64,000 nucleotides of DNA, from IMG/VR virus record IMGVR_UViG_3300035180_000343, positions 1 through 64,000 of that record. The stretch is one strand, 5' to 3'. The notes beneath the pieces were generated by a model. It was not told the origin of the DNA. It made no database searches and worked only from the letters and a program-made list of their open reading frames with translations. The first letter of the stretch is position 1, and the number at the start of each line of letters is the position of its first letter. Source of the stretch: a virus. Shown here one piece after another: positions 1-64,000 of the stretch. The position numbers and the translations under genes were made by a program.

Positions 1-115
1 TCGACTACATCAACATCGACTACATCAACATCGACTACATCAACATCGACTACATCAACATCGACTACATCAACATCGACTACATCAACATCGACTACAT
101 CAACATCGACTACAT
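1..115. repeat. 15-bp tandem repeat TCGACTACATCAACA, 7 full copies plus 1 partial, truncated by the window start
   Basis: Read directly, with no spacers. Degenerate copies continue to ~152. Encodes STTST on + or DVVDV on -. Confidence 0.95.
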
Positions 116-159
116 CTTCTTCAACTGCTTCTATAATTTCACATTCGACTACGACAAGT

Positions 160-700
160 AGATGGATGTTAAATCAACTCTACTTATTCTCGTCCACGAG
201 AGTTCGGAAGAAACTCAGCGCCTCAGGTTATTTTCTTATCGACTGGCAGATTTATTCGACCAATTGCTTCGGTCGACCGAGGAACCCAACTCGGTAGTTT
301 TCACCCTTAAAGGAAGTCGTTTGCGTCTAAACCCTGAGCATTTAAAACATGTCGCCCGTTACGTTTCATATCTCCTCGCCGATGGTTCGACTAAGAGCGC
401 CTTGGTTCTTTCGATGGTTTGGGTGGTACTTCTTAATCCACCCACCTTTCGATTTCCCCTTTTCACATATGGTGGAGTGTTCCGACGCAACGTTGGAAGT
501 ACATATACGTCTTGGAAACTAACTTCATCCCTGATTTTTATTGGGATCCATCCTCATTTCAAAGTTCCGGTTTGTAGAACAATCCCCTTTTCTTGTCAGC
601 AATCGAGGATCAGAATTCGTTGCTATTAGTATTTAGAGTCGTCGCGGACAGTACTCCGACTTGTTCATTATATATAGACCTTCCGAGTCTATATACAATC
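160..700 (-). ncRNA. Candidate large structured non-coding RNA
   Basis: No credible ORF. GC is higher than the flanks. Stems at 188-201, 200-216, 256-276, 276-295, 421-443 and 671-695. A minus-strand late promoter lies at 706-713. Confidence 0.35.
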
Positions 701-705
701 TTAGG

Positions 706-713
706 TATTTATC
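706..713 (-). promoter_or_regulatory. T4-type late promoter (GATAAATA)
   Basis: TATTTATC on +, matching the NATAAATA motif seen before many late genes here. Confidence 0.5.
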
Positions 714-803
714 TTTAACCTTGAAGAAATTGTTTATCAGACAGTTTAACTTCTTTTTGATGGTTTGTCAAGCCCATTCCAGCTGACTTCGGATTGAAGT
801 GAT

Positions 804-1445
804 CTAAAATCCAAATTTGTTGTAGAAGTTTAGTCTTGCCTGTTTTAATGTTTTCATTGGAGTTTCAGATGGTAGAAATGTTTTTCTTTGTGGGAAAAGA
901 GTTCTGGTTCCAATGATCAATTTGTGCTTTGTTGGTTCTGGGAGACCAGATTCCTTGATCATGTTGGCATAGAAAGCCAATTGAAGTTTGTACGAATCCA
1001 AGTAACAATCTGGCTTCACGTCTTTTGATGTTTTAAAATCAATCAAAACGACTTCATCGTTTTCATAGGCAAGTAGATCAAACCTTCCAGCGATTCTAAG
1101 TGTTTTCGAAACCACAAATTGTTCTTGGCAAATTGGAGTTATCTTGTCAAGAATCTTTCGAATTGGTTTGAACATCTTTAGAGCTAACTGTTCTTCTTCG
1201 GTGTTACATTGTGAAAGTTCTTCTTTCTTTAAATATTGTTCACAAAGTAGATGGAAATGAGTTCCAATATCGGTTGCAAATTTAGTTTGTTTATCGGCTT
1301 CTTCGTTTCCTAATCGTTCTCTCCATTGAAGAAGACCGTCCCCTTTGTCCAATGCTCCAAGGACGGTTGTAACGGAAGGATATTTCACTCCATCAACCGT
1401 GTAGATCCTTCCGATGTTTTCGACGATTTCTGCTGAGACTTTCAA
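804..1445 (-). CDS. PD-(D/E)XK (Cas4-like) exonuclease
   Basis: YPSVTTVL, AGRFDLL and IDFKTS motifs. This family typically neighbours phoH in T4-like phages. Confidence 0.85.
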   Translation of the reverse strand: MKVSAEIVENIGRIYTVDGVKYPSVTTVLGALDKGDGLLQWRERLGNEEADKQTKFATDIGTHFHLLCEQYLKKEELSQCNTEEEQLALKMFKPIRKILDKITPICQEQFVVSKTLRIAGRFDLLAYENDEVVLIDFKTSKDVKPDCYLDSYKLQLAFYANMIKESGLPEPTKHKLIIGTRTLFPQRKTFLPSETPMKTLKQARLNFYNKFGF

Positions 1446-2191
1446 GGGATAACTCTATCAACCTCGATTATGAAATCTTTTACAAAAGCCGATCTAACGA
1501 TGTCTTGTGGTCTGAATGTCGTGATGTCAAACCATTTCGGAAGATTCTTAGCAATCTCTAACAGTTGAGCGAATCCAGATTTTTCTCTCTTTGGGTCAAA
1601 GTCGGATTGTTTTGTATCGCCACAAACTATCAATTGACAATCTTGGCCAACACGGGTCACAATTGTCCGCAATTCTTCCCACTTGTTGTTTTGTGCTTCG
1701 TCAATGACGACAATGCAGTTCGAGAAAGTTAGACCTCGGAGAAACGAGGTGAGTTGAAATTCGATGAATCCTTTTTTGGTAAGGACTTCGTATGCAGTGC
1801 CATCGCCACAAAGTTCATTGACTAGATTTCTATACGGTTCTTCGTAGATAGCACCCTTTTCTTCTAGTGATCCAGGTAGATGACCTACGTCTCGGGTTGC
1901 GACTGCACTGCGCAACAATATGATTTTTTGTGTTCTTCCAGATAGAAGTTCGTTCAACGCATAGTTTAAAGAAAGAAATGATTTTCCAGTTCCAGCTGAT
2001 CCTGCGGCAATTCCAAACATACCTTGTTCTAGTGCAAACATCAATTGGCGCTGAGATTCGTTCAATGGTTTGACATCGTATTTTAAAGCAATATTATTAG
2101 ATTTTGAAACTGTTTTTGTTGACTGCCTTTTGCTGCGAGTGCCTCTTTCTTTGACTTCTACATCGACCGAAAAATGTCTAGTCATTTTCAA
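1442..2191 (-). CDS. phoH: PhoH family ATPase
   Basis: GSAGTGKS, GHLPGSLEEK, FLRGLTF, VIDEAQN and CGDTKQSD motifs. Confidence 0.95.
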   Translation of the reverse strand: MKMTRHFSVDVEVKERGTRSKRQSTKTVSKSNNIALKYDVKPLNESQRQLMFALEQGMFGIAAGSAGTGKSFLSLNYALNELLSGRTQKIILLRSAVATRDVGHLPGSLEEKGAIYEEPYRNLVNELCGDGTAYEVLTKKGFIEFQLTSFLRGLTFSNCIVVIDEAQNNKWEELRTIVTRVGQDCQLIVCGDTKQSDFDPKREKSGFAQLLEIAKNLPKWFDITTFRPQDIVRSAFVKDFIIEVDRVIP

Positions 2192-2210
2192 ATCCTGTGG
2201 TGTTGTTTTT

Positions 2211-2492
2211 CTAAAGATTGATTGAGCATTGCATGTCTTTATTATAAGTATTTTTTATGTTTCTTAGTTTCTCCCTAAAGTCGTCTGAACATTTCCGAAC
2301 TCCGTTGCGCTCAAACCCAAGAGCAGTGTCGGCACAAATTCCAGAAAAGGTTGGGGAATAGATCATTTCCCCTTCTATGTCACAAGATTTACATTGCAAC
2401 GTCATAATATCTTTTCTATCACTAGACTTGATAAAATATTCTGATTTTTCGTTACAATGTGGACAAACATAATCATAAATGGGCATTATCAA
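2211..2492 (-). CDS. FmdB-like zinc-ribbon protein
   Basis: MPIYDYVCPHC...CKSC. Confidence 0.75.
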   Translation of the reverse strand: MIMPIYDYVCPHCNEKSEYFIKSSDRKDIMTLQCKSCDIEGEMIYSPTFSGICADTALGFERNGVRKCSDDFREKLRNIKNTYNKDMQCSINL

Positions 2493-2965
2493 CCTTCCAA
2501 CGATTTGGATTTTTCTTTCTTGGTGAATTTGATTGGGAGAGTGTCAATCCCTAGATATTTCTTTAGAAGGTCTTGAGAAACTGTTTCAAATCCAATTGAC
2601 TTCTTAAGAATTTTCAAGAGAAGAACTGCATCCTGTGGATCTAATGATTCAAGAGTCATAATCAACAGATCATATTTTCTCGATTGATCGACGATATTTG
2701 ATGGGTCGTTTGTAAAGATTGAAAGTTTGTCAAATACCTTATTAAAGGGAATAATTGCTGGGCCTTTAATTGGTTCAAAATTTACTTCACTTACGTCGAT
2801 ATAATTTCTATCTTCGAAATATGTTGCGTTAATAACTTTAGTTAGAAGAGCTTTATCGTCTGCTGACAATTTATTAAAAATATCTTCTTGTTCTTTTTCA
2901 TTGGCTGCTGCGCTCAACCAATTTACGATTGTTGAAATTGGAGTTAAACTTTTTACGTCTTGCAT
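2489..2965 (-). CDS. Conserved T4-like hypothetical protein downstream of rnh
   Basis: Intact ORF in the operon, with LESLDPQDAVLLLKI motif. Confidence 0.6.
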   Translation of the reverse strand: MQDVKSLTPISTIVNWLSAAANEKEQEDIFNKLSADDKALLTKVINATYFEDRNYIDVSEVNFEPIKGPAIIPFNKVFDKLSIFTNDPSNIVDQSRKYDLLIMTLESLDPQDAVLLLKILKKSIGFETVSQDLLKKYLGIDTLPIKFTKKEKSKSLEG

Positions 2966-2977
2966 GATGCTTCTTCC

Positions 2978-3808
2978 TCAAAAATGTTGAATTTCTTCAA
3001 TTAGCTTAGAAAGTCGATTTTTCACAAAATACTTGAACAGTTTTTGTTGGCTTTTGTTATGATCTACGTTTTCTATTGCTTCGCTTACTATATTTATTAC
3101 TTCCGATGGAATTTTATTAAAGTCGATCAAATCTCGATTCTGAAGAAATCTTTCCTTATATTCGGGTTGAAACAATAGTGCTGGATTGTTAATCAACTCT
3201 TTTATCCGCTTTGCTGTCAACGGTTTTTGGCGAACCCCAGTTAATTTACAATCAATTGGACTTAAAATGTTTGCAATCGTATCCCCACTATCTCCAGAAA
3301 TTATTTTCTTCAAAAGATCTTGTTCTGGGTCGGGTGATATAACATATTTCTTTCCAATCGACGACCATTGGGTAATGTGTGGGTTTATTTGAAGTTGCTT
3401 GAAATCTTCATCACTTGAAATAATAATCGTCGGTTCTTGACAATACTTCATAGCATAGATAGCAATGATGTCATCTGCTTCAACCTTTTCAACTTCAATT
3501 ATTTTCCATCGAAGGTTTTCTTTAAATTCTTCCTTCAGGATATTACCAATTCGATAAAGTTCGTTCCAATCTATACTGGATGATTTTCTACCTTCTTCTC
3601 GATGTTTTTTATATCCTGGATAGATATCGCGTCTCCAATAATTACGATTATCCATTGCTAAAATCATTTCACCATATTTGGATCCAAATTTTTTCTTGAA
3701 GGACAGCAGAGTCATGATGATTGAATGTCGGGCTAGATCTTCATTTAAATCTTTTCCCTGCATTGCCATATTTGAAACTAGAACTTGAGAAAAATCTACC
3801 AAAATCAT
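2978..3808 (-). CDS. rnh: T4-type RNase H (5'-3' exonuclease)
   Basis: MILVDFSQ, YWRRDIYPGYK, EADDIIA, SSDEDFKQL and GDSGDTIANI motifs. Confidence 0.95.
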   Translation of the reverse strand: MILVDFSQVLVSNMAMQGKDLNEDLARHSIIMTLLSFKKKFGSKYGEMILAMDNRNYWRRDIYPGYKKHREEGRKSSSIDWNELYRIGNILKEEFKENLRWKIIEVEKVEADDIIAIYAMKYCQEPTIIISSDEDFKQLQINPHITQWSSIGKKYVISPDPEQDLLKKIISGDSGDTIANILSPIDCKLTGVRQKPLTAKRIKELINNPALLFQPEYKERFLQNRDLIDFNKIPSEVINIVSEAIENVDHNKSQQKLFKYFVKNRLSKLIEEIQHF

Positions 3809-3840
3809 TATGTTACCTCTCAGACAGACCGTAAATGTTA

Positions 3841-3869
3841 ATTATATACGAAAATGTTTCGAAAGTCAA
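3841..3869 (-). promoter_or_regulatory. sigma70-type early promoter for the rnh operon
   Basis: TTGACT-17 bp-TATAAT on the minus strand. Confidence 0.8.
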
Positions 3870-3870
3870 C

Positions 3871-3878
3871 CATAAATA
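3871..3878 (+). promoter_or_regulatory. Late promoter (CATAAATA) for gp2
   Basis: Motif immediately upstream of ATG 3885. Confidence 0.65.
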
Positions 3879-3884
3879 CGGTAT

Positions 3885-4475
3885 ATGACTACTCTTTTAA
3901 AGAAAATTGCTAAACTTGTTCCTTCTCAAATTCGAGAAGCAGAACTCATCTCGGAAAGTTGGTTCATTCTAAAGGTTCGCGACGCACAAAAAAAATTAAA
4001 GATAACTCCAGGATCCCTTGTTCAGGAAGCAAAATCTTCGACAGCAAAGATTGGTCGAATTGTGATGTTTCGATATGATCCAAAAACAAAAGAATCACTA
4101 AAACACTACGACACATTCCCACTTGTTATTCCTATTCATATTTATCGAGACCGAATGCTTGGGTTGAATTTACATTATCTTCCTCCTAAAGTTCGAGCAT
4201 TTATATTGAACGGTCTAATGAAACGTAAGTTAAGAGGTGGAGTGGATGAGAAGAGTAGGCTTTTGGTGACATATAAATATTTAAAACGTCTTTCTATGTT
4301 CAGGTTTATTCTTCCTTGCGTTAAACAATATCTTCCTAGTCACATCATAGGAAATGTAATTCACGTTGATGCAACAGAATGGAACCAAGTTATTTTCTTA
4401 AACTTGGAAAGATTTAAAAAAGAGTCGAAGCAAATAGTTTGGAAAAATTCGATGAGAATCGCAAATGATTACTGA
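3885..4475 (+). CDS. gp2: DNA end protector protein
   Basis: MFRYDPKTK, YDTFPLVI and GLNLHYLPP motifs. Confidence 0.92.
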   Translation: MTTLLKKIAKLVPSQIREAELISESWFILKVRDAQKKLKITPGSLVQEAKSSTAKIGRIVMFRYDPKTKESLKHYDTFPLVIPIHIYRDRMLGLNLHYLPPKVRAFILNGLMKRKLRGGVDEKSRLLVTYKYLKRLSMFRFILPCVKQYLPSHIIGNVIHVDATEWNQVIFLNLERFKKESKQIVWKNSMRIANDY

Positions 4476-5367
4476 GTTCTTAAGCAAAATTAGACAAACT
4501 GGAGTTGCGTCTTCGGCAAGGTTTGTTTGTCAAATAACTCCACCTCTTGGCGTCAGCCTTCCAGACGATATTAGGTTCTCAATCGAGTCAACGGAATTTC
4601 CTGCTCAGAGAATAGAAACAAAAGAATATCGGTCTTATGGAACCGTAAATAAATTTGCATATCAGAGATCAAACGACGACTTGAATATCACATTTAGATG
4701 TTCTGATAGCATGATCGAAAAAACAATTTTCGATAAATGGTTGGGAATAATTTTTAATAACGATACTGGTAACGTAAAATATAGGCTTTCGGCAGTCGGA
4801 ACGATCAATATCTATCAAATTGGATGGAATGGTCAATCCCCATATTCTGTTGAAATCTCAGAAGCATTCCCCATTTCAGTTTCCGATTTAAACCTTGATT
4901 GGGGGTCTCAATCTACTTACCATAAATTTACAGTTTCATTTTCATATAATACATGGAAAACCGTTATCAAGCCAGACATAATGTTTTTCGGAACAGACAT
5001 TTCAAATCAGTCGGGTTTGAAGTCTCCGTCGACGAATATATATGGAAATGCTCAGAATATTTTGACCGAAATGGGTGGAAATTCTACTTCTAGAAACATG
5101 ATGGCAGGTGCGGTCAATTCATCATTGTCAAATGTGACAGGAGGTGCTACAAGTGGTATACAAGTTCCATCTTATTTAAACGGAATCGGTCTTCCAAGTA
5201 GAATTGGAATGCCAGATATTTTTACACAAGGGTTGAACGCAAATACGTTTACTTCGTTGACTAGAGTTATTGGGTCGACGGGCGCGACGCAAAAATTCAT
5301 GCGGAATTTGCCACCCGCAACTACAACACTTTTAAACTACAGTCTAGCTAAGATTTTAGGTAGATGA
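4465..5367 (+). CDS. gp54: Baseplate tail-tube initiator (gp54/gp19 fold) with a low-complexity C-terminal extension
   Basis: Tube-fold motifs (ESTEFPA, EAFPISVSDLNLDW, FTVSFSY) and position after gp2. Confidence 0.75.
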   Translation: MITEFLSKIRQTGVASSARFVCQITPPLGVSLPDDIRFSIESTEFPAQRIETKEYRSYGTVNKFAYQRSNDDLNITFRCSDSMIEKTIFDKWLGIIFNNDTGNVKYRLSAVGTINIYQIGWNGQSPYSVEISEAFPISVSDLNLDWGSQSTYHKFTVSFSYNTWKTVIKPDIMFFGTDISNQSGLKSPSTNIYGNAQNILTEMGGNSTSRNMMAGAVNSSLSNVTGGATSGIQVPSYLNGIGLPSRIGMPDIFTQGLNANTFTSLTRVIGSTGATQKFMRNLPPATTTLLNYSLAKILGR

Positions 5368-5392
5368 TTATTGACGAGAGAGGATTTACTAA

Positions 5393-6088
5393 ATGTTACC
5401 AAAAATTGAAACCCCTATATACGAGACAACTCTTCCTCTAACTAAGAAGACAGTTAAATTTCGTCCATTTCTTGTAAAAGAAGAGAAAATTCTTCTAATT
5501 GCTGCCGAAAGCAAAGATGACACTGAAATTGAACTTGCGTTGAAGTCTACAGTTTCCGCATGTACATTCAACAAAGTTGACGTCGAAAAACTCCCGATTG
5601 TCGACGTCGAATTTCTTTTCATTCAAATTAGAATGAAATCTGTTGGGGAAATCAGCACGATCAATTTTGTATGTAACAATATCGTTGATGGAAAAAGATG
5701 TAAGACTTCATTTACTAAAGATATTGATCTCGGGGACATAACAATAACTGAGGCCCCAGATACTCATATTAAACTGACAGACAATATGGGCGTCACTTTG
5801 TCTTTTCCAACATTAAATGATGTGTCGTTGAATCTGAATAAGATGGAAGATTTAGAAGAGTTCTTATTTAGACGCACGACTTTGATTTGGAAAGATAACG
5901 AAACATTTACAGAATTTACTAAACCAGAACTAATTGATTTTTACGAACAGTTCAATTCAAAACAGTTTGCTCCGATTGAGAAATTCATTTCTCAGATTCC
6001 AGTTCTTCACGAAGAAATAGAAATTGTCTGTCCAAAATGCGGGAAAAAAGAAGTCCATACATTGGAGGGACTGTCTGATTTTTTTTAA
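5393..6088 (+). CDS. gp26: Baseplate hub subunit
   Basis: MLPKIETPIYE, KFRPFLVKEEKILL, IRMKSVGE and C-terminal CPKC...GLSDFF. Confidence 0.92.
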   Translation: MLPKIETPIYETTLPLTKKTVKFRPFLVKEEKILLIAAESKDDTEIELALKSTVSACTFNKVDVEKLPIVDVEFLFIQIRMKSVGEISTINFVCNNIVDGKRCKTSFTKDIDLGDITITEAPDTHIKLTDNMGVTLSFPTLNDVSLNLNKMEDLEEFLFRRTTLIWKDNETFTEFTKPELIDFYEQFNSKQFAPIEKFISQIPVLHEEIEIVCPKCGKKEVHTLEGLSDFF

Positions 6089-6279
6089 TGCTCCTGTCGC
6101 ATGAGAGTTTAGCAAACATGCTTCAGGTTAATTTCGTGCTAATTCAAAAGCATCATTATTCGCTGACTGAGATAGAAAATCTCATTCCATGGGAACGGGA
6201 TGTTTATTTGGGATTGCTACAAAAAGATGTCGCGGAAGAAAACAAACGTATTGCTAAATTGCAGAGTCAAAGGAAGTAA
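6088..6279 (+). CDS. gp51: Baseplate hub assembly catalyst
   Basis: HHYSLTEIENLIPWERDVY motif. Confidence 0.9.
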   Translation: MLLSHESLANMLQVNFVLIQKHHYSLTEIENLIPWERDVYLGLLQKDVAEENKRIAKLQSQRK

Positions 6280-6281
6280 AA

Positions 6282-8561
6282 ATGGATTTAACTGCCGAAC
6301 AACTTGCTGAATTGGGAAAGCAATTTTCAAAAAGAGCCAAGACCAAACCCATTGGGAAGGGAGCAGTGAAAGTATCCGTCATTAAAGACTTGTTTAAAAA
6401 CTTGGCCAAAGAAAAAGTTTCGGGCATATTTGGCAAAATCACTGGCCCATTTAATGCTGTTATGGATAAGGTTAAAGAGTTTCGAGATGCTGTGCATGAA
6501 AAGGAAGTCGAAGCAGCAGAGGAATATGCTAAACAGAAACAGAAAGAGGTAAAAGAACTTGAAGACGAACTAAAGGACACTACCAAGTCCGAAGACGAAA
6601 TAGAGAAAATTCAGAAAGAATTGGACGACGCAAGACAAGAAGCAAAATCTGCAAGTGATGATTTGTTTAAGATAGTTGGAGATGATTTAGAAGATTATTT
6701 AGACGAAAAGAAAAAAGAGTCTAAAGATCTTAACGACGAATTTAAACAAACGAAGAAGTTAATAACTCAGAAAGAGAACATGTTGGAATCTCTTTCAAAT
6801 CTATCCGATAAAGAACGGAAAGCACTCGAAAAAGAAGTTGATGATCTAAAGAAAGATGCAAACGAAATTGCCAAAGAAATGGCATCGCTCGATAGCATTT
6901 CATCAACGGGTAAAGAACTAACTGAAGAAAAAATAGCAGTCAGCGAAGTGCCGCCATCTACAAATCCAACATCTGTATTACCACCATTGCCTCCGGAATC
7001 TACTAAAACAACCAGCGATTCTACTGAAACAGCCAGTGATTCTACTAAAACGACTGGCGATTCTACTAAAACAGCCAGTGATTCTACGAATGAAATAGTA
7101 AAGGCGACGGTTGACGGGTTTAAATTAACAAACAAAAATTTAATTCAATTGCGAGATATATGGGGAGATGAAACTGCCAAAGACGACCTTTCAAAAATTG
7201 ATCCGAAGATGGTTCAATATGTCACGGAGAACACTAAGCAATTCTTGCCTGAGATTATCCAGGGCATGGAAGAAGGAATCCGACATGAAATGGAAGAGAT
7301 TAGAAAGACCGATCCATCATCCGCAAAAGAATTAGAGAAGATTTTTCAAGAAATTGTTAAAACAAACACGATTTCTTCAACAGAAACTGAGCTAATTGAG
7401 AAGCAAACAAGTTTAGCCGAGCAGGCTGCCAATGACACGAAGATGGTCGGACAGGATCAAAAACAGGCAGAATCTCTCCAAAGAATGGAGTCGGAAGAGA
7501 ATTCGAATGAGTCTTTGACAAAAACAAGTCATCCTTCTATCAATGCTAAAGCAGTGACGCCAGCGACGCCAGCGACGCCAGCGACGCCAGCGACGCCAAC
7601 ATCGGAATCGGGTGAAGGAAAGAAATGGATGCTTGGAACTCTTGCTGGGTTAGCAATGGAAAGATTTATGCCAGCAAAAACTGTTCTTTCCAAAGGTGGC
7701 GGTCTACTTAAGAATGCCGGCGGTGCTGTTCTTTCCAAAGGTGGCGGTCTACTTAAGAATGTCGGTGGCGCTATTCTTTCTGGTGGTCTACTTAAGAATG
7801 CCGGCGGCGCTGTTCTTTCTAAAGGTGGCGGTCTACTTAAGAATGCCGGTAGCGCTATTCTTTCTGAGGGTGGTGGCCTGTTAAAGGGAATTTTGCCGAG
7901 CATTGCTGGCGAAGCAGGCGGGCTTGGAGGTCTGGCTACTGGAGCAATGAAATTAGCTGGTCCAGCGGCACTTGCTCTTGGAATTGGAAAAGGGCTATTT
8001 GATTATTCGAACGAATCGGAAGATGAGACAAAAGCAAGAGGTGGTGATGGGTTATCTGCTTTTGGAAGAATTGGCGATTCTGTTACTGGTGGATTAGCAA
8101 CCGATGCTGGAGAAAAATTAGCAGGCACATCTACTGGAGATTTCATTGGGAAATCGATCACTAAGGTTAAATCGTTCTTTGGAGATCAAGATGCAACCGA
8201 TCTCCTAGCAAGTCAAGAAAAATTAGCTCAAATGAATACTCCGGAAGGAAAAGCTGCCGCCTTGGCTGCATTTAAAGCCAATAAAGCAAAATCAATAACA
8301 CCAGAATCCCCAAAGAGTGACAATACCATTGTACCATCTTCTGATACAACTTCTCCACGAACACAAGCATTGGCTTCTGTAACAACCGAAAATCAAACTT
8401 TAAAAGAAGCCAATGCGTCGAAGCCAATAATTGTGAATGCTCCAACGACAAATAATGTCGGAAAAGGAAAATCGGCTGAAACTCAATCGTTAAGTGTCGT
8501 TGGGGTGAGAAATCAAGAAGGAACACTCAGAAGAATGTTAGATCTTCAATATGCGATCTAG
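6282..8561 (+). CDS. Probable tape measure / hub protein (gp29-like)
   Basis: Follows gp51, with coiled-coil N-terminus, Gly/Ala/Leu-rich repeats and a C-terminal IIVNAPTTNN motif. Confidence 0.65.
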   Translation: MDLTAEQLAELGKQFSKRAKTKPIGKGAVKVSVIKDLFKNLAKEKVSGIFGKITGPFNAVMDKVKEFRDAVHEKEVEAAEEYAKQKQKEVKELEDELKDTTKSEDEIEKIQKELDDARQEAKSASDDLFKIVGDDLEDYLDEKKKESKDLNDEFKQTKKLITQKENMLESLSNLSDKERKALEKEVDDLKKDANEIAKEMASLDSISSTGKELTEEKIAVSEVPPSTNPTSVLPPLPPESTKTTSDSTETASDSTKTTGDSTKTASDSTNEIVKATVDGFKLTNKNLIQLRDIWGDETAKDDLSKIDPKMVQYVTENTKQFLPEIIQGMEEGIRHEMEEIRKTDPSSAKELEKIFQEIVKTNTISSTETELIEKQTSLAEQAANDTKMVGQDQKQAESLQRMESEENSNESLTKTSHPSINAKAVTPATPATPATPATPTSESGEGKKWMLGTLAGLAMERFMPAKTVLSKGGGLLKNAGGAVLSKGGGLLKNVGGAILSGGLLKNAGGAVLSKGGGLLKNAGSAILSEGGGLLKGILPSIAGEAGGLGGLATGAMKLAGPAALALGIGKGLFDYSNESEDETKARGGDGLSAFGRIGDSVTGGLATDAGEKLAGTSTGDFIGKSITKVKSFFGDQDATDLLASQEKLAQMNTPEGKAAALAAFKANKAKSITPESPKSDNTIVPSSDTTSPRTQALASVTTENQTLKEANASKPIIVNAPTTNNVGKGKSAETQSLSVVGVRNQEGTLRRMLDLQYAI

Positions 8562-8592
8562 ACTTGGAAATTTCGTCAAAATCGAACGATTA

Positions 8593-8600
8593 TATAAATA
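8593..8600 (+). promoter_or_regulatory. Late promoter for gp18
   Basis: Exact TATAAATA. Confidence 0.8.
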
Positions 8601-8647
8601 CTTGATAACATAACCGATTCAAAAACTTAAAATCTAAAGGAAATAAC

Positions 8648-10561
8648 ATGGGCAGTTTTTCATTATCGCCAGTAGTCGAAATTAAAGAGAGCGTATTATC
8701 GCAGGTCGTGCCAGCAGTTTCAACATCAATCGGAGCATTTGCGGGTGATTTTGCCTGGGGCCCAGTTGATGAATGGAACATCATCGATTCTGAAAATACA
8801 TTAGTAACCCGTTTTGGCAAACCAACCGATACTGTGGCAATTGATTGGATGATCGCCGCAAGTTTCTTGGCTTATACAAATAATCTTAAACTTGTTCGTG
8901 TAATCGGCACTGGTTCGTATAATGCCGGATATCCAAGTGGCACATATACAGTTAAGAATGAAACTCAATATGAAATGTCTCCACCACTTACTGCTAACTT
9001 TGTAGCAAAATATCCAGGTGTGCTTGGTAATTCGTTAAAAGTTTCGATGGCAGACAGTTCAAACTTCAATACTTGGAATTATCGTTCGGAGTTCGGTACT
9101 GCAACAACCATTGGAATTGTTGGAACAACCACCAATGCTAGTACGTCAATTACTGCTATTCCAGCCAATGTTGTTTCAAATATTGTAGTAGGTAGCGTAG
9201 TTACTGGAACAGGGATTCCCGCAAATACTACGGTTGTTTCGGTAAATGTTGCTAACGCAAGTATGGTAATTTCAAATGCTGCCACCGCCTCCGGAACTTC
9301 AGTTGCACTTAGCATTGTCTATTATAGCGGAACCCCAGGAACGACTAAATTTGTTTCTAATGCTGGCGGGTCAAACGACGAAATGCACATCGTAGTTGTT
9401 GACGAAGATGGACTCTGGACTGGTGTTCCTGGAACGGTTCTTGAAAAATATACTGGTGTTTCTAAAGCGTTTGATGCTAAAGACTCCGACAACATGAGCA
9501 ATTATTATGCTACCGTTCTAAATCGTGGCTCTTCTTATATTTGGTTTGGTGGTCTTCATATTGTCGCTGGTTGGGCAAGTGCGTCTTCTAATTCAACTTT
9601 TGCTTCCATCGGCGCCACAACTTCTACTTTTTCTTTAGTAGGTGGAACATCAGTTGCCCCAACTGTATCCCAAAAGATTGCTGGTTATAGTCTCTTTAGT
9701 AGTGCAGAAGAGGTTGATATTTCTCTAGTCATCGGTGCAGGTTTCACGGATTCAAGTTCACAAACACTTGCCAATCAATATATCATTCAAAATATTGCGG
9801 CTGTTCGTCGTGACTGTGTTGCATTCGTTTCTCCACCAGGTGAAGCAGTTATCAATAATCCAACTAACGAAATTTCTGCAATCATCAATCATAGAAATCA
9901 ACTTCCAGGCACTTCTACAATCGGAACTTATGGATTTATGGATTCTGGTTGGAAAATGATGTATGATCGGTATAATGACAAATTCCGTTGGGTTCCATTG
10001 TGTGGTGACATGGCTGGGTTGTGTGCATATACTGATATGATCGCAGACCCGTGGTTTGCTCCAGGTGGCTTCAATCGCGGCGGGCTTAAGAACGTAGTAA
10101 AATTGGCATACAATCCAAAAACAAAAGCAGAGCGTGATACGCTGGCTCAAATGCAAGTAAACTGCGTTGTAAACTTTGCTGGGTTTGGTCCAGTACTTTT
10201 TGACAACCTAACACTACAACAACAAAAAGATGCATTTGCTGACCTTAACGTTCGTCGGTTGTTTATCATAATGGAAAAGGCTATTTCTACCTATGCGAAG
10301 TTCCTATTGTTCGAATTCAACGACGTGTTTACTCGTACTCGTTTCGTGAATCAAGTGTCACCATATTTACGCGACATTCAAGGTCGCCGTGGCATCAATG
10401 ATTTCAAGGTGATTGCTGATGAAACAGTTAATACTCCAGATGTAATTGAGAATAATCAATTCGTTGGTAAGATTCTTGTTAAGCCAGCAAGAGCAATTCG
10501 TATTATCACTCTAAACTTCGTTGCTGCTGCTCAAGGTGTTAGCTTCGACGAACAAGCCTAA
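8648..10561 (+). CDS. gp18: Tail sheath protein
   Basis: LSPVVEIKE, FAWGPVDE, YDRYNDKFRWVP, PWFAPGGFNRG and LNVRRLF motifs. Confidence 0.97.
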   Translation: MGSFSLSPVVEIKESVLSQVVPAVSTSIGAFAGDFAWGPVDEWNIIDSENTLVTRFGKPTDTVAIDWMIAASFLAYTNNLKLVRVIGTGSYNAGYPSGTYTVKNETQYEMSPPLTANFVAKYPGVLGNSLKVSMADSSNFNTWNYRSEFGTATTIGIVGTTTNASTSITAIPANVVSNIVVGSVVTGTGIPANTTVVSVNVANASMVISNAATASGTSVALSIVYYSGTPGTTKFVSNAGGSNDEMHIVVVDEDGLWTGVPGTVLEKYTGVSKAFDAKDSDNMSNYYATVLNRGSSYIWFGGLHIVAGWASASSNSTFASIGATTSTFSLVGGTSVAPTVSQKIAGYSLFSSAEEVDISLVIGAGFTDSSSQTLANQYIIQNIAAVRRDCVAFVSPPGEAVINNPTNEISAIINHRNQLPGTSTIGTYGFMDSGWKMMYDRYNDKFRWVPLCGDMAGLCAYTDMIADPWFAPGGFNRGGLKNVVKLAYNPKTKAERDTLAQMQVNCVVNFAGFGPVLFDNLTLQQQKDAFADLNVRRLFIIMEKAISTYAKFLLFEFNDVFTRTRFVNQVSPYLRDIQGRRGINDFKVIADETVNTPDVIENNQFVGKILVKPARAIRIITLNFVAAAQGVSFDEQA

Positions 10562-10567
10562 ATCAAA

Positions 10568-10592
10568 TGGGGAGGAAACTCCCCATAAATAA
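10568..10592 (+). promoter_or_regulatory. 8-bp GAAA-loop hairpin overlapping late promoter CATAAATA between gp18 and gp19
   Basis: ATGGGGAG-GAAA-CTCCCCAT, with CATAAATA at 10585-10592. Confidence 0.65.
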
Positions 10593-10617
10593 TTAAAAAT
10601 ATTTGGAGAAATAAAAG

Positions 10618-11154
10618 ATGTCAGCTGCTTCAATTAACGACTTTAAAGCACAGTTCTTAGGCGGTGCAAGACCGAACTTGTACCAAGTGATTCAACCGTT
10701 TCCATTGATTCTTGGTGTTCCTGCTGCAACCGAAAAGCTAAAATTCTTTTGTAAAGGATTCGAACTTCCAGGTATCAGCACAAACCCTATTGAAGTTCCA
10801 TATATGGGGCGTCAGTTGAAAGTTGCTGGCGACAGAACGTTTGACGATGTAACGATGACTGTTATTAACGATTTGGATTTTACTATTCGAAATACATTTG
10901 AACGTTGGTCAAACCTTATCAATGGCCACGAAAAGAACCAAGGTAAGATGAATCCAGCCGATTATCAAGTTGACACGATGGTAAACCAGCTAGATAGAGA
11001 TGGAAACATTTTGAAATCTTATATTTTAATCGGCACATTTCCGACTAGCATTTCTAATATTGATCTGGGATATGAGAATAACGACACTATTGAAGAGTTC
11101 ACTGTTAGCCTTGCATATCAATATTGGCTTGATCCAGTCAACGGTATTGTTTAA
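10618..11154 (+). CDS. gp19: Tail tube protein
   Basis: GGARPNLY, KLKVAGDRTFDD-like motif, TIEEFTVSLAYQYW. Confidence 0.96.
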   Translation: MSAASINDFKAQFLGGARPNLYQVIQPFPLILGVPAATEKLKFFCKGFELPGISTNPIEVPYMGRQLKVAGDRTFDDVTMTVINDLDFTIRNTFERWSNLINGHEKNQGKMNPADYQVDTMVNQLDRDGNILKSYILIGTFPTSISNIDLGYENNDTIEEFTVSLAYQYWLDPVNGIV

Positions 11155-11163
11155 TTCGGTATC

Positions 11164-11201
11164 GAGGGAACAATTGACTCAATATTGTTCCCTCATAAAT
11201 A
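11164..11201 (+). promoter_or_regulatory. 11-bp hairpin abutting late promoter CATAAATA upstream of the endonuclease
   Basis: GAGGGAACAAT...ATTGTTCCCTC (11164-11194), promoter at 11194-11201. Confidence 0.6.
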
Positions 11202-11205
11202 CGTT

Positions 11206-12888
11206 ATGATTGACTATTCTGTTTTCATTACGAAATCTGGAACTCTTAATTCAAAGAGAATTAAGGATATTCCAATTCTTGATGGATTTCCAGATGCCAT
11301 AACTTCTGCATACGTAACAATCAACGAGATTCAAGAACCGAAGCGATGTCTAAATTGTAATTCAATAATTCCAGTCGATTCCTTTAGAGTTGGATGGCGC
11401 CCAAATCAGATTGCATGCTCGCGCCAATGTTTAGATTCCCTTTCTCATACTATTGTGAAAGAGAAAAGAAATCAAACGATGCTTGAGAGATATGGTGTCG
11501 AAAACGCATCTCAATCGGAAGATTTTCGACAAAAGAGGAAGTCAACAAATCTAGCCAAGTTTGGAGTTGAATATTCGCTTTCATCTCCAATAGTTAGAGA
11601 TGCAATAAATGCCACGGTTGAACAACGATATGGGGTTTCAAGTGTTACCCAAATTCCAGAAGTTAGGGAAAAACAACTGAAAACGATGCTTGAGAGATAT
11701 GGTGTCGCTAACCCGATGCAAAACGAGGATATGCTGAATAGAGCGCTCGACACCAAAAGAGTGAGATACAATTGGAAAGAAAAGATCGAAGATATAAAAC
11801 CAGTGTTTGGATTTCCATATCGAGTGTTGCTTAACGAAGATGTTATGGTGATCTTGAATGACAAAGATCGTCTAATTGAAGAATATGAAAAATACGGGTC
11901 ATTCGATCTTGCCGAAAGATGGGGATGTAATTACCAACTAATTCAATCGTATCTAAAAAAGCATGGATATGTTTTCAAACAAAAACAAACGAGTTTCATC
12001 GAGAGGAAGATAACGAATTTTCTTGACGATCTCGGAATTGAATATGAGCTTCACAATCGAACGATATTGGATGGAAAAGAAATCGACATCTTCGTTCCAG
12101 AGGCAAACCTTGGGATTGAAGTGCATGGATTATACTATCACTCATATAATCCACTTTCAACGGTCGTTGGGATAGCAGACAAGAATTACCATAAGAGTAA
12201 ATTTTTGTTGGCTAGGGAAAAGGGAATAACTCTTTTTCAATTCTTCGAAGATCAGATCTACCAGAAGATGGCCATTGTTGAGTCGATGATACGAAATAAA
12301 GTAGGTAGAATAGAAAATCGAATTTTCGCCAGAGCTACCACTGTTGACAATGTTTCAGCAAAAGACGCAAAGGAATTTTGCGAAAAGAACCATCTTAGTG
12401 GATATTCGTCTTCTTCGACACGATTGGGACTGTTCACTTCAAGTGGAGAATTGGTGTCTTTGATGACCTTTAGAAAGAATAGATTTTCAAACCATTCGTC
12501 TAACTTTGAAGTCATCCGGTTCTGCACGAAATTAAATACTACTGTAGTGGGTGGTGGATCAAAGTTGCTGTCGCACTTTTTGACGGAAATACCAAAAGAT
12601 GCGTCAATAACAACCTACTCCGATTGCATGACTGGGAACGGGTTGTCGTACGAAAAGATGGGATTTGTTTTCGTTGAACAAACTGCTCCTGGGTATTACT
12701 GGGTTCGGGATGGAAAACGAAACAACAGGATGGGGTTTCAACGAAACAAGTTAGAAAAAGTTTTTGGCAAAGAATTTGATACTTCGTTGACTGAAGATCA
12801 GATAATGTACTCTGAGGGGTTTAGAAAACTGTTTAACGCGGGAAACTTTCGATTTGTATTGGAACAACCCAAACTAAGGAACGTATGA
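11206..12888 (+). CDS. Free-standing homing endonuclease (Hef/Vsr-like PD-(D/E)XK) with N-terminal ERYGV repeats
   Basis: Repeated TMLERYGV units, GKEIDIF..GIEVHGLYYHS, and C-terminal RFCTKLNTTVVGGGSKL. Start chosen at the ATG after the promoter; the ORF track starts at 11185. Confidence 0.8.
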   Translation: MIDYSVFITKSGTLNSKRIKDIPILDGFPDAITSAYVTINEIQEPKRCLNCNSIIPVDSFRVGWRPNQIACSRQCLDSLSHTIVKEKRNQTMLERYGVENASQSEDFRQKRKSTNLAKFGVEYSLSSPIVRDAINATVEQRYGVSSVTQIPEVREKQLKTMLERYGVANPMQNEDMLNRALDTKRVRYNWKEKIEDIKPVFGFPYRVLLNEDVMVILNDKDRLIEEYEKYGSFDLAERWGCNYQLIQSYLKKHGYVFKQKQTSFIERKITNFLDDLGIEYELHNRTILDGKEIDIFVPEANLGIEVHGLYYHSYNPLSTVVGIADKNYHKSKFLLAREKGITLFQFFEDQIYQKMAIVESMIRNKVGRIENRIFARATTVDNVSAKDAKEFCEKNHLSGYSSSSTRLGLFTSSGELVSLMTFRKNRFSNHSSNFEVIRFCTKLNTTVVGGGSKLLSHFLTEIPKDASITTYSDCMTGNGLSYEKMGFVFVEQTAPGYYWVRDGKRNNRMGFQRNKLEKVFGKEFDTSLTEDQIMYSEGFRKLFNAGNFRFVLEQPKLRNV

Positions 12889-14501
12889 AAATATTTGGAT
12901 TTGATCTCTTTAAAAAAGAAGAAAAGGCTTTAGATGAGCCGTTGAAATCTCCTATTGCCGACATGGAGGCAGAGGAAGGTTACTTCATTGAAACGGCTGG
13001 GTTGCGTGATGGAATAACTGACATGACCGATTCTTCTTCAATGAGGGAGAATGATCTAATAAATCAATATCGGTCACTTTCTCTATTGCCAGAAGTTGAT
13101 AGAGCAATCTCAGAAATCGTAAATGAACTGTTAGTCATAAACCCATCTTCCGACTTTCCTATCTCTATTGATATCGAAGGAAAAGATATTGCGGCAGGTA
13201 TTAAGAAAAAGATAATCGAAGAGTTCAAAGCCGTTCAACGGATAATGGACTTCAAGCGTAATGGAAATAATATTCTCCGTCGTTTTTATATAGATGGAAG
13301 AATTCGGTTTCATCTTGTTGTCGATGATAAAGCAAAGAAAGATGGCATCAAAGAAATCAGGATGATTGATCCTAGAAAGATCAAACGAGTTGTTGAAATT
13401 CAACGCTCGACCGAAAATGATGTAATTATGACTGCTAAGGCGGATGAATATTTTACATATAATTCATATATTACATTAAATCGCGGTTTTAATTCAATTC
13501 AACAAACGATTAAAGTCGATAGAAATTTAATTGCAAGCGCAAATTCTGGAGTATTTATTGAATCTGAAGCGAGCAATCGACAAATTCCAATTTCACATCT
13601 TCAAAGTGCAATCAAAGTTGCTAATCAATTGAACATGATTGAAGACTCTTCAATCATTTATAAACTTAGCCGTGCACCAGAACGCAGAGCATTTTATGTA
13701 GATACTGGCAATCTACCAAAGCAGAAAGCAGAACAATATGTTCTTGGAATGATGCAAAAATTCCAAAATAAGATGGTCTACGATACGACCACAGGTAAGG
13801 TTAAAGACGCAAAGAATGTGATGTCGATTTTGGAAGATTTCTGGTTGCCAAGAAAAGAGGGCAACAGAGGAACTGAAATTCAAACTCTTCCAGGTGGAAC
13901 TGGTTTAGGTTCTGTTGATGAAATTCTATATTTCCAACAAAAACTTTATAAGGCTTTGAAAATTCCAATTTCTAGGCTAGAACCAGACAAGGCATTCACT
14001 CTTGGCCGTTCGTCTGAGATTTCTAGAGAAGAAATCAAATTTCAAAAGTTCATCGAAAGCATTCGATCCAGATTTGAAATTGCGCTTCTGGATATGATTA
14101 GAACCCAGTGTGTTCTAAAGAATATTATAACGCTTCAAGAGTTCAAAGAATTCTTGCCTCGGATTAAGTTTCAATGGGATTCCGATTCATACTGGGATGA
14201 GTTGAAAGAAACGGAAATGTGGAATACTCGGTTTTCGTTGCTTCAAACAATTGATCCATTTATTGGTCGGTTTGTTGACCCAGAGTGGGTTATGAAAAAC
14301 GTTCTAAAGTTTGATGACGAAGAAATTGGTAAAATGATAAAGAAGGCCGATTCTGCTCCAGAAGAACCTACGGGAGAAGAACCACCTGCAAATAAACCGC
14401 CCGAAGATAAAACAATAGAACCAATGCTTCCCGGAGATCCAGGAGATCCAGGAGACAAGAAAAATCTTGAGTTTTTGGACAAGACCCCACCCGGTGTATA
14501 G
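12885..14501 (+). CDS. gp20: Portal protein
   Basis: FYIDGRI, YKLSRAPERRAFYVDTGNLPK, EDFWLPRKEGNRGTEI. Confidence 0.97.
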   Translation: MKIFGFDLFKKEEKALDEPLKSPIADMEAEEGYFIETAGLRDGITDMTDSSSMRENDLINQYRSLSLLPEVDRAISEIVNELLVINPSSDFPISIDIEGKDIAAGIKKKIIEEFKAVQRIMDFKRNGNNILRRFYIDGRIRFHLVVDDKAKKDGIKEIRMIDPRKIKRVVEIQRSTENDVIMTAKADEYFTYNSYITLNRGFNSIQQTIKVDRNLIASANSGVFIESEASNRQIPISHLQSAIKVANQLNMIEDSSIIYKLSRAPERRAFYVDTGNLPKQKAEQYVLGMMQKFQNKMVYDTTTGKVKDAKNVMSILEDFWLPRKEGNRGTEIQTLPGGTGLGSVDEILYFQQKLYKALKIPISRLEPDKAFTLGRSSEISREEIKFQKFIESIRSRFEIALLDMIRTQCVLKNIITLQEFKEFLPRIKFQWDSDSYWDELKETEMWNTRFSLLQTIDPFIGRFVDPEWVMKNVLKFDDEEIGKMIKKADSAPEEPTGEEPPANKPPEDKTIEPMLPGDPGDPGDKKNLEFLDKTPPGV

Positions 14502-14503
14502 CG

Positions 14504-14511
14504 TATAAATA
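14504..14511 (+). promoter_or_regulatory. Late promoter
   Basis: Exact TATAAATA. Confidence 0.8.
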
Positions 14512-14540
14512 ACTTTATGAATTGAAAAGGATTTGTTAAA

Positions 14541-14804
14541 ATGCTAGAAAAAGATGAAATTATTCAATTACTTAAACAAAAAGTAGTTAAAAAGATCGGT
14601 CAACTCAGAGAGCAAGAAGAAAAGGAATTCTCCGAAAGATTAAATGAGTCTGACGACGATGACGACGATAAAGTTCGCAAATCTCGTAAAGGTGACAAAT
14701 CCAACGATGACGAAGACCTCGACGATGCAGACCTTGATGACGACGATGACGACGATAACGACGATGACGACGAAGTCAGCAAAGGTAAAAAGGGCGACAA
14801 ATAA
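14541..14804 (+). CDS. gp67: Prohead core protein, gp67-like, with acidic tail
   Basis: Directly follows gp20 and has an Asp-rich C-terminus. Confidence 0.6.
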   Translation: MLEKDEIIQLLKQKVVKKIGQLREQEEKEFSERLNESDDDDDDKVRKSRKGDKSNDDEDLDDADLDDDDDDDNDDDDEVSKGKKGDK

Positions 14805-14806
14805 TC

Positions 14807-15067
14807 ATGGATAAGACAACAATTTTCGAAAAGCTCTCTGATAAGGTTGGTTCCAAGATCGAGAGGATTCGACAACAAATTGCCGAACAAATTTTTGTAA
14901 ACGAAAAACAAGATGAGTTCTACATCGTCAAGGGGTTAGTCGATTTCGAAATTGTTGCTGGGCCGTTTGATTCGATGATAAAAGCCAGGCAAGAAAAGAA
15001 GAACATGAAAGATTCTGATCAATTGTCCATCGTATCGTCTAAAGAATTGAAGGCAAAAACAAAATGA
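14807..15067 (+). CDS. gp67-like paralog
   Basis: N-terminal helix similar to both neighbours. Confidence 0.55.
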   Translation: MDKTTIFEKLSDKVGSKIERIRQQIAEQIFVNEKQDEFYIVKGLVDFEIVAGPFDSMIKARQEKKNMKDSDQLSIVSSKELKAKTK

Positions 15068-15417
15068 TTGATTCTACCCAAATTCATCAGACTCTTCAAA
15101 AGAAGGTCGGAGAGTTAATCGAAGATATTAGATTTCAGCTCGAGTCTTCGCTTCTTTCTGAAGTCAAGATGAAGCGGGTTATTCGAGGCGGAAAAGTAGT
15201 TAAAAAGGTTGCTGTCAAGAAAAAGGGATTCAAAATCAAACGTGTCGGCAATAAAGTCATGTTTGTTAGAGAAAAACCATCTGAGAAACGCAGACGTGCT
15301 AAGGCGATGAAAAAAGCCTGGAAGAAAGGCAAATCCAAACGTTTAAACAAGACTAAAAAGTCGATGAAGAAAACTCGTAGAAAAATGAAAGCAATGAAAT
15401 CGCTGTATAGGAAATAG
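15064..15417 (+). CDS. gp68: Prohead core protein gp68-like (Lys/Arg-rich)
   Basis: KRVIRGGKVVKK...KKAWKK, located just before gp21. Confidence 0.7.
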   Translation: MIDSTQIHQTLQKKVGELIEDIRFQLESSLLSEVKMKRVIRGGKVVKKVAVKKKGFKIKRVGNKVMFVREKPSEKRRRAKAMKKAWKKGKSKRLNKTKKSMKKTRRKMKAMKSLYRK

Positions 15418-15426
15418 GAAGCAATC

Positions 15427-16089
15427 ATGATTTTAATTGAATCTCAGTTTGTAACTGAAGCAAAGAAAGAGGACGATGCTGGAGCAAAATCTTGGAAGAT
15501 CCAAGGTGTGTTCATGCAGGCCGAAGCTCAAAACAAAAACAATCGAATCTATCCTTCTAAAGTCTTATCTAGAGAAACAAATAGATATGTAAATGAATTC
15601 GTAAAAACCAATCGAGCAGTCGGCGAATTAAGCCATCCACAAAGCTCCACAATAAATCCAGATCGCGCCGCAATCTTAATTGAGTCGATTGACCAAACTG
15701 GTAACGACTATATTGGAAAGGCAAAAGTTTTAAATACCCCATGTGGCAAAATCATCCAGGCTCTATTAGAAGGTGGTGTCCAGATCGGGGTATCTTCACG
15801 TGGGCAGGGTTCAGTTAAAAAGCTGAACAATGGCATTTCAGAAGTACAAGATGACTATAATTTAATTTGCATTGATGCGGTAATGTCGCCATCCGCTCCT
15901 AAAGCGTTTGTTGAAGGACTCTACGAATCTACTGAAATCGAAAACATATTAAGTGATTCGATGATGTTAGAAGAGTTTTATCAATGGCTTACAGAGAAAC
16001 GAGCAAGTAAGATGATCTCGAATTCAAAAGAAAGAGAACAAAAACTAATTGCAAGTTTCCAAAAAGCACTCCAACAAATTAAGTCTTAG
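15427..16089 (+). CDS. gp21: Prohead protease
   Basis: IQGVFMQAE, NRIYP, GELSHP, GVSSRGQGS and DAVMSPSAP motifs. Confidence 0.96.
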   Translation: MILIESQFVTEAKKEDDAGAKSWKIQGVFMQAEAQNKNNRIYPSKVLSRETNRYVNEFVKTNRAVGELSHPQSSTINPDRAAILIESIDQTGNDYIGKAKVLNTPCGKIIQALLEGGVQIGVSSRGQGSVKKLNNGISEVQDDYNLICIDAVMSPSAPKAFVEGLYESTEIENILSDSMMLEEFYQWLTEKRASKMISNSKEREQKLIASFQKALQQIKS

Positions 16090-16109
16090 AAATCAAAAAT
16101 CTAAAATTG

Positions 16110-16147
16110 TATAAATACTTTAAAGAATTTTAAACTTAGAAAGGAAG
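16110..16147 (+). promoter_or_regulatory. Late promoter plus 20-nt leader motif for gp22
   Basis: TATAAATA at 16110-16117 and TTTTAAACTTAGAAAGGAAG at 16128-16147. Confidence 0.75.
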
Positions 16148-16154
16148 ACCCAAA

Positions 16155-16973
16155 ATGGATATTGAATTGGACCAAAAAACCAAAGAAAAGTTGCAGAATA
16201 TTATTGAGGATATTGTCGAAGATGTTTCGATTGACAAATTGTTCAAGGATGCTGAGCTATCTGAAGAAACGGTTGTTCAGCTGAAAGGTTTGTTCGAAAT
16301 TGCTGTTAACGAAGCAATAAAAGAAAAACAAGCTGTTCTTGACGAAGAGTTCGAGACTCGTCTTGCTGAAGAAACTGCTAAGATCGAAGAAAAACTTACT
16401 GCCGACACCGATGCTTATCTTTCCTATGTTGCTGAACAATGGGTTGAAGAAAACCATATTGCAGTTGAATCTGGAGTAAAGGTTGAAATTGCTGAAGGTT
16501 TTATCAATGGGTTAAAGAATCTTTTGGCTGAACATAATATTGATCTGTCAACTGAAGAAATTTCCCAGATTGAGCTTGTTAAAGAAGAAAAGGATGCGGT
16601 GCAGGCTGATCTAGTAAAAGCAATCACCAAGATTAATGAACAAAACAAAGAACTCGTTTCTATTAAGAAAGCTCAAATCTTTTTTGAGAAAACGAAAGAC
16701 ATGTCCGAAGCTCAGGCAGAAAAAGTTAAAGAACTTGTAGCAGTTCTTGATGAAAATAAAACCCCAAAAGAATATGCTTTGATTCTTGAAAGTCTTTCCC
16801 ATAACTTAGTCGAAGGCAATTCTAAAGAAGATAATAAAGAAGTCGTTGAAATCAAAGAAAATATTGAATCTGACGATGACTCCGGATCTCTTGAAACTGT
16901 TGAAATTCCAGAAAGCATGAAGGCTTATGCGTCTGCTATTTCTCGTCAAGTTAAGATTGGCAAAGCCGCTTAA
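16155..16973 (+). CDS. gp22: Prohead scaffold protein
   Basis: LFEIAVN, DAYLSYVAEQWVEEN..AVESGVK and MKAYASAI motifs. Confidence 0.93.
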   Translation: MDIELDQKTKEKLQNIIEDIVEDVSIDKLFKDAELSEETVVQLKGLFEIAVNEAIKEKQAVLDEEFETRLAEETAKIEEKLTADTDAYLSYVAEQWVEENHIAVESGVKVEIAEGFINGLKNLLAEHNIDLSTEEISQIELVKEEKDAVQADLVKAITKINEQNKELVSIKKAQIFFEKTKDMSEAQAEKVKELVAVLDENKTPKEYALILESLSHNLVEGNSKEDNKEVVEIKENIESDDDSGSLETVEIPESMKAYASAISRQVKIGKAA

Positions 16974-16990
16974 TCAAAAATTACGATTTA

Positions 16991-17043
16991 TATAAATACT
17001 TTAACAGAAACAAAAATTTACATTTTTAAACTTAGAAAGGAAG
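16991..17043 (+). promoter_or_regulatory. Late promoter plus the same 20-nt leader motif for gp23
   Basis: TATAAATA at 16991-16998 and an identical 20-mer at 17024-17043. Confidence 0.75.
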
Positions 17044-17050
17044 TAAAAAC

Positions 17051-18448
17051 ATGGAATCGAATTTGATCCAAGAAGAATCTTTAGTAAAGAAGTGGAGTCC
17101 AATTCTAGAACACGCAGATCTGGCTCCTATTAACGACCCATATCGCAAGATGGTAACTGCGGTTTTGATGGAAAACCAAGAAAAGAACAAGCACTTGCAT
17201 GAAACTGCTCCTGCTAACGCAACTGGTGCTGGTATTGCTAATTGGGATCCGGTATTGATTGGTATGATTCGTCGTTCCACTCCTTACCTAATTGGCTTTG
17301 ATATTGCTGGCGTCCAGCCAATGACTCTGCCAACTGGCCTAGTGTTCGCAATGCGTTCGCGTTATAGTGCACAAGCTGGTACAGAAGCACTATTTAACGA
17401 AGCAAACACTGCTTACTCTGGTACTGGTACCCATCTAACTGCTCCAGTTTCTCTAGCATTCGCCGCTACCCTAACCAATGCTTCTGCCAACGTAACAGTA
17501 ACTGATACCTCCAAGATTGTTGTTGGTTCCCAAGTTTGGTCGGCTGCTGGTTCCCTTGGAACTGTTGCTTCTATTACGTCCGGCACTGTGTTCGTTCTAA
17601 GTGCTGCTTATGCCGGTACATCTGGCACCGTTAACATTTCCTTAATCCCAACCACTGGCACTGGAATGTCAACTTCTACTGGTGAAAGTGATATTACTGG
17701 CCAGATGGCTCTAAGCGTGGAAAAGGTGACTGTTTCCGCTCTTACTCGCCAATTGAAGGCTGAATATTCAATCGAACTACAACAAGACCTACAAGCTGTT
17801 CATGGTCTTGATGCAGAATCCGAATTGGCAAATATTCTTTCCAATGAAATTATTACAGAAACCAATCGCGAAATTCTTCGTCAAATCTATTCCCAAGCAA
17901 CTTTGGGCGCAAGAGCTGACACCGCAGTTCCAGGTCGTTTTAATCTAGCAACTGATAGTGATGGTCGTTGGGCTTCTGAGAAATTCAAAGGTCTTCACTT
18001 CTCCCTAGAGCGTGATGCAAACGGTATTATGGTTGATACCAAGCGTGGCAAAGGTAACTTTGTTGTGGTTAGTGCAGACGTAGCTTCTGCTCTAAACATG
18101 GCTGGCCTAATGCTTGGACCATCTGGTCTTGGAAACGGCGAAATTACCAGTGACTTTACTACGAGCACAATGGTTGGTACGCTGAAGAGTGGTATGAAGG
18201 TATATGTTGATCCTTATGCAACTAATAACTTCTACTGTGTTGGTTATAAAGGCACGAGCCCATGGGATGCTGGCTATTTTTACTGCCCATACGTTCCATT
18301 GACGATGTATCGTGCAACTGACCCAACCACCTTCCAACCAAAGATTGCGTTCAAAACACGTTATGGTCAGACTGCTAACCCACTGTTCGGTGGTGGCACT
18401 CGTACCAACTCTTATTATCGTGTAGCAGAAGTTGCTAATCTGGTCTAA
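17051..18448 (+). CDS. gp23: Major capsid protein
   Basis: KWSPIL, GVQPMTLPTGLVFAMR, RQLKAEYSIELQQDL, YCPYVPL and FQPKIAFKTRYG motifs. Confidence 0.98.
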   Translation: MESNLIQEESLVKKWSPILEHADLAPINDPYRKMVTAVLMENQEKNKHLHETAPANATGAGIANWDPVLIGMIRRSTPYLIGFDIAGVQPMTLPTGLVFAMRSRYSAQAGTEALFNEANTAYSGTGTHLTAPVSLAFAATLTNASANVTVTDTSKIVVGSQVWSAAGSLGTVASITSGTVFVLSAAYAGTSGTVNISLIPTTGTGMSTSTGESDITGQMALSVEKVTVSALTRQLKAEYSIELQQDLQAVHGLDAESELANILSNEIITETNREILRQIYSQATLGARADTAVPGRFNLATDSDGRWASEKFKGLHFSLERDANGIMVDTKRGKGNFVVVSADVASALNMAGLMLGPSGLGNGEITSDFTTSTMVGTLKSGMKVYVDPYATNNFYCVGYKGTSPWDAGYFYCPYVPLTMYRATDPTTFQPKIAFKTRYGQTANPLFGGGTRTNSYYRVAEVANLV

Positions 18449-18467
18449 TGATAATTAGATAGTTCAC

Positions 18468-18498
18468 AAAAACCCAGTTAGAAATAGCTGGGTTTTTT
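18468..18498 (+). terminator. Rho-independent terminator after gp23
   Basis: AACCCAGTTA-GAAA-TAGCTGGGTT followed by a T run. Confidence 0.85.
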
Positions 18499-18499
18499 G

Positions 18500-18527
18500 T
18501 TGACTTTTTCCCCGAAAGAATATATAC
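18500..18527 (+). promoter_or_regulatory. sigma70-type promoter
   Basis: TTGACT-16 bp-TATACT. Confidence 0.6.
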
Positions 18528-18559
18528 TTTATTAAACATTGTGATGAAGGAGTTTCTAA

Positions 18560-18676
18560 ATGTTTAAATTAATTTCTAAACTGGCTTTAGCATGGTTCTT
18601 AGTTTTTGTAGTCTTCCCGTTTGTTGTTCTTGCGGTAGGATTCACAATCCTTTGGGCAGTTGAAACCTACCTCTAA
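18560..18676 (+). CDS. 38-aa single-pass membrane microprotein (MFKLISKLALAWFLVFVVFPFVVLAVGFTILWAVETYL)
   Basis: Hand-translated, with AAGGAG RBS. Absent from the ORF track. Confidence 0.7.
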   Translation: MFKLISKLALAWFLVFVVFPFVVLAVGFTILWAVETYL

Positions 18677-18695
18677 CTTTTGAAGGAAATTTAAG

Positions 18696-18863
18696 ATGGA
18701 AAATAAAATTACGATTGAATTGACTGAACAAGAAATCAATGTGATTCTTCACGCATTGTCTCTTCTTCCATATAAAGATGTATTTTCAACTGTTGACACT
18801 GTGATGCGTCAAGGTCGAAATGCTTTGGGCATTGCCTCAAAGGGAAACGATAATGACAATTGA
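18696..18863 (+). CDS. 55-aa hypothetical protein (MENKITIELTEQEINVILHALSLLPYKDVF...)
   Basis: Hand-translated, with AAGGA RBS. Overlaps the gp3 start. Confidence 0.75.
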   Translation: MENKITIELTEQEINVILHALSLLPYKDVFSTVDTVMRQGRNALGIASKGNDNDN

Positions 18864-19392
18864 TATCGATGGGCAACCCAAGGTTATCAACTTTCTTCAG
18901 ACGAATTCGTTTTTGGCGGTAATTGACAGAATTCCAGCTATCAATTATACTTGTCAAAATGTTTCGACACCTGGGATTAGTGCATCTGCTGCAGAACTGC
19001 CAACGCCATTTAAAGATCTATCAATGCCTGGCGACAACGTAGTATATGATGACTTGTCATTTACTTTTATTATAACATCTGATTTGTCAAACTATCTTGC
19101 TATCAAGCATTGGATGGAAGGATACGCATTCCCAGAATCTTATGAGGAATATACACAGTTCTTAACAGACAAGAAGCCACAGTTAAAGAATCCGGTATTG
19201 AACATGACATCTGACATTTCTGTTCAAGTTCTATCCAATAAGAAGAATAGGATTGCAACATTCCAGTTCAGCAATTGTTTCCCGAATTCGTTAGGAGGAC
19301 TGAACTTAGATGTAACGGATAGTGACACTTCTGTCATCACTGCTGATGTCAGTTTTTCTTTTGCTAATTTCTATGTAGACGTTGCGGTATGA
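18853..19392 (+). CDS. gp3: Tail completion / sheath stabiliser
   Basis: NFLQTNSF, PGDNVVYDDLSFTF, FSNCFPNSLGGLNLD. Start placed at MTIDID. Confidence 0.9.
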   Translation: MTIDIDGQPKVINFLQTNSFLAVIDRIPAINYTCQNVSTPGISASAAELPTPFKDLSMPGDNVVYDDLSFTFIITSDLSNYLAIKHWMEGYAFPESYEEYTQFLTDKKPQLKNPVLNMTSDISVQVLSNKKNRIATFQFSNCFPNSLGGLNLDVTDSDTSVITADVSFSFANFYVDVAV

Positions 19393-19952
19393 TTTCCGAG
19401 GGAAAACAAGTTGGGGTGTTGTATCATTTTACTACTCCACAAGCACTCAACAAGTTGCTCGATGCGTCATATCAAAAAGAGCTCCATGACAAGGGAGATG
19501 TTTTGACGTTTGTTTCAATGTTTGGTCATTTGTCAACGACACGGAACTATCAGTTGAGCACAGACCCTGAACAAGTCTTAAAAGACGGAGATTTGTCAAT
19601 TAAACGAGGATTTTGTGTTAGAATTGCGTTTGATGGAGTCAAAATCGGCGACAAATCTAAGGTTAGGCCTATTGTTTGGGTATCTGCTCAACACAAAGAG
19701 CGAGTGGACAAAAAGGAACAAGAAAGAGAAGAAATCATCTCGAACAAATCTGGAATATTCGATCTTTCCGAATACATTTTGTCCATCGATGTATATGGTT
19801 ATACACCAGAAATCGTTGAATGGTACAAACAAGTTAAACCAAAGATTGAGGCACTTGGAATTCGAACTGAGATGCGAAAGAAGTGGTCGATTGTAAAAGA
19901 AGACGTTTTGACGTTCAAAGAATTTTTGGCATACGACATCACGGAAAGTTAG
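19389..19952 (+). CDS. Hypothetical protein, possible ART-like fold, with C-terminal LTFKEFL motif
   Basis: GVLYHFT motif and EQEREEI. ATGA-coupled to gp3. Confidence 0.6.
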   Translation: MISEGKQVGVLYHFTTPQALNKLLDASYQKELHDKGDVLTFVSMFGHLSTTRNYQLSTDPEQVLKDGDLSIKRGFCVRIAFDGVKIGDKSKVRPIVWVSAQHKERVDKKEQEREEIISNKSGIFDLSEYILSIDVYGYTPEIVEWYKQVKPKIEALGIRTEMRKKWSIVKEDVLTFKEFLAYDITES

Positions 19953-19981
19953 TCAATTTCAAACTTCAAGTGACAATTTGT

Positions 19982-20046
19982 CTTTAGAATCAATTAGTTA
20001 TATGATTAACTTAAAGTAAAAATAGTTCTTAAAAATCAATGACTTA
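19982..20046 (+). repeat. 65-bp element, copy 1 (inverted copy at 57446-57510)
   Basis: 58/65 identical to the reverse complement of copy 2 by manual alignment. Confidence 0.9.
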
Positions 20047-20050
20047 TACG

Positions 20051-20125
20051 TTTGATGTGTTTGGCGAGTCTTTTTGATACAATGACCCGTCTTTATTGTT
20101 TTTAACACTCGCCAAATGCATCAAA
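20051..20125 (+). promoter_or_regulatory. 19-bp stem hairpin upstream of uvsY
   Basis: TTTGATGTGTTTGGCGAGT ... ACTCGCCAAATGCATCAAA, fully paired if two G-U pairs are allowed. Confidence 0.75.
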
Positions 20126-20157
20126 TGATTAAGAAGTGAGGAACGACGAGGCTCTGA

Positions 20158-20586
20158 ATGAAATTAGAAGAATTGTTGCAGATGGCGGAGGAAGACTCGG
20201 TTATAAATGAAGCAATGTTAGGCAAAGAGTCGATGAAAATTTCTGCATTGCATGCGAAGTGGCTTAATTTTCGAACCAAAGAATCTATGTTAATGAAGAA
20301 GTATAAGATGGATTGGAGACGTCTTTATATTGAGCGTCGAGAATATTATTTGGGTCGAGCTGACTCATCCGTATATAAAGCAGAACCATTGGATGTGAAG
20401 ATTCTTCGGGGTGAGGTCGACAAATATCTCGAATCCGATTTGAAGCTTCAAGAGTTGACGACAAAGATTGAAATTCAACAGGAAAAGGTTGACTTCTGTG
20501 CAGACTTTCTTAAAGGAATAATGCAACGAACATTCAATATCAAAAATGCGATTGAGTTTCAAAAATTGTTGGCGGGAGTTGTATAA
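20158..20586 (+). CDS. uvsY: Recombination mediator
   Basis: LHAKWL, REYYLGRA, EVDKYLESD and RTFNIKNAIEFQK motifs. Confidence 0.93.
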   Translation: MKLEELLQMAEEDSVINEAMLGKESMKISALHAKWLNFRTKESMLMKKYKMDWRRLYIERREYYLGRADSSVYKAEPLDVKILRGEVDKYLESDLKLQELTTKIEIQQEKVDFCADFLKGIMQRTFNIKNAIEFQKLLAGVV

Positions 20587-20593
20587 ATAGTGG

Positions 20594-22183
20594 ATGTCGC
20601 GAATCCATTTCTCTTATCTAAATTCATCCGAATTCAAGCTCATTGCTGACGAAGATGTTTATAGAACTCTTCATGAGAAATTCAAATACTTCGCTCCAGG
20701 ATATCAATTCCATCCACAATATAAGAAACGCAATTGGGATGGAAAAGTTGCCTTCTTTAACATCAAGACGCATACGATGGCGATTGGTCATTTTAAAGAA
20801 GCATACAAATATATAGTAGATCTTTTCCACACTGAAGCTGAAATCAAAGTCGATCAACGTCTTAAAGATATCTTTATTGAATCGGGGGTTAAAGATAAAG
20901 AAATTGAGGAGTTCATCAATTCTTTAAATCTTCACGCATATAATAAAAAAATCGAACCGAGAGACTATCAAGTAGAAGCAATTAAACAATGCATTAAGCA
21001 GGAAAGAATAATCATAGAATCCCCAACATCAAGTGGAAAGTCGTTGGTTATCTATAGTGTCATTCGGTGGTTTCTCGAACATCACCCATCCCCAAAGATT
21101 ATCTTAGTTGTCCCAAACGTTTCACTGATTAAACAGTTATTTTCTGATTTTGTGGACTATAGTTCCCATAACGGGTTCGACCCAAATGAATTTGTCGGAG
21201 TTGTTAGTGGCAATCTAAAAGATTATTCAAAACAACTCACCATTTGCAACTGGCAAGCAGTCTATAAGAATGATGCTAATTTCTTTTCCAAATTCACCCA
21301 TGCTTTCATCGACGAATGCCACACTTCCAAGTCATTTGAGATTTCAAATATTTTCTTAAAACTGTCGAATTCTAATGTTCGAATTGGATTTACTGGAACT
21401 CTGCCACCACACGAAACAGATCGGTTGACAATCAAAGGAATCTTTGTAAACAAATTCACACCGACGACAACTAAAGAATTGATGGATAGAGGGGAAATTG
21501 CTCCGCTAAAGATTAAAGCAGTTTTGAACGACTATAAAATAAATACGAAGTTCGTTGATAAATTATTTGACTCAAACACTGTTCCGTCTTATAATAAAGA
21601 AGTAGATCAGATTATTCTTAACGTGGCCAGAAATGAGTTTATTATCAAAACTGCGAACGCTATGAAGGGAAATATTCTAGTTCTTTTTAACTTCGTACAA
21701 AAGCAGGGAAATTTTCTCTACGATATAGCAAAGACATATAAGAAAAAGGTGTATTATATTCATGGATCATGTGAAGCAGATGAACGAGAATCGATTAGAA
21801 AAATTCTTGAAACCGAAACTGATTGCATTTTAATAGCATCTTATGGCACATCGTCAACTGGAATTTCTGTTCGCAATCTCAACGGTGTTATTTTTGCTAG
21901 TCCAAGTAAAAGTTTAATTAGAGTTTTGCAGTCGATTGGCCGTGGGTTGCGATTGTCGGAGAACAAAAAAGAATGTATCTTAGTTGATATTGCAGATAGA
22001 TTTACACAATGTAAACATAAATTTCACACATATCAACATTTTTTAGAAAGATTAAAGATTTATGAGAAACAGCAATTCACAGTTGAAAAAATTAAAATTG
22101 ATAAAATATTAACTGATGAAGAGATAAAGGCCGCATTTGATCTTTCAAAACAATTTAAACCTCCAAAGAAGAAATCAAGATGA
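20594..22183 (+). CDS. uvsW: SF2 DNA helicase
   Basis: PRDYQ, SPTSSGKS, DECH, GFTGT, LQSIGRGLR. Internal late promoter at 20582-20589. Confidence 0.96.
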   Translation: MSRIHFSYLNSSEFKLIADEDVYRTLHEKFKYFAPGYQFHPQYKKRNWDGKVAFFNIKTHTMAIGHFKEAYKYIVDLFHTEAEIKVDQRLKDIFIESGVKDKEIEEFINSLNLHAYNKKIEPRDYQVEAIKQCIKQERIIIESPTSSGKSLVIYSVIRWFLEHHPSPKIILVVPNVSLIKQLFSDFVDYSSHNGFDPNEFVGVVSGNLKDYSKQLTICNWQAVYKNDANFFSKFTHAFIDECHTSKSFEISNIFLKLSNSNVRIGFTGTLPPHETDRLTIKGIFVNKFTPTTTKELMDRGEIAPLKIKAVLNDYKINTKFVDKLFDSNTVPSYNKEVDQIILNVARNEFIIKTANAMKGNILVLFNFVQKQGNFLYDIAKTYKKKVYYIHGSCEADERESIRKILETETDCILIASYGTSSTGISVRNLNGVIFASPSKSLIRVLQSIGRGLRLSENKKECILVDIADRFTQCKHKFHTYQHFLERLKIYEKQQFTVEKIKIDKILTDEEIKAAFDLSKQFKPPKKKSR

Positions 22184-22374
22184 AACGTAATTACAAGTTT
22201 GATGACGAAGAACGCACACCGAGACAATTCATCCAGGTGAATTCAAGCGGACTGCTTTTCATGCATTGGATCGATTCGATTGATGATGTAGAAGAGAAGA
22301 AAATTGCTGTCGAGAAAATCATCACAAACCAGCTACTAATTAACAACGCGTTGATTTCAACAACTTTACACTAA
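22180..22374 (+). CDS. Hypothetical protein
   Basis: ATGA-coupled to uvsW. Confidence 0.55.
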   Translation: MKRNYKFDDEERTPRQFIQVNSSGLLFMHWIDSIDDVEEKKIAVEKIITNQLLINNALISTTLH

Positions 22375-22383
22375 GGAAATACT

Positions 22384-22647
22384 ATGACCATTCTAACTTT
22401 CAAAGATTTCGTTTCAGAGGCATTGGACACTGAAGACGAAGTAGTAGCAAAACTTAATTCTCTTGGATTCTCAGTGGAGCGAAACGATTCCAATTACTTC
22501 ATTCTAACTGTTGCCAAGGACGCACCAGCGGAAGTTCAAAAATTGTATGGATCGAAGAAGCTGAACTATCCAAACCTAGATCAGGTAAAACGATTCATCT
22601 CTGCTTTGCCAAGATCAGTCACTCATCCAAAGAAGGCAAAACAATGA
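22384..22647 (+). CDS. Small protein with a capsid-targeting-like N-terminus (LTFKDFVSE)
   Basis: AAGGA RBS and a CTS-like motif. Confidence 0.7.
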   Translation: MTILTFKDFVSEALDTEDEVVAKLNSLGFSVERNDSNYFILTVAKDAPAEVQKLYGSKKLNYPNLDQVKRFISALPRSVTHPKKAKQ

Positions 22648-23153
22648 ACACTTTGAAATTTGCGGTGGTTGTGCTAACAGTTGTAGTACAATCAGCATTT
22701 GCTGGAGAATTGCCAAACCAACAGCTAACTCCAGGAGCAATCAATCCTTCCGTTACTCAATCAAATATCCACCAGACGATTTGTGTTGCTGGGTGGACAA
22801 AGACTATTCGCCCGTCCACAAGCTACACTAACCGCGTCAAGCGTGCATCAATGGCGGCATATGGCATACCTGCCGCCGACATCGATAAGATCGAGTTGGA
22901 TCACTTGTTGTCCCTTGAGGTCGGTGGTGCTCCATTCGATCCTAAGAACTTGTGGCCAGAGTATTGGTATCTGAATGTTAATGGGCGTGACGAAGGTGCC
23001 CATCAGAAGGACAAGGCAGAAACTGCAACGAACCGTGCTGTTTGTGATGGCAGGATTACGTTAATCGAAGCACAAAAGCAATTGATGACAGACTGGCGAG
23101 TGTTATATTATCGTTTCGTCGCAAAAGAATTTCCGAAGTTCATTCAGAAGTAA
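22644..23153 (+). CDS. Secreted HNH-like (bba-metal) nuclease
   Basis: Signal peptide ending in AFA, and ELDHLLSLEVGGAP..PKNLWPE. Confidence 0.7.
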   Translation: MNTLKFAVVVLTVVVQSAFAGELPNQQLTPGAINPSVTQSNIHQTICVAGWTKTIRPSTSYTNRVKRASMAAYGIPAADIDKIELDHLLSLEVGGAPFDPKNLWPEYWYLNVNGRDEGAHQKDKAETATNRAVCDGRITLIEAQKQLMTDWRVLYYRFVAKEFPKFIQK

Positions 23154-23160
23154 ATCTGCG

Positions 23161-23634
23161 CTAAGATAGGAAAAGGGATTGTTCTTTCGTTCTACGTCTG
23201 ACCAATCCCTTTAGTTCAACTCCGCCAGCTCTTGTCCATTTCATGAATTCCTCGGCTGCCCCCTTAAAATCGTTGGCTAAGATTTTCTTTCTTAGTGTTG
23301 ATTTTTCAAGCGTACCTTCTCCGAGATTGTAGCAAAAATCACATAGAGCTGCTAACTGGTTTGCGGAAAGATCGACTCCGTCAAACATTTTAACAGTTAA
23401 GTTCATCTTATTTCTAACGACATCTGTTAAATCTTTGTCTGCTTCTTGTTGAGTTATATTTGGATATTTTGAAAGATTCTCAAATTTAACTTTTGAAAGC
23501 AGTTTGCCATAGCCAATGGTTGGATAACCAGCTGCGTCGTGATAGGCTTTTAATGAACAGCCTTCAAATTCTTTACACAATTGAATTGTAATGTCAATTG
23601 CTTGATCTATCGTTTCTTGGTTCATGGTTGGCAC
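23161..23634 (-). CDS. GH24 phage lysozyme (endolysin)
   Basis: EFEGCSLKAYHDAAGYPTIGYG and GLVRRRTKE motifs. Confidence 0.93.
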   Translation of the reverse strand: MPTMNQETIDQAIDITIQLCKEFEGCSLKAYHDAAGYPTIGYGKLLSKVKFENLSKYPNITQQEADKDLTDVVRNKMNLTVKMFDGVDLSANQLAALCDFCYNLGEGTLEKSTLRKKILANDFKGAAEEFMKWTRAGGVELKGLVRRRTKEQSLFLS

Positions 23635-24087
23635 TCAATTTTTGATGTTCAAATCTTTTTCGGTGAGAATTAGGAATTGCATTCCGTGTTTCATCGCGAA
23701 TGCTTCTGCTGCTTTCCATTTTGCTAAGTTCTTAGAATACGTTGAAACCTCATTTAACATAGTCTTTTTTCGCCTTCCCTTTGAAATCTTAGGAGGCTTG
23801 GTTTGAGATGATGGTTTGATTTCAATTAAACAAGTAGCAATAGTGTTATCTGCTCGCTTAACCTTTATCCAAAAATCCACGAAATATCTATGAGATTTCC
23901 CATCCCCTTCCCAGAAATATGGAACTACTATTTCCTCTGATGCCCAAGAAATCACGTCTTGGTGTCTATCGCACCATAGCATGAACTTTCGTTCGAATGA
24001 AGAACGATAAATGATTTGTGAAACATCCCCTACATACTTTTCTGGATGTTTTGGATTGAATTTTCCTTGAAGGAAGTTGAAAGCCAC
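23635..24087 (-). CDS. gp4: Head completion nuclease
   Basis: GKFNPKHPEKY.GD, YRSSFE, HRYFVDF and IEIKP motifs. Confidence 0.93.
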   Translation of the reverse strand: MAFNFLQGKFNPKHPEKYVGDVSQIIYRSSFERKFMLWCDRHQDVISWASEEIVVPYFWEGDGKSHRYFVDFWIKVKRADNTIATCLIEIKPSSQTKPPKISKGRRKKTMLNEVSTYSKNLAKWKAAEAFAMKHGMQFLILTEKDLNIKN

Positions 24088-24099
24088 GGTTTCTCGAAC

Positions 24100-24129
24100 G
24101 ATAAATAGTTATTTACAAAGCTATTTATC
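24100..24129. promoter_or_regulatory. Crossed late promoters for gp48 (+) and gp4 (-)
   Basis: GATAAATAG (24100-24108) and CTATTTATC (24121-24129) form an inverted repeat. Confidence 0.7.
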
Positions 24130-24140
24130 GGTGGCTCAAA

Positions 24141-25199
24141 ATGTTGTTTGATTATACAACTCTTTCAATGCCGACACCAACACAGGCAGAACTACAAAAC
24201 GACAAAAACCCAAGTAGTGCTGCCCCGCCCACGAACAGTGGCAAACCAGTAGTGGAGGGGTTGACCGCACTTGGAAATAACTTGAAGTTCCCATCGGACC
24301 TTGGATCAGCTGGAAATTCTCATAGTGTTACTTTCTTTATTAGTGTAGTCGAGAATAGCCAGAATAAAAAGAGTTACGGGAATAGAATTTCAAGCGATTC
24401 TCCCTTATATCAAAGAGATGGCGTGTCTTCGGCAAGTAAAATGATTTCAAACGTTAGTTCAGGAAAAGTGATTACAAGTTACAAGAGGTTGAAGAATACT
24501 ATTCGGCTTCCATTCCCAGATAATATTGTGACGAACTATACCTTGAATTGGGATCAGGATGCAGCTGGACTTGCATTAGAACTGGGAACGGCTATTGACG
24601 GAATCGCTGGTTCAGAAAAGAAAATGAAGGATGCGATAAAAATTGCTACCACCTATGCTATTCATGGTGCAGGTTCGATGTTAAATTTTGTGGGCGCAGA
24701 CTCCCTAGCCAATGGTGCTCAACTTGGAACTAAGCAAGTTAGAAATCCAAGAATTGAAGTATTATTTAAGGGAGTTAATAATAGAACATTCGATATGAGC
24801 TGGGATTTCTTTCCATCAAACGAACAAGAAGCAGCCGATATCAGAATGATTCTTCAATCGTTTAAACACCATGCTCACCCAGAACTTGTAGATGGAACTG
24901 CTGGAGCATTCTTCCTTTATCCATCGGTTTTCGATATTGAACTACGAACTGGCGATGTGCAGAACCCATGGTTATTCCAAACGTCGACCTGTGCGTTAAC
25001 TAACATTTCAATCAATATGACGCCAACTGGAACATGGAATGCAGTTGAGGGGAGCAACAATCAACACTTTCCGGCACCAGTTGGATATTCATTGACATTG
25101 AGTTTTATGGAAATGGAAGTTCTTACAAAGAATAATATACAAGAAGCATGGGCCGAACGTTCTTCAAAAGCTGGATCAAAAACAGAGTTGAGGTTCTAA
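24141..25199 (+). CDS. gp48: Baseplate tail-tube cap
   Basis: NPRIEVLFKGVNNRTF, FFLYPSVFDI and LSFMEMEVLTK motifs. Confidence 0.9.
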   Translation: MLFDYTTLSMPTPTQAELQNDKNPSSAAPPTNSGKPVVEGLTALGNNLKFPSDLGSAGNSHSVTFFISVVENSQNKKSYGNRISSDSPLYQRDGVSSASKMISNVSSGKVITSYKRLKNTIRLPFPDNIVTNYTLNWDQDAAGLALELGTAIDGIAGSEKKMKDAIKIATTYAIHGAGSMLNFVGADSLANGAQLGTKQVRNPRIEVLFKGVNNRTFDMSWDFFPSNEQEAADIRMILQSFKHHAHPELVDGTAGAFFLYPSVFDIELRTGDVQNPWLFQTSTCALTNISINMTPTGTWNAVEGSNNQHFPAPVGYSLTLSFMEMEVLTKNNIQEAWAERSSKAGSKTELRF

Positions 25200-25721
25200 A
25201 TGTCAATCGACTATTTCAGCAATTTCCCAAGCATCTACTATTTTTTCAATGGAGATGAGTCAACTGCAATTAAGGTTCCTCATATCTTAAGAAGATTTAA
25301 GATACTAGATTTCTACGAAAAAAATCCAGATTTGTTTGACGAATATTTTGTTAACGATGGCGATAGACCAGATTTGATTGCGTTGAAATTATATGACAAT
25401 TCATATCTATACTGGCTGATATATCTAGCAAACTCAATCGTAAACCCAACAGATTTCCCGAAATCGTCATACGAACTGGATCGGTTTATTGAGATGAAAT
25501 ATGGTGTCGGAAATCAATTTGGCATTCATCATTATGTGAATAATGCTGGACACGTAGTAGATGCAACCGATCCTCAAGCAACAATTGTTACTAATATCAT
25601 GTACGAAGAATCCCTGAACAATGCAAAACGGTCAATCAGAGTATTGAAGCGAAAATATGTAGATTATATTTTGCGCGAAGTTTCGAATATCGTGCAAGAT
25701 TTAGACTCTAGGCAATCGTAG
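25200..25721 (+). CDS. gp53: Baseplate wedge subunit
   Basis: YFSNFP, GDRPDLIA.KLY, YWLI and IHHY motifs. Confidence 0.92.
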   Translation: MSIDYFSNFPSIYYFFNGDESTAIKVPHILRRFKILDFYEKNPDLFDEYFVNDGDRPDLIALKLYDNSYLYWLIYLANSIVNPTDFPKSSYELDRFIEMKYGVGNQFGIHHYVNNAGHVVDATDPQATIVTNIMYEESLNNAKRSIRVLKRKYVDYILREVSNIVQDLDSRQS

Positions 25722-25723
25722 TA

Positions 25724-26998
25724 ATGGCAACTCAATTCTTTCCTGCCCAAATAAAAATCAATAAGATTCTCATTATAAATGAGAATGATGAGATTGACAT
25801 TACCCCAATTATTGGCGAATTGAGCATATTTGAAGATATCTATTCATCCTGTGTTACTGGATCTGTATTTGTAACCGACTCGTTTGGGCTGATTCGATAT
25901 TATCCATTAACTGGGCAAGAACGTCTTTATGTTGAGTTTGACAATGCGTCGTCTTCGGAACCGTTGAAGTTTAACTTTTGGATTTATTCGGTAACTAATA
26001 GAGAAACTATATCAGACACTCTCGAATCATATTTAATAAACTTCGGTTCAATGGAAATGATTGCAAACGAAGCATCCAATATTTCGTTTGCAATGACGGA
26101 CATATATTCAAATATGGCGGCAAAGGTGTTCAAATCTTTGAACACTAACAAAAAGTTTGATATCGAAGCGACAAATCAAAATTCTATCCACCATGTTGTA
26201 TTTCCGATGTGGAAACCATTTAAAGCATTGAATTGGTTGGCGAGCAGGGCATATACGACTGCTGGTGCTGCTGGATTTATGTTTTTTGAAACAATGAGCG
26301 GGTTTGAATTCCGAAGCATTAAGACTTTGCTTCGTGCCCCAATCGCGACTTATAAGAACCCAACAACTGGAACAAATGATGAAATACGTTATTCATATGA
26401 ACCAATGAAAACTGGAACCATTGACCCATTTACAGTGTCAACATATGAGATCGTGAACACATTTGATACTCTTAGTATGTTTGAATCGGGACTTGAGTCG
26501 TCTACATTATGGGTTCATGACGATTTAGAACGCAGAGTGGAAAGACGCAAATTAGACTATCTCGACTTCTATGACGATTCAAGCAACGAACCGTCAAATA
26601 ATCCATTAGTCTATACCAAGACAATTTTTAAGTCAGCATTTGAAGAGCGGGATTCTTCAGTCAACGTAAAGAATTATGTTCAAACAAGTACGTTCAATCC
26701 CACTAATTACTATCTACGAACTCAAATGTTGAGAGAAGCATCCAATTATGTTCGAATTAGGATGAATGTTCCTGGGTTTTTTGATCTTCGGTGTGGAATG
26801 AATGTTCATCTTCAACTTCCGAATGTTGGAGCTGACCAGAGATCGGACGCAGTTACAACAAAAGAAGAACATAAAGATCCATTGCTGTCCGGAAAATGGA
26901 TGGTATCTGCCGTTAGACATATCGTAACTCTTGAGGGTTACCGAATGTCAGTTGAACTAATCCGTGATGCATATAACAATCCAAAGGTCCCACTATGA
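25724..26998 (+). CDS. Baseplate hub protein (gp27-like)
   Basis: Lies between gp53 and gp5, with FEDIYS..VTGS and LSGKWMVSAVRH motifs. Confidence 0.65.
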   Translation: MATQFFPAQIKINKILIINENDEIDITPIIGELSIFEDIYSSCVTGSVFVTDSFGLIRYYPLTGQERLYVEFDNASSSEPLKFNFWIYSVTNRETISDTLESYLINFGSMEMIANEASNISFAMTDIYSNMAAKVFKSLNTNKKFDIEATNQNSIHHVVFPMWKPFKALNWLASRAYTTAGAAGFMFFETMSGFEFRSIKTLLRAPIATYKNPTTGTNDEIRYSYEPMKTGTIDPFTVSTYEIVNTFDTLSMFESGLESSTLWVHDDLERRVERRKLDYLDFYDDSSNEPSNNPLVYTKTIFKSAFEERDSSVNVKNYVQTSTFNPTNYYLRTQMLREASNYVRIRMNVPGFFDLRCGMNVHLQLPNVGADQRSDAVTTKEEHKDPLLSGKWMVSAVRHIVTLEGYRMSVELIRDAYNNPKVPL

Positions 26999-29652
26999 AA
27001 CTGTATTATGCTTGTGTAGAAAGTCGGAATGACCCAGATAAGTTGGGTCGTTGTCGTGTTCGAGTAGTCGGTGTTCATACTGACAACAAAACAGTTCTTC
27101 CAGTAGCAGATCTTCCTTGGGCACAACCGATTCAGCCGATAACAAGTGCGGCAATGAATGGGATTGGTCATACACCAATGGGTCCAGTTGAGGGAACGTG
27201 GGTTGTAGTGGTTTTTAAAGATGAGGGATCGTTCCAAGAACCGTTAATTCTCGGAACGATTGGTGGGATTCCAGCCGATCCACATCTTGTTTCAGAAAGA
27301 ACCGACGACTTGGTTACCGACGCATTCGGATCAATAACCAATGCAGCCGACCCGACAACAGCTGGGTTGACGTCGTATAATCCAGATGATCCTGGCGCCG
27401 TTTCGGTTGATTCAAACGGAAATCAAATCAACAAAACTCAGATTTTAAATTCATCTAATTCTCCTAGTTCAACGCAATCTTCGGCTTCATCTTCTGTTTC
27501 ATCTGGTTCTATGTTGGACAAGATTGGAGAATTGACCGCAAATCGTGAATCTGGAAATGTTCCTACCATGGTAAACGATTATCTTGGTAAGGCTAGTGGA
27601 GATTTAGGTGGAGCGTCATATGGATGTTTCCAGTTTGCGTCTTATATGCCAGCGACGAGTTCTGCTAGACAGAATGCTCTTTCAAAGGGGAAATCTCCAG
27701 TCCTTCAATTCATTGAATCGTCTGGATATTCATCGACGTTTGCTGGAATGACACCAGGAACTCCAGCATTTGACAAGGCATGGGTTTCTCTTGCATCCGA
27801 TCCGAACTTCAAACAAAAGCAATATGAATTTGCTAGATCGGTTAACTATGCACCACAAGTTCGTAAAAATCCAGATTTAGGAAAGCGTGGATATCCAATT
27901 CAAGAAATGTTATTTTCGATTGGAGTTTGGCTTGGTCCCAACACATCAGTCGTTACGAAAGCATTGAATGGAAAAGATATTTCAACGATGTGTGACGCGG
28001 AAATCGTTCAAACGTGTTTTGATTATATTAAGAACAATGTTCAGACACTTTTTAGAAGTAGCCCAAGTTACTGGAATGGTATTAGAAATCGTTGCACATC
28101 CGAATCGGCCGAACTACTTGCACTATGTGATGCTTGTGGAGAACAAACAGAGAAAGCACCAACTATTCCACCAACTGGACAAGAAGACATAACGCCAGCA
28201 CAACAAGCCGAAAATCAAAGAAGATTCCCACCGCCTCCTGGTAGACAAAGAGTTTCTAATAAATTAGGGTTTAGAGACCCACAAGAATACTACCCAAGAA
28301 AGTCTTGGGTTGGAGAATCCGATGTTCATCGGTTGGCAAGAAATGAAAAAATTGATAACACTATTGTTCGGGTTAAAGAACAGAATAGAGTAACCAACGT
28401 AAATGTTGCATGTGGTGGCAAAGTCTGGGAAGAGCCAAAAAGTAAATATAATTCGAAATATCCATTAAATCACGTGACATGTACGGAATCTGGTCATGTA
28501 ATTGAATTGGACGATACGGTTGGGGCAGAGAGAGTTCAAATTTATCATCGCCAGGGATCGTTTATTGAATTCCACCCAGATGGTAATATTGTTTTTAGAA
28601 CACAACAAGATAATTTTGAAATCAACCTAAGAGACAAGAAGATTTATGTTGGTGGAGATTATTCGCTTTCAGTGAAGGGAAAATTGAGTTTTTTGAGTGA
28701 AGATGATATGACTTTTGAAACCAAAGGCGATTTCAAAATATCTTCGAATAAAAATGTTAATATTATAGCAAGCGATACTGCAATCTTGTCTGGGAACACT
28801 GCGGCAGTTTCAGCGAGCGATACTGCAATTTTGACTGGAGAAATCGCAGCAGTTTCAGGACGCCTTGATACGTATGTGAATGCGAGGAATGTTCTTCATA
28901 TTGTCGGCTTAGAAAGAACAGATAACGAATATAGATCATTTTCAGTCGAAACAGGAAACGTGTGCGGCGATACTTTAGATGTTTCCGTAAATAGAATGAT
29001 TCTGGACGATGGAACGGTTGAACTTTATGAAAATGACTCAGACGAAACTGTTCCAAAAAATGAAGAATCTACTGCAATTTCAAACGGAATGACTGAAATA
29101 CAAAGTCAAGATGCGGCGACATCGACCCCAACCACTCCAGAACCAACACCCCCTGGAACTCCGGACGATGTTATAACTGATGATAGGTTGTCCACACATT
29201 ATTGGGTGAAAGATTTAGCAAAGAATGGATTAAAGGCACAATATGGGTTGACAGAACAGCAAATACTCGAAAATCTTAGGGTTCTTGCAACAACTGTTCT
29301 TGAGCCATTGTTAGCAATTTATGGACCTAGTATGAACATAGTATCTGGGCTTAGATATGGAAATACTCAAGCTGGAAATGGTAGAGTTTCACAACATTGT
29401 AAAGGGCAAGCAGTCGATCTTCAATTTTCCGATGTTTCAAGGGCAGATCCTTTATTGGGAATAAATAGAGCAAGGGAAATCATGGCTGCGGTTGATTTTG
29501 ACCAATTCATTTTGGAGCACCAACACTCCGAAGTGTTCCACGTTTCGGCAGTTGCAAGTGGAAATAGACACAAGCCCTGTTCGACTTTCGGTTCTGGAAA
29601 TAGTGGAATTCTATCTGGACTTGTTGGATGTGACGGAAAGAAGTATGCTTGA
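26995..29652 (+). CDS. gp5: Baseplate hub / tail spike with an inserted muramidase-like domain and a C-terminal M15 peptidase
   Basis: DPDKLGRCRVRV..LPWA OB-fold, YPLNHVTCTESGHVIE, DLGGASYGCFQ, and SQHCKGQAVD. Confidence 0.9.
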   Translation: MKLYYACVESRNDPDKLGRCRVRVVGVHTDNKTVLPVADLPWAQPIQPITSAAMNGIGHTPMGPVEGTWVVVVFKDEGSFQEPLILGTIGGIPADPHLVSERTDDLVTDAFGSITNAADPTTAGLTSYNPDDPGAVSVDSNGNQINKTQILNSSNSPSSTQSSASSSVSSGSMLDKIGELTANRESGNVPTMVNDYLGKASGDLGGASYGCFQFASYMPATSSARQNALSKGKSPVLQFIESSGYSSTFAGMTPGTPAFDKAWVSLASDPNFKQKQYEFARSVNYAPQVRKNPDLGKRGYPIQEMLFSIGVWLGPNTSVVTKALNGKDISTMCDAEIVQTCFDYIKNNVQTLFRSSPSYWNGIRNRCTSESAELLALCDACGEQTEKAPTIPPTGQEDITPAQQAENQRRFPPPPGRQRVSNKLGFRDPQEYYPRKSWVGESDVHRLARNEKIDNTIVRVKEQNRVTNVNVACGGKVWEEPKSKYNSKYPLNHVTCTESGHVIELDDTVGAERVQIYHRQGSFIEFHPDGNIVFRTQQDNFEINLRDKKIYVGGDYSLSVKGKLSFLSEDDMTFETKGDFKISSNKNVNIIASDTAILSGNTAAVSASDTAILTGEIAAVSGRLDTYVNARNVLHIVGLERTDNEYRSFSVETGNVCGDTLDVSVNRMILDDGTVELYENDSDETVPKNEESTAISNGMTEIQSQDAATSTPTTPEPTPPGTPDDVITDDRLSTHYWVKDLAKNGLKAQYGLTEQQILENLRVLATTVLEPLLAIYGPSMNIVSGLRYGNTQAGNGRVSQHCKGQAVDLQFSDVSRADPLLGINRAREIMAAVDFDQFILEHQHSEVFHVSAVASGNRHKPCSTFGSGNSGILSGLVGCDGKKYA

Positions 29653-29659
29653 GTGGGTA

Positions 29660-29667
29660 GATAAATA
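29660..29667 (+). promoter_or_regulatory. Late promoter
   Basis: GATAAATA. Confidence 0.6.
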
Positions 29668-29685
29668 AGTTAAAAGGAATTCAAA

Positions 29686-29913
29686 ATGAAAACGTTTAAA
29701 GAATATATCTTAGAAGGTAAGATGAAGGAAATTCACTCTGAACTCGAACAGATATTGAACAGGGATATCAAGAAATATAAGAAAAGTGGTGGAGACGAAT
29801 GGATTGCTTCTCGTCTAACCGACGCTGCCAAGAAGATTTCGAAAGAATATGGGATTTCTGTTGAAGATGCAACCACTGTCGTAAACGATTACTTTGACGA
29901 AGCGATGCAGTAA
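29686..29913 (+). CDS. Small protein with capsid-targeting-like N-terminus MKTFKEYILE
   Basis: Late promoter, AAGGA RBS and CTS motif. Confidence 0.75.
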   Translation: MKTFKEYILEGKMKEIHSELEQILNRDIKKYKKSGGDEWIASRLTDAAKKISKEYGISVEDATTVVNDYFDEAMQ

Positions 29914-30290
29914 TGCGTTATGTTGATGTAGGTCTTTCGTTTCTGATGCATCCTAATACAAAGGATGTTGTTCAGCTCACTGACGAACAAGCGATAAAGG
30001 CTGCTGTCAAGCATCTGATTCTTACCAATTATTACGAAATTCCATTTAGTCCATATAGAGGCGGAAATATTTCTGCTCTTCTGTTTGAGACTTATACTGA
30101 AATTCAGAACGCACAAATTCAAGTTGATATCAAGAATTTAATTGATAGATATGAACCAAGAGTAAAGTTTTTAAAATGCATATCAGATTTTTATGAAGAT
30201 GTGCCAGCATTAGCTGTGAGGATTTATTTTAGAATTTTATCGCTTAACAAAGACGTAGATATTTCAGTAATCCTGAAGAGAACAAGATGA
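29913..30290 (+). CDS. gp25: Baseplate wedge subunit
   Basis: LILTNYYEIPF.P..G and IDRYEPRV motifs. Confidence 0.93.
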   Translation: MRYVDVGLSFLMHPNTKDVVQLTDEQAIKAAVKHLILTNYYEIPFSPYRGGNISALLFETYTEIQNAQIQVDIKNLIDRYEPRVKFLKCISDFYEDVPALAVRIYFRILSLNKDVDISVILKRTR

Positions 30291-32062
30291 CTTCAATCGT
30301 TTCCGCTAATGTTACCTCGTTAGATTATGATGGTTTGAAAGAAAGTTTAAAAAGTTTTCTTTCAAATAATCCAACCTTTACTGATTACGATTTTGATGGG
30401 TCTGGGCTAAATGCTATCATTGAGGTGTTAGCATATAACTCTCAGCAATATGCCTATTTAGCAAATATGCTATCCAATGAAATGTTTTTGGATAGTGCAA
30501 TTCTTAGATCGAGTGTCGTGTCCCTTGCTAAATTGGTTGGATATACACCAAGATCAATCGTTGCTTCTCAGGCTCAAGTATCTTTGACGTTCGAAGGGGT
30601 GCCTTTGAACTATGTGAATCTTGAACTTCCAAAAGGAACAAAGTTTTCAACTAGAATTAAATCAAATATATTCACATTCGTAAACAGAGATTCTGTTTCA
30701 ATTTTTCCAACGAATGCAATAACCAATCCAGGTCAGTTTCAAATTACAAATCTTCCGATCTATGAAGGCGAGATTATAACGAACGATTTCGTCGTTGTAA
30801 ATCCAGCATCCGATAGATTTATTATTCCAAATAATAATGCGGATATATCAACGCTTCGCGTATATGTAAAGCCATCTGGTGGTTCAACTTTTTCTCTTTA
30901 TACAGAAGCAAACTCTATTCTTGGATTAACTAATGCTTCAACAATTTACTATATTCAAGAAGTCGATTCAATGCAATTCGAAGTTTATTTCGGAGATGGC
31001 GTTTTAGGTAAATCGTTAAGCGTTGGCGACACGGTTAGATTAGAATATATTGCTACTAATGGAATATTTGGGAATTTTGCAAGAACATTCACAGTTGGAT
31101 CGATTGGTGGATTTACTCCGATTGTAACAACTGATGTTACATCAACTGGGGGTGCTTCTGCTGAGGGAATCAACTCAATTAGACAAACTGCCCGAAAGAT
31201 GTATTCGTCTCAAGATAGATGTGTCACCACACAGGATTATCGAGCAGTTATAATGGACAAATTCCCATACGCCAAATCAGTTAACGTTTGGGGCGGCGAA
31301 GCCGAGAATCCTCCAAAATATGGAAAAGTGTTCGTGTCTATTGCTACGCAAGACGGAACAAAACTGACTCAAGACAATAAGAGAATGATTATAAATGATA
31401 TTTTGTTGGATAGATCATTTCTTCGTATTGTCCCGACTATCGTTGACCCACAAAATATTTTTGTCGGAGTGAAAACTGTTGTTAAGTACAATCCGAGACT
31501 TATAAATGATTTAACTGCTTTAAAAAATTCAGTAAACGATAAGATTATTGCATTTGGAATTGATGCATTAGAAGGACACGGAAAACCTTTATATCTTTCA
31601 AATTTATTGTCAAGCATTGACCAGGTATCTGGAGTGATTGGGAATATCTCAACTGTAACCCTAGTATATCGTTTTGTTCCAAAAATAAACTCAACTCAAA
31701 TTTTGAAGGTCGATTTCAAGAATCCAATTAAACTTGGGTCTGTTCGCTCAACTCCAATGAATTTCAGTTCCGACCAGTTGAGTTCGTATATATTGGAAGA
31801 TGATTCGAAGGGAAACATCGTTGCTTATAAACTGAATGAATTTTCAAATAAAGTTTATTTACCAAATTATAAAGCTGGATCTGTTGATTATACTAACGGA
31901 ACAATTGTCCTAGATAATTTGGTTGTTGAAAACTTTGTCGGTGAGTTTTCTGAAATAACTTGGGTCTGTGAAAATAACGATATCATTCCACAATTTAATC
32001 AAGTGCTTTATATCTCTCCAGAAAAGATTGATGTTCAAGTGCAAGCAGAAACGATTGTGTAA
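30287..32062 (+). CDS. gp6: Baseplate wedge subunit
   Basis: FTDYDFDGSGL, EMFLDSA.LRSSVVS, QDRCVT..DY and PPKYGKVF motifs. Confidence 0.95.
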   Translation: MTSIVSANVTSLDYDGLKESLKSFLSNNPTFTDYDFDGSGLNAIIEVLAYNSQQYAYLANMLSNEMFLDSAILRSSVVSLAKLVGYTPRSIVASQAQVSLTFEGVPLNYVNLELPKGTKFSTRIKSNIFTFVNRDSVSIFPTNAITNPGQFQITNLPIYEGEIITNDFVVVNPASDRFIIPNNNADISTLRVYVKPSGGSTFSLYTEANSILGLTNASTIYYIQEVDSMQFEVYFGDGVLGKSLSVGDTVRLEYIATNGIFGNFARTFTVGSIGGFTPIVTTDVTSTGGASAEGINSIRQTARKMYSSQDRCVTTQDYRAVIMDKFPYAKSVNVWGGEAENPPKYGKVFVSIATQDGTKLTQDNKRMIINDILLDRSFLRIVPTIVDPQNIFVGVKTVVKYNPRLINDLTALKNSVNDKIIAFGIDALEGHGKPLYLSNLLSSIDQVSGVIGNISTVTLVYRFVPKINSTQILKVDFKNPIKLGSVRSTPMNFSSDQLSSYILEDDSKGNIVAYKLNEFSNKVYLPNYKAGSVDYTNGTIVLDNLVVENFVGEFSEITWVCENNDIIPQFNQVLYISPEKIDVQVQAETIV

Positions 32063-32077
32063 TCAGCAAAGGATTGT

Positions 32078-34471
32078 ATGGCAACCGCATTAGATACCGT
32101 AATTTCGTTTCAGTCAAACGTTGCTAGTGTTCTTCCACGTTATTTGCTTGAAGATCAAGCACTCATCATTCCATTTTTAGAAGCATATTACGAATGGTTA
32201 GGAACTCCTGGTAATCCATTAAGTGCTGGCGCAAATATTCCGAATTACTCAAATATTGACACCACTAAGGCAGAATTCATTCAGTTCTTTAAAAATACAT
32301 TTCTAACAGATTTCCCAGATGTAATTGCAAGTGACAAAACATTACTAATCAAACATATTTTAGATTTCTATAAAGCAAAAGGAACTGAAAAAGCATTCGA
32401 ACTTTTCTTTAGAGCAATTTATAATAAACCAGTTGAGTTCTATTATCCAAGAAATGATTTGCTAAGACCTTCTAATGGAAAATGGGAAACCGTTTCTTCG
32501 ATGAAGGTTCACTATTCGGGTGAAACGTCCGACGTGTTCAAATTAATTTCAAAGAGCATATATGGCGAAACATCCAAAACTCGGGCTCGTGTAAATAACA
32601 TTATTTGTTATCTAGTTGGAACAACGAAAGTTGCAGAACTCTTCGTTGAAGATATAGGAGGAATCGGGTTCCAACCTAACGAAACGATTAGATGTGAGGT
32701 TTCACCTGGAATATTTGTTCAGTTTATTTCATCTCCAATTGTTAATCGTATTGAAATTATTTCTGGTGGACATGACTTTGTCCCAGGTGAAACAATTGAA
32801 GTTCCAGTATCGTTTTCTTCGAAATGTCTTTTGAATGTTAAATCTGTTCTTGGCGGAGTCGTTTCGTCAATTAAAGTCATGACTCCTGGGTCTAACTATG
32901 CGGTCGGAGATAAAGTTGTTTTTGACAATATGGAAACGGGCGGTGGTGGTGCTAGAGCAATCGTCGAATCCGTTACAGTAGATGGCAATATTTCGTCTAT
33001 ACGAATTATTGATGCTGGCAATGGATATTTCAAGTCTCCAGTCGTAACGATTTCTTCTGTAACTGGAAGTGGAGCATCTGTTTTAGCTAATATATCTGGA
33101 AATGGATCCGTTAAAGAACTGGACATTATAGGGTCTGGGTTTGATGTTAATGTGGCACCTACTGGATCTGTTGTGTCCATTGGGAGAAACTGCTTCTTGA
33201 AACTTTTTAGTGGAGCAGTTCATACTTATTCTGGATATAGCAATAAAGACGGGTTCTTAAACGATAAGGATAGAATTCAAGATTCCAATTTCTATCAAGA
33301 TTATTCATATGTTCTGAAAGCGGGCGTTGACGTGTCGCATTATGCAGACATCATTAAAGAGGTTGCACATCCCGCTGGGTTCAAGATGTTTGGCGAGTTT
33401 CAAGATGTAACAGAACTCAATATGAGCATGAATGGATGGAACATCCAAGACGAACTATCATCATATACTTTCTATACTGTGGACTATGATGCGTTCGTTG
33501 CCGGAGTTGGTCTTCTTGAGGACATCATCAATCTTTTCTTAAAGGTTGAAATGTGGAATGGAAATTCGTTCAATATCAATAATAAAATCGACGTAAACAA
33601 ACTTGCAATACAAGAAATTGCCGATATTGAAAATATGATTATCGGAGACGTGTTAGATACTTCTGGATATATTTGCGATTCTCCATTCGTTGTCGATGGG
33701 TATGCTCATGCTGATGAATATGATGATTCTTCATCTCTCGCCGCGATTGAATTAGAAATTAAAGCAAGAGACTGGTGGTTATTGGAAGAATATGTCGTCG
33801 ACGATGCTATTTTAAATACTACTTATAGAGACCCAAACGTATATCGCGAATTTTACGATTTTACAATTCTGGATTTCAACGAACTCATCAATGATCCATA
33901 TAAACGAAAGGAAGTCGAAGTTGCTGCATATGTATTGGGAGAATATGATTACATCCAACCGAGTACATCTTCTTTCTCGACAATGATTGCAAACGGCGAA
34001 ACCTCGAAGCAAATTTGGTTAGATTCTCATTATGTAGTTGATTCGGCATTAAATATAGAAAACGAACAGTTTGAAGTATTTTCGTTGTTTAACAATTCGA
34101 GTTCCTTTGGGACTCCATATTTAAATACAAAGTTACTCGAGAGAATGGCAGGAGATGTAATAGATGATCCACTTTCTCCAAAGACAAGATTTAGTTATAT
34201 GTCGACGCCAGAAATATTATCCTCAGACGACCCAACAAGATATTTCGCTGCAGCTGGTCAATATAACATAGAAACGAAATCGTTTATCTGGAATCAACGA
34301 CAAGTTGTTATTCCTCAACTAATTGGTAATTATAGCACCAATCAAACCAATGTAGGTGATTTTTACGAGTCGCTTGCATATATTGGTCGATATTCAAATT
34401 TGTTCAAGACAAACCCAAAAAGGTTTGAACAAAATAACACGAATGTGTTTGTGACTGTTGATATTTCTTAA
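32078..34471 (+). CDS. gp7: Baseplate wedge initiator (gp7-like)
   Basis: DFYKAKGTE, YQDYSYVLK and AHPAGFKMFG motifs. Confidence 0.8.
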   Translation: MATALDTVISFQSNVASVLPRYLLEDQALIIPFLEAYYEWLGTPGNPLSAGANIPNYSNIDTTKAEFIQFFKNTFLTDFPDVIASDKTLLIKHILDFYKAKGTEKAFELFFRAIYNKPVEFYYPRNDLLRPSNGKWETVSSMKVHYSGETSDVFKLISKSIYGETSKTRARVNNIICYLVGTTKVAELFVEDIGGIGFQPNETIRCEVSPGIFVQFISSPIVNRIEIISGGHDFVPGETIEVPVSFSSKCLLNVKSVLGGVVSSIKVMTPGSNYAVGDKVVFDNMETGGGGARAIVESVTVDGNISSIRIIDAGNGYFKSPVVTISSVTGSGASVLANISGNGSVKELDIIGSGFDVNVAPTGSVVSIGRNCFLKLFSGAVHTYSGYSNKDGFLNDKDRIQDSNFYQDYSYVLKAGVDVSHYADIIKEVAHPAGFKMFGEFQDVTELNMSMNGWNIQDELSSYTFYTVDYDAFVAGVGLLEDIINLFLKVEMWNGNSFNINNKIDVNKLAIQEIADIENMIIGDVLDTSGYICDSPFVVDGYAHADEYDDSSSLAAIELEIKARDWWLLEEYVVDDAILNTTYRDPNVYREFYDFTILDFNELINDPYKRKEVEVAAYVLGEYDYIQPSTSSFSTMIANGETSKQIWLDSHYVVDSALNIENEQFEVFSLFNNSSSFGTPYLNTKLLERMAGDVIDDPLSPKTRFSYMSTPEILSSDDPTRYFAAAGQYNIETKSFIWNQRQVVIPQLIGNYSTNQTNVGDFYESLAYIGRYSNLFKTNPKRFEQNNTNVFVTVDIS

Positions 34472-34482
34472 AGGAGAATACA

Positions 34483-34899
34483 ATGTTTTCGTTTTTAACA
34501 ATGATTAGACCAATCTTGAGTTCGAAGATTCTTTGGATTGGAGTTCTTGTGGTCGTGGTTTTTATTATGGGGATGATGTCTGGGGCTAAGCATACCAGAA
34601 ACCATTATGAACCCATTGTAACTGAATTGAATTCTCGAATTGTGAATTATACAAAAACAATTGAGAATTATCAAGAAGTAATAAAAACACAGAATGCTGC
34701 AGTTGAAAAGTTGAAGGAAATAACTGACCAAAAACAAGTCATGATCGACGAAACTGTTAAGAGATTGGCGGAGCAAAAGAAAGTGTCGGACATTGCTATA
34801 AATACGATTAAGAACACTCCAAAACCTTCTAAGGATTTATGTGAAGCAGCGAGGATTGATTTTATGAAAGAATTGATTGAAGAGAGGAAGACCAAATGA
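34483..34899 (+). CDS. Inner-membrane spanin (Rz-like)
   Basis: N-terminal TM helix plus coiled coil. ATGA-coupled to a lipoprotein gene. Confidence 0.8.
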   Translation: MFSFLTMIRPILSSKILWIGVLVVVVFIMGMMSGAKHTRNHYEPIVTELNSRIVNYTKTIENYQEVIKTQNAAVEKLKEITDQKQVMIDETVKRLAEQKKVSDIAINTIKNTPKPSKDLCEAARIDFMKELIEERKTK

Positions 34900-35162
34900 A
34901 AATCTTTCCGTTAGTTGTATTGTTGTTTTTGGTTGGATGTGCTGGACAGACAGTTAAGGAGCCAACTGAAGTCAAGGTTCCTGTTTATGTTCCATGTCAA
35001 GTCATTGTTCCCGATACTCCGGCGTTCGAGGTAGATAAATTAAATATCAACGCTGATATCTGGGATATGATGATTGCGTTAAGAGTTGAAAGACAACAAC
35101 GAAAGCAGTTTGAGCTCGAATTGTCAAATTTGCTGAATACTTGTATAAAGGACGCCAAATGA
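34896..35162 (+). CDS. Outer-membrane spanin lipoprotein (Rz1-like)
   Basis: Lipobox LVGC and a Pro-rich VKVPVYVPC stretch. Confidence 0.85.
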   Translation: MKIFPLVVLLFLVGCAGQTVKEPTEVKVPVYVPCQVIVPDTPAFEVDKLNINADIWDMMIALRVERQQRKQFELELSNLLNTCIKDAK

Positions 35163-35662
35163 AATATCTTGATGTCAGATCTCAGATTAAAAGTGGCGAC
35201 GTATTAGCTTGGACTGAGGGAAGTTGGAAGAGTTTGCGCGACATCAAACTTAACATTGTTCGCATTTTTACTAGATCGGAATACTCCCATGTCGGGATTG
35301 CTTGGGTTGTTGGAGAAAGAGTGTTCGTGGTTGAAGCAGTCATTCCACTTGTGCGAATTTACCCTCTTTCAAAACTAACACCATTCTACCTCATCAAGAC
35401 TCCATATAGTTGGAGCAAAGAAGCAGAAGAGAAGATGTTAGAAACGGTTGGGAAACCATATTCACAATGGGAAGCAATCAAGGCATTTCTTGGTCTGAAC
35501 ACTAAAGACGAAAAAGTTTGGGAATGTGCAAAATTAGTAAATGATACATTGGCAACGATTGATCCCAACTTTGAAGAAATTCCAGATATTCCAACCAATA
35601 CCGTTGAATATCTTTTAAAGAATAATTCGGTAATTAGTTTTGTTGAATCAGGAATTTGCTAG
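35159..35662 (+). CDS. Permuted papain-like NlpC/P60 enzyme (YiiX/YebB-like)
   Basis: IKSGDVL, YSHVGI, GKPY and late Cys in WECAKLV. Confidence 0.8.
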   Translation: MKYLDVRSQIKSGDVLAWTEGSWKSLRDIKLNIVRIFTRSEYSHVGIAWVVGERVFVVEAVIPLVRIYPLSKLTPFYLIKTPYSWSKEAEEKMLETVGKPYSQWEAIKAFLGLNTKDEKVWECAKLVNDTLATIDPNFEEIPDIPTNTVEYLLKNNSVISFVESGIC

Positions 35663-35789
35663 ATTTGTTAGCCAACATGAACTAAATACACAGCCAGCAG
35701 ATTGTGCGTGTTGTACATATCAAGACAAGCACACTGAGTTGGCATGGATGATTTGGCAATGGATATGGGGATACCAGCATGGCTTATAA
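35640..35789 (+). CDS. Possible 49-aa Trp-rich protein
   Basis: Hand-translated TTG ORF (..YQDKHTELAWMIWQW..) that fills the gap. Confidence 0.35.
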   Translation: MLNQEFARFVSQHELNTQPADCACCTYQDKHTELAWMIWQWIWGYQHGL

Positions 35790-35800
35790 TAGGAGGAAAA

Positions 35801-36007
35801 ATGTCAAACACTGATGAACCGTTAATTTATACGACCAAAGGGAACCTTCCCATTAAGGATTTGAATTATTCCCATTCTTGGGAAGATGCAGATACGTATA
35901 TGAAATTTATTGAAACATATACCCTTGATGGTGAAGTTGTTAAGCAATCGGCACATGTTTTTATGAAACAAGGACAACAACTCAATTCTGAACTGGAGAA
36001 AATCTAA
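35801..36007 (+). CDS. Hypothetical protein, first gene of the cassette
   Basis: AGGAGG RBS before MSNTDEPLIYTTKGNLP. Confidence 0.75.
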   Translation: MSNTDEPLIYTTKGNLPIKDLNYSHSWEDADTYMKFIETYTLDGEVVKQSAHVFMKQGQQLNSELEKI

Positions 36008-36474
36008 TGGCTAACACACAAGCAATACCTAAAACCTTCCGCGTCGATCTTCTAAATGGGATTCATGCTTTTGGAACAAGCGTAGTAAGAGGTTCAACAG
36101 CTGCGGATACTTTCAAAGCTGCTCTTTACCTCGCATCTGCAACGATTGATGCAAATATATCGGCATATACTACAACGGGGGAAGTATCTGGTTCAGGATA
36201 TACCGCTGGTGGTATTACCGTTACGAATGCTACCGCCCCCGCAAATACTGGCGGTACAGGCGTTGTCGCCTTCTGGACTCCATCTGCTTCACTTGCCTTT
36301 GGAACAGTTACGCTTTCCACTTCATTTGACTGCGTTATGATCTATAACAACACAGCGGCAGGTAAAAATGCAGTGTCAGTGAACACATTTGGCGCCACTA
36401 CGGTAACTGCCGCTAACTTCACCCTGACAATGCCTACCAACGATTTGACTAACGGCCTCATCAGGATTTCTTGA
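36007..36474 (+). CDS. Putative virion structural protein (Thr/Ala/Gly-rich, beta-rich)
   Basis: Intact coupled ORF with DTFKAALY..GEVSGSGYTAGG. Confidence 0.65.
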   Translation: MANTQAIPKTFRVDLLNGIHAFGTSVVRGSTAADTFKAALYLASATIDANISAYTTTGEVSGSGYTAGGITVTNATAPANTGGTGVVAFWTPSASLAFGTVTLSTSFDCVMIYNNTAAGKNAVSVNTFGATTVTAANFTLTMPTNDLTNGLIRIS

Positions 36475-36476
36475 TC

Positions 36477-36881
36477 ATGACGCTACGTGACGAAATAACG
36501 ACACGCCTGGACTGTGCTGCCGCACTTGCTGCAAGAGATTGTGGTGAGTTGGCACACATCTTGTCTATTGGCCGCACGAAACAGATTGATTTCAATGTTG
36601 GCTATGGCTCGGTGCTGGATACGCTCGGAGCAGAGTCCGGCGCTGCATTTCTTGACGGATTGACTGCACTCGCCGCAACCAACAGCCCAGTGAAATGGGC
36701 ATTAAAACTATTGGATCGCGGCGAATTGAACGTAGGGTCACCGAAAACGCAAGCACAACTGGATGCACTTGCCGCAGGTGGCGTCATGCCCCAGGCTGTA
36801 GCAGATACGCTCAAGGCGCTGGCGCTTGTGCCCGATGTGGTAACTCCGCAGGAAGTACAAACTGCGCTGGAAGGATTCTAA
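36477..36881 (+). CDS. Hypothetical protein (GC-rich cassette)
   Basis: Intact ORF, about 55% GC. Confidence 0.7.
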   Translation: MTLRDEITTRLDCAAALAARDCGELAHILSIGRTKQIDFNVGYGSVLDTLGAESGAAFLDGLTALAATNSPVKWALKLLDRGELNVGSPKTQAQLDALAAGGVMPQAVADTLKALALVPDVVTPQEVQTALEGF

Positions 36882-37331
36882 ATGGCTACGATAAAACAAA
36901 TAGTAGGTACACGCACCAGCCTGAATGTCACCGGCCTGAGTACGCTGGCCGCTGGAACTTATGTGAGTTCAGCAGTTTATATAGCGAACACGAATCAGCC
37001 GCTTGATGTGATTGTTGAAGTCGATATAGCCACAACGAATACGCCTGCTGGCAACAAGCAGGTGGTGGTGTTCGTCCAGGAATCACTCGATGGCACGAAT
37101 TTCCGTTCAGGCCCTGGAAGCGGAACCACAACAACAGATGAGCCTAATCTGCGCCTGCTCGGAACTGTGCCGATGAACAGCGTCACAACTACCCAGATTG
37201 GGACATTCTCGGTAGCGCAGGCATTGGGTTACTGCCCGTATGCGTTCAAGCTCGTGATAAAGAATGATTTGGGCGTAGCGCTCACCAGCGGAACTGCGTT
37301 CACCAGCGAAATTAGTTCGACCGTAGCATAA
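36882..37331 (+). CDS. Hypothetical beta-rich protein (GC-rich cassette)
   Basis: Intact ORF adjacent to the previous gene. Confidence 0.7.
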   Translation: MATIKQIVGTRTSLNVTGLSTLAAGTYVSSAVYIANTNQPLDVIVEVDIATTNTPAGNKQVVVFVQESLDGTNFRSGPGSGTTTTDEPNLRLLGTVPMNSVTTTQIGTFSVAQALGYCPYAFKLVIKNDLGVALTSGTAFTSEISSTVA

Positions 37332-37341
37332 GGATCAGGCA

Positions 37342-39255
37342 ATGAGTAGCCTGATCCTTCCTCGTAGTTGGACTAGCCAGCCACAGACACCGACCCAACT
37401 TGATCCAAAATGGGTTGCACTCGGTGCAAAAGTCTATGTTTCGCCAAATTTTATTGCGCGAAAATCAGGACAAATAGCCGTACCAGTTATTGCATCGCCT
37501 GCAACTACAGCAATTGGCGCAGATGGTAGATGTTTTGACTTTACGGCTGCAAATGCAAAAGTACAACTTAGTTCGTCTGATATACCTTCAAATCCTGAGT
37601 ATTCAATAGTAGCTTCTTTCGTCTGGAAAGCTACCGCAGCCTATGGAAACATTTTTTCTTTGGCTGTGTCAACATTTAATGCCCCTTACTATATTTGGAC
37701 GATAGGCCGAGATGGCAACAGTGGATTCCGCATTGCTTATAGTGATGGCACGACCGCGCATGAACTTTTTGGGACAGGTTCGCTGCAATTAACAGCAGGC
37801 AAATCATATACAGTTGTCTTTGTAAATTCTAAAGCAGGGGCATTTTGCTATATCAATGGCGTCAAGTATGGTGCTGGTGTTTATTCTGCTCCAGGAAGCA
37901 CAACAAGCATTCCAACACTTGGTGTTCTATCCACCAGTTCTGGATATGATTATGATGGATTAGTTTATTCTGGGATTATATTCGATGCTCCTTTATCTAA
38001 TTCTAATGCTAGTAGATTATCGTTAAATCCACATCAAATACTCAATTCGATGCCTCGCCGGTTGTGGGTAGTTGGGGCGGTCGATGGTAATATATCGCTA
38101 GCACTTACAGGTCAATCACTCACTAATAATCTTGGCAATCTATCTGCTTTTGTTGCATCTTCTGTGACTGGAAATGTGACAACACTACAACAAGGATCGG
38201 TAACAGCCAATATAAGCACCACAATAACAGGACAGCAGGTTTCGACAGCACAGGGTTTCATATCTCCTGATGTGCAACCTGCAATAACAGGACAGCAGGT
38301 TTCGACAGCACAGGGTTTAATATCGCCTGACGTAAGCACCACAATAACTGGACAATCGGTATCTTTAGGGCAAGGTTCTACAACTGCATCAATCAGCCTT
38401 GCGCTTACAGGGCAGCAGGTTTCGATAGGACAAGGATCGGTAACAAACGCTGCTAGTAGTGACGTTACAAAAGCTCTATCTGGGCAAAGTTTATATGTGT
38501 CTCAAGGCCCATTAACTACATCAATCAGCCTTGCGCTTACAGGACAGCAGGTTTCGACAGCACAGGGTTTAATATCTCCTGATGTGCAACCTGCAATAAC
38601 AGGACAGCAGGTTTCGACAGCACAGGGTTTCATATCTCCTGATGTGCGATCTATAATAACAGGACAGCAGGTTTCAATAGGGAAAGGTTCTATAACGGCA
38701 TCAGCTAGTTTTGCTCTTACAGGGCAGCAGGTTTCGATAGGACAAGGATCGGTAACAAACGCTGCTAGTAGTGACGTTACAAAAGCTCTATCTGGGCAAA
38801 GTTTATATGTGTCTCAAGGCCCATTAACCGCATCAGTTGGTCTTACACTTAATGGTCAAAGCATTATTTTAAGCGGTGGATCGATATCTCCAATTATTAA
38901 CTCCGCACTTGTGGGGCAACAATCATCTGTTCAACAGGGAAGCACATCTGTAAGCGTTTCTTCTGGATTACTTGGGAATGCTGTTGTTGTATCCAATGGA
39001 ACGGTTGTTCAAGCGGGTTCTGACATTATAAAGGCGCTCACTGGCCAACAGTTAATGCTAACTTTGGCTAACCTGTTCGAGTACAAAACAAGCACCGATC
39101 TGTTATCGAATGTTTCCGCAATCGCAGCCTACGTTCAAGACACGCCAATCGCAGCCTACGTTCAAGACACGCCAATCGTAGCCTACGTTCAAGACATGCC
39201 AATCGTAGCCTACGTTCAAGACACGCCAATTATTGCTATTTCACAAGGTATTTGA
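37342..39255 (+). CDS. LamG/ConA-like domain protein with ALTGQ repeat stalk
   Basis: LamG-like N-terminus (SIVASF..YTVVFV..CYINGV), ~19-aa xLTGQxVSxxQG repeats, and 4x IAAYVQDTP. Confidence 0.7.
   Translation: MSSLILPRSWTSQPQTPTQLDPKWVALGAKVYVSPNFIARKSGQIAVPVIASPATTAIGADGRCFDFTAANAKVQLSSSDIPSNPEYSIVASFVWKATAAYGNIFSLAVSTFNAPYYIWTIGRDGNSGFRIAYSDGTTAHELFGTGSLQLTAGKSYTVVFVNSKAGAFCYINGVKYGAGVYSAPGSTTSIPTLGVLSTSSGYDYDGLVYSGIIFDAPLSNSNASRLSLNPHQILNSMPRRLWVVGAVDGNISLALTGQSLTNNLGNLSAFVASSVTGNVTTLQQGSVTANISTTITGQQVSTAQGFISPDVQPAITGQQVSTAQGLISPDVSTTITGQSVSLGQGSTTASISLALTGQQVSIGQGSVTNAASSDVTKALSGQSLYVSQGPLTTSISLALTGQQVSTAQGLISPDVQPAITGQQVSTAQGFISPDVRSIITGQQVSIGKGSITASASFALTGQQVSIGQGSVTNAASSDVTKALSGQSLYVSQGPLTASVGLTLNGQSIILSGGSISPIINSALVGQQSSVQQGSTSVSVSSGLLGNAVVVSNGTVVQAGSDIIKALTGQQLMLTLANLFEYKTSTDLLSNVSAIAAYVQDTPIAAYVQDTPIVAYVQDMPIVAYVQDTPIIAISQGI
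39121..39228 (+). repeat. 27-bp tandem repeat x4 (IAAYVQDTP)
   Basis: Read directly. Confidence 0.95.
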
Positions 39256-39266
39256 TAGGAGCCATC

Positions 39267-39593
39267 ATGGCAATTATAAGACGCAGACGCGGCAATACAC
39301 ACAAGGATTTGCTGACAATCATCAGTTCATCTACGAATTTGCCAATTGACATCACGGGGTGTAGTTTTGTTATGAACATCACCACCGATAAGGCGCCCGA
39401 CTCACTCGGCACCAATTTATTATATTCGCTGACAGGTACAATTGTCGCGCCCGCCACAAACGGCCAAGTCACATTCACGCCAACGTTGGCTCAGGCAACA
39501 CAAGCTGACGGTACCTACTACTACGAAGTAATTATGACGGATACTCAAGGACTGACTGAAACCGTGGCGATGGACAAGTATATCTACTATTGA
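39267..39593 (+). CDS. BppU-like adaptor domain protein
   Basis: RRRGNT..PIDITG..GQVTFTPT..GTYYYEV. GGAG RBS. Confidence 0.65.
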   Translation: MAIIRRRRGNTHKDLLTIISSSTNLPIDITGCSFVMNITTDKAPDSLGTNLLYSLTGTIVAPATNGQVTFTPTLAQATQADGTYYYEVIMTDTQGLTETVAMDKYIYY

Positions 39594-39638
39594 CGGTGAG
39601 AGGATAAATATAATAACAGTAAAAGGGAAAAGATAAAG

Positions 39639-40166
39639 ATGCCATTCGCTTCATTAAATCTTGACGAAACATTTAAAATACAGTTTGATGTCGAAGTGTT
39701 CGGAACGACACTTAGGCCTGCCACTGTTAGATTTGTGTTCGACTCTCCAATTGGAATCTTTATTCTTGGAACTCCTGGAGATGGGACACAAGTTGACTTC
39801 GAAATTCCAAAACTCAATGGGATTCTTCTTCCAGGAGTTTATGATTGTCATATTGAAGCATTCGTTGAAGACAAGGTGTTTGTTCCATTCAGAGATACAA
39901 TCGAAATGTTGGCTCCAGTGCCACTAAGACCATACGAAGCCGAATCGATCGAGGAAAATATTCAAGTGTCTGTTAAAGTAAAGACACCCCAAGAGATCGA
40001 ACCAAAATCACAATTTGAAGTTGAAGAAGCTGACGGAGTAAAATATTTGAAGAACTCGGATGGACTTTATGCTGGTCTACTTCTAGAATCTGGAGAACTT
40101 CTTGTTGAAACTCCAAGTGTGAATAAAAAAGAAGTTATTAAAGAAATTATGCGAGGTGGTAAGTAA
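39639..40166 (+). CDS. Hypothetical protein upstream of gp13
   Basis: Late promoter GATAAATA at 39603-39610, coupled to gp13. Confidence 0.65.
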   Translation: MPFASLNLDETFKIQFDVEVFGTTLRPATVRFVFDSPIGIFILGTPGDGTQVDFEIPKLNGILLPGVYDCHIEAFVEDKVFVPFRDTIEMLAPVPLRPYEAESIEENIQVSVKVKTPQEIEPKSQFEVEEADGVKYLKNSDGLYAGLLLESGELLVETPSVNKKEVIKEIMRGGK

Positions 40167-40906
40167 TGGCTACTATTATATCAAGATCACAATTAAGAGA
40201 TTATGCTCTTCGCAAACTTGGAAGTCCAGTTGTTCGAATCAATGTTGCCCCAGAACAGTTAGAAGATTGTTTAGACGACGCAATTTTGAAATTCCAAACA
40301 GAGCACATGGATGGCTCTGAAGTCGTATATCTTCCAATTACTATCACTGCTCAAAATTTGATTGATCAATTTTTTGATGTTGACCCAGACATTCTTTCAA
40401 TAACACAGTTGATTCATATTAGCGATCTTGGAATGAATTTATTTTCGGATTCATTCCAATATATCCAGAGTTTTTATCCATTTGCGTTATCTGGTCAAGG
40501 ACTTCTCACATTTGACATGGCATTACAATATAGAAATGTCATCAAGAAAACATTGCTTGGAACTGGGTTACGGTTAAGACATCAATATCATGGAAGAAGA
40601 CTTTTCGTTGATGTTGATTGGACAACGTTTAAAGAGGGTCAGATTATCGTTGTTGAAGCATTTCGTAAAGTTGACCCAGAAGTCGACAATTCAATGTACA
40701 ACGATCCATGGTTGAGACGCTTTGTCGTTGAAACAATAAGACTTCAATGGGGACAAAATATGTCCAAATACGGTTCGGTTCAGATCATGGGTGGAGTGTC
40801 TGTCGATGGAGCCGCAATGGTCCAGCTTGCAAAAGACAACATTGATGAATTGATGGATGAGCTCGAAACCAAATGGACAATGCCCACAGATTTTTTCACT
40901 GGTTGA
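40166..40906 (+). CDS. gp13: Neck protein
   Basis: LRKLGSPVVRINV..EQLED and QWGQNMSKY...GGV motifs. Confidence 0.95.
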   Translation: MATIISRSQLRDYALRKLGSPVVRINVAPEQLEDCLDDAILKFQTEHMDGSEVVYLPITITAQNLIDQFFDVDPDILSITQLIHISDLGMNLFSDSFQYIQSFYPFALSGQGLLTFDMALQYRNVIKKTLLGTGLRLRHQYHGRRLFVDVDWTTFKEGQIIVVEAFRKVDPEVDNSMYNDPWLRRFVVETIRLQWGQNMSKYGSVQIMGGVSVDGAAMVQLAKDNIDELMDELETKWTMPTDFFTG

Positions 40907-40911
40907 ATTAA

Positions 40912-41574
40912 ATGGCACTTAATCCGTACTTTTCATGGACAAACGAAGCATCCGAACAGAATCTCTATCATGATTTAGCTGAAGAATTCACACAGATGTT
41001 CGGAATCGAAATAATCTATCTCAAGGTTGAAAATCTTGAGGGAGCAAACTACGATCAACTGTTTGGTGAGAATAGACAGCCACTTGTTAAGGCTGGCGTA
41101 CCGTTTGAAGTCTATCCCGCCGACATTGAGAATGTTGAACTTGGAGACGACATGTTTACCAAGTTCGGGCTTCAAGTGGACGACACGATTCACCTTTATT
41201 TTCCATATAAGAGATTTCAAAGTGTATTTAACGAGTTAAGACCAAGAGAAGGTGATTTAATCTTCGTTCAGAAATATGACGACCTGGGAGCAACTGATAT
41301 GTTCAGAATATCCTATGTTCAAAAAGATATCATATTTTATCAATTGGGAAATAACTATTTCTTTGATGTAAAAGCAGTTCGACATTCCTTCTCACACGAA
41401 GTTTATGAAGATGACACATTGAATCCACATGGAGATCTTGCAATAAACGTTGATCAACAGAAAGAACCCGAAAATCAAATTGTTAATGATACAAATACAG
41501 ACAATGCAACAATTGATTCTATTAAGAATTCAATTCTGAACTTCGACGAACATAACCCATTTGGTGATTCCTAA
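40912..41574 (+). CDS. gp14: Neck protein
   Basis: MALNPYF, EQNL, KFGLQ.DD, PREGDLI and NPFG motifs. Confidence 0.93.
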   Translation: MALNPYFSWTNEASEQNLYHDLAEEFTQMFGIEIIYLKVENLEGANYDQLFGENRQPLVKAGVPFEVYPADIENVELGDDMFTKFGLQVDDTIHLYFPYKRFQSVFNELRPREGDLIFVQKYDDLGATDMFRISYVQKDIIFYQLGNNYFFDVKAVRHSFSHEVYEDDTLNPHGDLAINVDQQKEPENQIVNDTNTDNATIDSIKNSILNFDEHNPFGDS

Positions 41575-42332
41575 TGATTGGAAATTCTCCTTATTATCAT
41601 GAACATATAAAACGATATGTATCGGCATTTGGATCGTTGTTCAATGACATGTCAATCGAAAGAAGGAATTCTTCTGGGGTATTATTAAAGACGATAAAGG
41701 TTCCATTGTCTTATTCAACAAAGGATAAGATAATTCAACGTTTCAAACAAAACATAGATTTGAACAATACGTTCAGAACAACATTGCCAAGAATGGCGTT
41801 CGTTATGACTAGCTTGTCATATGACGGAACAAGGAAACAGAATTCTTTAAATACTACCAAAATTGACTCGACTGGGTTAGTGTCTAATATGATGTATTCG
41901 CCTGCACCATATAATCTTGATTTCGAGCTAAATATTTGGACAAGTCATTTTGAAGATTCTCTCCAGATTGTCGAACAGATTTTGCCATTCTTTCAACCTG
42001 AATATACAATTGCAATAGATGAAATTCCATCTCTTGGGATTGTTAGAGATATTCCAATTGTATTGAATGATGTTTCTTATTCAGACGACGCAGAAGGTAA
42101 TTTCGAAGATGTGCGAACAATTGAATGGAACTTAACATTTACTCTCAAAGGATATATGTTCGGGCCAATTAAAACATCGAAAATTATTAAACAAACCGAC
42201 ACTGATATATTTACGGTTGATTTTAATAGTTCTGGAGAGGATTATCGGTCAACTGTTTCGCCATTGGGTGCAATGGAAACTGATCCACATACGATTGTCG
42301 ACACACAAATATCTATACCGCCAGAAGTATAA
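41574..42332 (+). CDS. gp15: Tail sheath stabiliser / terminator
   Basis: FGSLFND, TLPRM, QIVEQILPFFQP and FTLKGYMFGP motifs. Confidence 0.95.
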   Translation: MIGNSPYYHEHIKRYVSAFGSLFNDMSIERRNSSGVLLKTIKVPLSYSTKDKIIQRFKQNIDLNNTFRTTLPRMAFVMTSLSYDGTRKQNSLNTTKIDSTGLVSNMMYSPAPYNLDFELNIWTSHFEDSLQIVEQILPFFQPEYTIAIDEIPSLGIVRDIPIVLNDVSYSDDAEGNFEDVRTIEWNLTFTLKGYMFGPIKTSKIIKQTDTDIFTVDFNSSGEDYRSTVSPLGAMETDPHTIVDTQISIPPEV

Positions 42333-42357
42333 ATAAGCTAAAAATTGGGATTAAATC

Positions 42358-43647
42358 ATGAGCGCAATTATTACCAAGGAAATGTCTTTTTTCGGTGCTT
42401 CACAATTTATTGAAGCGTTCGGAGAAGGTCAGGATAACGTATACTTAGCAATTGGGAAACAGACACCATGGAATTCTGAGATTGCTCCAGATATTCCAAT
42501 TGATAATGTTTCTTCTTATTATAACGATTATAGAGATATTATTGCGGCTAAGAAGATTACGCCACAAGACGTGTCGTTTGTCATTCCAAGAGTTGAATGG
42601 ACATCTGGAACTGTTTATTCGATGTATGACGATACCGATAATGCAATATATGTCAAAGAGTTCTATGTCAGGACTCCAGACAACAGAGTTTGGAAATGTA
42701 TTTCGAATAATAATAATGCTGTGTCTGTTTCTCAGCCGACACTTCCAATTATCTCCAATGTAACCGATGTCGTTCAAACTGCGGATGGATATTTGTGGAA
42801 GTATATGTTTTCCATTAGCAATGCTCAATTCTTAACTAACAATTGGATTCCAGTTAGCACTCTATTGGCCGATGACGGGTCACACCAATGGACAATTCAA
42901 CAATCGGCAATTGACGGCGCGATTCACGTTATTAAAGTCATAAATCAAGGCTCCGGATATATCGGAACCCCAACTGTTCAGATTGTTGGAGATGGTATCG
43001 GGGCTACAGCAACTGCTAATGTAGTTGGTGGTTTCGTAACATCTATTACAGTGACATCAATTGGGTCGGGATATAATTGGGCAACTGTTACGATTAGTGG
43101 TGGCGGTGGTGTCGGTGCGACTGCTAGAGCAATCATTCCGCCAACTGGCGGCCATGGAAAAGATGCGGTTAAGGAATTGGGCGGTAACCGAGTGATGATC
43201 ATGATGACTCTTAATAATAATGAGTCACAGAAGTTTACGACATCAAACGATTATAGAAAAATTATATTGATTCGAAATCCAATGGCGGTTGGAAACATTC
43301 CTGCATCCGGATCAGTATACGATCTCTCAACTAGATTGACATTCAATTCAACCACTGCTCAATATCAAGTTGACGAAACGATAACAGGACAAACAAGTGG
43401 AGCAACTGCCAGTGTAATTGATTATAATTCGTCCTCAAAAACTGCTAGAATAAATCATGTTTCTGGAACATTTGCAGTCGGAGAAACCGTCGTCGGCGCA
43501 ACATCAACTGCATCTGGAGCAATAAATACGATTACCAATCCAGAATTTAATTTGTTTACTGGTGAAATATTGTTCAGAGACTATCGGTTAGCAATTAACA
43601 GATCTCCAACGCAAAATGAAACCATCGGTCTTGTTGTCGACTTCTAA
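42358..43647 (+). CDS. gp8: Baseplate wedge subunit
   Basis: YLAIGK..PW, RVEWTSGTVY, WKCISN, DGYLWKYM and GHGKDAVKELG. Late promoter at 42328-42335. Confidence 0.9.
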   Translation: MSAIITKEMSFFGASQFIEAFGEGQDNVYLAIGKQTPWNSEIAPDIPIDNVSSYYNDYRDIIAAKKITPQDVSFVIPRVEWTSGTVYSMYDDTDNAIYVKEFYVRTPDNRVWKCISNNNNAVSVSQPTLPIISNVTDVVQTADGYLWKYMFSISNAQFLTNNWIPVSTLLADDGSHQWTIQQSAIDGAIHVIKVINQGSGYIGTPTVQIVGDGIGATATANVVGGFVTSITVTSIGSGYNWATVTISGGGGVGATARAIIPPTGGHGKDAVKELGGNRVMIMMTLNNNESQKFTTSNDYRKIILIRNPMAVGNIPASGSVYDLSTRLTFNSTTAQYQVDETITGQTSGATASVIDYNSSSKTARINHVSGTFAVGETVVGATSTASGAINTITNPEFNLFTGEILFRDYRLAINRSPTQNETIGLVVDF

Positions 43648-43657
43648 GGAATCGTAA

Positions 43658-44947
43658 ATGGCAATCACATTAAGAAGAAATAAAGGTTTGCCACTTACCT
43701 TTAGTGAGCTTGACACGAACTTTGACGAATTAAACACAGGCAAGTTAAATAAGGCTGGCGATACAATGACGGGACCATTGGTTCTTTCTGGTGCGCCAAC
43801 TCAAAATTTACATGCGGCAACTAAATTATACGTAGATTCACAGCTTGCATCACCGAGTGGGGCAGTTTTACTTACTGGATCGACGATGTCTGGTCCGTTG
43901 GTTCTTTCCGGCGCACCAACCGTTAATCTTCAAGCTGCAACAAAACTTTATGTCGATAGTGGCATTTCAACTCTAAGTAGCTCTGTTACTACATCCCTTT
44001 CTGGAAAGGTTGATAAATCTGGATCAACGATGACTGGTGCGTTGGGCCTTATAGCTGGTTCCAATTCTTCACCATCATTATTTTTTACTGGGGATATCCA
44101 GACTGGAATATTTAACGGTTCCGCCGGCGAAGTCAGTTTAGTATCTGCTGGAACAAAATCTGCCGCCGCAAATAACGGCGTGTTCGGAATCTTTCAACAT
44201 AACACCACATATTCATCAAATTTAAATATTGGAGCATCGAGAACTGTTGCTGGTACTTCTTCAATTAATCTTATTGGAGATTTAACCTATACAACATTTG
44301 GGCTTCAATTGCAACGGGCTTCGACGGTCAATGGCAATTCGACTATTACACATAGGGGGACGGGTGAACTTTCTTTAAATGTTCAAGACGCCGGATCGTT
44401 GAAGTTCTATATTGGTAGCACTTCTTTTGTAAATATCGGACCCGACGGCACAGTAACTTCCGATAACCTTACTGTCAGACCGAACGCAACGGTTTCGACT
44501 CAAGGTGGGGCGCTATTATTGGCTGGAACTGTTGCTAGAACTGGTTTTTATTTAGATGAAAACAACGATGTCTTTCGAGTTCGAAACGATGGAATTGTTT
44601 ATTTTTCTGTAGACAAGAGTGGCAATATTACTGGGAAGAACGGTTTAATAATTAAACCGTTCTCTGCTTGGACTATTATAACAGGAAACACCATAGCAAC
44701 AGATGGCGGAAGATATTTAGCAAATACAACTTCTGCTGCATTTACTTTAACGCTCCCCGCTTCTCCAACAGTTGGAATGGCAATTAAAGTTAATGACTAT
44801 GCTGGAACATTTGCTTCAAAAAATTTAACAATTGCAAGAAATGGTTCAAATATTATGGGTCTAGCTCAGGATATGACACTGAGCACAAACAATTTCTCGA
44901 GAGAATTCACTTATGTCGATTCTACTCGCGGTTGGCAACTCATTTAA
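43658..44947 (+). CDS. Tail fibre / fibre-base protein with a C-terminal TLP adaptor domain
   Basis: GDTMTGPL..AATKLYVD repeats and FTLTLPASP..W. Confidence 0.75.
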   Translation: MAITLRRNKGLPLTFSELDTNFDELNTGKLNKAGDTMTGPLVLSGAPTQNLHAATKLYVDSQLASPSGAVLLTGSTMSGPLVLSGAPTVNLQAATKLYVDSGISTLSSSVTTSLSGKVDKSGSTMTGALGLIAGSNSSPSLFFTGDIQTGIFNGSAGEVSLVSAGTKSAAANNGVFGIFQHNTTYSSNLNIGASRTVAGTSSINLIGDLTYTTFGLQLQRASTVNGNSTITHRGTGELSLNVQDAGSLKFYIGSTSFVNIGPDGTVTSDNLTVRPNATVSTQGGALLLAGTVARTGFYLDENNDVFRVRNDGIVYFSVDKSGNITGKNGLIIKPFSAWTIITGNTIATDGGRYLANTTSAAFTLTLPASPTVGMAIKVNDYAGTFASKNLTIARNGSNIMGLAQDMTLSTNNFSREFTYVDSTRGWQLI

Positions 44948-44986
44948 CATATCAACACCGGAAGATAAGATAGGGTTTCAAGCCAC

Positions 44987-47900
44987 ATGGAAAAGATGAA
45001 CACGGGGATCGCCCCATATTTTGATGATTTCGATAAAACAAAACATTTTCATCGTGTTTTGTTCAAGCCCGAAGTCGCAGTGCAAGCGCGAGAACTGAAC
45101 ACCGCACAATCAATTCAACAAAGCCAAATCAATCAATTTGGTGATCATATCTTCAAGAATGGGTCCGTAGTTCGCCCAGGTGGTACATCATATAAGACAG
45201 TGCCATTTATCCGTGTTCAACAAACATATCTTGGAGTAGCAATTGACCCGACGCAATATCTCGACAATATAATTGTTCAAGATTCGACTGGATTGCGAGC
45301 ACGAGTCAACTTTATTGTGACCGACACAACCGAATATAGGTTTTATTTAAATTATCTTAATTCTGGATCACTTGGTACGACGAGAGAGTTCAATAATACC
45401 GAAGCATTTCATGTCGAGGCCGCTCCGGGGATCCAAGTTGTCTATGGTCAACCGAATGCAACAAACCATACTGGTATTGGCCAACTTGCGTCCATTGCAG
45501 ATGGAACATATTATGTTAATGGGTTCTTCGTTGGTGTTGACGCACAGACGGTTGAGATGGGAACAGATGCATCGACGTTAAGTGTTACGGTTGGATTAGA
45601 AGTAATCGAAGAAATCGTAACTCATATGGATGATGAATCTTTATATGACAATGCAATGGGATCTCCTAACGAAAATGCACCTGGAGCCGATCGTCTAAAG
45701 ATTTCTCTCCTGTTCAAATCATATGACTTGACAACAGATCTGACTGGAAAAATATTCATCGAACTTCTTAGATTTGAAAATGGAATTCTTAAAATTCATA
45801 AAATCAATTCTGAATATTCCGATCTTGAAAGAACATTAGCACGTCGTACATATGATGAATCTGGCGATTATTCAGTTGCTCCATATCAAATTGTTGCGTT
45901 AAACCATCAAAAACTTTCCCAAGGAGATTCGCAGGGGTTCGTTATCAATGGCAATCCAGATTGGTTTGCATTATCCATTGGCCCTGGTAAATCATATGTT
46001 CGCGGTTACGAAATTGAAACTATATCAAACGAATATGTCACGGGCGTTAGAGCACGTGGACCCGATCACATTATCCAAACAGATGACAAATCTTTAGTTG
46101 CATATAGTGGTCAGTATATTTGGGTTGCTGGGTTTATTTCTGGACTAACCGCTGGGATTCCAGCAACCACGAATTTCTCAATTAGTTTGTTTTCAGACAC
46201 TGCATTTACAACTCAGATCGGCACTGCAACTGTTCGTGGAGTTCAACTGGATCAAGACTTATTTGGTCAACCTGGAACTCCAAATATAAACGCATATCGG
46301 TTCTATATTCACACGTTGTCGATGAATCCTGGACATCAATTATCTGAATCTGCTGTATGGAAAAATTCTGCGTCAAATCATGGAGTTGTTCTCCATGCCG
46401 TTTCCCTTATAAATGTTACCACGCCGTTTATAACTGGTGATATAATTACAGAATCACAAACACTCAGAACTGCGACAATTTATCGTTGGATTCCAGAATT
46501 AGCAACTGCCCTTGTTTATCGACATAATCCAGCAAACCAGATTCCCAGACAAGGAAAGTTGATCTCGTCTGGAACTAAGACTGCGACTATCCAAAGTGTA
46601 ATTTCTAACAATATAACAGGAGATGTATTAAATATTCCAACATTGTTTACACTGCCGAACCAGTATATTAAGAGTATAAGAAACGCATCGAATGAATCAG
46701 AAGTAAGTTTTTATTATCTGAAACCAGTTCAGGTTATTGCAGATTCAAACGGAGTATTTACATCTGGAACAGTGACTGCTACAAACGAAAGTCTCGAAAC
46801 CAATCTTTCGGAATATGTTGGCGTAGTTCAATCTGGAACATCTGCCGGATTCATGTCAATGCTTCCAACTCAAATGGCTATCAGTTCTGATCAAAAGAGT
46901 TTTATTTGGTCACCAGTTGGGCTAACGGCATCGAATTTTGCTGGTGTTACTGCAACATTTTTAGTTCCAATTTATAAGACTAATGTGGTTGAAAAAACAA
47001 AAACAAAAACAACAATTACGAATGAGCCAGTTAGCATTGCGTCGATTGCAACTTCATACGTAAATCTAACGAAAGCAGACGTAATTCGAATCGTTTCTAT
47101 CACCGATCCTGGAAATTCCAATAGAGACATCACATCCGATTTCTTGTTTGATAACGGACAACGTGATTATGTTTATAAATTGGGATCTATTATGCTAAAA
47201 CCCGGTGCAAATATGCCGCGTGGATCGGACGGAGTTAACAGTGTTATCAGTGTTACATATGAATATTTTAGTCATTCCTCAGGTGATTATATAAGCGTAA
47301 ACAGTTATCCAGTATTCGAAGAGATTCCTCAGTTTGTATCGAAAATTAGTGGAAATACATATAATCTTCGTGATTGTCTCGACTTTAGGCCAATCGAGAA
47401 TGGTTCGTCATCTAGTTTTCTTTTGAATCAATCTAGAGTTAGTTTCAGTTATCAATACTATACGCACAGAATCGACAAGTTAATTTTAATGAGTGACGGA
47501 ACATTCAGACTTCTCAAAGGAATTCCTGGGTCGGCTACTGCACCGCAAGCTCTCGACTCGTCAATGCCAGTTGCGGATATAACAGTTCTTCCATATACAT
47601 ATACGAACAAAGACATCTTGATAAAGATGTATGATAATCGTCGATATACCATGCGAGACATTGGAAAACTTGATGCTAGAATTACCAATGTTGAGAACTA
47701 TACTACAATGTCTCTTTTGGAGATGGATACAAAAAATCTAAAAATCACAGATGCAGAAACTGGGTTAGACCGATTTAAATCTGGATTCTTTGTTGATTCG
47801 TTTGACTCATATGAAAGTGGCAATCAAGGAAACCCAGAGTTCAAATGCACCGTATATTACAAAATGAAATCGGTTTATCCACAAGAAATCAGAGAGAATA

Positions 47901-48166
47901 TTCCACTTCTATTCAATGAGCTTGATAGTGATGATGTTGCGAAGGTGGGCAATAAAATCATGCTTCCATATACAGAAGTGACAAAGATTACACAACCTTA
48001 CGCAACACATACTATTAACCTTCAACCATATGATAGTTATTTCTGGGAAGGGAAGATCCAACTTTTCCCATCGAAAGATGTATGGAACGAAACTGCCTTT
48101 GCACCAGATAAATCGGGGAGCTTTTCTGAAGTAGACTTGCAAGAGGACGTCACCTCTGTTTTTTGA
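44987..48166 (+). CDS. Large virion structural protein (VrlC/DUF4815-like), N-terminal part
   Basis: APYFDDFD, QARELN..Q, LARRTYDESGDY and DRFKSGFFVDSF motifs. Confidence 0.8.
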   Translation: MEKMNTGIAPYFDDFDKTKHFHRVLFKPEVAVQARELNTAQSIQQSQINQFGDHIFKNGSVVRPGGTSYKTVPFIRVQQTYLGVAIDPTQYLDNIIVQDSTGLRARVNFIVTDTTEYRFYLNYLNSGSLGTTREFNNTEAFHVEAAPGIQVVYGQPNATNHTGIGQLASIADGTYYVNGFFVGVDAQTVEMGTDASTLSVTVGLEVIEEIVTHMDDESLYDNAMGSPNENAPGADRLKISLLFKSYDLTTDLTGKIFIELLRFENGILKIHKINSEYSDLERTLARRTYDESGDYSVAPYQIVALNHQKLSQGDSQGFVINGNPDWFALSIGPGKSYVRGYEIETISNEYVTGVRARGPDHIIQTDDKSLVAYSGQYIWVAGFISGLTAGIPATTNFSISLFSDTAFTTQIGTATVRGVQLDQDLFGQPGTPNINAYRFYIHTLSMNPGHQLSESAVWKNSASNHGVVLHAVSLINVTTPFITGDIITESQTLRTATIYRWIPELATALVYRHNPANQIPRQGKLISSGTKTATIQSVISNNITGDVLNIPTLFTLPNQYIKSIRNASNESEVSFYYLKPVQVIADSNGVFTSGTVTATNESLETNLSEYVGVVQSGTSAGFMSMLPTQMAISSDQKSFIWSPVGLTASNFAGVTATFLVPIYKTNVVEKTKTKTTITNEPVSIASIATSYVNLTKADVIRIVSITDPGNSNRDITSDFLFDNGQRDYVYKLGSIMLKPGANMPRGSDGVNSVISVTYEYFSHSSGDYISVNSYPVFEEIPQFVSKISGNTYNLRDCLDFRPIENGSSSSFLLNQSRVSFSYQYYTHRIDKLILMSDGTFRLLKGIPGSATAPQALDSSMPVADITVLPYTYTNKDILIKMYDNRRYTMRDIGKLDARITNVENYTTMSLLEMDTKNLKITDAETGLDRFKSGFFVDSFDSYESGNQGNPEFKCTVYYKMKSVYPQEIRENIPLLFNELDSDDVAKVGNKIMLPYTEVTKITQPYATHTINLQPYDSYFWEGKIQLFPSKDVWNETAFAPDKSGSFSEVDLQEDVTSVF

Positions 48167-48335
48167 CTATTAACATCCACCGATATAGCAAGCTCCAGCA
48201 GTGTCGCCGTCTTAAGCAATTAACACGACTACTCCAGCATTGTGTTCAACTACATAATTTGGTGGCGAATAGGATTTTGTTACTGATCCTAAACTATCCA
48301 TAATAAATACTTCAAATACAACGGATAATATAACA

Positions 48336-50672
48336 ATGTCTATTATTTTAGAGCCTTTTACAGTATCGTCAACAAGAACTAGCATTCTCGGCTCAATTGC
48401 TAGAATTTCCTATACTCAGATTCCTTATATGCGATCGATTGTGATCAGAATATATGGATCTGGGTTCAAACCTAAAACAAAATTGCTTTGTTTTTTCGAC
48501 GACTTGTATGTGGGTCAGTTGGTTAGACCAGTAACAAGTGTTGCTGTCCCTCCGTCGAATTATCAACCAAATTCAACGCTTAATGAAAGACCGCTAGATA
48601 CCAGAAATCTTGTCTCGAGAATATATTCTGCAGAAGAGTTAGCAACTCGCTTTCCAGACTTACTTCTTAATATTCAAGGTTGGGTGAAGGATAAAGTATT
48701 TGCCGATGGGTCTGCTATTTTTAAATCTGAATTTGGACAATCTATTTCACAATTTCCATTTTTAATAAAAGGTACTACAAATTCTGGCACTGCAGTTGTG
48801 CCTGGAGCTCCAGTTTCCGGATCGACATCTGGAGAAACTGGAGCATTCGGCGACGATATTATAACCAATGATAACGGTGAATTTTTATTAGATTTTAATG
48901 TTCCTCCTTTAACATTCAGAACTGGTCGACGAAAATTTCAAGTTACAGATACGACCGATCCAACTGTTACTTCTCTTACTGGCGGGTCTGCTATTTTTAC
49001 CGCAGAGGGAACATTGAACACATATCAAACTACGTATACATATCGGACAATTACTGAAAATGTAACATTTGTAAATAATCCTGAATATACACAGGATACC
49101 ATGCCAGCTGCTCCGACTCTACCGCCAATGATATGGATCGACTCCCGAGTTGATCCAGTTGCACAAACATTCTTCTTAGAAGGCGATGCATTTGCCGGAG
49201 GCGGGTTTCTAACTTCGGTCGATCTTTATTTTGCAAAAAGAGATGATGCAGTTCCAGTTAGATTGGAGATAAGAAACGTTGTCAACGGATATCCAGGGTC
49301 TGATGTCTATTCAACCGTTGTTAAGAATGCAAAAGACATTTTAACGTCAAACGATTCATCTGTCGCAACTAATTTTAGGTTAGATGAACCAATCTTTCTT
49401 GAAGAAAATGGACAGTATTGTTTTGTCGTTATAACGATGTCCAAAAGATATCAAATCTGGGCATCCGAGTTCGGCGAGAAAGCAGTTGATAGTAACAAAA
49501 TTATCACTGAACAACCTAACCTTGGGTCATTGTTTAAATCACAAAACAACACAACATGGACTGCCGAACAAAAAGAAGATTTGAAATTTAGATTGAACTT
49601 CGCAAAGTTTGACATTTCCCAAGATAGAACAGTTAAATTCAACAACGCAATTGGAAGGCAGTTTCATTCTAATACTTCTGTGTTCAGTGCGTCGATGGTA
49701 AATGCTACAACCGTTCGAATTGATATGGTTATGGAAAACCATGGATTTGGAAATAACGGATCAACTGGCAAACTTCCAATAACAGTAAATCCAGAATTTG
49801 TCGATTCTAGAACTGGAATTACCGGATATATGTTGACTGGAACATTTGATGTCATATCTGTTATTAACGAATCAATAGGAGTCGATGATGTCTTGAGTTT
49901 CAATATCACTTATTCCATGCCAGCATCATTGGGATCTACTACTATAAGACTTGATAGCTCTGGGGAAGTATGGGCAGATGGCAATACGTTGATGGATCAA
50001 GTTATGTTTGACATCGGTTCCAGTAAACTTGATGGAACAACTATTCAGTCAAGTGCAAGATTTACGTCTGGTCAAAGCCCATGCTCAACTGTTCAAATTC
50101 CTTATTCGAAAGATATATCGTCGACAGCGTTCGACAATTTGAACTATATTATGTTCAAGCAAACGATGTTAATTGCCAATAAAACAAACGAATGGGCAAA
50201 AATGAATGGAGTTTCTTCAGTTGATGTTGATATAGTATTATCTTCATCTAACGAAAACGTTTCCCCATGGGTTAAGAATGAAATGGCATCGTTGTCCGCA
50301 ACTGGGCATCGAATAAATCGGGTTAATCCAAGCGCGTACCTGACGAATAAAGTAACTCTTGTTACTCCAGCGACTAGTCTAAGGTGTTTCTTGGGTGCAA
50401 GCAAACCACAAGGTTCCGAATTATTGTTGTTCTATCGAGTTTCTGATATAAGTGAAGAGTCCCATGAATCAAAACCATGGATTCAAACTTATGCGGCAGC
50501 AGATGCTACTTCGTCGACTCCAACAGATTTCAAAGAATTTGTTTATGACATTGAAACCGATTCACCATTCACGGTATTTGATTTTAAGATTGTTATGAGA
50601 GGAGAGGCTGATATAGGCAACTCCGCAATGTATCCAATTCTAAAAGACTTCCGCGCGGTTGCAACGGCATGA
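48336..50672 (+). CDS. VrlC/DUF4815-like protein, C-terminal part
   Basis: PYMRS, DPVAQTF, FLTSVDLYF, LGSLFKSQN.TTWT..Q.EDLKF and DFRAVATA. Promoter-like AATAAATA at 48302-48309. Confidence 0.8.
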   Translation: MSIILEPFTVSSTRTSILGSIARISYTQIPYMRSIVIRIYGSGFKPKTKLLCFFDDLYVGQLVRPVTSVAVPPSNYQPNSTLNERPLDTRNLVSRIYSAEELATRFPDLLLNIQGWVKDKVFADGSAIFKSEFGQSISQFPFLIKGTTNSGTAVVPGAPVSGSTSGETGAFGDDIITNDNGEFLLDFNVPPLTFRTGRRKFQVTDTTDPTVTSLTGGSAIFTAEGTLNTYQTTYTYRTITENVTFVNNPEYTQDTMPAAPTLPPMIWIDSRVDPVAQTFFLEGDAFAGGGFLTSVDLYFAKRDDAVPVRLEIRNVVNGYPGSDVYSTVVKNAKDILTSNDSSVATNFRLDEPIFLEENGQYCFVVITMSKRYQIWASEFGEKAVDSNKIITEQPNLGSLFKSQNNTTWTAEQKEDLKFRLNFAKFDISQDRTVKFNNAIGRQFHSNTSVFSASMVNATTVRIDMVMENHGFGNNGSTGKLPITVNPEFVDSRTGITGYMLTGTFDVISVINESIGVDDVLSFNITYSMPASLGSTTIRLDSSGEVWADGNTLMDQVMFDIGSSKLDGTTIQSSARFTSGQSPCSTVQIPYSKDISSTAFDNLNYIMFKQTMLIANKTNEWAKMNGVSSVDVDIVLSSSNENVSPWVKNEMASLSATGHRINRVNPSAYLTNKVTLVTPATSLRCFLGASKPQGSELLLFYRVSDISEESHESKPWIQTYAAADATSSTPTDFKEFVYDIETDSPFTVFDFKIVMRGEADIGNSAMYPILKDFRAVATA

Positions 50673-50905
50673 GTTTAATAAAAGTAAAAGACGAAGAAAG
50701 TCTCGTTCGGGACTCTTCTTCGAATGCTTTAATAAATACTAATCTAAACGATTATCAGAATTTTGTTAAACAAAGAGAAATGGCAAGAATTCATAGAGCA
50801 ACCTTGGAAGAAACTCAATTGGATCTCATGAAATTAAAAGGTACCATTTCCGAGTTAGACAAAAAAATGAACATGATAATTCAGATGTTGACTACAAAGG
50901 ATTGA
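50669..50905 (+). CDS. Conserved small hypothetical protein
   Basis: LVRDSSSNALINTN motif, ATGA-coupled. Confidence 0.7.
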   Translation: MSLIKVKDEESLVRDSSSNALINTNLNDYQNFVKQREMARIHRATLEETQLDLMKLKGTISELDKKMNMIIQMLTTKD

Positions 50906-50912
50906 TTGTAAG

Positions 50913-51359
50913 ATGGCTAAACCAAATATCACCCGTTTTTCGTCGTTCAAGACGTGGCTTGCGAATTTCAATCTTTTAGTAGATTCCGTCGGCGATCTTT
51001 CGACGCTGAACACAAATGCAAAGACTTCGGTTGTTAGTGCAGTGAACGAAGTTGCTTCTAATAGAGTTGCATCTCTTGTTAATGTGACATCTGCTACTTA
51101 TTCAGTTCTTACAACAGATTCTTACTTGACAATAAATTATGCTGGATCCGTTACATTGACATTACCGTCTGCGGCGACTTATCCAAATAGAATTCTTAAT
51201 GTTAGAACAATTACGGCAAATGCGGTCAATTCTGCAAACGCGAACGTAGTTCCAATTACTGGTGGGTCTCCGTCGACTTCGATATTGCCAGCAACCTCTG
51301 GAAAATGGGCACAGCTCATCTCGGATAGTTCAGCTTGGCAAATAGTTTCACAAGGATAA
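50913..51359 (+). CDS. Virion fibre/whisker-like protein with a TLP domain
   Basis: SFKTW..N N-terminus, SAVNEV, and TLTLP..KW..W. Confidence 0.65.
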   Translation: MAKPNITRFSSFKTWLANFNLLVDSVGDLSTLNTNAKTSVVSAVNEVASNRVASLVNVTSATYSVLTTDSYLTINYAGSVTLTLPSAATYPNRILNVRTITANAVNSANANVVPITGGSPSTSILPATSGKWAQLISDSSAWQIVSQG

Positions 51360-51366
51360 CATTTAG

Positions 51367-51975
51367 ATGGCAATAACTCTTCGACAAGCAAAAGGATCTC
51401 CTCTAACAATTGAGGAGATGGATGCTAACTTTTCTTACATTCAGTCTGAAATTGATGCTTTGGTTTCAAGTGGAGTTCCAAATGCGTCGGCAATTCCGGT
51501 TTCTCCTGTTGGTGGAGTGTCATCTACCAATGTCCAGAGCGCAATTGCCGAATTAGACGCCGAAAAAGCAACTCTTGCTCAGGCAGATATTGCTTCCAAT
51601 GTTCATGGGGCTACGTCAAAGACCACTCCAGTTGATGCAGACGAACTAGCAATTTCAGATAGCGCGTCTAGTTGGACATTGAAGAAACTTACGTGGGCGA
51701 ACCTGAAGGCAACATTGTCTTCATACTTTGTAAATATTTTTGCAAATATTTCTGGATCCGCATCCCAATCATTCTCGATGTCAACTGCGGTACCAGATAC
51801 GAACACTACCCAAGGTGCAACGACTGCGTTTGTGATTGGTCAAGCTGGAACGACGACTCCGGTAACTGTTGGCACTGCTGCTATTGGGTCATCGTTGAGA
51901 TATGCAAGGGCCGATCATAGCCATTCTGGTATAAATAATGGATATGCGGATATCGCTTTTTGGATGGGAATGTAA
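51367..51975 (+). CDS. Tail fibre-like protein
   Basis: MAITLRQAKGSPLT..EMDANF, shared with the gene at 43658, plus TNVQSAIAEL and ARADHSH. Confidence 0.7.
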   Translation: MAITLRQAKGSPLTIEEMDANFSYIQSEIDALVSSGVPNASAIPVSPVGGVSSTNVQSAIAELDAEKATLAQADIASNVHGATSKTTPVDADELAISDSASSWTLKKLTWANLKATLSSYFVNIFANISGSASQSFSMSTAVPDTNTTQGATTAFVIGQAGTTTPVTVGTAAIGSSLRYARADHSHSGINNGYADIAFWMGM

Positions 51976-51978
51976 AGA

Positions 51979-52305
51979 ATGTCTACACTGACAGCAAAAC
52001 AACTTTCACAGACTGCACTGAGTACGACTTTAACAACCGTATTATATACAGTTCCAGCATCTACTTCAACAATAGTAAAAGAAATCGTTCTTTGTAACAC
52101 TGACTCTGTTAGCAGAACTGTTACGCTTCGTGCTGGAAATGGAACTACAGTCGCTCAAACTATTTTAGCAGCAAAATCATTGGTTGCTGGAGAAACATTT
52201 ATACTATCTCTATCAACTGTTTTATCAGCTGCCAATATAATCAGTGGTGGGGCAAGTGTTGGGGCGATGGTTTCTTGTACTATTTCTGGAGTGGAGATAG
52301 TCTAA
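51979..52305 (+). CDS. Small beta-sandwich virion protein
   Basis: LYTVPASTSTIVKEIVLCN motif. Confidence 0.65.
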   Translation: MSTLTAKQLSQTALSTTLTTVLYTVPASTSTIVKEIVLCNTDSVSRTVTLRAGNGTTVAQTILAAKSLVAGETFILSLSTVLSAANIISGGASVGAMVSCTISGVEIV

Positions 52306-52613
52306 TGAGTGGAATGTTCTCGACTAGCCCAATAGGAAGTTGGTTGCGAGTAACTGCAAACTATACCGCAGTATCTGGCAACCGCATATCAGCCGACACA
52401 ACAGGTGGAGCGTTTACTATTACTCTTCCAGCTGGTCCATCAATGAACAATTATGTTGAGATTTCAGATGGCGGTGGTGCTTTTCAAGCTAACAACCTGA
52501 CAATTAGTCGGAACGGAAGCACCATCATGGGCCTTTCAGAAGACATGACGCTATCCACTAACAATGTCGGCGTTGGCCTTGTTTACAATGGAACTACCTG
52601 GAGAATCTACTAA
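52305..52613 (+). CDS. Stand-alone TLP adaptor domain protein
   Basis: ADTTGGAFTITLP..NLTISRNGSTIMGLSEDMTLSTNN, close to the C-terminus of the 43658 gene. Confidence 0.75.
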   Translation: MSGMFSTSPIGSWLRVTANYTAVSGNRISADTTGGAFTITLPAGPSMNNYVEISDGGGAFQANNLTISRNGSTIMGLSEDMTLSTNNVGVGLVYNGTTWRIY

Positions 52614-53581
52614 TGAGTAACCTGAAGCAATTTCTTAACCCTGGTTTCGGCCGTAAGCAAGTTATGTATGTAACGACTAGCCAGACAATCACTGCGCAAA
52701 TTTCTGGAATGTATCGTATTACAGCGATTGGCGCAGGTGGGAGTGGCGCAGCGAAGTCGTCGTCCTCTTCATGTAATGCTTCCGGCGGTGGCGCTGGCGG
52801 TACGTGTATTAAAGAAATGTATATCGCGGCGGGAACATCCATTGTTTGCACGATTGGGGCTGGCGGTGCGGCTGTTGCTCCAATTGCTGGCGGTGCGGCA
52901 AATGGTAATGTAGGGGGAAATACAACAGTTGTTATTGGTTCTACGACCCTGACAGCCAATGGCGGTGGGGGCGGATTGCAATCTGGTGGAACTGCTTCGG
53001 GTGCGTCTGGTGGAACTGCTTCTGGTGGGGACGTAAACCTGACAGGTGGGGGTAGCGGTGTAGCCAACGCAGGAACTCTTGGTGGCGCAACAGGTGGTGG
53101 GGCCATAAACGTTGGTTTTGGAGCCTTTGCCAGTGGAAGTGTTGGAATTGGTGGATATGTTAGTGGCGGAGCAAGCCCATTCGCAGCTTCAATATCCGCT
53201 GATGGTGCCACCACTGGCGCTGGTGGAGCCGGTGCTGGTGGACCCAATAATGGCGCTACTGGTGGACCGAATGTACTTGGCAAAACAGACGGCTCCTATC
53301 CTATAACATTAGCTTATAGTGTAATTCCTATATTCGGTGGTGGTGGCAGCGGCGACGGCACCATCGTCGCCGGTGATGGTGGTGGCGGCGGCACCACCGT
53401 CACCATCGGTGCCGCCAATGGTGGATTTGGCGCTGGCGGAGGAGCTATTAATACCTCCGTCAGCAATCCCGCCGGCAATGGCGGCAGAGGGGCTGGCGGA
53501 GGCGGCGCCGTCAATACTGGTGCTAACGCTATAACCTCTGGTGCTGGCGGTAACGGCATAGTAATTTTGGAGATCTTTTGA
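52613..53581 (+). CDS. Glycine-rich adhesin / fibre tip protein
   Basis: GAGGSG/GGGAGG polyglycine blocks ending in GNGIVILE. Confidence 0.75.
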   Translation: MSNLKQFLNPGFGRKQVMYVTTSQTITAQISGMYRITAIGAGGSGAAKSSSSSCNASGGGAGGTCIKEMYIAAGTSIVCTIGAGGAAVAPIAGGAANGNVGGNTTVVIGSTTLTANGGGGGLQSGGTASGASGGTASGGDVNLTGGGSGVANAGTLGGATGGGAINVGFGAFASGSVGIGGYVSGGASPFAASISADGATTGAGGAGAGGPNNGATGGPNVLGKTDGSYPITLAYSVIPIFGGGGSGDGTIVAGDGGGGGTTVTIGAANGGFGAGGGAINTSVSNPAGNGGRGAGGGGAVNTGANAITSGAGGNGIVILEIF

Positions 53582-53934
53582 TGAGATACGAAATCCTTGA
53601 TGCAGTAGACGGTAATGTGGTCAATACAATTGAGGCCAGCGAAGATTTTTGTGCCGAGCACTATCCATTTTATAGACTGGTCAAAGAACCAATCGTGACT
53701 ACTCCCAGTGTTCGCACACTAACCAAACTTGAGTACATGAGCCGCTTTACAGATGCGGAACTCGCTGCAATTTATACGGCAGCCAAATCGAGTGTTCAGG
53801 TTGAAGTTTGGCTAGACAAGTTCAAACTCGCAGAGGAAATAAACCTCGATGACCCGTCAACAATCGCTGGAGTGAAGGCATTGGAAGCTGCTAAATTGCT
53901 TGCCACAGGGCGTTCGACAGAAATCTTGGCTTAA
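53581..53934 (+). CDS. Tail fibre assembly-like protein
   Basis: Follows the Gly-rich gene, with RFTDAELAAI..INLDDP motif. Confidence 0.6.
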   Translation: MRYEILDAVDGNVVNTIEASEDFCAEHYPFYRLVKEPIVTTPSVRTLTKLEYMSRFTDAELAAIYTAAKSSVQVEVWLDKFKLAEEINLDDPSTIAGVKALEAAKLLATGRSTEILA

Positions 53935-53987
53935 GAAATGACAACCACTAGAAGTAGGATCGCCACTGATCGTTCAGCGTAAATAAG

Positions 53988-54275
53988 ATGGAAAAGATTA
54001 AGTTATTCTGGAAAATATTAAATGAATCCCTCGAGGGATTCTGGGTCATTCTTGATCGTGGAATGGTCGTTCGTCGTGCTTCGTATGTCGTTATGCTCTA
54101 TATGACCACCTACTTCATAAACTGGTCATTGCATTTCGCTGAGACTAGCACAAGAACAGGAACAGATATTGCTGCTATCATCGCCGCAATTGGTGTACCG
54201 TTGTCTGCTTTACAAGGAGTCGTTATGAAAATCTATAGCGACTCGAGAACTCCCACCAACACGCAACAACAATAG
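53988..54275 (+). CDS. Membrane protein, candidate holin
   Basis: Two hydrophobic segments in 95 aa. Confidence 0.5.
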   Translation: MEKIKLFWKILNESLEGFWVILDRGMVVRRASYVVMLYMTTYFINWSLHFAETSTRTGTDIAAIIAAIGVPLSALQGVVMKIYSDSRTPTNTQQQ

Positions 54276-54287
54276 TGTTAATTAATT

Positions 54288-54758
54288 TTGGAAAACTTAG
54301 CCGTGGTTGAACTTAACAAAAGACGAGCAACTGACAATATTGCTGAAAATCAATCGAAGATTTTAGATTTAATAGAGCAAGAGAACGACCCTAAAGATCG
54401 TGCATTCTTAATTGTTCTCCAACAAATAAATGCGTCTCTTATTGCGAACACGACGACGATCAATGATATTGCAGAAAAACTCGACACTCACTTGACTAAA
54501 TATGAATCTCATACTAGACGAGAGCAAGAGCTAATTGATACTGGGAAGGGGATGTGGAGAGTTGGCGCATGGATTCTTGGAATCGTACAAACGATTGCAA
54601 TTGCCGCAATCGGGTTTGTCTTTAATAACATTGAAGAGTTGAAGAAAACAGAATCAATGATTATTTCGAGAATTTCTGTCATTGAGGATCAACAAAGCAA
54701 ACGATGGTCTCTTCAGCAAAACCCACAACAAACTCCACAACAAAACCAATCTCAATGA
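54288..54758 (+). CDS. Hypothetical coiled-coil protein with one TM segment
   Basis: TTG start, KRRATD motif, and TM WILGIVQTIAIAAIGFV. Confidence 0.6.
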   Translation: MENLAVVELNKRRATDNIAENQSKILDLIEQENDPKDRAFLIVLQQINASLIANTTTINDIAEKLDTHLTKYESHTRREQELIDTGKGMWRVGAWILGIVQTIAIAAIGFVFNNIEELKKTESMIISRISVIEDQQSKRWSLQQNPQQTPQQNQSQ

Positions 54759-54847
54759 TTCGTTGTCCGATTTGTGGACAATTGTATCAGAAGATCTACA
54801 GTTGGCAAGAAATTTGTATTAAGTGTAAAGTGAGTAATGGCAGCTAA
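54755..54847 (+). CDS. 30-aa zinc-finger microprotein (MIRCPICGQLYQKIYSWQEICIKCKVSNGS)
   Basis: Hand-translated. ATGA overlap upstream and overlap with the gp17 start. CxxC-x13-CxxC. Confidence 0.65.
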   Translation: MIRCPICGQLYQKIYSWQEICIKCKVSNGS

Positions 54848-55235
54848 TCTACCCGCCCCACAAAAAAAGACCTATCTTGGCACGAATCTAAAAGCGGCTG
54901 GAGTCGCAATCAACTATGAACCTTGGATGATTGACGAAATCACCAAGTGCATGGATGACCCAATTTATTTCGTCAAGACTTATGTTAAAATAGTAACCCT
55001 AGATAATGGACTTCAACCGTTCCTCTTATATCCATTTCAAGAAGATCTGATAAAACTGTTCCACGAGAATCGTTTCGTTTGTGCAAAGACTGGCAGGCAG
55101 AATGGAAAGTGTTGTTCTGAAAATACTATTGTGAAGATTAAAAACAAAACTTCTGGCGAAATAGTCGAACTCACAATGGGAGAATTGTATGCGTGGCAAA
55201 AGTTTAGGCAATCGGTCAATGCTTCAACTTTCTGA
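54837..55235 (+). CDS. gp17: Terminase large subunit N-fragment plus 41-aa N-intein
   Basis: YLGTNLK, DPIYFVKTYVKIVTLD and RQNGK, then CCSENT from nt 55110. Confidence 0.9.
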   Translation: MAANLPAPQKKTYLGTNLKAAGVAINYEPWMIDEITKCMDDPIYFVKTYVKIVTLDNGLQPFLLYPFQEDLIKLFHENRFVCAKTGRQNGKCCSENTIVKIKNKTSGEIVELTMGELYAWQKFRQSVNASTF

Positions 55236-56964
55236 CATAGTAGAACGAAAGTTCGTCGATTCAATCGAAATATCTGACTGGGAAATTGAAACCGAGTCTG
55301 GTTGGGTTGATATCACGCATATTAACAAAACTATTGAATATGATGTATATAAATTAAATACGTTGAATTGTTCGATTGAATGTGCAGATACTCATATTGT
55401 TTTTAGAGACGACCATTCGGAAGTTTTTGTCAAAGATTTGATTCCTGGTGATGTTATTATTGGACAATATGGCAAAGAAATAGTTATAGGGGTAACCAAA
55501 ACCGACAGGAAAGAACATATGTATGATCTTTCCGTTAGTGGCAATCATACATTCTTTGCGGAAGGATTGCTCCATCATAATACTCAAACAACTGTAGCAT
55601 TTCTTCTCTGGTTCACTCTTTTTAATGAAGACAAGACGTGTGCAATTCTAGCGAACAAAGCCTCAACTGCTAGACAGATTTTAGCGAGATATAAGTTATC
55701 GTTCGAATATCTTCCAGACTGGTTGCAGCAAGGTGTTGTGGAATGGAACAAGGGTTCTGTTGAGCTTGGGAATGGATGTAGAATAATGGCTTCATCTACG
55801 AGTTCAAGCGCAATTCGTGGTGAATCAATTTCGTTCTTGATGTTGGATGAGTTTGCGTTCGTTCCAACAAACATCGCCGAAGACTTCATGGAGTCGGTAT
55901 ATCCAACGATTTCTTCTGGTGTTTCATCAAGAATCATCATCACCTCAACTCCAAACAAGATGAACCACTTTTATAAACTCTACATGGATGCGAAAGAAGG
56001 AAGATCGGATTATGTCCATTATGAGGCAACATGGAGAGCAGTTCCATGGAGAGATGAAGAGTGGATGCGACAGACGATCGCTAATATTGGTGAAGCATCG
56101 TTCCTTCAGGAGTTCGAAGGAAACTTCATGGGTGGCACGGATACCCTGATTGCTCCAGCAGTATTGGCTACGCTAACATATCAAACTCCACTTGTAGTTT
56201 CTGATATTGGTTTAACTGTTTATGAAAAACCAATTGATGGTCACACATACTTCATGACTGTCGATACGTCGAGAGGAACTGGGAATGACTATACTGCAGC
56301 AAACGTTATTGACATCTCTTCGTTTCCATACAAACAAGTAGCTTTGTTCAGAAACAATTCGCTCAACCAATATGTTCTTCCAGAACCGTTGATTGAAATT
56401 GCGAAACAGTATAATGATGCATATATGATTCTAGAGTTGAATGATGCTGGAGAAGGTGTAGCAAATTCAATCTTCTTTGATTTTGAATATGAAAACCTGT
56501 TATGGATTGGAAAGAAGAATGGCAAGTTTTCTCTTGGATCTTCACATAGTGCTTTGCCTGGTATAAGAACAACGGTTTCAACTAAGAGATCATTTTGTGC
56601 CGATTTTAAAGCGATGGTCGAATCTGGTAAACTTATAATTAACGACTTCGAAACAATTAAAGAAATGTCGACGTTCGTTCGTAAAGGCATAACTGGAAAC
56701 AGAATTGAAGCTGAAGACGGAATGCACGATGACATCGTGATGAGTCTTGCTATCTTTGCGTGGGTAGCAACTCAAGATTTTTTCAAAGAACTGTTCGATT
56801 CTAACTTGATGAAAAACATTAGAGACGAACAACGATCCTTAGTTGAAGAAGAACTCGCCCCAATTGGGTTCTTTTCTCACATCGACCCAGAAGAAGAACT
56901 GGTTGGGTTTGAACGTGCAGACACAATCAAACCCGAAGAGCTCAAAACTTGGGATCAAGTTTAG
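55219..56964 (+). CDS. gp17: 121-aa C-intein plus terminase large subunit C-fragment
   Basis: IECADTH, MYDLSV and HHN|T (ends nt 55581), then LDEFAF, SSTPN, TVDTSRG and HDDIVMSL. Confidence 0.92.
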   Translation: MLQLSDIVERKFVDSIEISDWEIETESGWVDITHINKTIEYDVYKLNTLNCSIECADTHIVFRDDHSEVFVKDLIPGDVIIGQYGKEIVIGVTKTDRKEHMYDLSVSGNHTFFAEGLLHHNTQTTVAFLLWFTLFNEDKTCAILANKASTARQILARYKLSFEYLPDWLQQGVVEWNKGSVELGNGCRIMASSTSSSAIRGESISFLMLDEFAFVPTNIAEDFMESVYPTISSGVSSRIIITSTPNKMNHFYKLYMDAKEGRSDYVHYEATWRAVPWRDEEWMRQTIANIGEASFLQEFEGNFMGGTDTLIAPAVLATLTYQTPLVVSDIGLTVYEKPIDGHTYFMTVDTSRGTGNDYTAANVIDISSFPYKQVALFRNNSLNQYVLPEPLIEIAKQYNDAYMILELNDAGEGVANSIFFDFEYENLLWIGKKNGKFSLGSSHSALPGIRTTVSTKRSFCADFKAMVESGKLIINDFETIKEMSTFVRKGITGNRIEAEDGMHDDIVMSLAIFAWVATQDFFKELFDSNLMKNIRDEQRSLVEEELAPIGFFSHIDPEEELVGFERADTIKPEELKTWDQV

Positions 56965-57037
56965 AATTCTTTTTGATCTTCGATCTCCCGCACGTTCTCC
57001 AAAAAAGTATCTTCGCCAGTATCTCACTCCACTTCTT

Positions 57038-57241
57038 TCATTTCATCATCTCTGCAGTATATTCAACAAGTTCAGCAATTTCAACAAGTTCAACAAGTTT
57101 GTGTGCCATTTCGATTGCCCATTCTGGACTACAATAACCATTCTCGTCTGTTTTTCCTCGTGTTTCTAGTTCTCGAGTTAAATCTTCGAAGAATTGTTCT
57201 ACTCGAAAGTAGGTATAACCAAAACTTCCACCGCTCATCAT
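57038..57241 (-). CDS. Early hypothetical protein
   Basis: GGAGG RBS and MSGGSFGY motif. Confidence 0.75.
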   Translation of the reverse strand: MMSGGSFGYTYFRVEQFFEDLTRELETRGKTDENGYCSPEWAIEMAHKLVELVEIAELVEYTAEMMK

Positions 57242-57271
57242 AACCTCCAATTGTTAGTTGACTTAAGTTAG

Positions 57272-57300
57272 ATTATATAGCAAGACAGAAAGAATGTCAA
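57272..57300 (-). promoter_or_regulatory. Perfect-consensus sigma70 promoter
   Basis: TTGACA-17 bp-TATAAT. Confidence 0.9.
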
Positions 57301-57410
57301 GTCTTTTTGTGGTTGATTTAAAATCTTTGTCGACGCAAGAATAAATAACCATGCGACACGATGAGTTTTGACAGGTTTTTTTAGTATTTTGACATGTCTG
57401 ACTATTAGGA

Positions 57411-57446
57411 AACAGAAAAAGACGTCATTTAAACGTCTTTTCTGTT
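57411..57446. promoter_or_regulatory. Long hairpin adjoining element copy 2
   Basis: AACAGAAAAAGACGT ... ACGTCTTTTCTGTT, about 14 bp with one bulge. Confidence 0.7.
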
Positions 57447-57510
57447 AAGTCATTGATTCTAAAGAATAAATCTTACTTTAAGTTAATCGTATAACTAATT
57501 GATTCTAAAG
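57446..57510 (-). repeat. 65-bp element, copy 2
   Basis: Inverted copy of 19982-20046. Confidence 0.9.
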
Positions 57511-57528
57511 TAGAATAGTACATGAGGT

Positions 57529-58317
57529 TTATTTTTTGAACTCATTACACAATGATTCGAAAACGCTTTCACCGAGGCATAGAACTTTTCCGCCAATCCA
57601 CATTTCTGTTTTAGGGCTTGTTGTCGATCTCTTTTCATATTGTTTTGGAGTTAGCAATTCGAATTCTAGATTGTCATATATTTTTCTGACTTTATTGACA
57701 AAATCACCCAATAAGCTCTCTATTGGGCTGCCTTTAACGCCATATTCTACCGAATCTCTAAATTTTTCGTCGGTTTTTAGTTTCTTATCAAAATCAATAA
57801 ATGACTGCCAATTGGTATCCGAAAGTCCAAATTTTCTAAGCATATTAAAATAACTATTTGCACTTACTAGGCCCGTTCTTTCATTTCCCATAACAATTGA
57901 TTTATCCCATATATCTGGAGCATTGACTACACCAATTTTGGCGTCGTTAAATGGTATGATTGCCATAGGGGGTCCATATTCTTTAGCAGTTTCTATATTA
58001 TTCGCACAAATGAGCGATTGACTTCTTTTTGGATAATTTTTGTATCTTGGATGATTGTCAATAATTAACGTGTACCAATTACTCATGGCTGCACTTTTTC
58101 TCTCAGATTTCGTTGTGTCAACGATAGCAACTCCATCTTTTCCTAAGATTGAATCTTGTTGCTTTTCTCCTCTCCATATTGGAGTCTTAGATTCGAACAT
58201 CCATAGCGAATCGGAACAGTTCTTTTTAACGACTTCGATTGCTTCTTGTAAATCAAGCGGAGTTGATTTAATTGGGGTCACTGATGCTTCTTGAATATAT
58301 TGTTTAAATGTTTTCAT
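57529..58317 (-). CDS. CTS-tagged ART-like paralog 1
   Basis: MKTFKQYIQEA start, with IWRGE / RSQSLIC / KTEMW. Confidence 0.8.
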   Translation of the reverse strand: MKTFKQYIQEASVTPIKSTPLDLQEAIEVVKKNCSDSLWMFESKTPIWRGEKQQDSILGKDGVAIVDTTKSERKSAAMSNWYTLIIDNHPRYKNYPKRSQSLICANNIETAKEYGPPMAIIPFNDAKIGVVNAPDIWDKSIVMGNERTGLVSANSYFNMLRKFGLSDTNWQSFIDFDKKLKTDEKFRDSVEYGVKGSPIESLLGDFVNKVRKIYDNLEFELLTPKQYEKRSTTSPKTEMWIGGKVLCLGESVFESLCNEFKK

Positions 58318-58329
58318 TTTGAACTCGTC

Positions 58330-58372
58330 TTCAACTACCACGCCCCAAAGGCCAAGATTTTATAGCGCCGTC
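58330..58372. mobile_element. IS200/IS605-like terminal motif remnant A
   Basis: TTCAACTACCACGCCCCAAAGGCCAAG..., 35/43 identical to the inverted copy B. Confidence 0.55.
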
Positions 58373-58373
58373 G

Positions 58374-59150
58374 TTATAATATGGTTTCAAAAACTTCTTC
58401 ACTAAGAGCCACGACTTTTCCACTAATCCACATTTCTGTTTCGCGTCGTCTTTTCTTTGCTCTTTCTTCATATTGTTTTGGAGTTAGCAATTCGAATCCT
58501 AGATTGTCATATAGTCCTCTAATTTTAACAATAAAATCATCAAATAAGCTCTTTAAAGGTTTGCTTTCAGCATCATCTTCTACTTCCTCTCTAAATTTTT
58601 TATCGGTTTTCAGTTTCTTGTCAAAATCAACGAACGATTGCCAGTTAGTATCAGAAAGTCCGAATTTTTTAAGCGAATCAAAAGCCTTATTTGCTACTTC
58701 GACGTCCATTTTTTTGCCGCCTATAATAACTGATTTATACCATATATCTGGATCATTAACTACTCCAATTTTAGCATCGTTAAACGGTATAACTGCCATG
58801 GGTGCTCCAAAGTCTTCAGCTCTTTCTATATTACTCGTGCAGATAAGCGATTGACTTCTTTTTGGATAGTCTTTATATTTTGGGCTATTGTCGATAATTA
58901 ACGTATACCAATTACTTGTATTTTGACTTTTCCGTTCCGATTTTGTTGTGTCAATAATACCAGCCTCAGTTTTTCCTAGAATTACATCCATATCATATTC
59001 ACCTCTCCATATTGTTCTTCTGCGTTTAAACATCCACAACGAATCGGAGCAGTTCTTTTTAATAATTTCTTCTGCTTTTTCTAGACTTAGCTTAGTTGAT
59101 TTAATTGGAGTTACAGATGCTTCTTGAATATATTGTTTAAATGTTTTCAT
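58374..59150 (-). CDS. CTS-tagged ART-like paralog 2
   Basis: MKTFKQYIQEA start, with IWRGE / RSQSLICTS / ETEMW. Confidence 0.8.
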   Translation of the reverse strand: MKTFKQYIQEASVTPIKSTKLSLEKAEEIIKKNCSDSLWMFKRRRTIWRGEYDMDVILGKTEAGIIDTTKSERKSQNTSNWYTLIIDNSPKYKDYPKRSQSLICTSNIERAEDFGAPMAVIPFNDAKIGVVNDPDIWYKSVIIGGKKMDVEVANKAFDSLKKFGLSDTNWQSFVDFDKKLKTDKKFREEVEDDAESKPLKSLFDDFIVKIRGLYDNLGFELLTPKQYEERAKKRRRETEMWISGKVVALSEEVFETIL

Positions 59151-59163
59151 TTTCAATATTGTC

Positions 59164-59226
59164 CTATTGAGTTGATTTAATTGGAGTTATTGATGCTTCT
59201 TGAATATATTGTTTAAATGTTTTCAT
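59164..59226 (-). pseudogene. 20-codon tag-only remnant MKTFKQYIQEASITPIKSTQ*
   Basis: Hand-translated. Near-identical to the paralog 5' ends and overlaps the stop of paralog 3. Confidence 0.75.
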
Positions 59227-60025
59227 TTTTGAACTCGTTACATAATGATTCGAAAATGCTTTCACTGAGACATAGAACTTTTCCACCAATCCATAATTCC
59301 GTGTTTTTTTCAGGTGGGTTTTCTCCATATTGTTTTGGAGTTAGCAATTCGAATCCTAGATTATCATACATTTTTCTAACTTTATTGACAAAATCATCCA
59401 ATAAGCTCTCTAAAGGTTTGCCTTCAACACTAACACTTTTTTCTACTGAATCTCTAAATTTTTTGTCGGTTTTCAGTTTCTTGTCAAAATCAACGAACGA
59501 TTGCCAATTGGTATCGGAAAGCCCAAATTTTTTAAGAATATCAAAATAATCATTTATATCTGAAATATATGTTCTTTTGCCTCCGAAAACAACTGATTTA
59601 TCCCATATATCTGGAGCATTGACTACTCCGATTTTAGCATTATTAAATGGTATAATTGCCATGGGTGATCCGAATGGTCCGGTGGTTGCTATTTTGTTCG
59701 TACAAATTAGCGATTGATTTCTTTTTGGGAATTCTTTATATCTTGGATGATTGTCAATAATTAACGTATACCAATTACTTGTATTCTGACTTTTTCGTTC
59801 AGATTTTGTTGTGTCAACGATGGCAACTCCATCTTTTCCTAAGATTGAATTAAGATCATTTTCACCTCTCCATATCGAAGTCTTGGATTTGAACATCCAT
59901 AATGAATCGGAACAGTTCTTCTTAATGACTTCGATTGCTTCTTGTAAATCAATCGGAGTCGATTTAATTGGAGTTATTGATGCTTCTTGAATAAATTGTA
60001 TAAATGTTTTCAATTTCGATACCAC
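59213..60025 (-). CDS. CTS-tagged ART-like paralog 3
   Basis: LKTFIQFIQEA (possible TTG start at 60013), with IWRGE / RNQSLICT / NTELW. Confidence 0.8.
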   Translation of the reverse strand: MVSKLKTFIQFIQEASITPIKSTPIDLQEAIEVIKKNCSDSLWMFKSKTSIWRGENDLNSILGKDGVAIVDTTKSERKSQNTSNWYTLIIDNHPRYKEFPKRNQSLICTNKIATTGPFGSPMAIIPFNNAKIGVVNAPDIWDKSVVFGGKRTYISDINDYFDILKKFGLSDTNWQSFVDFDKKLKTDKKFRDSVEKSVSVEGKPLESLLDDFVNKVRKMYDNLGFELLTPKQYGENPPEKNTELWIGGKVLCLSESIFESLCNEFKNENI

Positions 60026-60744
60026 CCTTCAACTTTCTTGGATAACACGTCCATTGACATCAACTCTGGGGTTAGATATTTATATTTTTCTGCTTTCATT
60101 TTTTCTATTATTCTATTGCCAATTGGATTGTCAATAGGCTTGGAAAAGAACGATTGGGTTTCCTTGAACGCCGCAAGCATTTGAGCATCGCCAAGAGAAT
60201 CGGAATCGTTTTCAACTTGTTTAAAAAATCCTACCTTTGTTTTCAAATATTTAACGTTTTCGTCGTTTCTTGAGTTTACTTCGCGAATAAAATCCTCGTT
60301 GACGTGCCGACCAATTAATTTCGCACGTTCCTGTGCTCGTTTGATTGCGGTTTCCAATGAAGTATGTACGAAAACAACACCAATGTCATATCCAAGCGAT
60401 TCGAGAATACCCATTCGATTGAGAATATTAGATACATCGTTTGACGTACCATCAATGAACAAGGGCAACATACTATTTAGATATTGCGTTAACATTTCTT
60501 TTGTCATTCGTTTTGTGGTATCTTCAAATTCTTTCCAAGTGTCGGATTTAATTTCCTTCTGCCATTTGGATGCCAAAAATTCTGATGCTTTGTCGGTATT
60601 GACTATTTTTGGACTAATCGTGCCGTTAAGTTGTTTTATAGTATAGCTCTTGCCTGCTCCAGGGAGCCCGACAACGAAAATGGCTTTAAAAATGCCCTTG
60701 TCGTTGATGCTTTCGCTTAGAAATTCTTTAAATGTTGCGATCAT
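60010..60744 (-). CDS. CTS-tagged P-loop kinase (zeta-toxin/AAA_33-like)
   Basis: MIATFKEFLSE, VVGLPGAGKS, IVNTD and FIDGT. Late promoter at 60774-60781. Confidence 0.8.
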   Translation of the reverse strand: MIATFKEFLSESINDKGIFKAIFVVGLPGAGKSYTIKQLNGTISPKIVNTDKASEFLASKWQKEIKSDTWKEFEDTTKRMTKEMLTQYLNSMLPLFIDGTSNDVSNILNRMGILESLGYDIGVVFVHTSLETAIKRAQERAKLIGRHVNEDFIREVNSRNDENVKYLKTKVGFFKQVENDSDSLGDAQMLAAFKETQSFFSKPIDNPIGNRIIEKMKAEKYKYLTPELMSMDVLSKKVEGWYRN

Positions 60745-60817
60745 AGTGATGATGTCATCTAGTTTGGGTTATATATTTATGGTTGGCGATTAGGCCAATC
60801 TTTGTTCAACTAGATGA

Positions 60818-61042
60818 TTAAAACCATTTGTAGATGCCCCATGCATTTACGAATCCGAAGTAGATTTGAATGTAAAGAAGAGCCTTCGGTGAATTTGATT
60901 TGACTAGTAGGTAGGCAGACGCAATTCCGCCTACTAGAAAGAACACAAATCCAAATTTCGATAGATCATTGTTGTTTGCTATCAATGACGATCCAATTAC
61001 AGCTCCACCGAATGCTACTATTTCCAAGAATTTGCTAAACAT
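60818..61042 (-). CDS. Small multi-pass membrane protein
   Basis: Three hydrophobic segments ending in NAWGIYKW. Confidence 0.7.
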   Translation of the reverse strand: MFSKFLEIVAFGGAVIGSSLIANNNDLSKFGFVFFLVGGIASAYLLVKSNSPKALLYIQIYFGFVNAWGIYKWF

Positions 61043-61175
61043 CGAATTCGGATTCGTTCAGCGTGTAGCATTCTAGCAATGCAAAAGATTCCAAGATTTC
61101 AGCTTTTTGTCGTGCCTCGGATTCTGAAATTGCGATAACACTGATTGTTTCTTTTCCATTCGAAAACTTGTACAT
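61035..61175 (-). CDS. 46-aa hypothetical protein (MYKFSNGKETISVIAISESEAR...)
   Basis: Hand-translated. Overlaps the next start. Confidence 0.55.
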   Translation of the reverse strand: MYKFSNGKETISVIAISESEARQKAEILESFALLECYTLNESEFDV

Positions 61176-61212
61176 CTTTTTGATCAACAGCATTGATAGT
61201 TCCTTTTTGGAG

Positions 61213-61236
61213 AAAAAGACCCACCGAAGTGGGCCT
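61213..61236 (-). terminator. UUCG-loop intrinsic terminator
   Basis: GGCCCAC-TTCG-GTGGGTC-TTTTT on the minus strand. Confidence 0.85.
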
Positions 61237-61259
61237 ATGAATTGAAGATTTTTTTACCA

Positions 61260-61302
61260 GATGGCACCGTAAAACCTTAGCCTTTAGGGCGTGGTAGTTG
61301 AC
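61260..61302. mobile_element. IS200/IS605-like terminal motif remnant B
   Basis: ...CCTTTAGGGCGTGGTAGTTGAC, which supplies the last codons and stop of the large ORF. Confidence 0.6.
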
Positions 61303-64000
61303 CTTCCGTTAAGCAGATCCAAGAATTTTGTTATTTCATCTGCATTCCACATAAACTCTTGTGTAGATGCTACACAAAATGTTTCGGATTCTGGATGGTT
61401 ATGTGAGATGACCACTAATGGGCCAGTTTGTCCTGGTTCAATCCTAACACGATCGCCAAATTTCGATGGGTCAAACTCATTCGAACCTACTGCTTTGTTT
61501 TCACTAACTGGAATGTTCCCATCCATAAAAATATATGTCGTCGCGTTCATATAATTTTCGGTTGCTTCTTTGATGAATTCTTTAAATGCTTTGATTTTCA
61601 CTATATTCTCGTTAATTTTATATTGTTCTTTAAGATTTTGTATATAACTTTTGTCAACGATTTCGATCTTGAATGCTTTATAGATTTTCAATTGTTTGTT
61701 CGGAGAAAATACGCACCATTCTGGAGAAATGATATCGTCGCCTCCTAAACCAGCAGATAGATAATCTTTACCTTCTTTCCCAAGCAAAGCATGCATTTGG
61801 AAAACATATCCAACAGTTTTAATCCCTCGAGTAATCTCAATGTCCCCCGTATATTGAGCTACCTTGTCTAAGACGTTTGAAAAATAAATTCCATCGCCAA
61901 GCATTTTGCCACTGGTTTTAATTGGACCGCCAATACCAGTTATGACTGCAAACCCATATCGAAGAATCATGCTTGCCGCAACCGATCCAGTTCCATGAAA
62001 AACAGGATCAAGAACTTTAGTATCTGGCATATATTCTAGAAATTCCTGTTGCCCTTGATTTTGTTTTTCGATATTGACGTCGAACTCTTCAAGAAATTTT
62101 ACCCCGATGTTGCCATGTCTATATTTGTTGAACACATCATATTCGATAGTCAGCCGATCCATTTCTTCTTCTGATTTGTCAAGTTTAGAAACTTTTAAAT
62201 CTTGAATTAGTCCCGAATCTGAAATAGTTTTTCCGATATTTTCTTGTAATGCTTTATATGTCGTCAACTCTTCCTTTTTAACAGCCAGCGACGGAACATG
62301 AATGTCATTATATTCCAAAATAGAAATTAAACTGTTATTATCAATGCTTATCAAAGGCTTAATGACATCGTTGGTTATTAGTTTTGCACTTTGTTCGATA
62401 AACTTTACATTCATTATGCGGTTTGCTAGTTTTTTTCTTGTCGGTGTGTCTACTTTTTGAAAGACATCTTCTAAAACTTCATCTTTGTCTTCAACGACGA
62501 GTTTATCAATAATTCGATTGACAGTCTCGTTCAAAGTATCTTTTATACTTTTTGCATATCCAGAATCAGTCTTTAATAGATTTAAAAAATTGAGTGTTGT
62601 TTTTGTTGAAACTGCTTTCCAATTATCTCCATCAGAAAATGATTTCATTAGACCTACGCTAAATTTGTCAATTTTTATTGGTTGATGATCGAATGTGGTT
62701 TCGACGAATTTATTTGCTTGTTCTGGAGTAAAAAGAACAGTTGCTAATAAACTAGATGTGTGGTCTAGAACTGGAGATTTCATTGTTTGTTCAAACAAAT
62801 TTCCTCTCAATTTTTCTTTCAGCTTTTCTGGAAAGTTCGCGACTCCTGTAAAGTTTTCCAGAAGTTTTCCAGTTTTGACATCGTTATTCAGCAGTTGTTT
62901 CATTTTTACGACTATTTCATCTGGGATTTCATCTCCTAATAGTTGAAAATGTTTTCCCAAACCGACGACTGCCGCTATGTCGGTTGCTGTGTCAACACGT
63001 TGTTCGATCATTGAAAAAAGTTTTTCTTTCATTTTCGGGAAAGCATTATAAATTCGGTTTAAATACTCAGGAAAATCGAAATAAGAGTTCAATATATCAA
63101 AAAATATACGTTTTACGTCGTCATCACTTGGAAGAGGTGTTTCTTTTTGGTTTTGTTTGATTTTAACAGTATTGTTATAAAAAAACTCATAATCAGTCGG
63201 TATATTATATTTAACTCTATACTCGAAAACTTTATCAGCAATTATCGAAGCCGAACTAAAATATGTAGAAGCAACCAATTTTAAGAATTTAAGGCTAAAC
63301 CCAACATCGAACATTCTGGACGCTATTGTCGAATCCTTGGCCATATTCCAAAATTGTTTTGCATCGACGGTGTCGTCGTTCCATACTAATTTGTATACTC
63401 CGATTACGATATCATTCAAAACATTTCGTTTCGCATTGCTCATGCGGTTTATCGTATTTTGATTAAATTTTTGTAAAAATCCCCCAAGATTTGTTCCAAC
63501 GACTGGTTGTGCTTTTGCTTGTCTAATTCCCTCGGTTATAGCAGATTGAGTGAACTCTTTCATATCGGAATTTTTAGTCAATTGGTCAAAATAACTAAAA
63601 TTCTGCTGATTCATCGTTAACGCTCGAACGAACTCATATACGATTTCCGCTGGAGTTCTGGTTTTGACGATTTTAAATATTTTAAACGGTAGATCCATGT
63701 CAATAACTCGTCTAATTGACATTGGAAGAATGTTATGATTGTCAGACGAAATTTCGATTGTGTCTGGGTCGGGAGAATATATTAAAGAATCTTCTCCCAA
63801 CCTTATTAGAAGATTCTCAATTCCAGTCTTAATGGAGGATAGTATATTTGGAAGAACTACGTTCGATGTCGAACACATTCTAAATGAGATGAATGCCTTT
63901 AATGTAGATTCGTCGCCGTTGCTGAGGCTATACTTTATTGAATCCATGTTCGACATTATTGGAGTATAACTCTTATTTGGTATCAACTCTCTATAAAATG
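61284..64000 (-). CDS. Large Alt-like protein (5'-truncated by the window) with a PARP-like ADP-ribosyltransferase domain
   Basis: VFHGT, GKMLGDGIYFS..K..QY and PEWCVF. The frame is open to the window edge. Confidence 0.75.
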   Translation of the reverse strand, partial: FYRELIPNKSYTPIMSNMDSIKYSLSNGDESTLKAFISFRMCSTSNVVLPNILSSIKTGIENLLIRLGEDSLIYSPDPDTIEISSDNHNILPMSIRRVIDMDLPFKIFKIVKTRTPAEIVYEFVRALTMNQQNFSYFDQLTKNSDMKEFTQSAITEGIRQAKAQPVVGTNLGGFLQKFNQNTINRMSNAKRNVLNDIVIGVYKLVWNDDTVDAKQFWNMAKDSTIASRMFDVGFSLKFLKLVASTYFSSASIIADKVFEYRVKYNIPTDYEFFYNNTVKIKQNQKETPLPSDDDVKRIFFDILNSYFDFPEYLNRIYNAFPKMKEKLFSMIEQRVDTATDIAAVVGLGKHFQLLGDEIPDEIVVKMKQLLNNDVKTGKLLENFTGVANFPEKLKEKLRGNLFEQTMKSPVLDHTSSLLATVLFTPEQANKFVETTFDHQPIKIDKFSVGLMKSFSDGDNWKAVSTKTTLNFLNLLKTDSGYAKSIKDTLNETVNRIIDKLVVEDKDEVLEDVFQKVDTPTRKKLANRIMNVKFIEQSAKLITNDVIKPLISIDNNSLISILEYNDIHVPSLAVKKEELTTYKALQENIGKTISDSGLIQDLKVSKLDKSEEEMDRLTIEYDVFNKYRHGNIGVKFLEEFDVNIEKQNQGQQEFLEYMPDTKVLDPVFHGTGSVAASMILRYGFAVITGIGGPIKTSGKMLGDGIYFSNVLDKVAQYTGDIEITRGIKTVGYVFQMHALLGKEGKDYLSAGLGGDDIISPEWCVFSPNKQLKIYKAFKIEIVDKSYIQNLKEQYKINENIVKIKAFKEFIKEATENYMNATTYIFMDGNIPVSENKAVGSNEFDPSKFGDRVRIEPGQTGPLVVISHNHPESETFCVASTQEFMWNADEITKFLDLLNGRSTTTP

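Follow-up and report, generated by a model that had tools for sequence, protein, structure and literature searches.

The window analysed here, a stretch of 64,000 nucleotides, covers the opening 64 kb of a T4-like viral contig of 129 kb, and its last part holds a row of minus-strand genes whose products carry a recurrent decapeptide tag. Three tandem 29-kDa proteins are encoded at 57529-58320 (paralog A, 263 aa), 58374-59150 (paralog B, 258 aa) and 59213-60013 (paralog C, 266 aa, with a TTG start). Paralogs A and B both begin with MKTFKQYIQE, followed in B by Ala, and paralog C with LKTFIQFIQE; paralog A belongs to phrog_12810, and its mature form, a body of predicted ART fold, would be about 28.6 kDa. 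An orphan tag of 20 codons (MKTFKQYIQEASITPIKSTQ) and a stop, also on the minus strand (59164-59226), is the fourth copy of a 64-nt repeat (D6); it is the remnant of a lost fourth paralog, and one relative (L013, 87% identical) has four full copies. The neighbouring gene (60010-60744, minus strand) encodes a P-loop kinase of 244 aa with the tag MIATFKEFLSE and the Walker A motif GLPGAGKS. Two small untagged minus-strand ORFs of 52 and 74 aa (60818-61193), the latter looking hydrophobic, lie between the kinase and a giant PARP-like protein of 1319 aa and 148 kDa, whose last 904 codons occupy 61284-64000 (minus strand) and whose whole ORF, starting with the leader MKQLNSFLEE, extends to contig position 65243.

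Terminator-like hairpins on the minus strand lie downstream of the giant gene (61217-61236) and at the end of the kinase-paralog transcription unit (57416-57442). Late-promoter-like boxes (NATAAATA), which are short consensus matches only, stand before every tagged transcription unit and before structural genes. An exact TATAAATA box is found in the 3' end of the kinase gene (60084-60077, minus strand), 64 nt upstream of paralog C, and a AATAAATA box lies upstream of the giant ORF (65284-65277, minus strand). Late promoters had been proposed before the genes at 29686 and 60744 in an earlier sequence-only reading of this DNA; boxes do occur there, GATAAATA at 29660-29667 (plus strand) and CATAAATA at 60781-60774 (minus strand, 30 nt upstream of the kinase start), but each is one mismatch away from TATAAATA.

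The head-assembly genes that a T4-type tag would call for are encoded on the same contig. A gp21-type prohead protease (15427-16089, plus strand; PF03420, E 2.4e-43) precedes a gp22-type scaffold protein (16155-16973, plus strand; PF25623 T4_CASP, E 1.6e-39), on which the tag presumably docks, and the contig also has a gene for the capsid protein gp23. Two small tagged proteins are encoded on the plus strand, one of 75 aa (29686-29913; MKTFKEYILE then Gly, mature form 7.4 kDa) and one of 87 aa (22384-22647; MTILTFKDFVSE then Ala, mature form 8.4 kDa, pI 9.3). Beyond the window, N-terminal tags occur at contig positions 80844 (LKTFRQFIYE) and 83188 (LKSFRKFVSE), and tagged genes are spread over at least four loci of the contig. 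The tagged set outside the window takes in one NTase-like and one ligase-like protein, in addition to those listed by the sequence-only reading; PDB sequence searches with both tagged proteins at 80-83 kb returned no match.

A scan of the called genes for decapeptides that resemble the T4 capsid-targeting tag and finish with [ILV]-x-Glu gave 11 matches, 8 of them N-terminal, compared with a mean of 0.285 and a maximum of 3 in 200 residue shuffles. This genome-wide scan, which the sequence-only reading had proposed, thus extends its recurring motif to copies outside the window, and every peptide that it had listed is present where it had been placed. In the tag, positions 4 and 7 are aromatic and positions 8-10 read [ILV]-x-E; these positions are important for targeting and processing in T4 (PMC9026906). 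Compared with the T4 capsid-targeting sequence (CTS) MKTYQEFIAE (PMC8442874), MKTFKEYILE and MKTFKQYIQE are identical at 5-6 of 10 positions, with aromatic swaps at positions 4 and 7. The tags end in IQE, ILE, LSE, VSE, IYE or LEE, all of which fit the gp21 cut motif [L/I/V]-x-Glu, and the residue right after the tag is A, G, S, D or N. By these sequence comparisons, about ten proteins, mostly enzyme-like, bear a close copy of the T4 head-loading and clipping tag. A signal peptide or membrane anchor was ruled out as an identity for the tag, which is short, amphipathic and charged.

The same positional preference was observed in 72 related viral loci, where the first 60 residues of ORF segments contain the tag pattern at about 36 times the density (236 matches in 232,740 residues) seen elsewhere (8 in 287,328). 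Of the tagged ORFs there, 116 are ART-like and 120 are not. In a sample of the latter, 14 kinases were recognized by Pfam; the other tagged ORFs also include a C39-like peptidase (E 1.5e-15), an amidoligase (1e-18), a GNAT protein (2.6e-5), an ART-PolyVal match (2.9e-6, under the cut-off) and an MPTase-PolyVal-like domain. Tags also co-vary with the genome: unrelated proteins of the same locus have tags with a mean best identity of 4.47 of 8 positions, against 3.45 when permuted (sd 0.22, maximum 4.11, 1000 permutations).

A shared N-terminus of this kind could in principle have no sorting role and be a by-product of gene-start duplication or recombination, or else a favoured translation-initiation region. 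Recombination of tag-coding DNA is evident from the 64-nt repeat in the paralog row and its orphan copy, gene conversion between tag-coding sequences may partly explain the similarity of tags within a genome, and the A/T-rich tag codons are favourable to initiation. However, the same tag residues are spelled with different codons and conservative substitutions in unrelated genes, and the tag is retained in the paralog family down to about 30% identity, with the residues just behind it variable, which argues for selection on the peptide rather than on the DNA. The tag always terminates in the protease cut motif, and an internal copy is kept in 107 of 120 homologs of the giant protein, where initiation is irrelevant. 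In addition, one protein family has different tags in different phage lineages; in Atu_ph07, a jumbo phage, the tag on the same ART-like family is M[RK]WxQL[TN]E (9 exact pattern matches, control 0). We therefore regard an origin without sorting as very improbable.

The family to which the three paralogs belong has no name and comprises about 4,000 clusters; its members are nearly always tagged and mostly stand in tandem arrays. Paralog B was used for modelling (AF2, pLDDT 89.9), and the best 21 rows of an exhaustive VIA-align search with the model are nearly all of ART fold, including Arr, diphtheria toxin, cholix, ExoA, CteC, tankyrase and PARP16; the best Z score is a weak 6.2, and the top structural neighbour is 2aua, which we take to be a member of DUF2441. 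Foldseek found nothing for this model in the PDB at E 0.001 or better, and searches of the paralogs against Pfam, NCBIfam and PDB-sequence profiles gave no ART family at E up to 1-10. Conserved in the family are R49/G50, S99/S101 and E239/W241. The model places W-R49-G within strand 47-51, S99-x-S101 ahead of strand 102-105 and E239 at the start of strand 239-243, and all of these are retained by at least 90% of members. Fold, Z scores and this R..S..E pattern weakly suggest that the three paralogs are ART-like, as had been read from the sequence; the structural comparison agrees with that reading, while ART-clan sequence models do not match. DUF2441 and DUF3990, both Pfam ART-clan members (PMC7955679), are the nearest named Atlas neighbours of the paralogs (0.82 for DUF2441; TM 0.32-0.40 for DUF3990), but the paralogs differ from them in lacking an HMM match and in having an invariant set of their own (R73, S75, N80, Y82, T83, P96, R98, D135 and W137) and a helical insert of about 75 residues.

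If the paralogs were instead catalytically inert binders, such as decoys or inhibitors like T4 IPI, rather than NAD-using enzymes, an enzyme arsenal would be an overstatement even for packaged proteins. The missing HMM match and modest Z scores are in line with such a role, as is the loss of a near-invariant Asn in paralog A, where AAM replaces QNT at the N77 region. Against it, at least 90% of members keep R49, S101 and E239, and further positions do not vary at all, at only 25-35% identity between members; in the model the three residues are placed on the strands as an R-S-E site would require. On this evidence we consider inert paralogs unlikely.

A further candidate of the ART superfamily, given here as a lead only, is a 187-aa protein encoded at 19389-19952 (plus strand), with LYHFT near its N-terminal end and LTFKEFLAYDITES at its C-terminal end. 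In Atlas features its nearest clusters are named DarT/PARP (0.92) and Arr (0.89), and searches of Pfam and PDB sequences gave no match. The LTFKEFL noted there by the sequence-only reading is present, but it is an atypical copy at the extreme C-terminus that lacks the x-Glu ending.

The kinase assignment passes two Pfam cut-offs, with 47.1 bits for Zeta_toxin (cut-off 22.3) and 45.4 bits for AAA_33 (cut-off 27), which upholds the earlier claim of a tagged kinase; PHROG ties the protein to polynucleotide kinase as well (E 3.5e-10), and a PDB sequence search gave no match. Searching for related loci with the kinase sequence alone recovered one close relative, and a family alignment was required for more. 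Tagged kinase homologs are found in RsoM2USA, Melnitz and HTVC008M, and in Atu_ph07 the kinase homolog is fused to an ART-like domain.

For the giant protein, the catalytic domain (61620-62192, minus strand) has H1083, Y1120 and E1175 in FHGTGS, GDGIYFSN and SPEWCVF, and this H-Y-E set is invariant across 45 sequences of the family. Foldseek matched the domain to PARP1 with E 9e-10 and probability 1.00 (PARP1/2 at E about 1e-9), in agreement with the PARP-like label given from the sequence. PF00644 is recorded on many homologs and WGR on some, and the score of the giant protein itself for PF00644 is 20.5, under the cut-off of 26.7. The giant protein is a true PARP-fold enzyme with a PARP1-like catalytic domain. 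Its internal tag KAFKEFIKE (61566-61592, minus strand), which the sequence-only reading had noted as an internal motif, proves to be a conserved site that precedes a C-terminal domain, in a protein that also carries an N-terminal leader of its own. The tag lies in a low-confidence linker (pLDDT <50 at residues 245-249 of a 340-residue model, that is, residues 1224-1228 of the protein), with a predicted head-protease cut after Glu. Among the homologs that keep it, it is 84-112 (mostly 86-93) residues from the C-terminal end, its Glu is invariant and its Phe is about 90% conserved. The domain behind it (61287-61565, minus strand) is about 90 aa long and rich in beta-strands; stand-alone homologs of it were absent from the genome and from the 72 loci. 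Many giant-protein homologs have a leader of just 4-5 residues (MLLE, then NSLYT), so the N-terminal tag is not always a full CTS in this family.

We think it likely, by analogy with T4, that this phage uses the decapeptide as its own capsid-targeting sequence, with cargo docked, clipped, kept in the head and injected with the DNA. Tagged proteins would be produced late in infection, the tag would attach them to the gp22 scaffolding core during prohead assembly, and a gp21-type protease would cleave behind its terminal Glu. The mature cargo would then remain in the head beside the DNA and, like T4 IPI-III and Alt, go into the host at infection, where it might act on host targets in anti-defence or host reprogramming. 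The predicted cargo comprises the three ART-fold paralogs, the P-loop kinase, the two small tagged proteins, the NTase-like and ligase-like proteins and the 148-kDa PARP-like enzyme. The last is probably clipped at both ends, as is T4 Alt, with a first cut behind the short leader (FLEE, then NTIYT) and a second behind the internal tag that would free or remove the 90-aa domain.

Prohead-protease or core-assembly signalling might instead be the whole function of the tag, with the tagged proteins serving as accessories of the core or scaffold that are degraded or expelled in maturation, and not as delivered effectors. [quoted passage not shown] The cargo bodies, however, have enzyme-like folds with conserved catalytic-type residues, their genes evolve as fast-diversifying tandem arrays, and each cargo protein has one terminal cut motif, unlike a scaffold with its many internal sites. 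The cargo also shares its domain repertoire with predicted injected polyvalent proteins (PMC9503650), and we consider a pure core signal quite unlikely.

With T4 CTS-bearing internal head proteins, the packaged-cargo reading shares the tag length of about 10 residues, the key positions (4, 7, 8 and 10), the gp21 cut-motif end, the presence of gp21, gp22 and gp23, upstream late-promoter-like boxes, and tagged genes that are polymorphic and recombining. It differs in its cargo, which consists mostly of large, enzyme-like proteins (29 to 148 kDa), compared with the small IP proteins of T4, is encoded at no fewer than the four loci noted above, includes one family with an internal tag and is predicted here from sequence. 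The catalytic domain of T4 Alt is of the R-S-E type, whereas that of the giant protein is a PARP-type H-Y-E domain. Alt is a head-packaged, injected ADP-ribosyltransferase processed at ITE-6 and LTE-619 (PMC5694885). Both Alt and the giant protein are large NAD-dependent proteins of the transferase type, each with a short leader at the N-terminus that ends in a cut motif, and in both a second cut, predicted for the giant protein, takes off a C-terminal piece (63 aa in Alt and 90 aa here); the giant protein is, however, twice the size of Alt, and the cut site near its C-terminus is a full CTS-like motif. Homology to Alt was considered for the giant protein and rejected, given a different catalytic clade and no sequence match: in tblastn searches of 50,697 phage records, no T4 or T4-type Alt was among the matches listed for the giant protein, and no T4-type Alt among those listed for the paralogs; megablast with the region found nothing in the phage collection.

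Iyer, Burroughs, Anantharaman and Aravind predicted head-packaged ARTs and polyvalent effector proteins in myoviruses (PMC9503650). As in their systems, ART-superfamily proteins here are beside terminase and head genes and are predicted to be injected, and the tagged cargo of related loci has ART-PolyVal, MPTase-PolyVal-like, C39-like peptidase, amidoligase and GNAT domains. In contrast, the proteins described here are separate genes, each with its own predicted cleavable tag, instead of polyprotein domains or MuF fusions, and that paper makes no mention of Atu_ph07, this tag or a kinase partner. With the T4 CTS, T4 Alt and predicted head-packaged ARTs already published, the tagged system is an enzyme-rich variant of a known T4-type system, and its cargo is new.

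Should the tag function as its T4 counterpart does, it would provide a simple sequence handle to list the proteins that a T4-like phage injects alongside its DNA, and the list in this lineage would consist mainly of enzyme-like proteins rather than small inhibitors. The tagged proteins are candidates for a part in counter-defence or in host takeover within its first few seconds. Two further proposals are possible but, in our view, doubtful: that the internal tag provides zymogen-like control, the C-terminal domain tethering or silencing the enzyme until the head protease clips it in the capsid, and, separately, that the tagged ART-fold family of about 4,000 clusters and the tagged kinase form a large unrecognised class of injected effectors. 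Were that class real, the injected repertoire would be legible from genomes by the tag.

Among published work on relatives, the pf16 paper has no virion proteomics for gp92, and the gel bands of RsoM2USA, the only related proteome found (PMC8504454), could not be assigned by mass to tagged genes. The band list includes 'ORF257, 17.57 kDa', whereas RsoM2USA_257 in GenBank is 19.65 kDa; the two numberings disagree, and we did not count the band as support. Cultured relatives carrying tagged homologs are RsoM2USA, Atu_ph07, Melnitz, HTVC008M, pf16 and Moby. A PF03420 protease is encoded in all five of five isolated phages with tagged homologs.

The window makes up the first 64 kb of a 129,321-bp IMG/VR viral contig (estimated completeness ~71%) that is a T4-like phage, and megablast against isolated phages found no near relative. 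The head-assembly genes include a Peptidase_S77 (gp21) prohead protease (15427-16089; E 2.4e-43), a T4-type scaffold protein (16155-16973) and a gp23 capsid protein (17051-18448; E 7e-123). The sequence-only reading had listed a set of peptides as one recurring motif, and all of them were found in the sequence. When called genes were scanned with a pattern built around these peptides, we obtained 11 matches; 200 residue shuffles averaged 0.285 and never exceeded 3. Eight of the 11 are N-terminal, and N-terminal tags are found on three tandem ~29-kDa paralogs on the minus strand (gene starts 58320, 59150 and 60013), a kinase (gene start 60744), two small proteins (22384 and 29686) and two proteins outside the window (contig positions 80844 and 83188). 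Another listed peptide, LTFKEFL in the ORF at 19389, is present but C-terminal and without the x-Glu ending.

The capsid-targeting sequence (CTS) of T4 is MKTYQEFIAE (PMC8442874), in which targeting depends on positions 4 and 7 and processing on positions 8 and 10 (PMC9026906). By comparison, the tags here retain M-K-T, aromatics at 4 and 7, I/L/V at 8 and Glu at 10. Their codons differ among unrelated genes (TTT/TTC; AAA/CGA/AGA; GAA/GAG), and selection is therefore on the peptide, not the DNA. A gp21-type protease is encoded in all five isolated phages with tagged homologs. The best explanation is an enzyme-rich, CTS-tagged head cargo, for which targeting and processing are predicted with fairly good confidence; its predicted delivery and action in the host are put forward with less. 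The mechanism is the already known T4 one, and head-packaged ADP-ribosyltransferases (ARTs) had already been predicted from gene context (PMC9503650). What is new are the cargo families, the size and near-universal tagging of an unnamed family of likely ART fold, its partnership with a kinase, and a conserved internal tag in PARP-like giant proteins. As a separate observation, the prohead protease itself begins with MILIESQFVTE followed by Ala (15427-15460), a tag-like leader with a terminal cut motif, in keeping with the proposal that gp21 undergoes targeting and N-terminal self-processing (PMC9026906).

The paralog family accounts for 227 ORFs in a set of 72 related viral loci, where most stand in tandem in groups of 2-10. 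Almost all of them start with M[ILRK][TSFL]FK[QED][FY][LI]xE or a lineage variant, as do most of the best 150 cluster representatives. Across the 72 loci the tag pattern is ~36 times denser in residues 1-60 of ORF segments than elsewhere, and it also starts 120 non-family ORFs, among them 14 kinases and members of a second, ~210-aa family. Pfam matches in sampled other tagged ORFs were to C39-like peptidase, amidoligase, GNAT, ART-PolyVal and MPTase-PolyVal, a domain repertoire that overlaps with that of predicted injected polyvalent proteins (PMC9503650). The tags of unrelated proteins resemble each other more within a locus (identity 4.47 of 8) than between loci (3.45 ± 0.22), with none of 1000 permutations reaching the observed value. 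Among isolated phages, RsoM2USA has a tagged kinase adjoining a tagged member of the family together with two more tagged proteins, and the kinases of Melnitz and HTVC008M start with MKTFAELQE and MIPFILKE, respectively. Agrobacterium phage Atu_ph07 encodes at least nine family members with a different tag, M[RK]WxQL[TN]E, including an ART-kinase fusion. The tandem row of at least nine members in this jumbo phage lies at 41.8-48.8 kb, and a further tagged gene is located 260 kb away, at 304780 (loci L006 and L011:1281-2057). Separately, one subclass of the family has an extra N-terminal domain of ~62 aa (MPxTALKHLAKKAK...MMGL) preceding the tag, which is thereby internal (loci L016, L017, L022, L028, L034-L036 and L045; proteins P0023, P0061, P0068 and others).

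The three paralogs, which the sequence-only reading had called ART-like, gave no match to Pfam or NCBIfam models and match PHROG 12810, whose profile contains the paralog domain (positions 24-254) followed by a kinase domain (261-464), indicating that some phages encode them as a fusion. An AlphaFold model built from 37 sequences is confident (pLDDT 89.9), with only the tag poorly ordered. Foldseek found nothing with this model; an exhaustive structural aligner returned a best 21 rows that are almost all of ART fold (including BC2332, Arr, diphtheria toxin, PE-like and cholix toxins, AcrIF11, CteC, ExoA, tankyrase and PARP16), at a top Z of only 6.2. The nearest named Atlas neighbours are DUF2441 and DUF3990, both members of the Pfam ART clan (PMC7955679). 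Three elements are conserved in 90% or more of the aligned members: W-R49-G (strand 1), S99-x-S101 (ahead of the following core strand) and E239-x-W (at the start of a late strand). An additional set of invariant residues is peculiar to the family. The ART-rich structural list and these residues make the paralogs a likely, but not secure, divergent ART-fold family with an R-S-E-like site, given the Z score and the missing Pfam, NCBIfam and Foldseek matches; they are putative ADP-ribosyltransferases. The family comprises 4,026 clusters (50% identity) at E <=0.001, of which 1,969 are at E <=1e-30. Paralog A (57529-58320) has AAM in place of the near-invariant QNT (N77) while retaining R49, S101 and E239, and may be diverging in function. 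The ORF at 19389-19952 immediately follows the block of capsid genes and encodes 187 aa, with LYHFT close to the N-terminus and the tag-like LTFKEFLAYDITES at the C-terminus. By Atlas features it comes closest to a viral cluster named DarT/PARP (0.92) and to Arr (0.89). It is a possible fifth member of the ART superfamily, tagged at the C-terminus rather than the N-terminus.

The tag-coding DNA forms a 64-nt repeat with four copies in the paralog row (57529-58320, 58374-59150 and 59213-60013), one of them an orphan of 20 codons (59164-59226), and a relative at 87% identity has four full paralog copies. Therefore, one paralog was probably lost here by recombination through the tag sequence, a turnover that recalls the polymorphic internal-protein loci of T-even phages.

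The kinase assignment (60010-60744) held up, with the protein scoring above Pfam cut-offs for both Zeta_toxin and AAA_33; it also weakly resembles polynucleotide kinases. Of the tagged proteins at 80-83 kb, one has a ligase-type pattern (KVDG...EGIV) and the other a pol-beta nucleotidyltransferase (NTase) pattern (GS...DID), readings that HMM searches did not confirm. They lie in an operon headed by a late box outside the window (contig 78616-83209; L004:616-5209), in the order tagged NTase-like protein, untagged 415-aa protein, tagged ligase-like protein, metallophosphoesterase (Pfam) and HIGH-type cytidylyltransferase (Pfam). Together with the tagged P-loop kinase, this operon resembles an RNA-repair or nucleotide-modifying kit.

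The giant ORF encodes 1319 aa and extends to contig position 65243. Its last 340 residues gave a confident model (pLDDT 86.3) that matches PARP1/2 catalytic domains by Foldseek (E ~1e-9, probability 1.00), and H, Y and E are invariant in 45 aligned family sequences, bearing out its description as PARP-like. PF00644 is present in many of the 305 homologous clusters, and a WGR domain in some; relatives in T4-like isolates (pf16 gp92, Moby gp067, RSP15 and Aeh1) include some annotated as ADP-ribosyltransferases. The giant has an internal motif at 61566-61592 and a related N-terminal leader, MKQLNSFLEE. Of 120 homologs, 107 have an internal tag at a distance of 84-112 residues (86-93 in most) from the C-end, with Glu invariant and Phe nearly so. 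In the model this tag lies in the sole low-confidence segment separating the PARP domain from a small C-terminal domain rich in beta strands. Family N-termini are variable leaders with a hydrophobic-x-Glu end, followed by a conserved NSLYT. The predicted cut sites in the leader and the internal tag mirror the two-site processing of T4 Alt, where gp21 cleaves at ITE-6 and LTE-619 (PMC5694885). No sequence homology to Alt was seen among the tblastn hits listed from the phage collection.

Late-promoter-like NATAAATA boxes precede 27 of 170 called genes, for the most part structural, and every transcription unit with a tagged gene also has a consensus match of this type. The late promoters claimed ahead of the 29686 and kinase genes correspond to GATAAATA and CATAAATA, respectively; further boxes lie upstream of paralog C (TATAAATA), the giant gene (AATAAATA) and the 83.2-kb operon (CATAAATA). 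Two terminator-like hairpins were seen, at 61236-61217 closing the giant gene and at 57442-57416 closing the kinase-paralog unit. An exact TATAAATA also occurs 12-14 nt upstream of the start codon in each of three plus-strand TnpB-like genes (~423 aa, MKQLLAYKYRIYPTK...; contig 77311, 85835 and 92939).

Elsewhere in the window, the contig opens with a tandem repeat (3-161), possibly terminal or assembly-related, one frame of which reads DYINI repeatedly. The large terminase gene (54837-56964) is divided between two ORFs that overlap in different frames. The first ends ...RQNGKCCSENTIVKIK... and the second includes ...LLHHNTQTT, which resembles an intein-type insertion in the region of Walker A.
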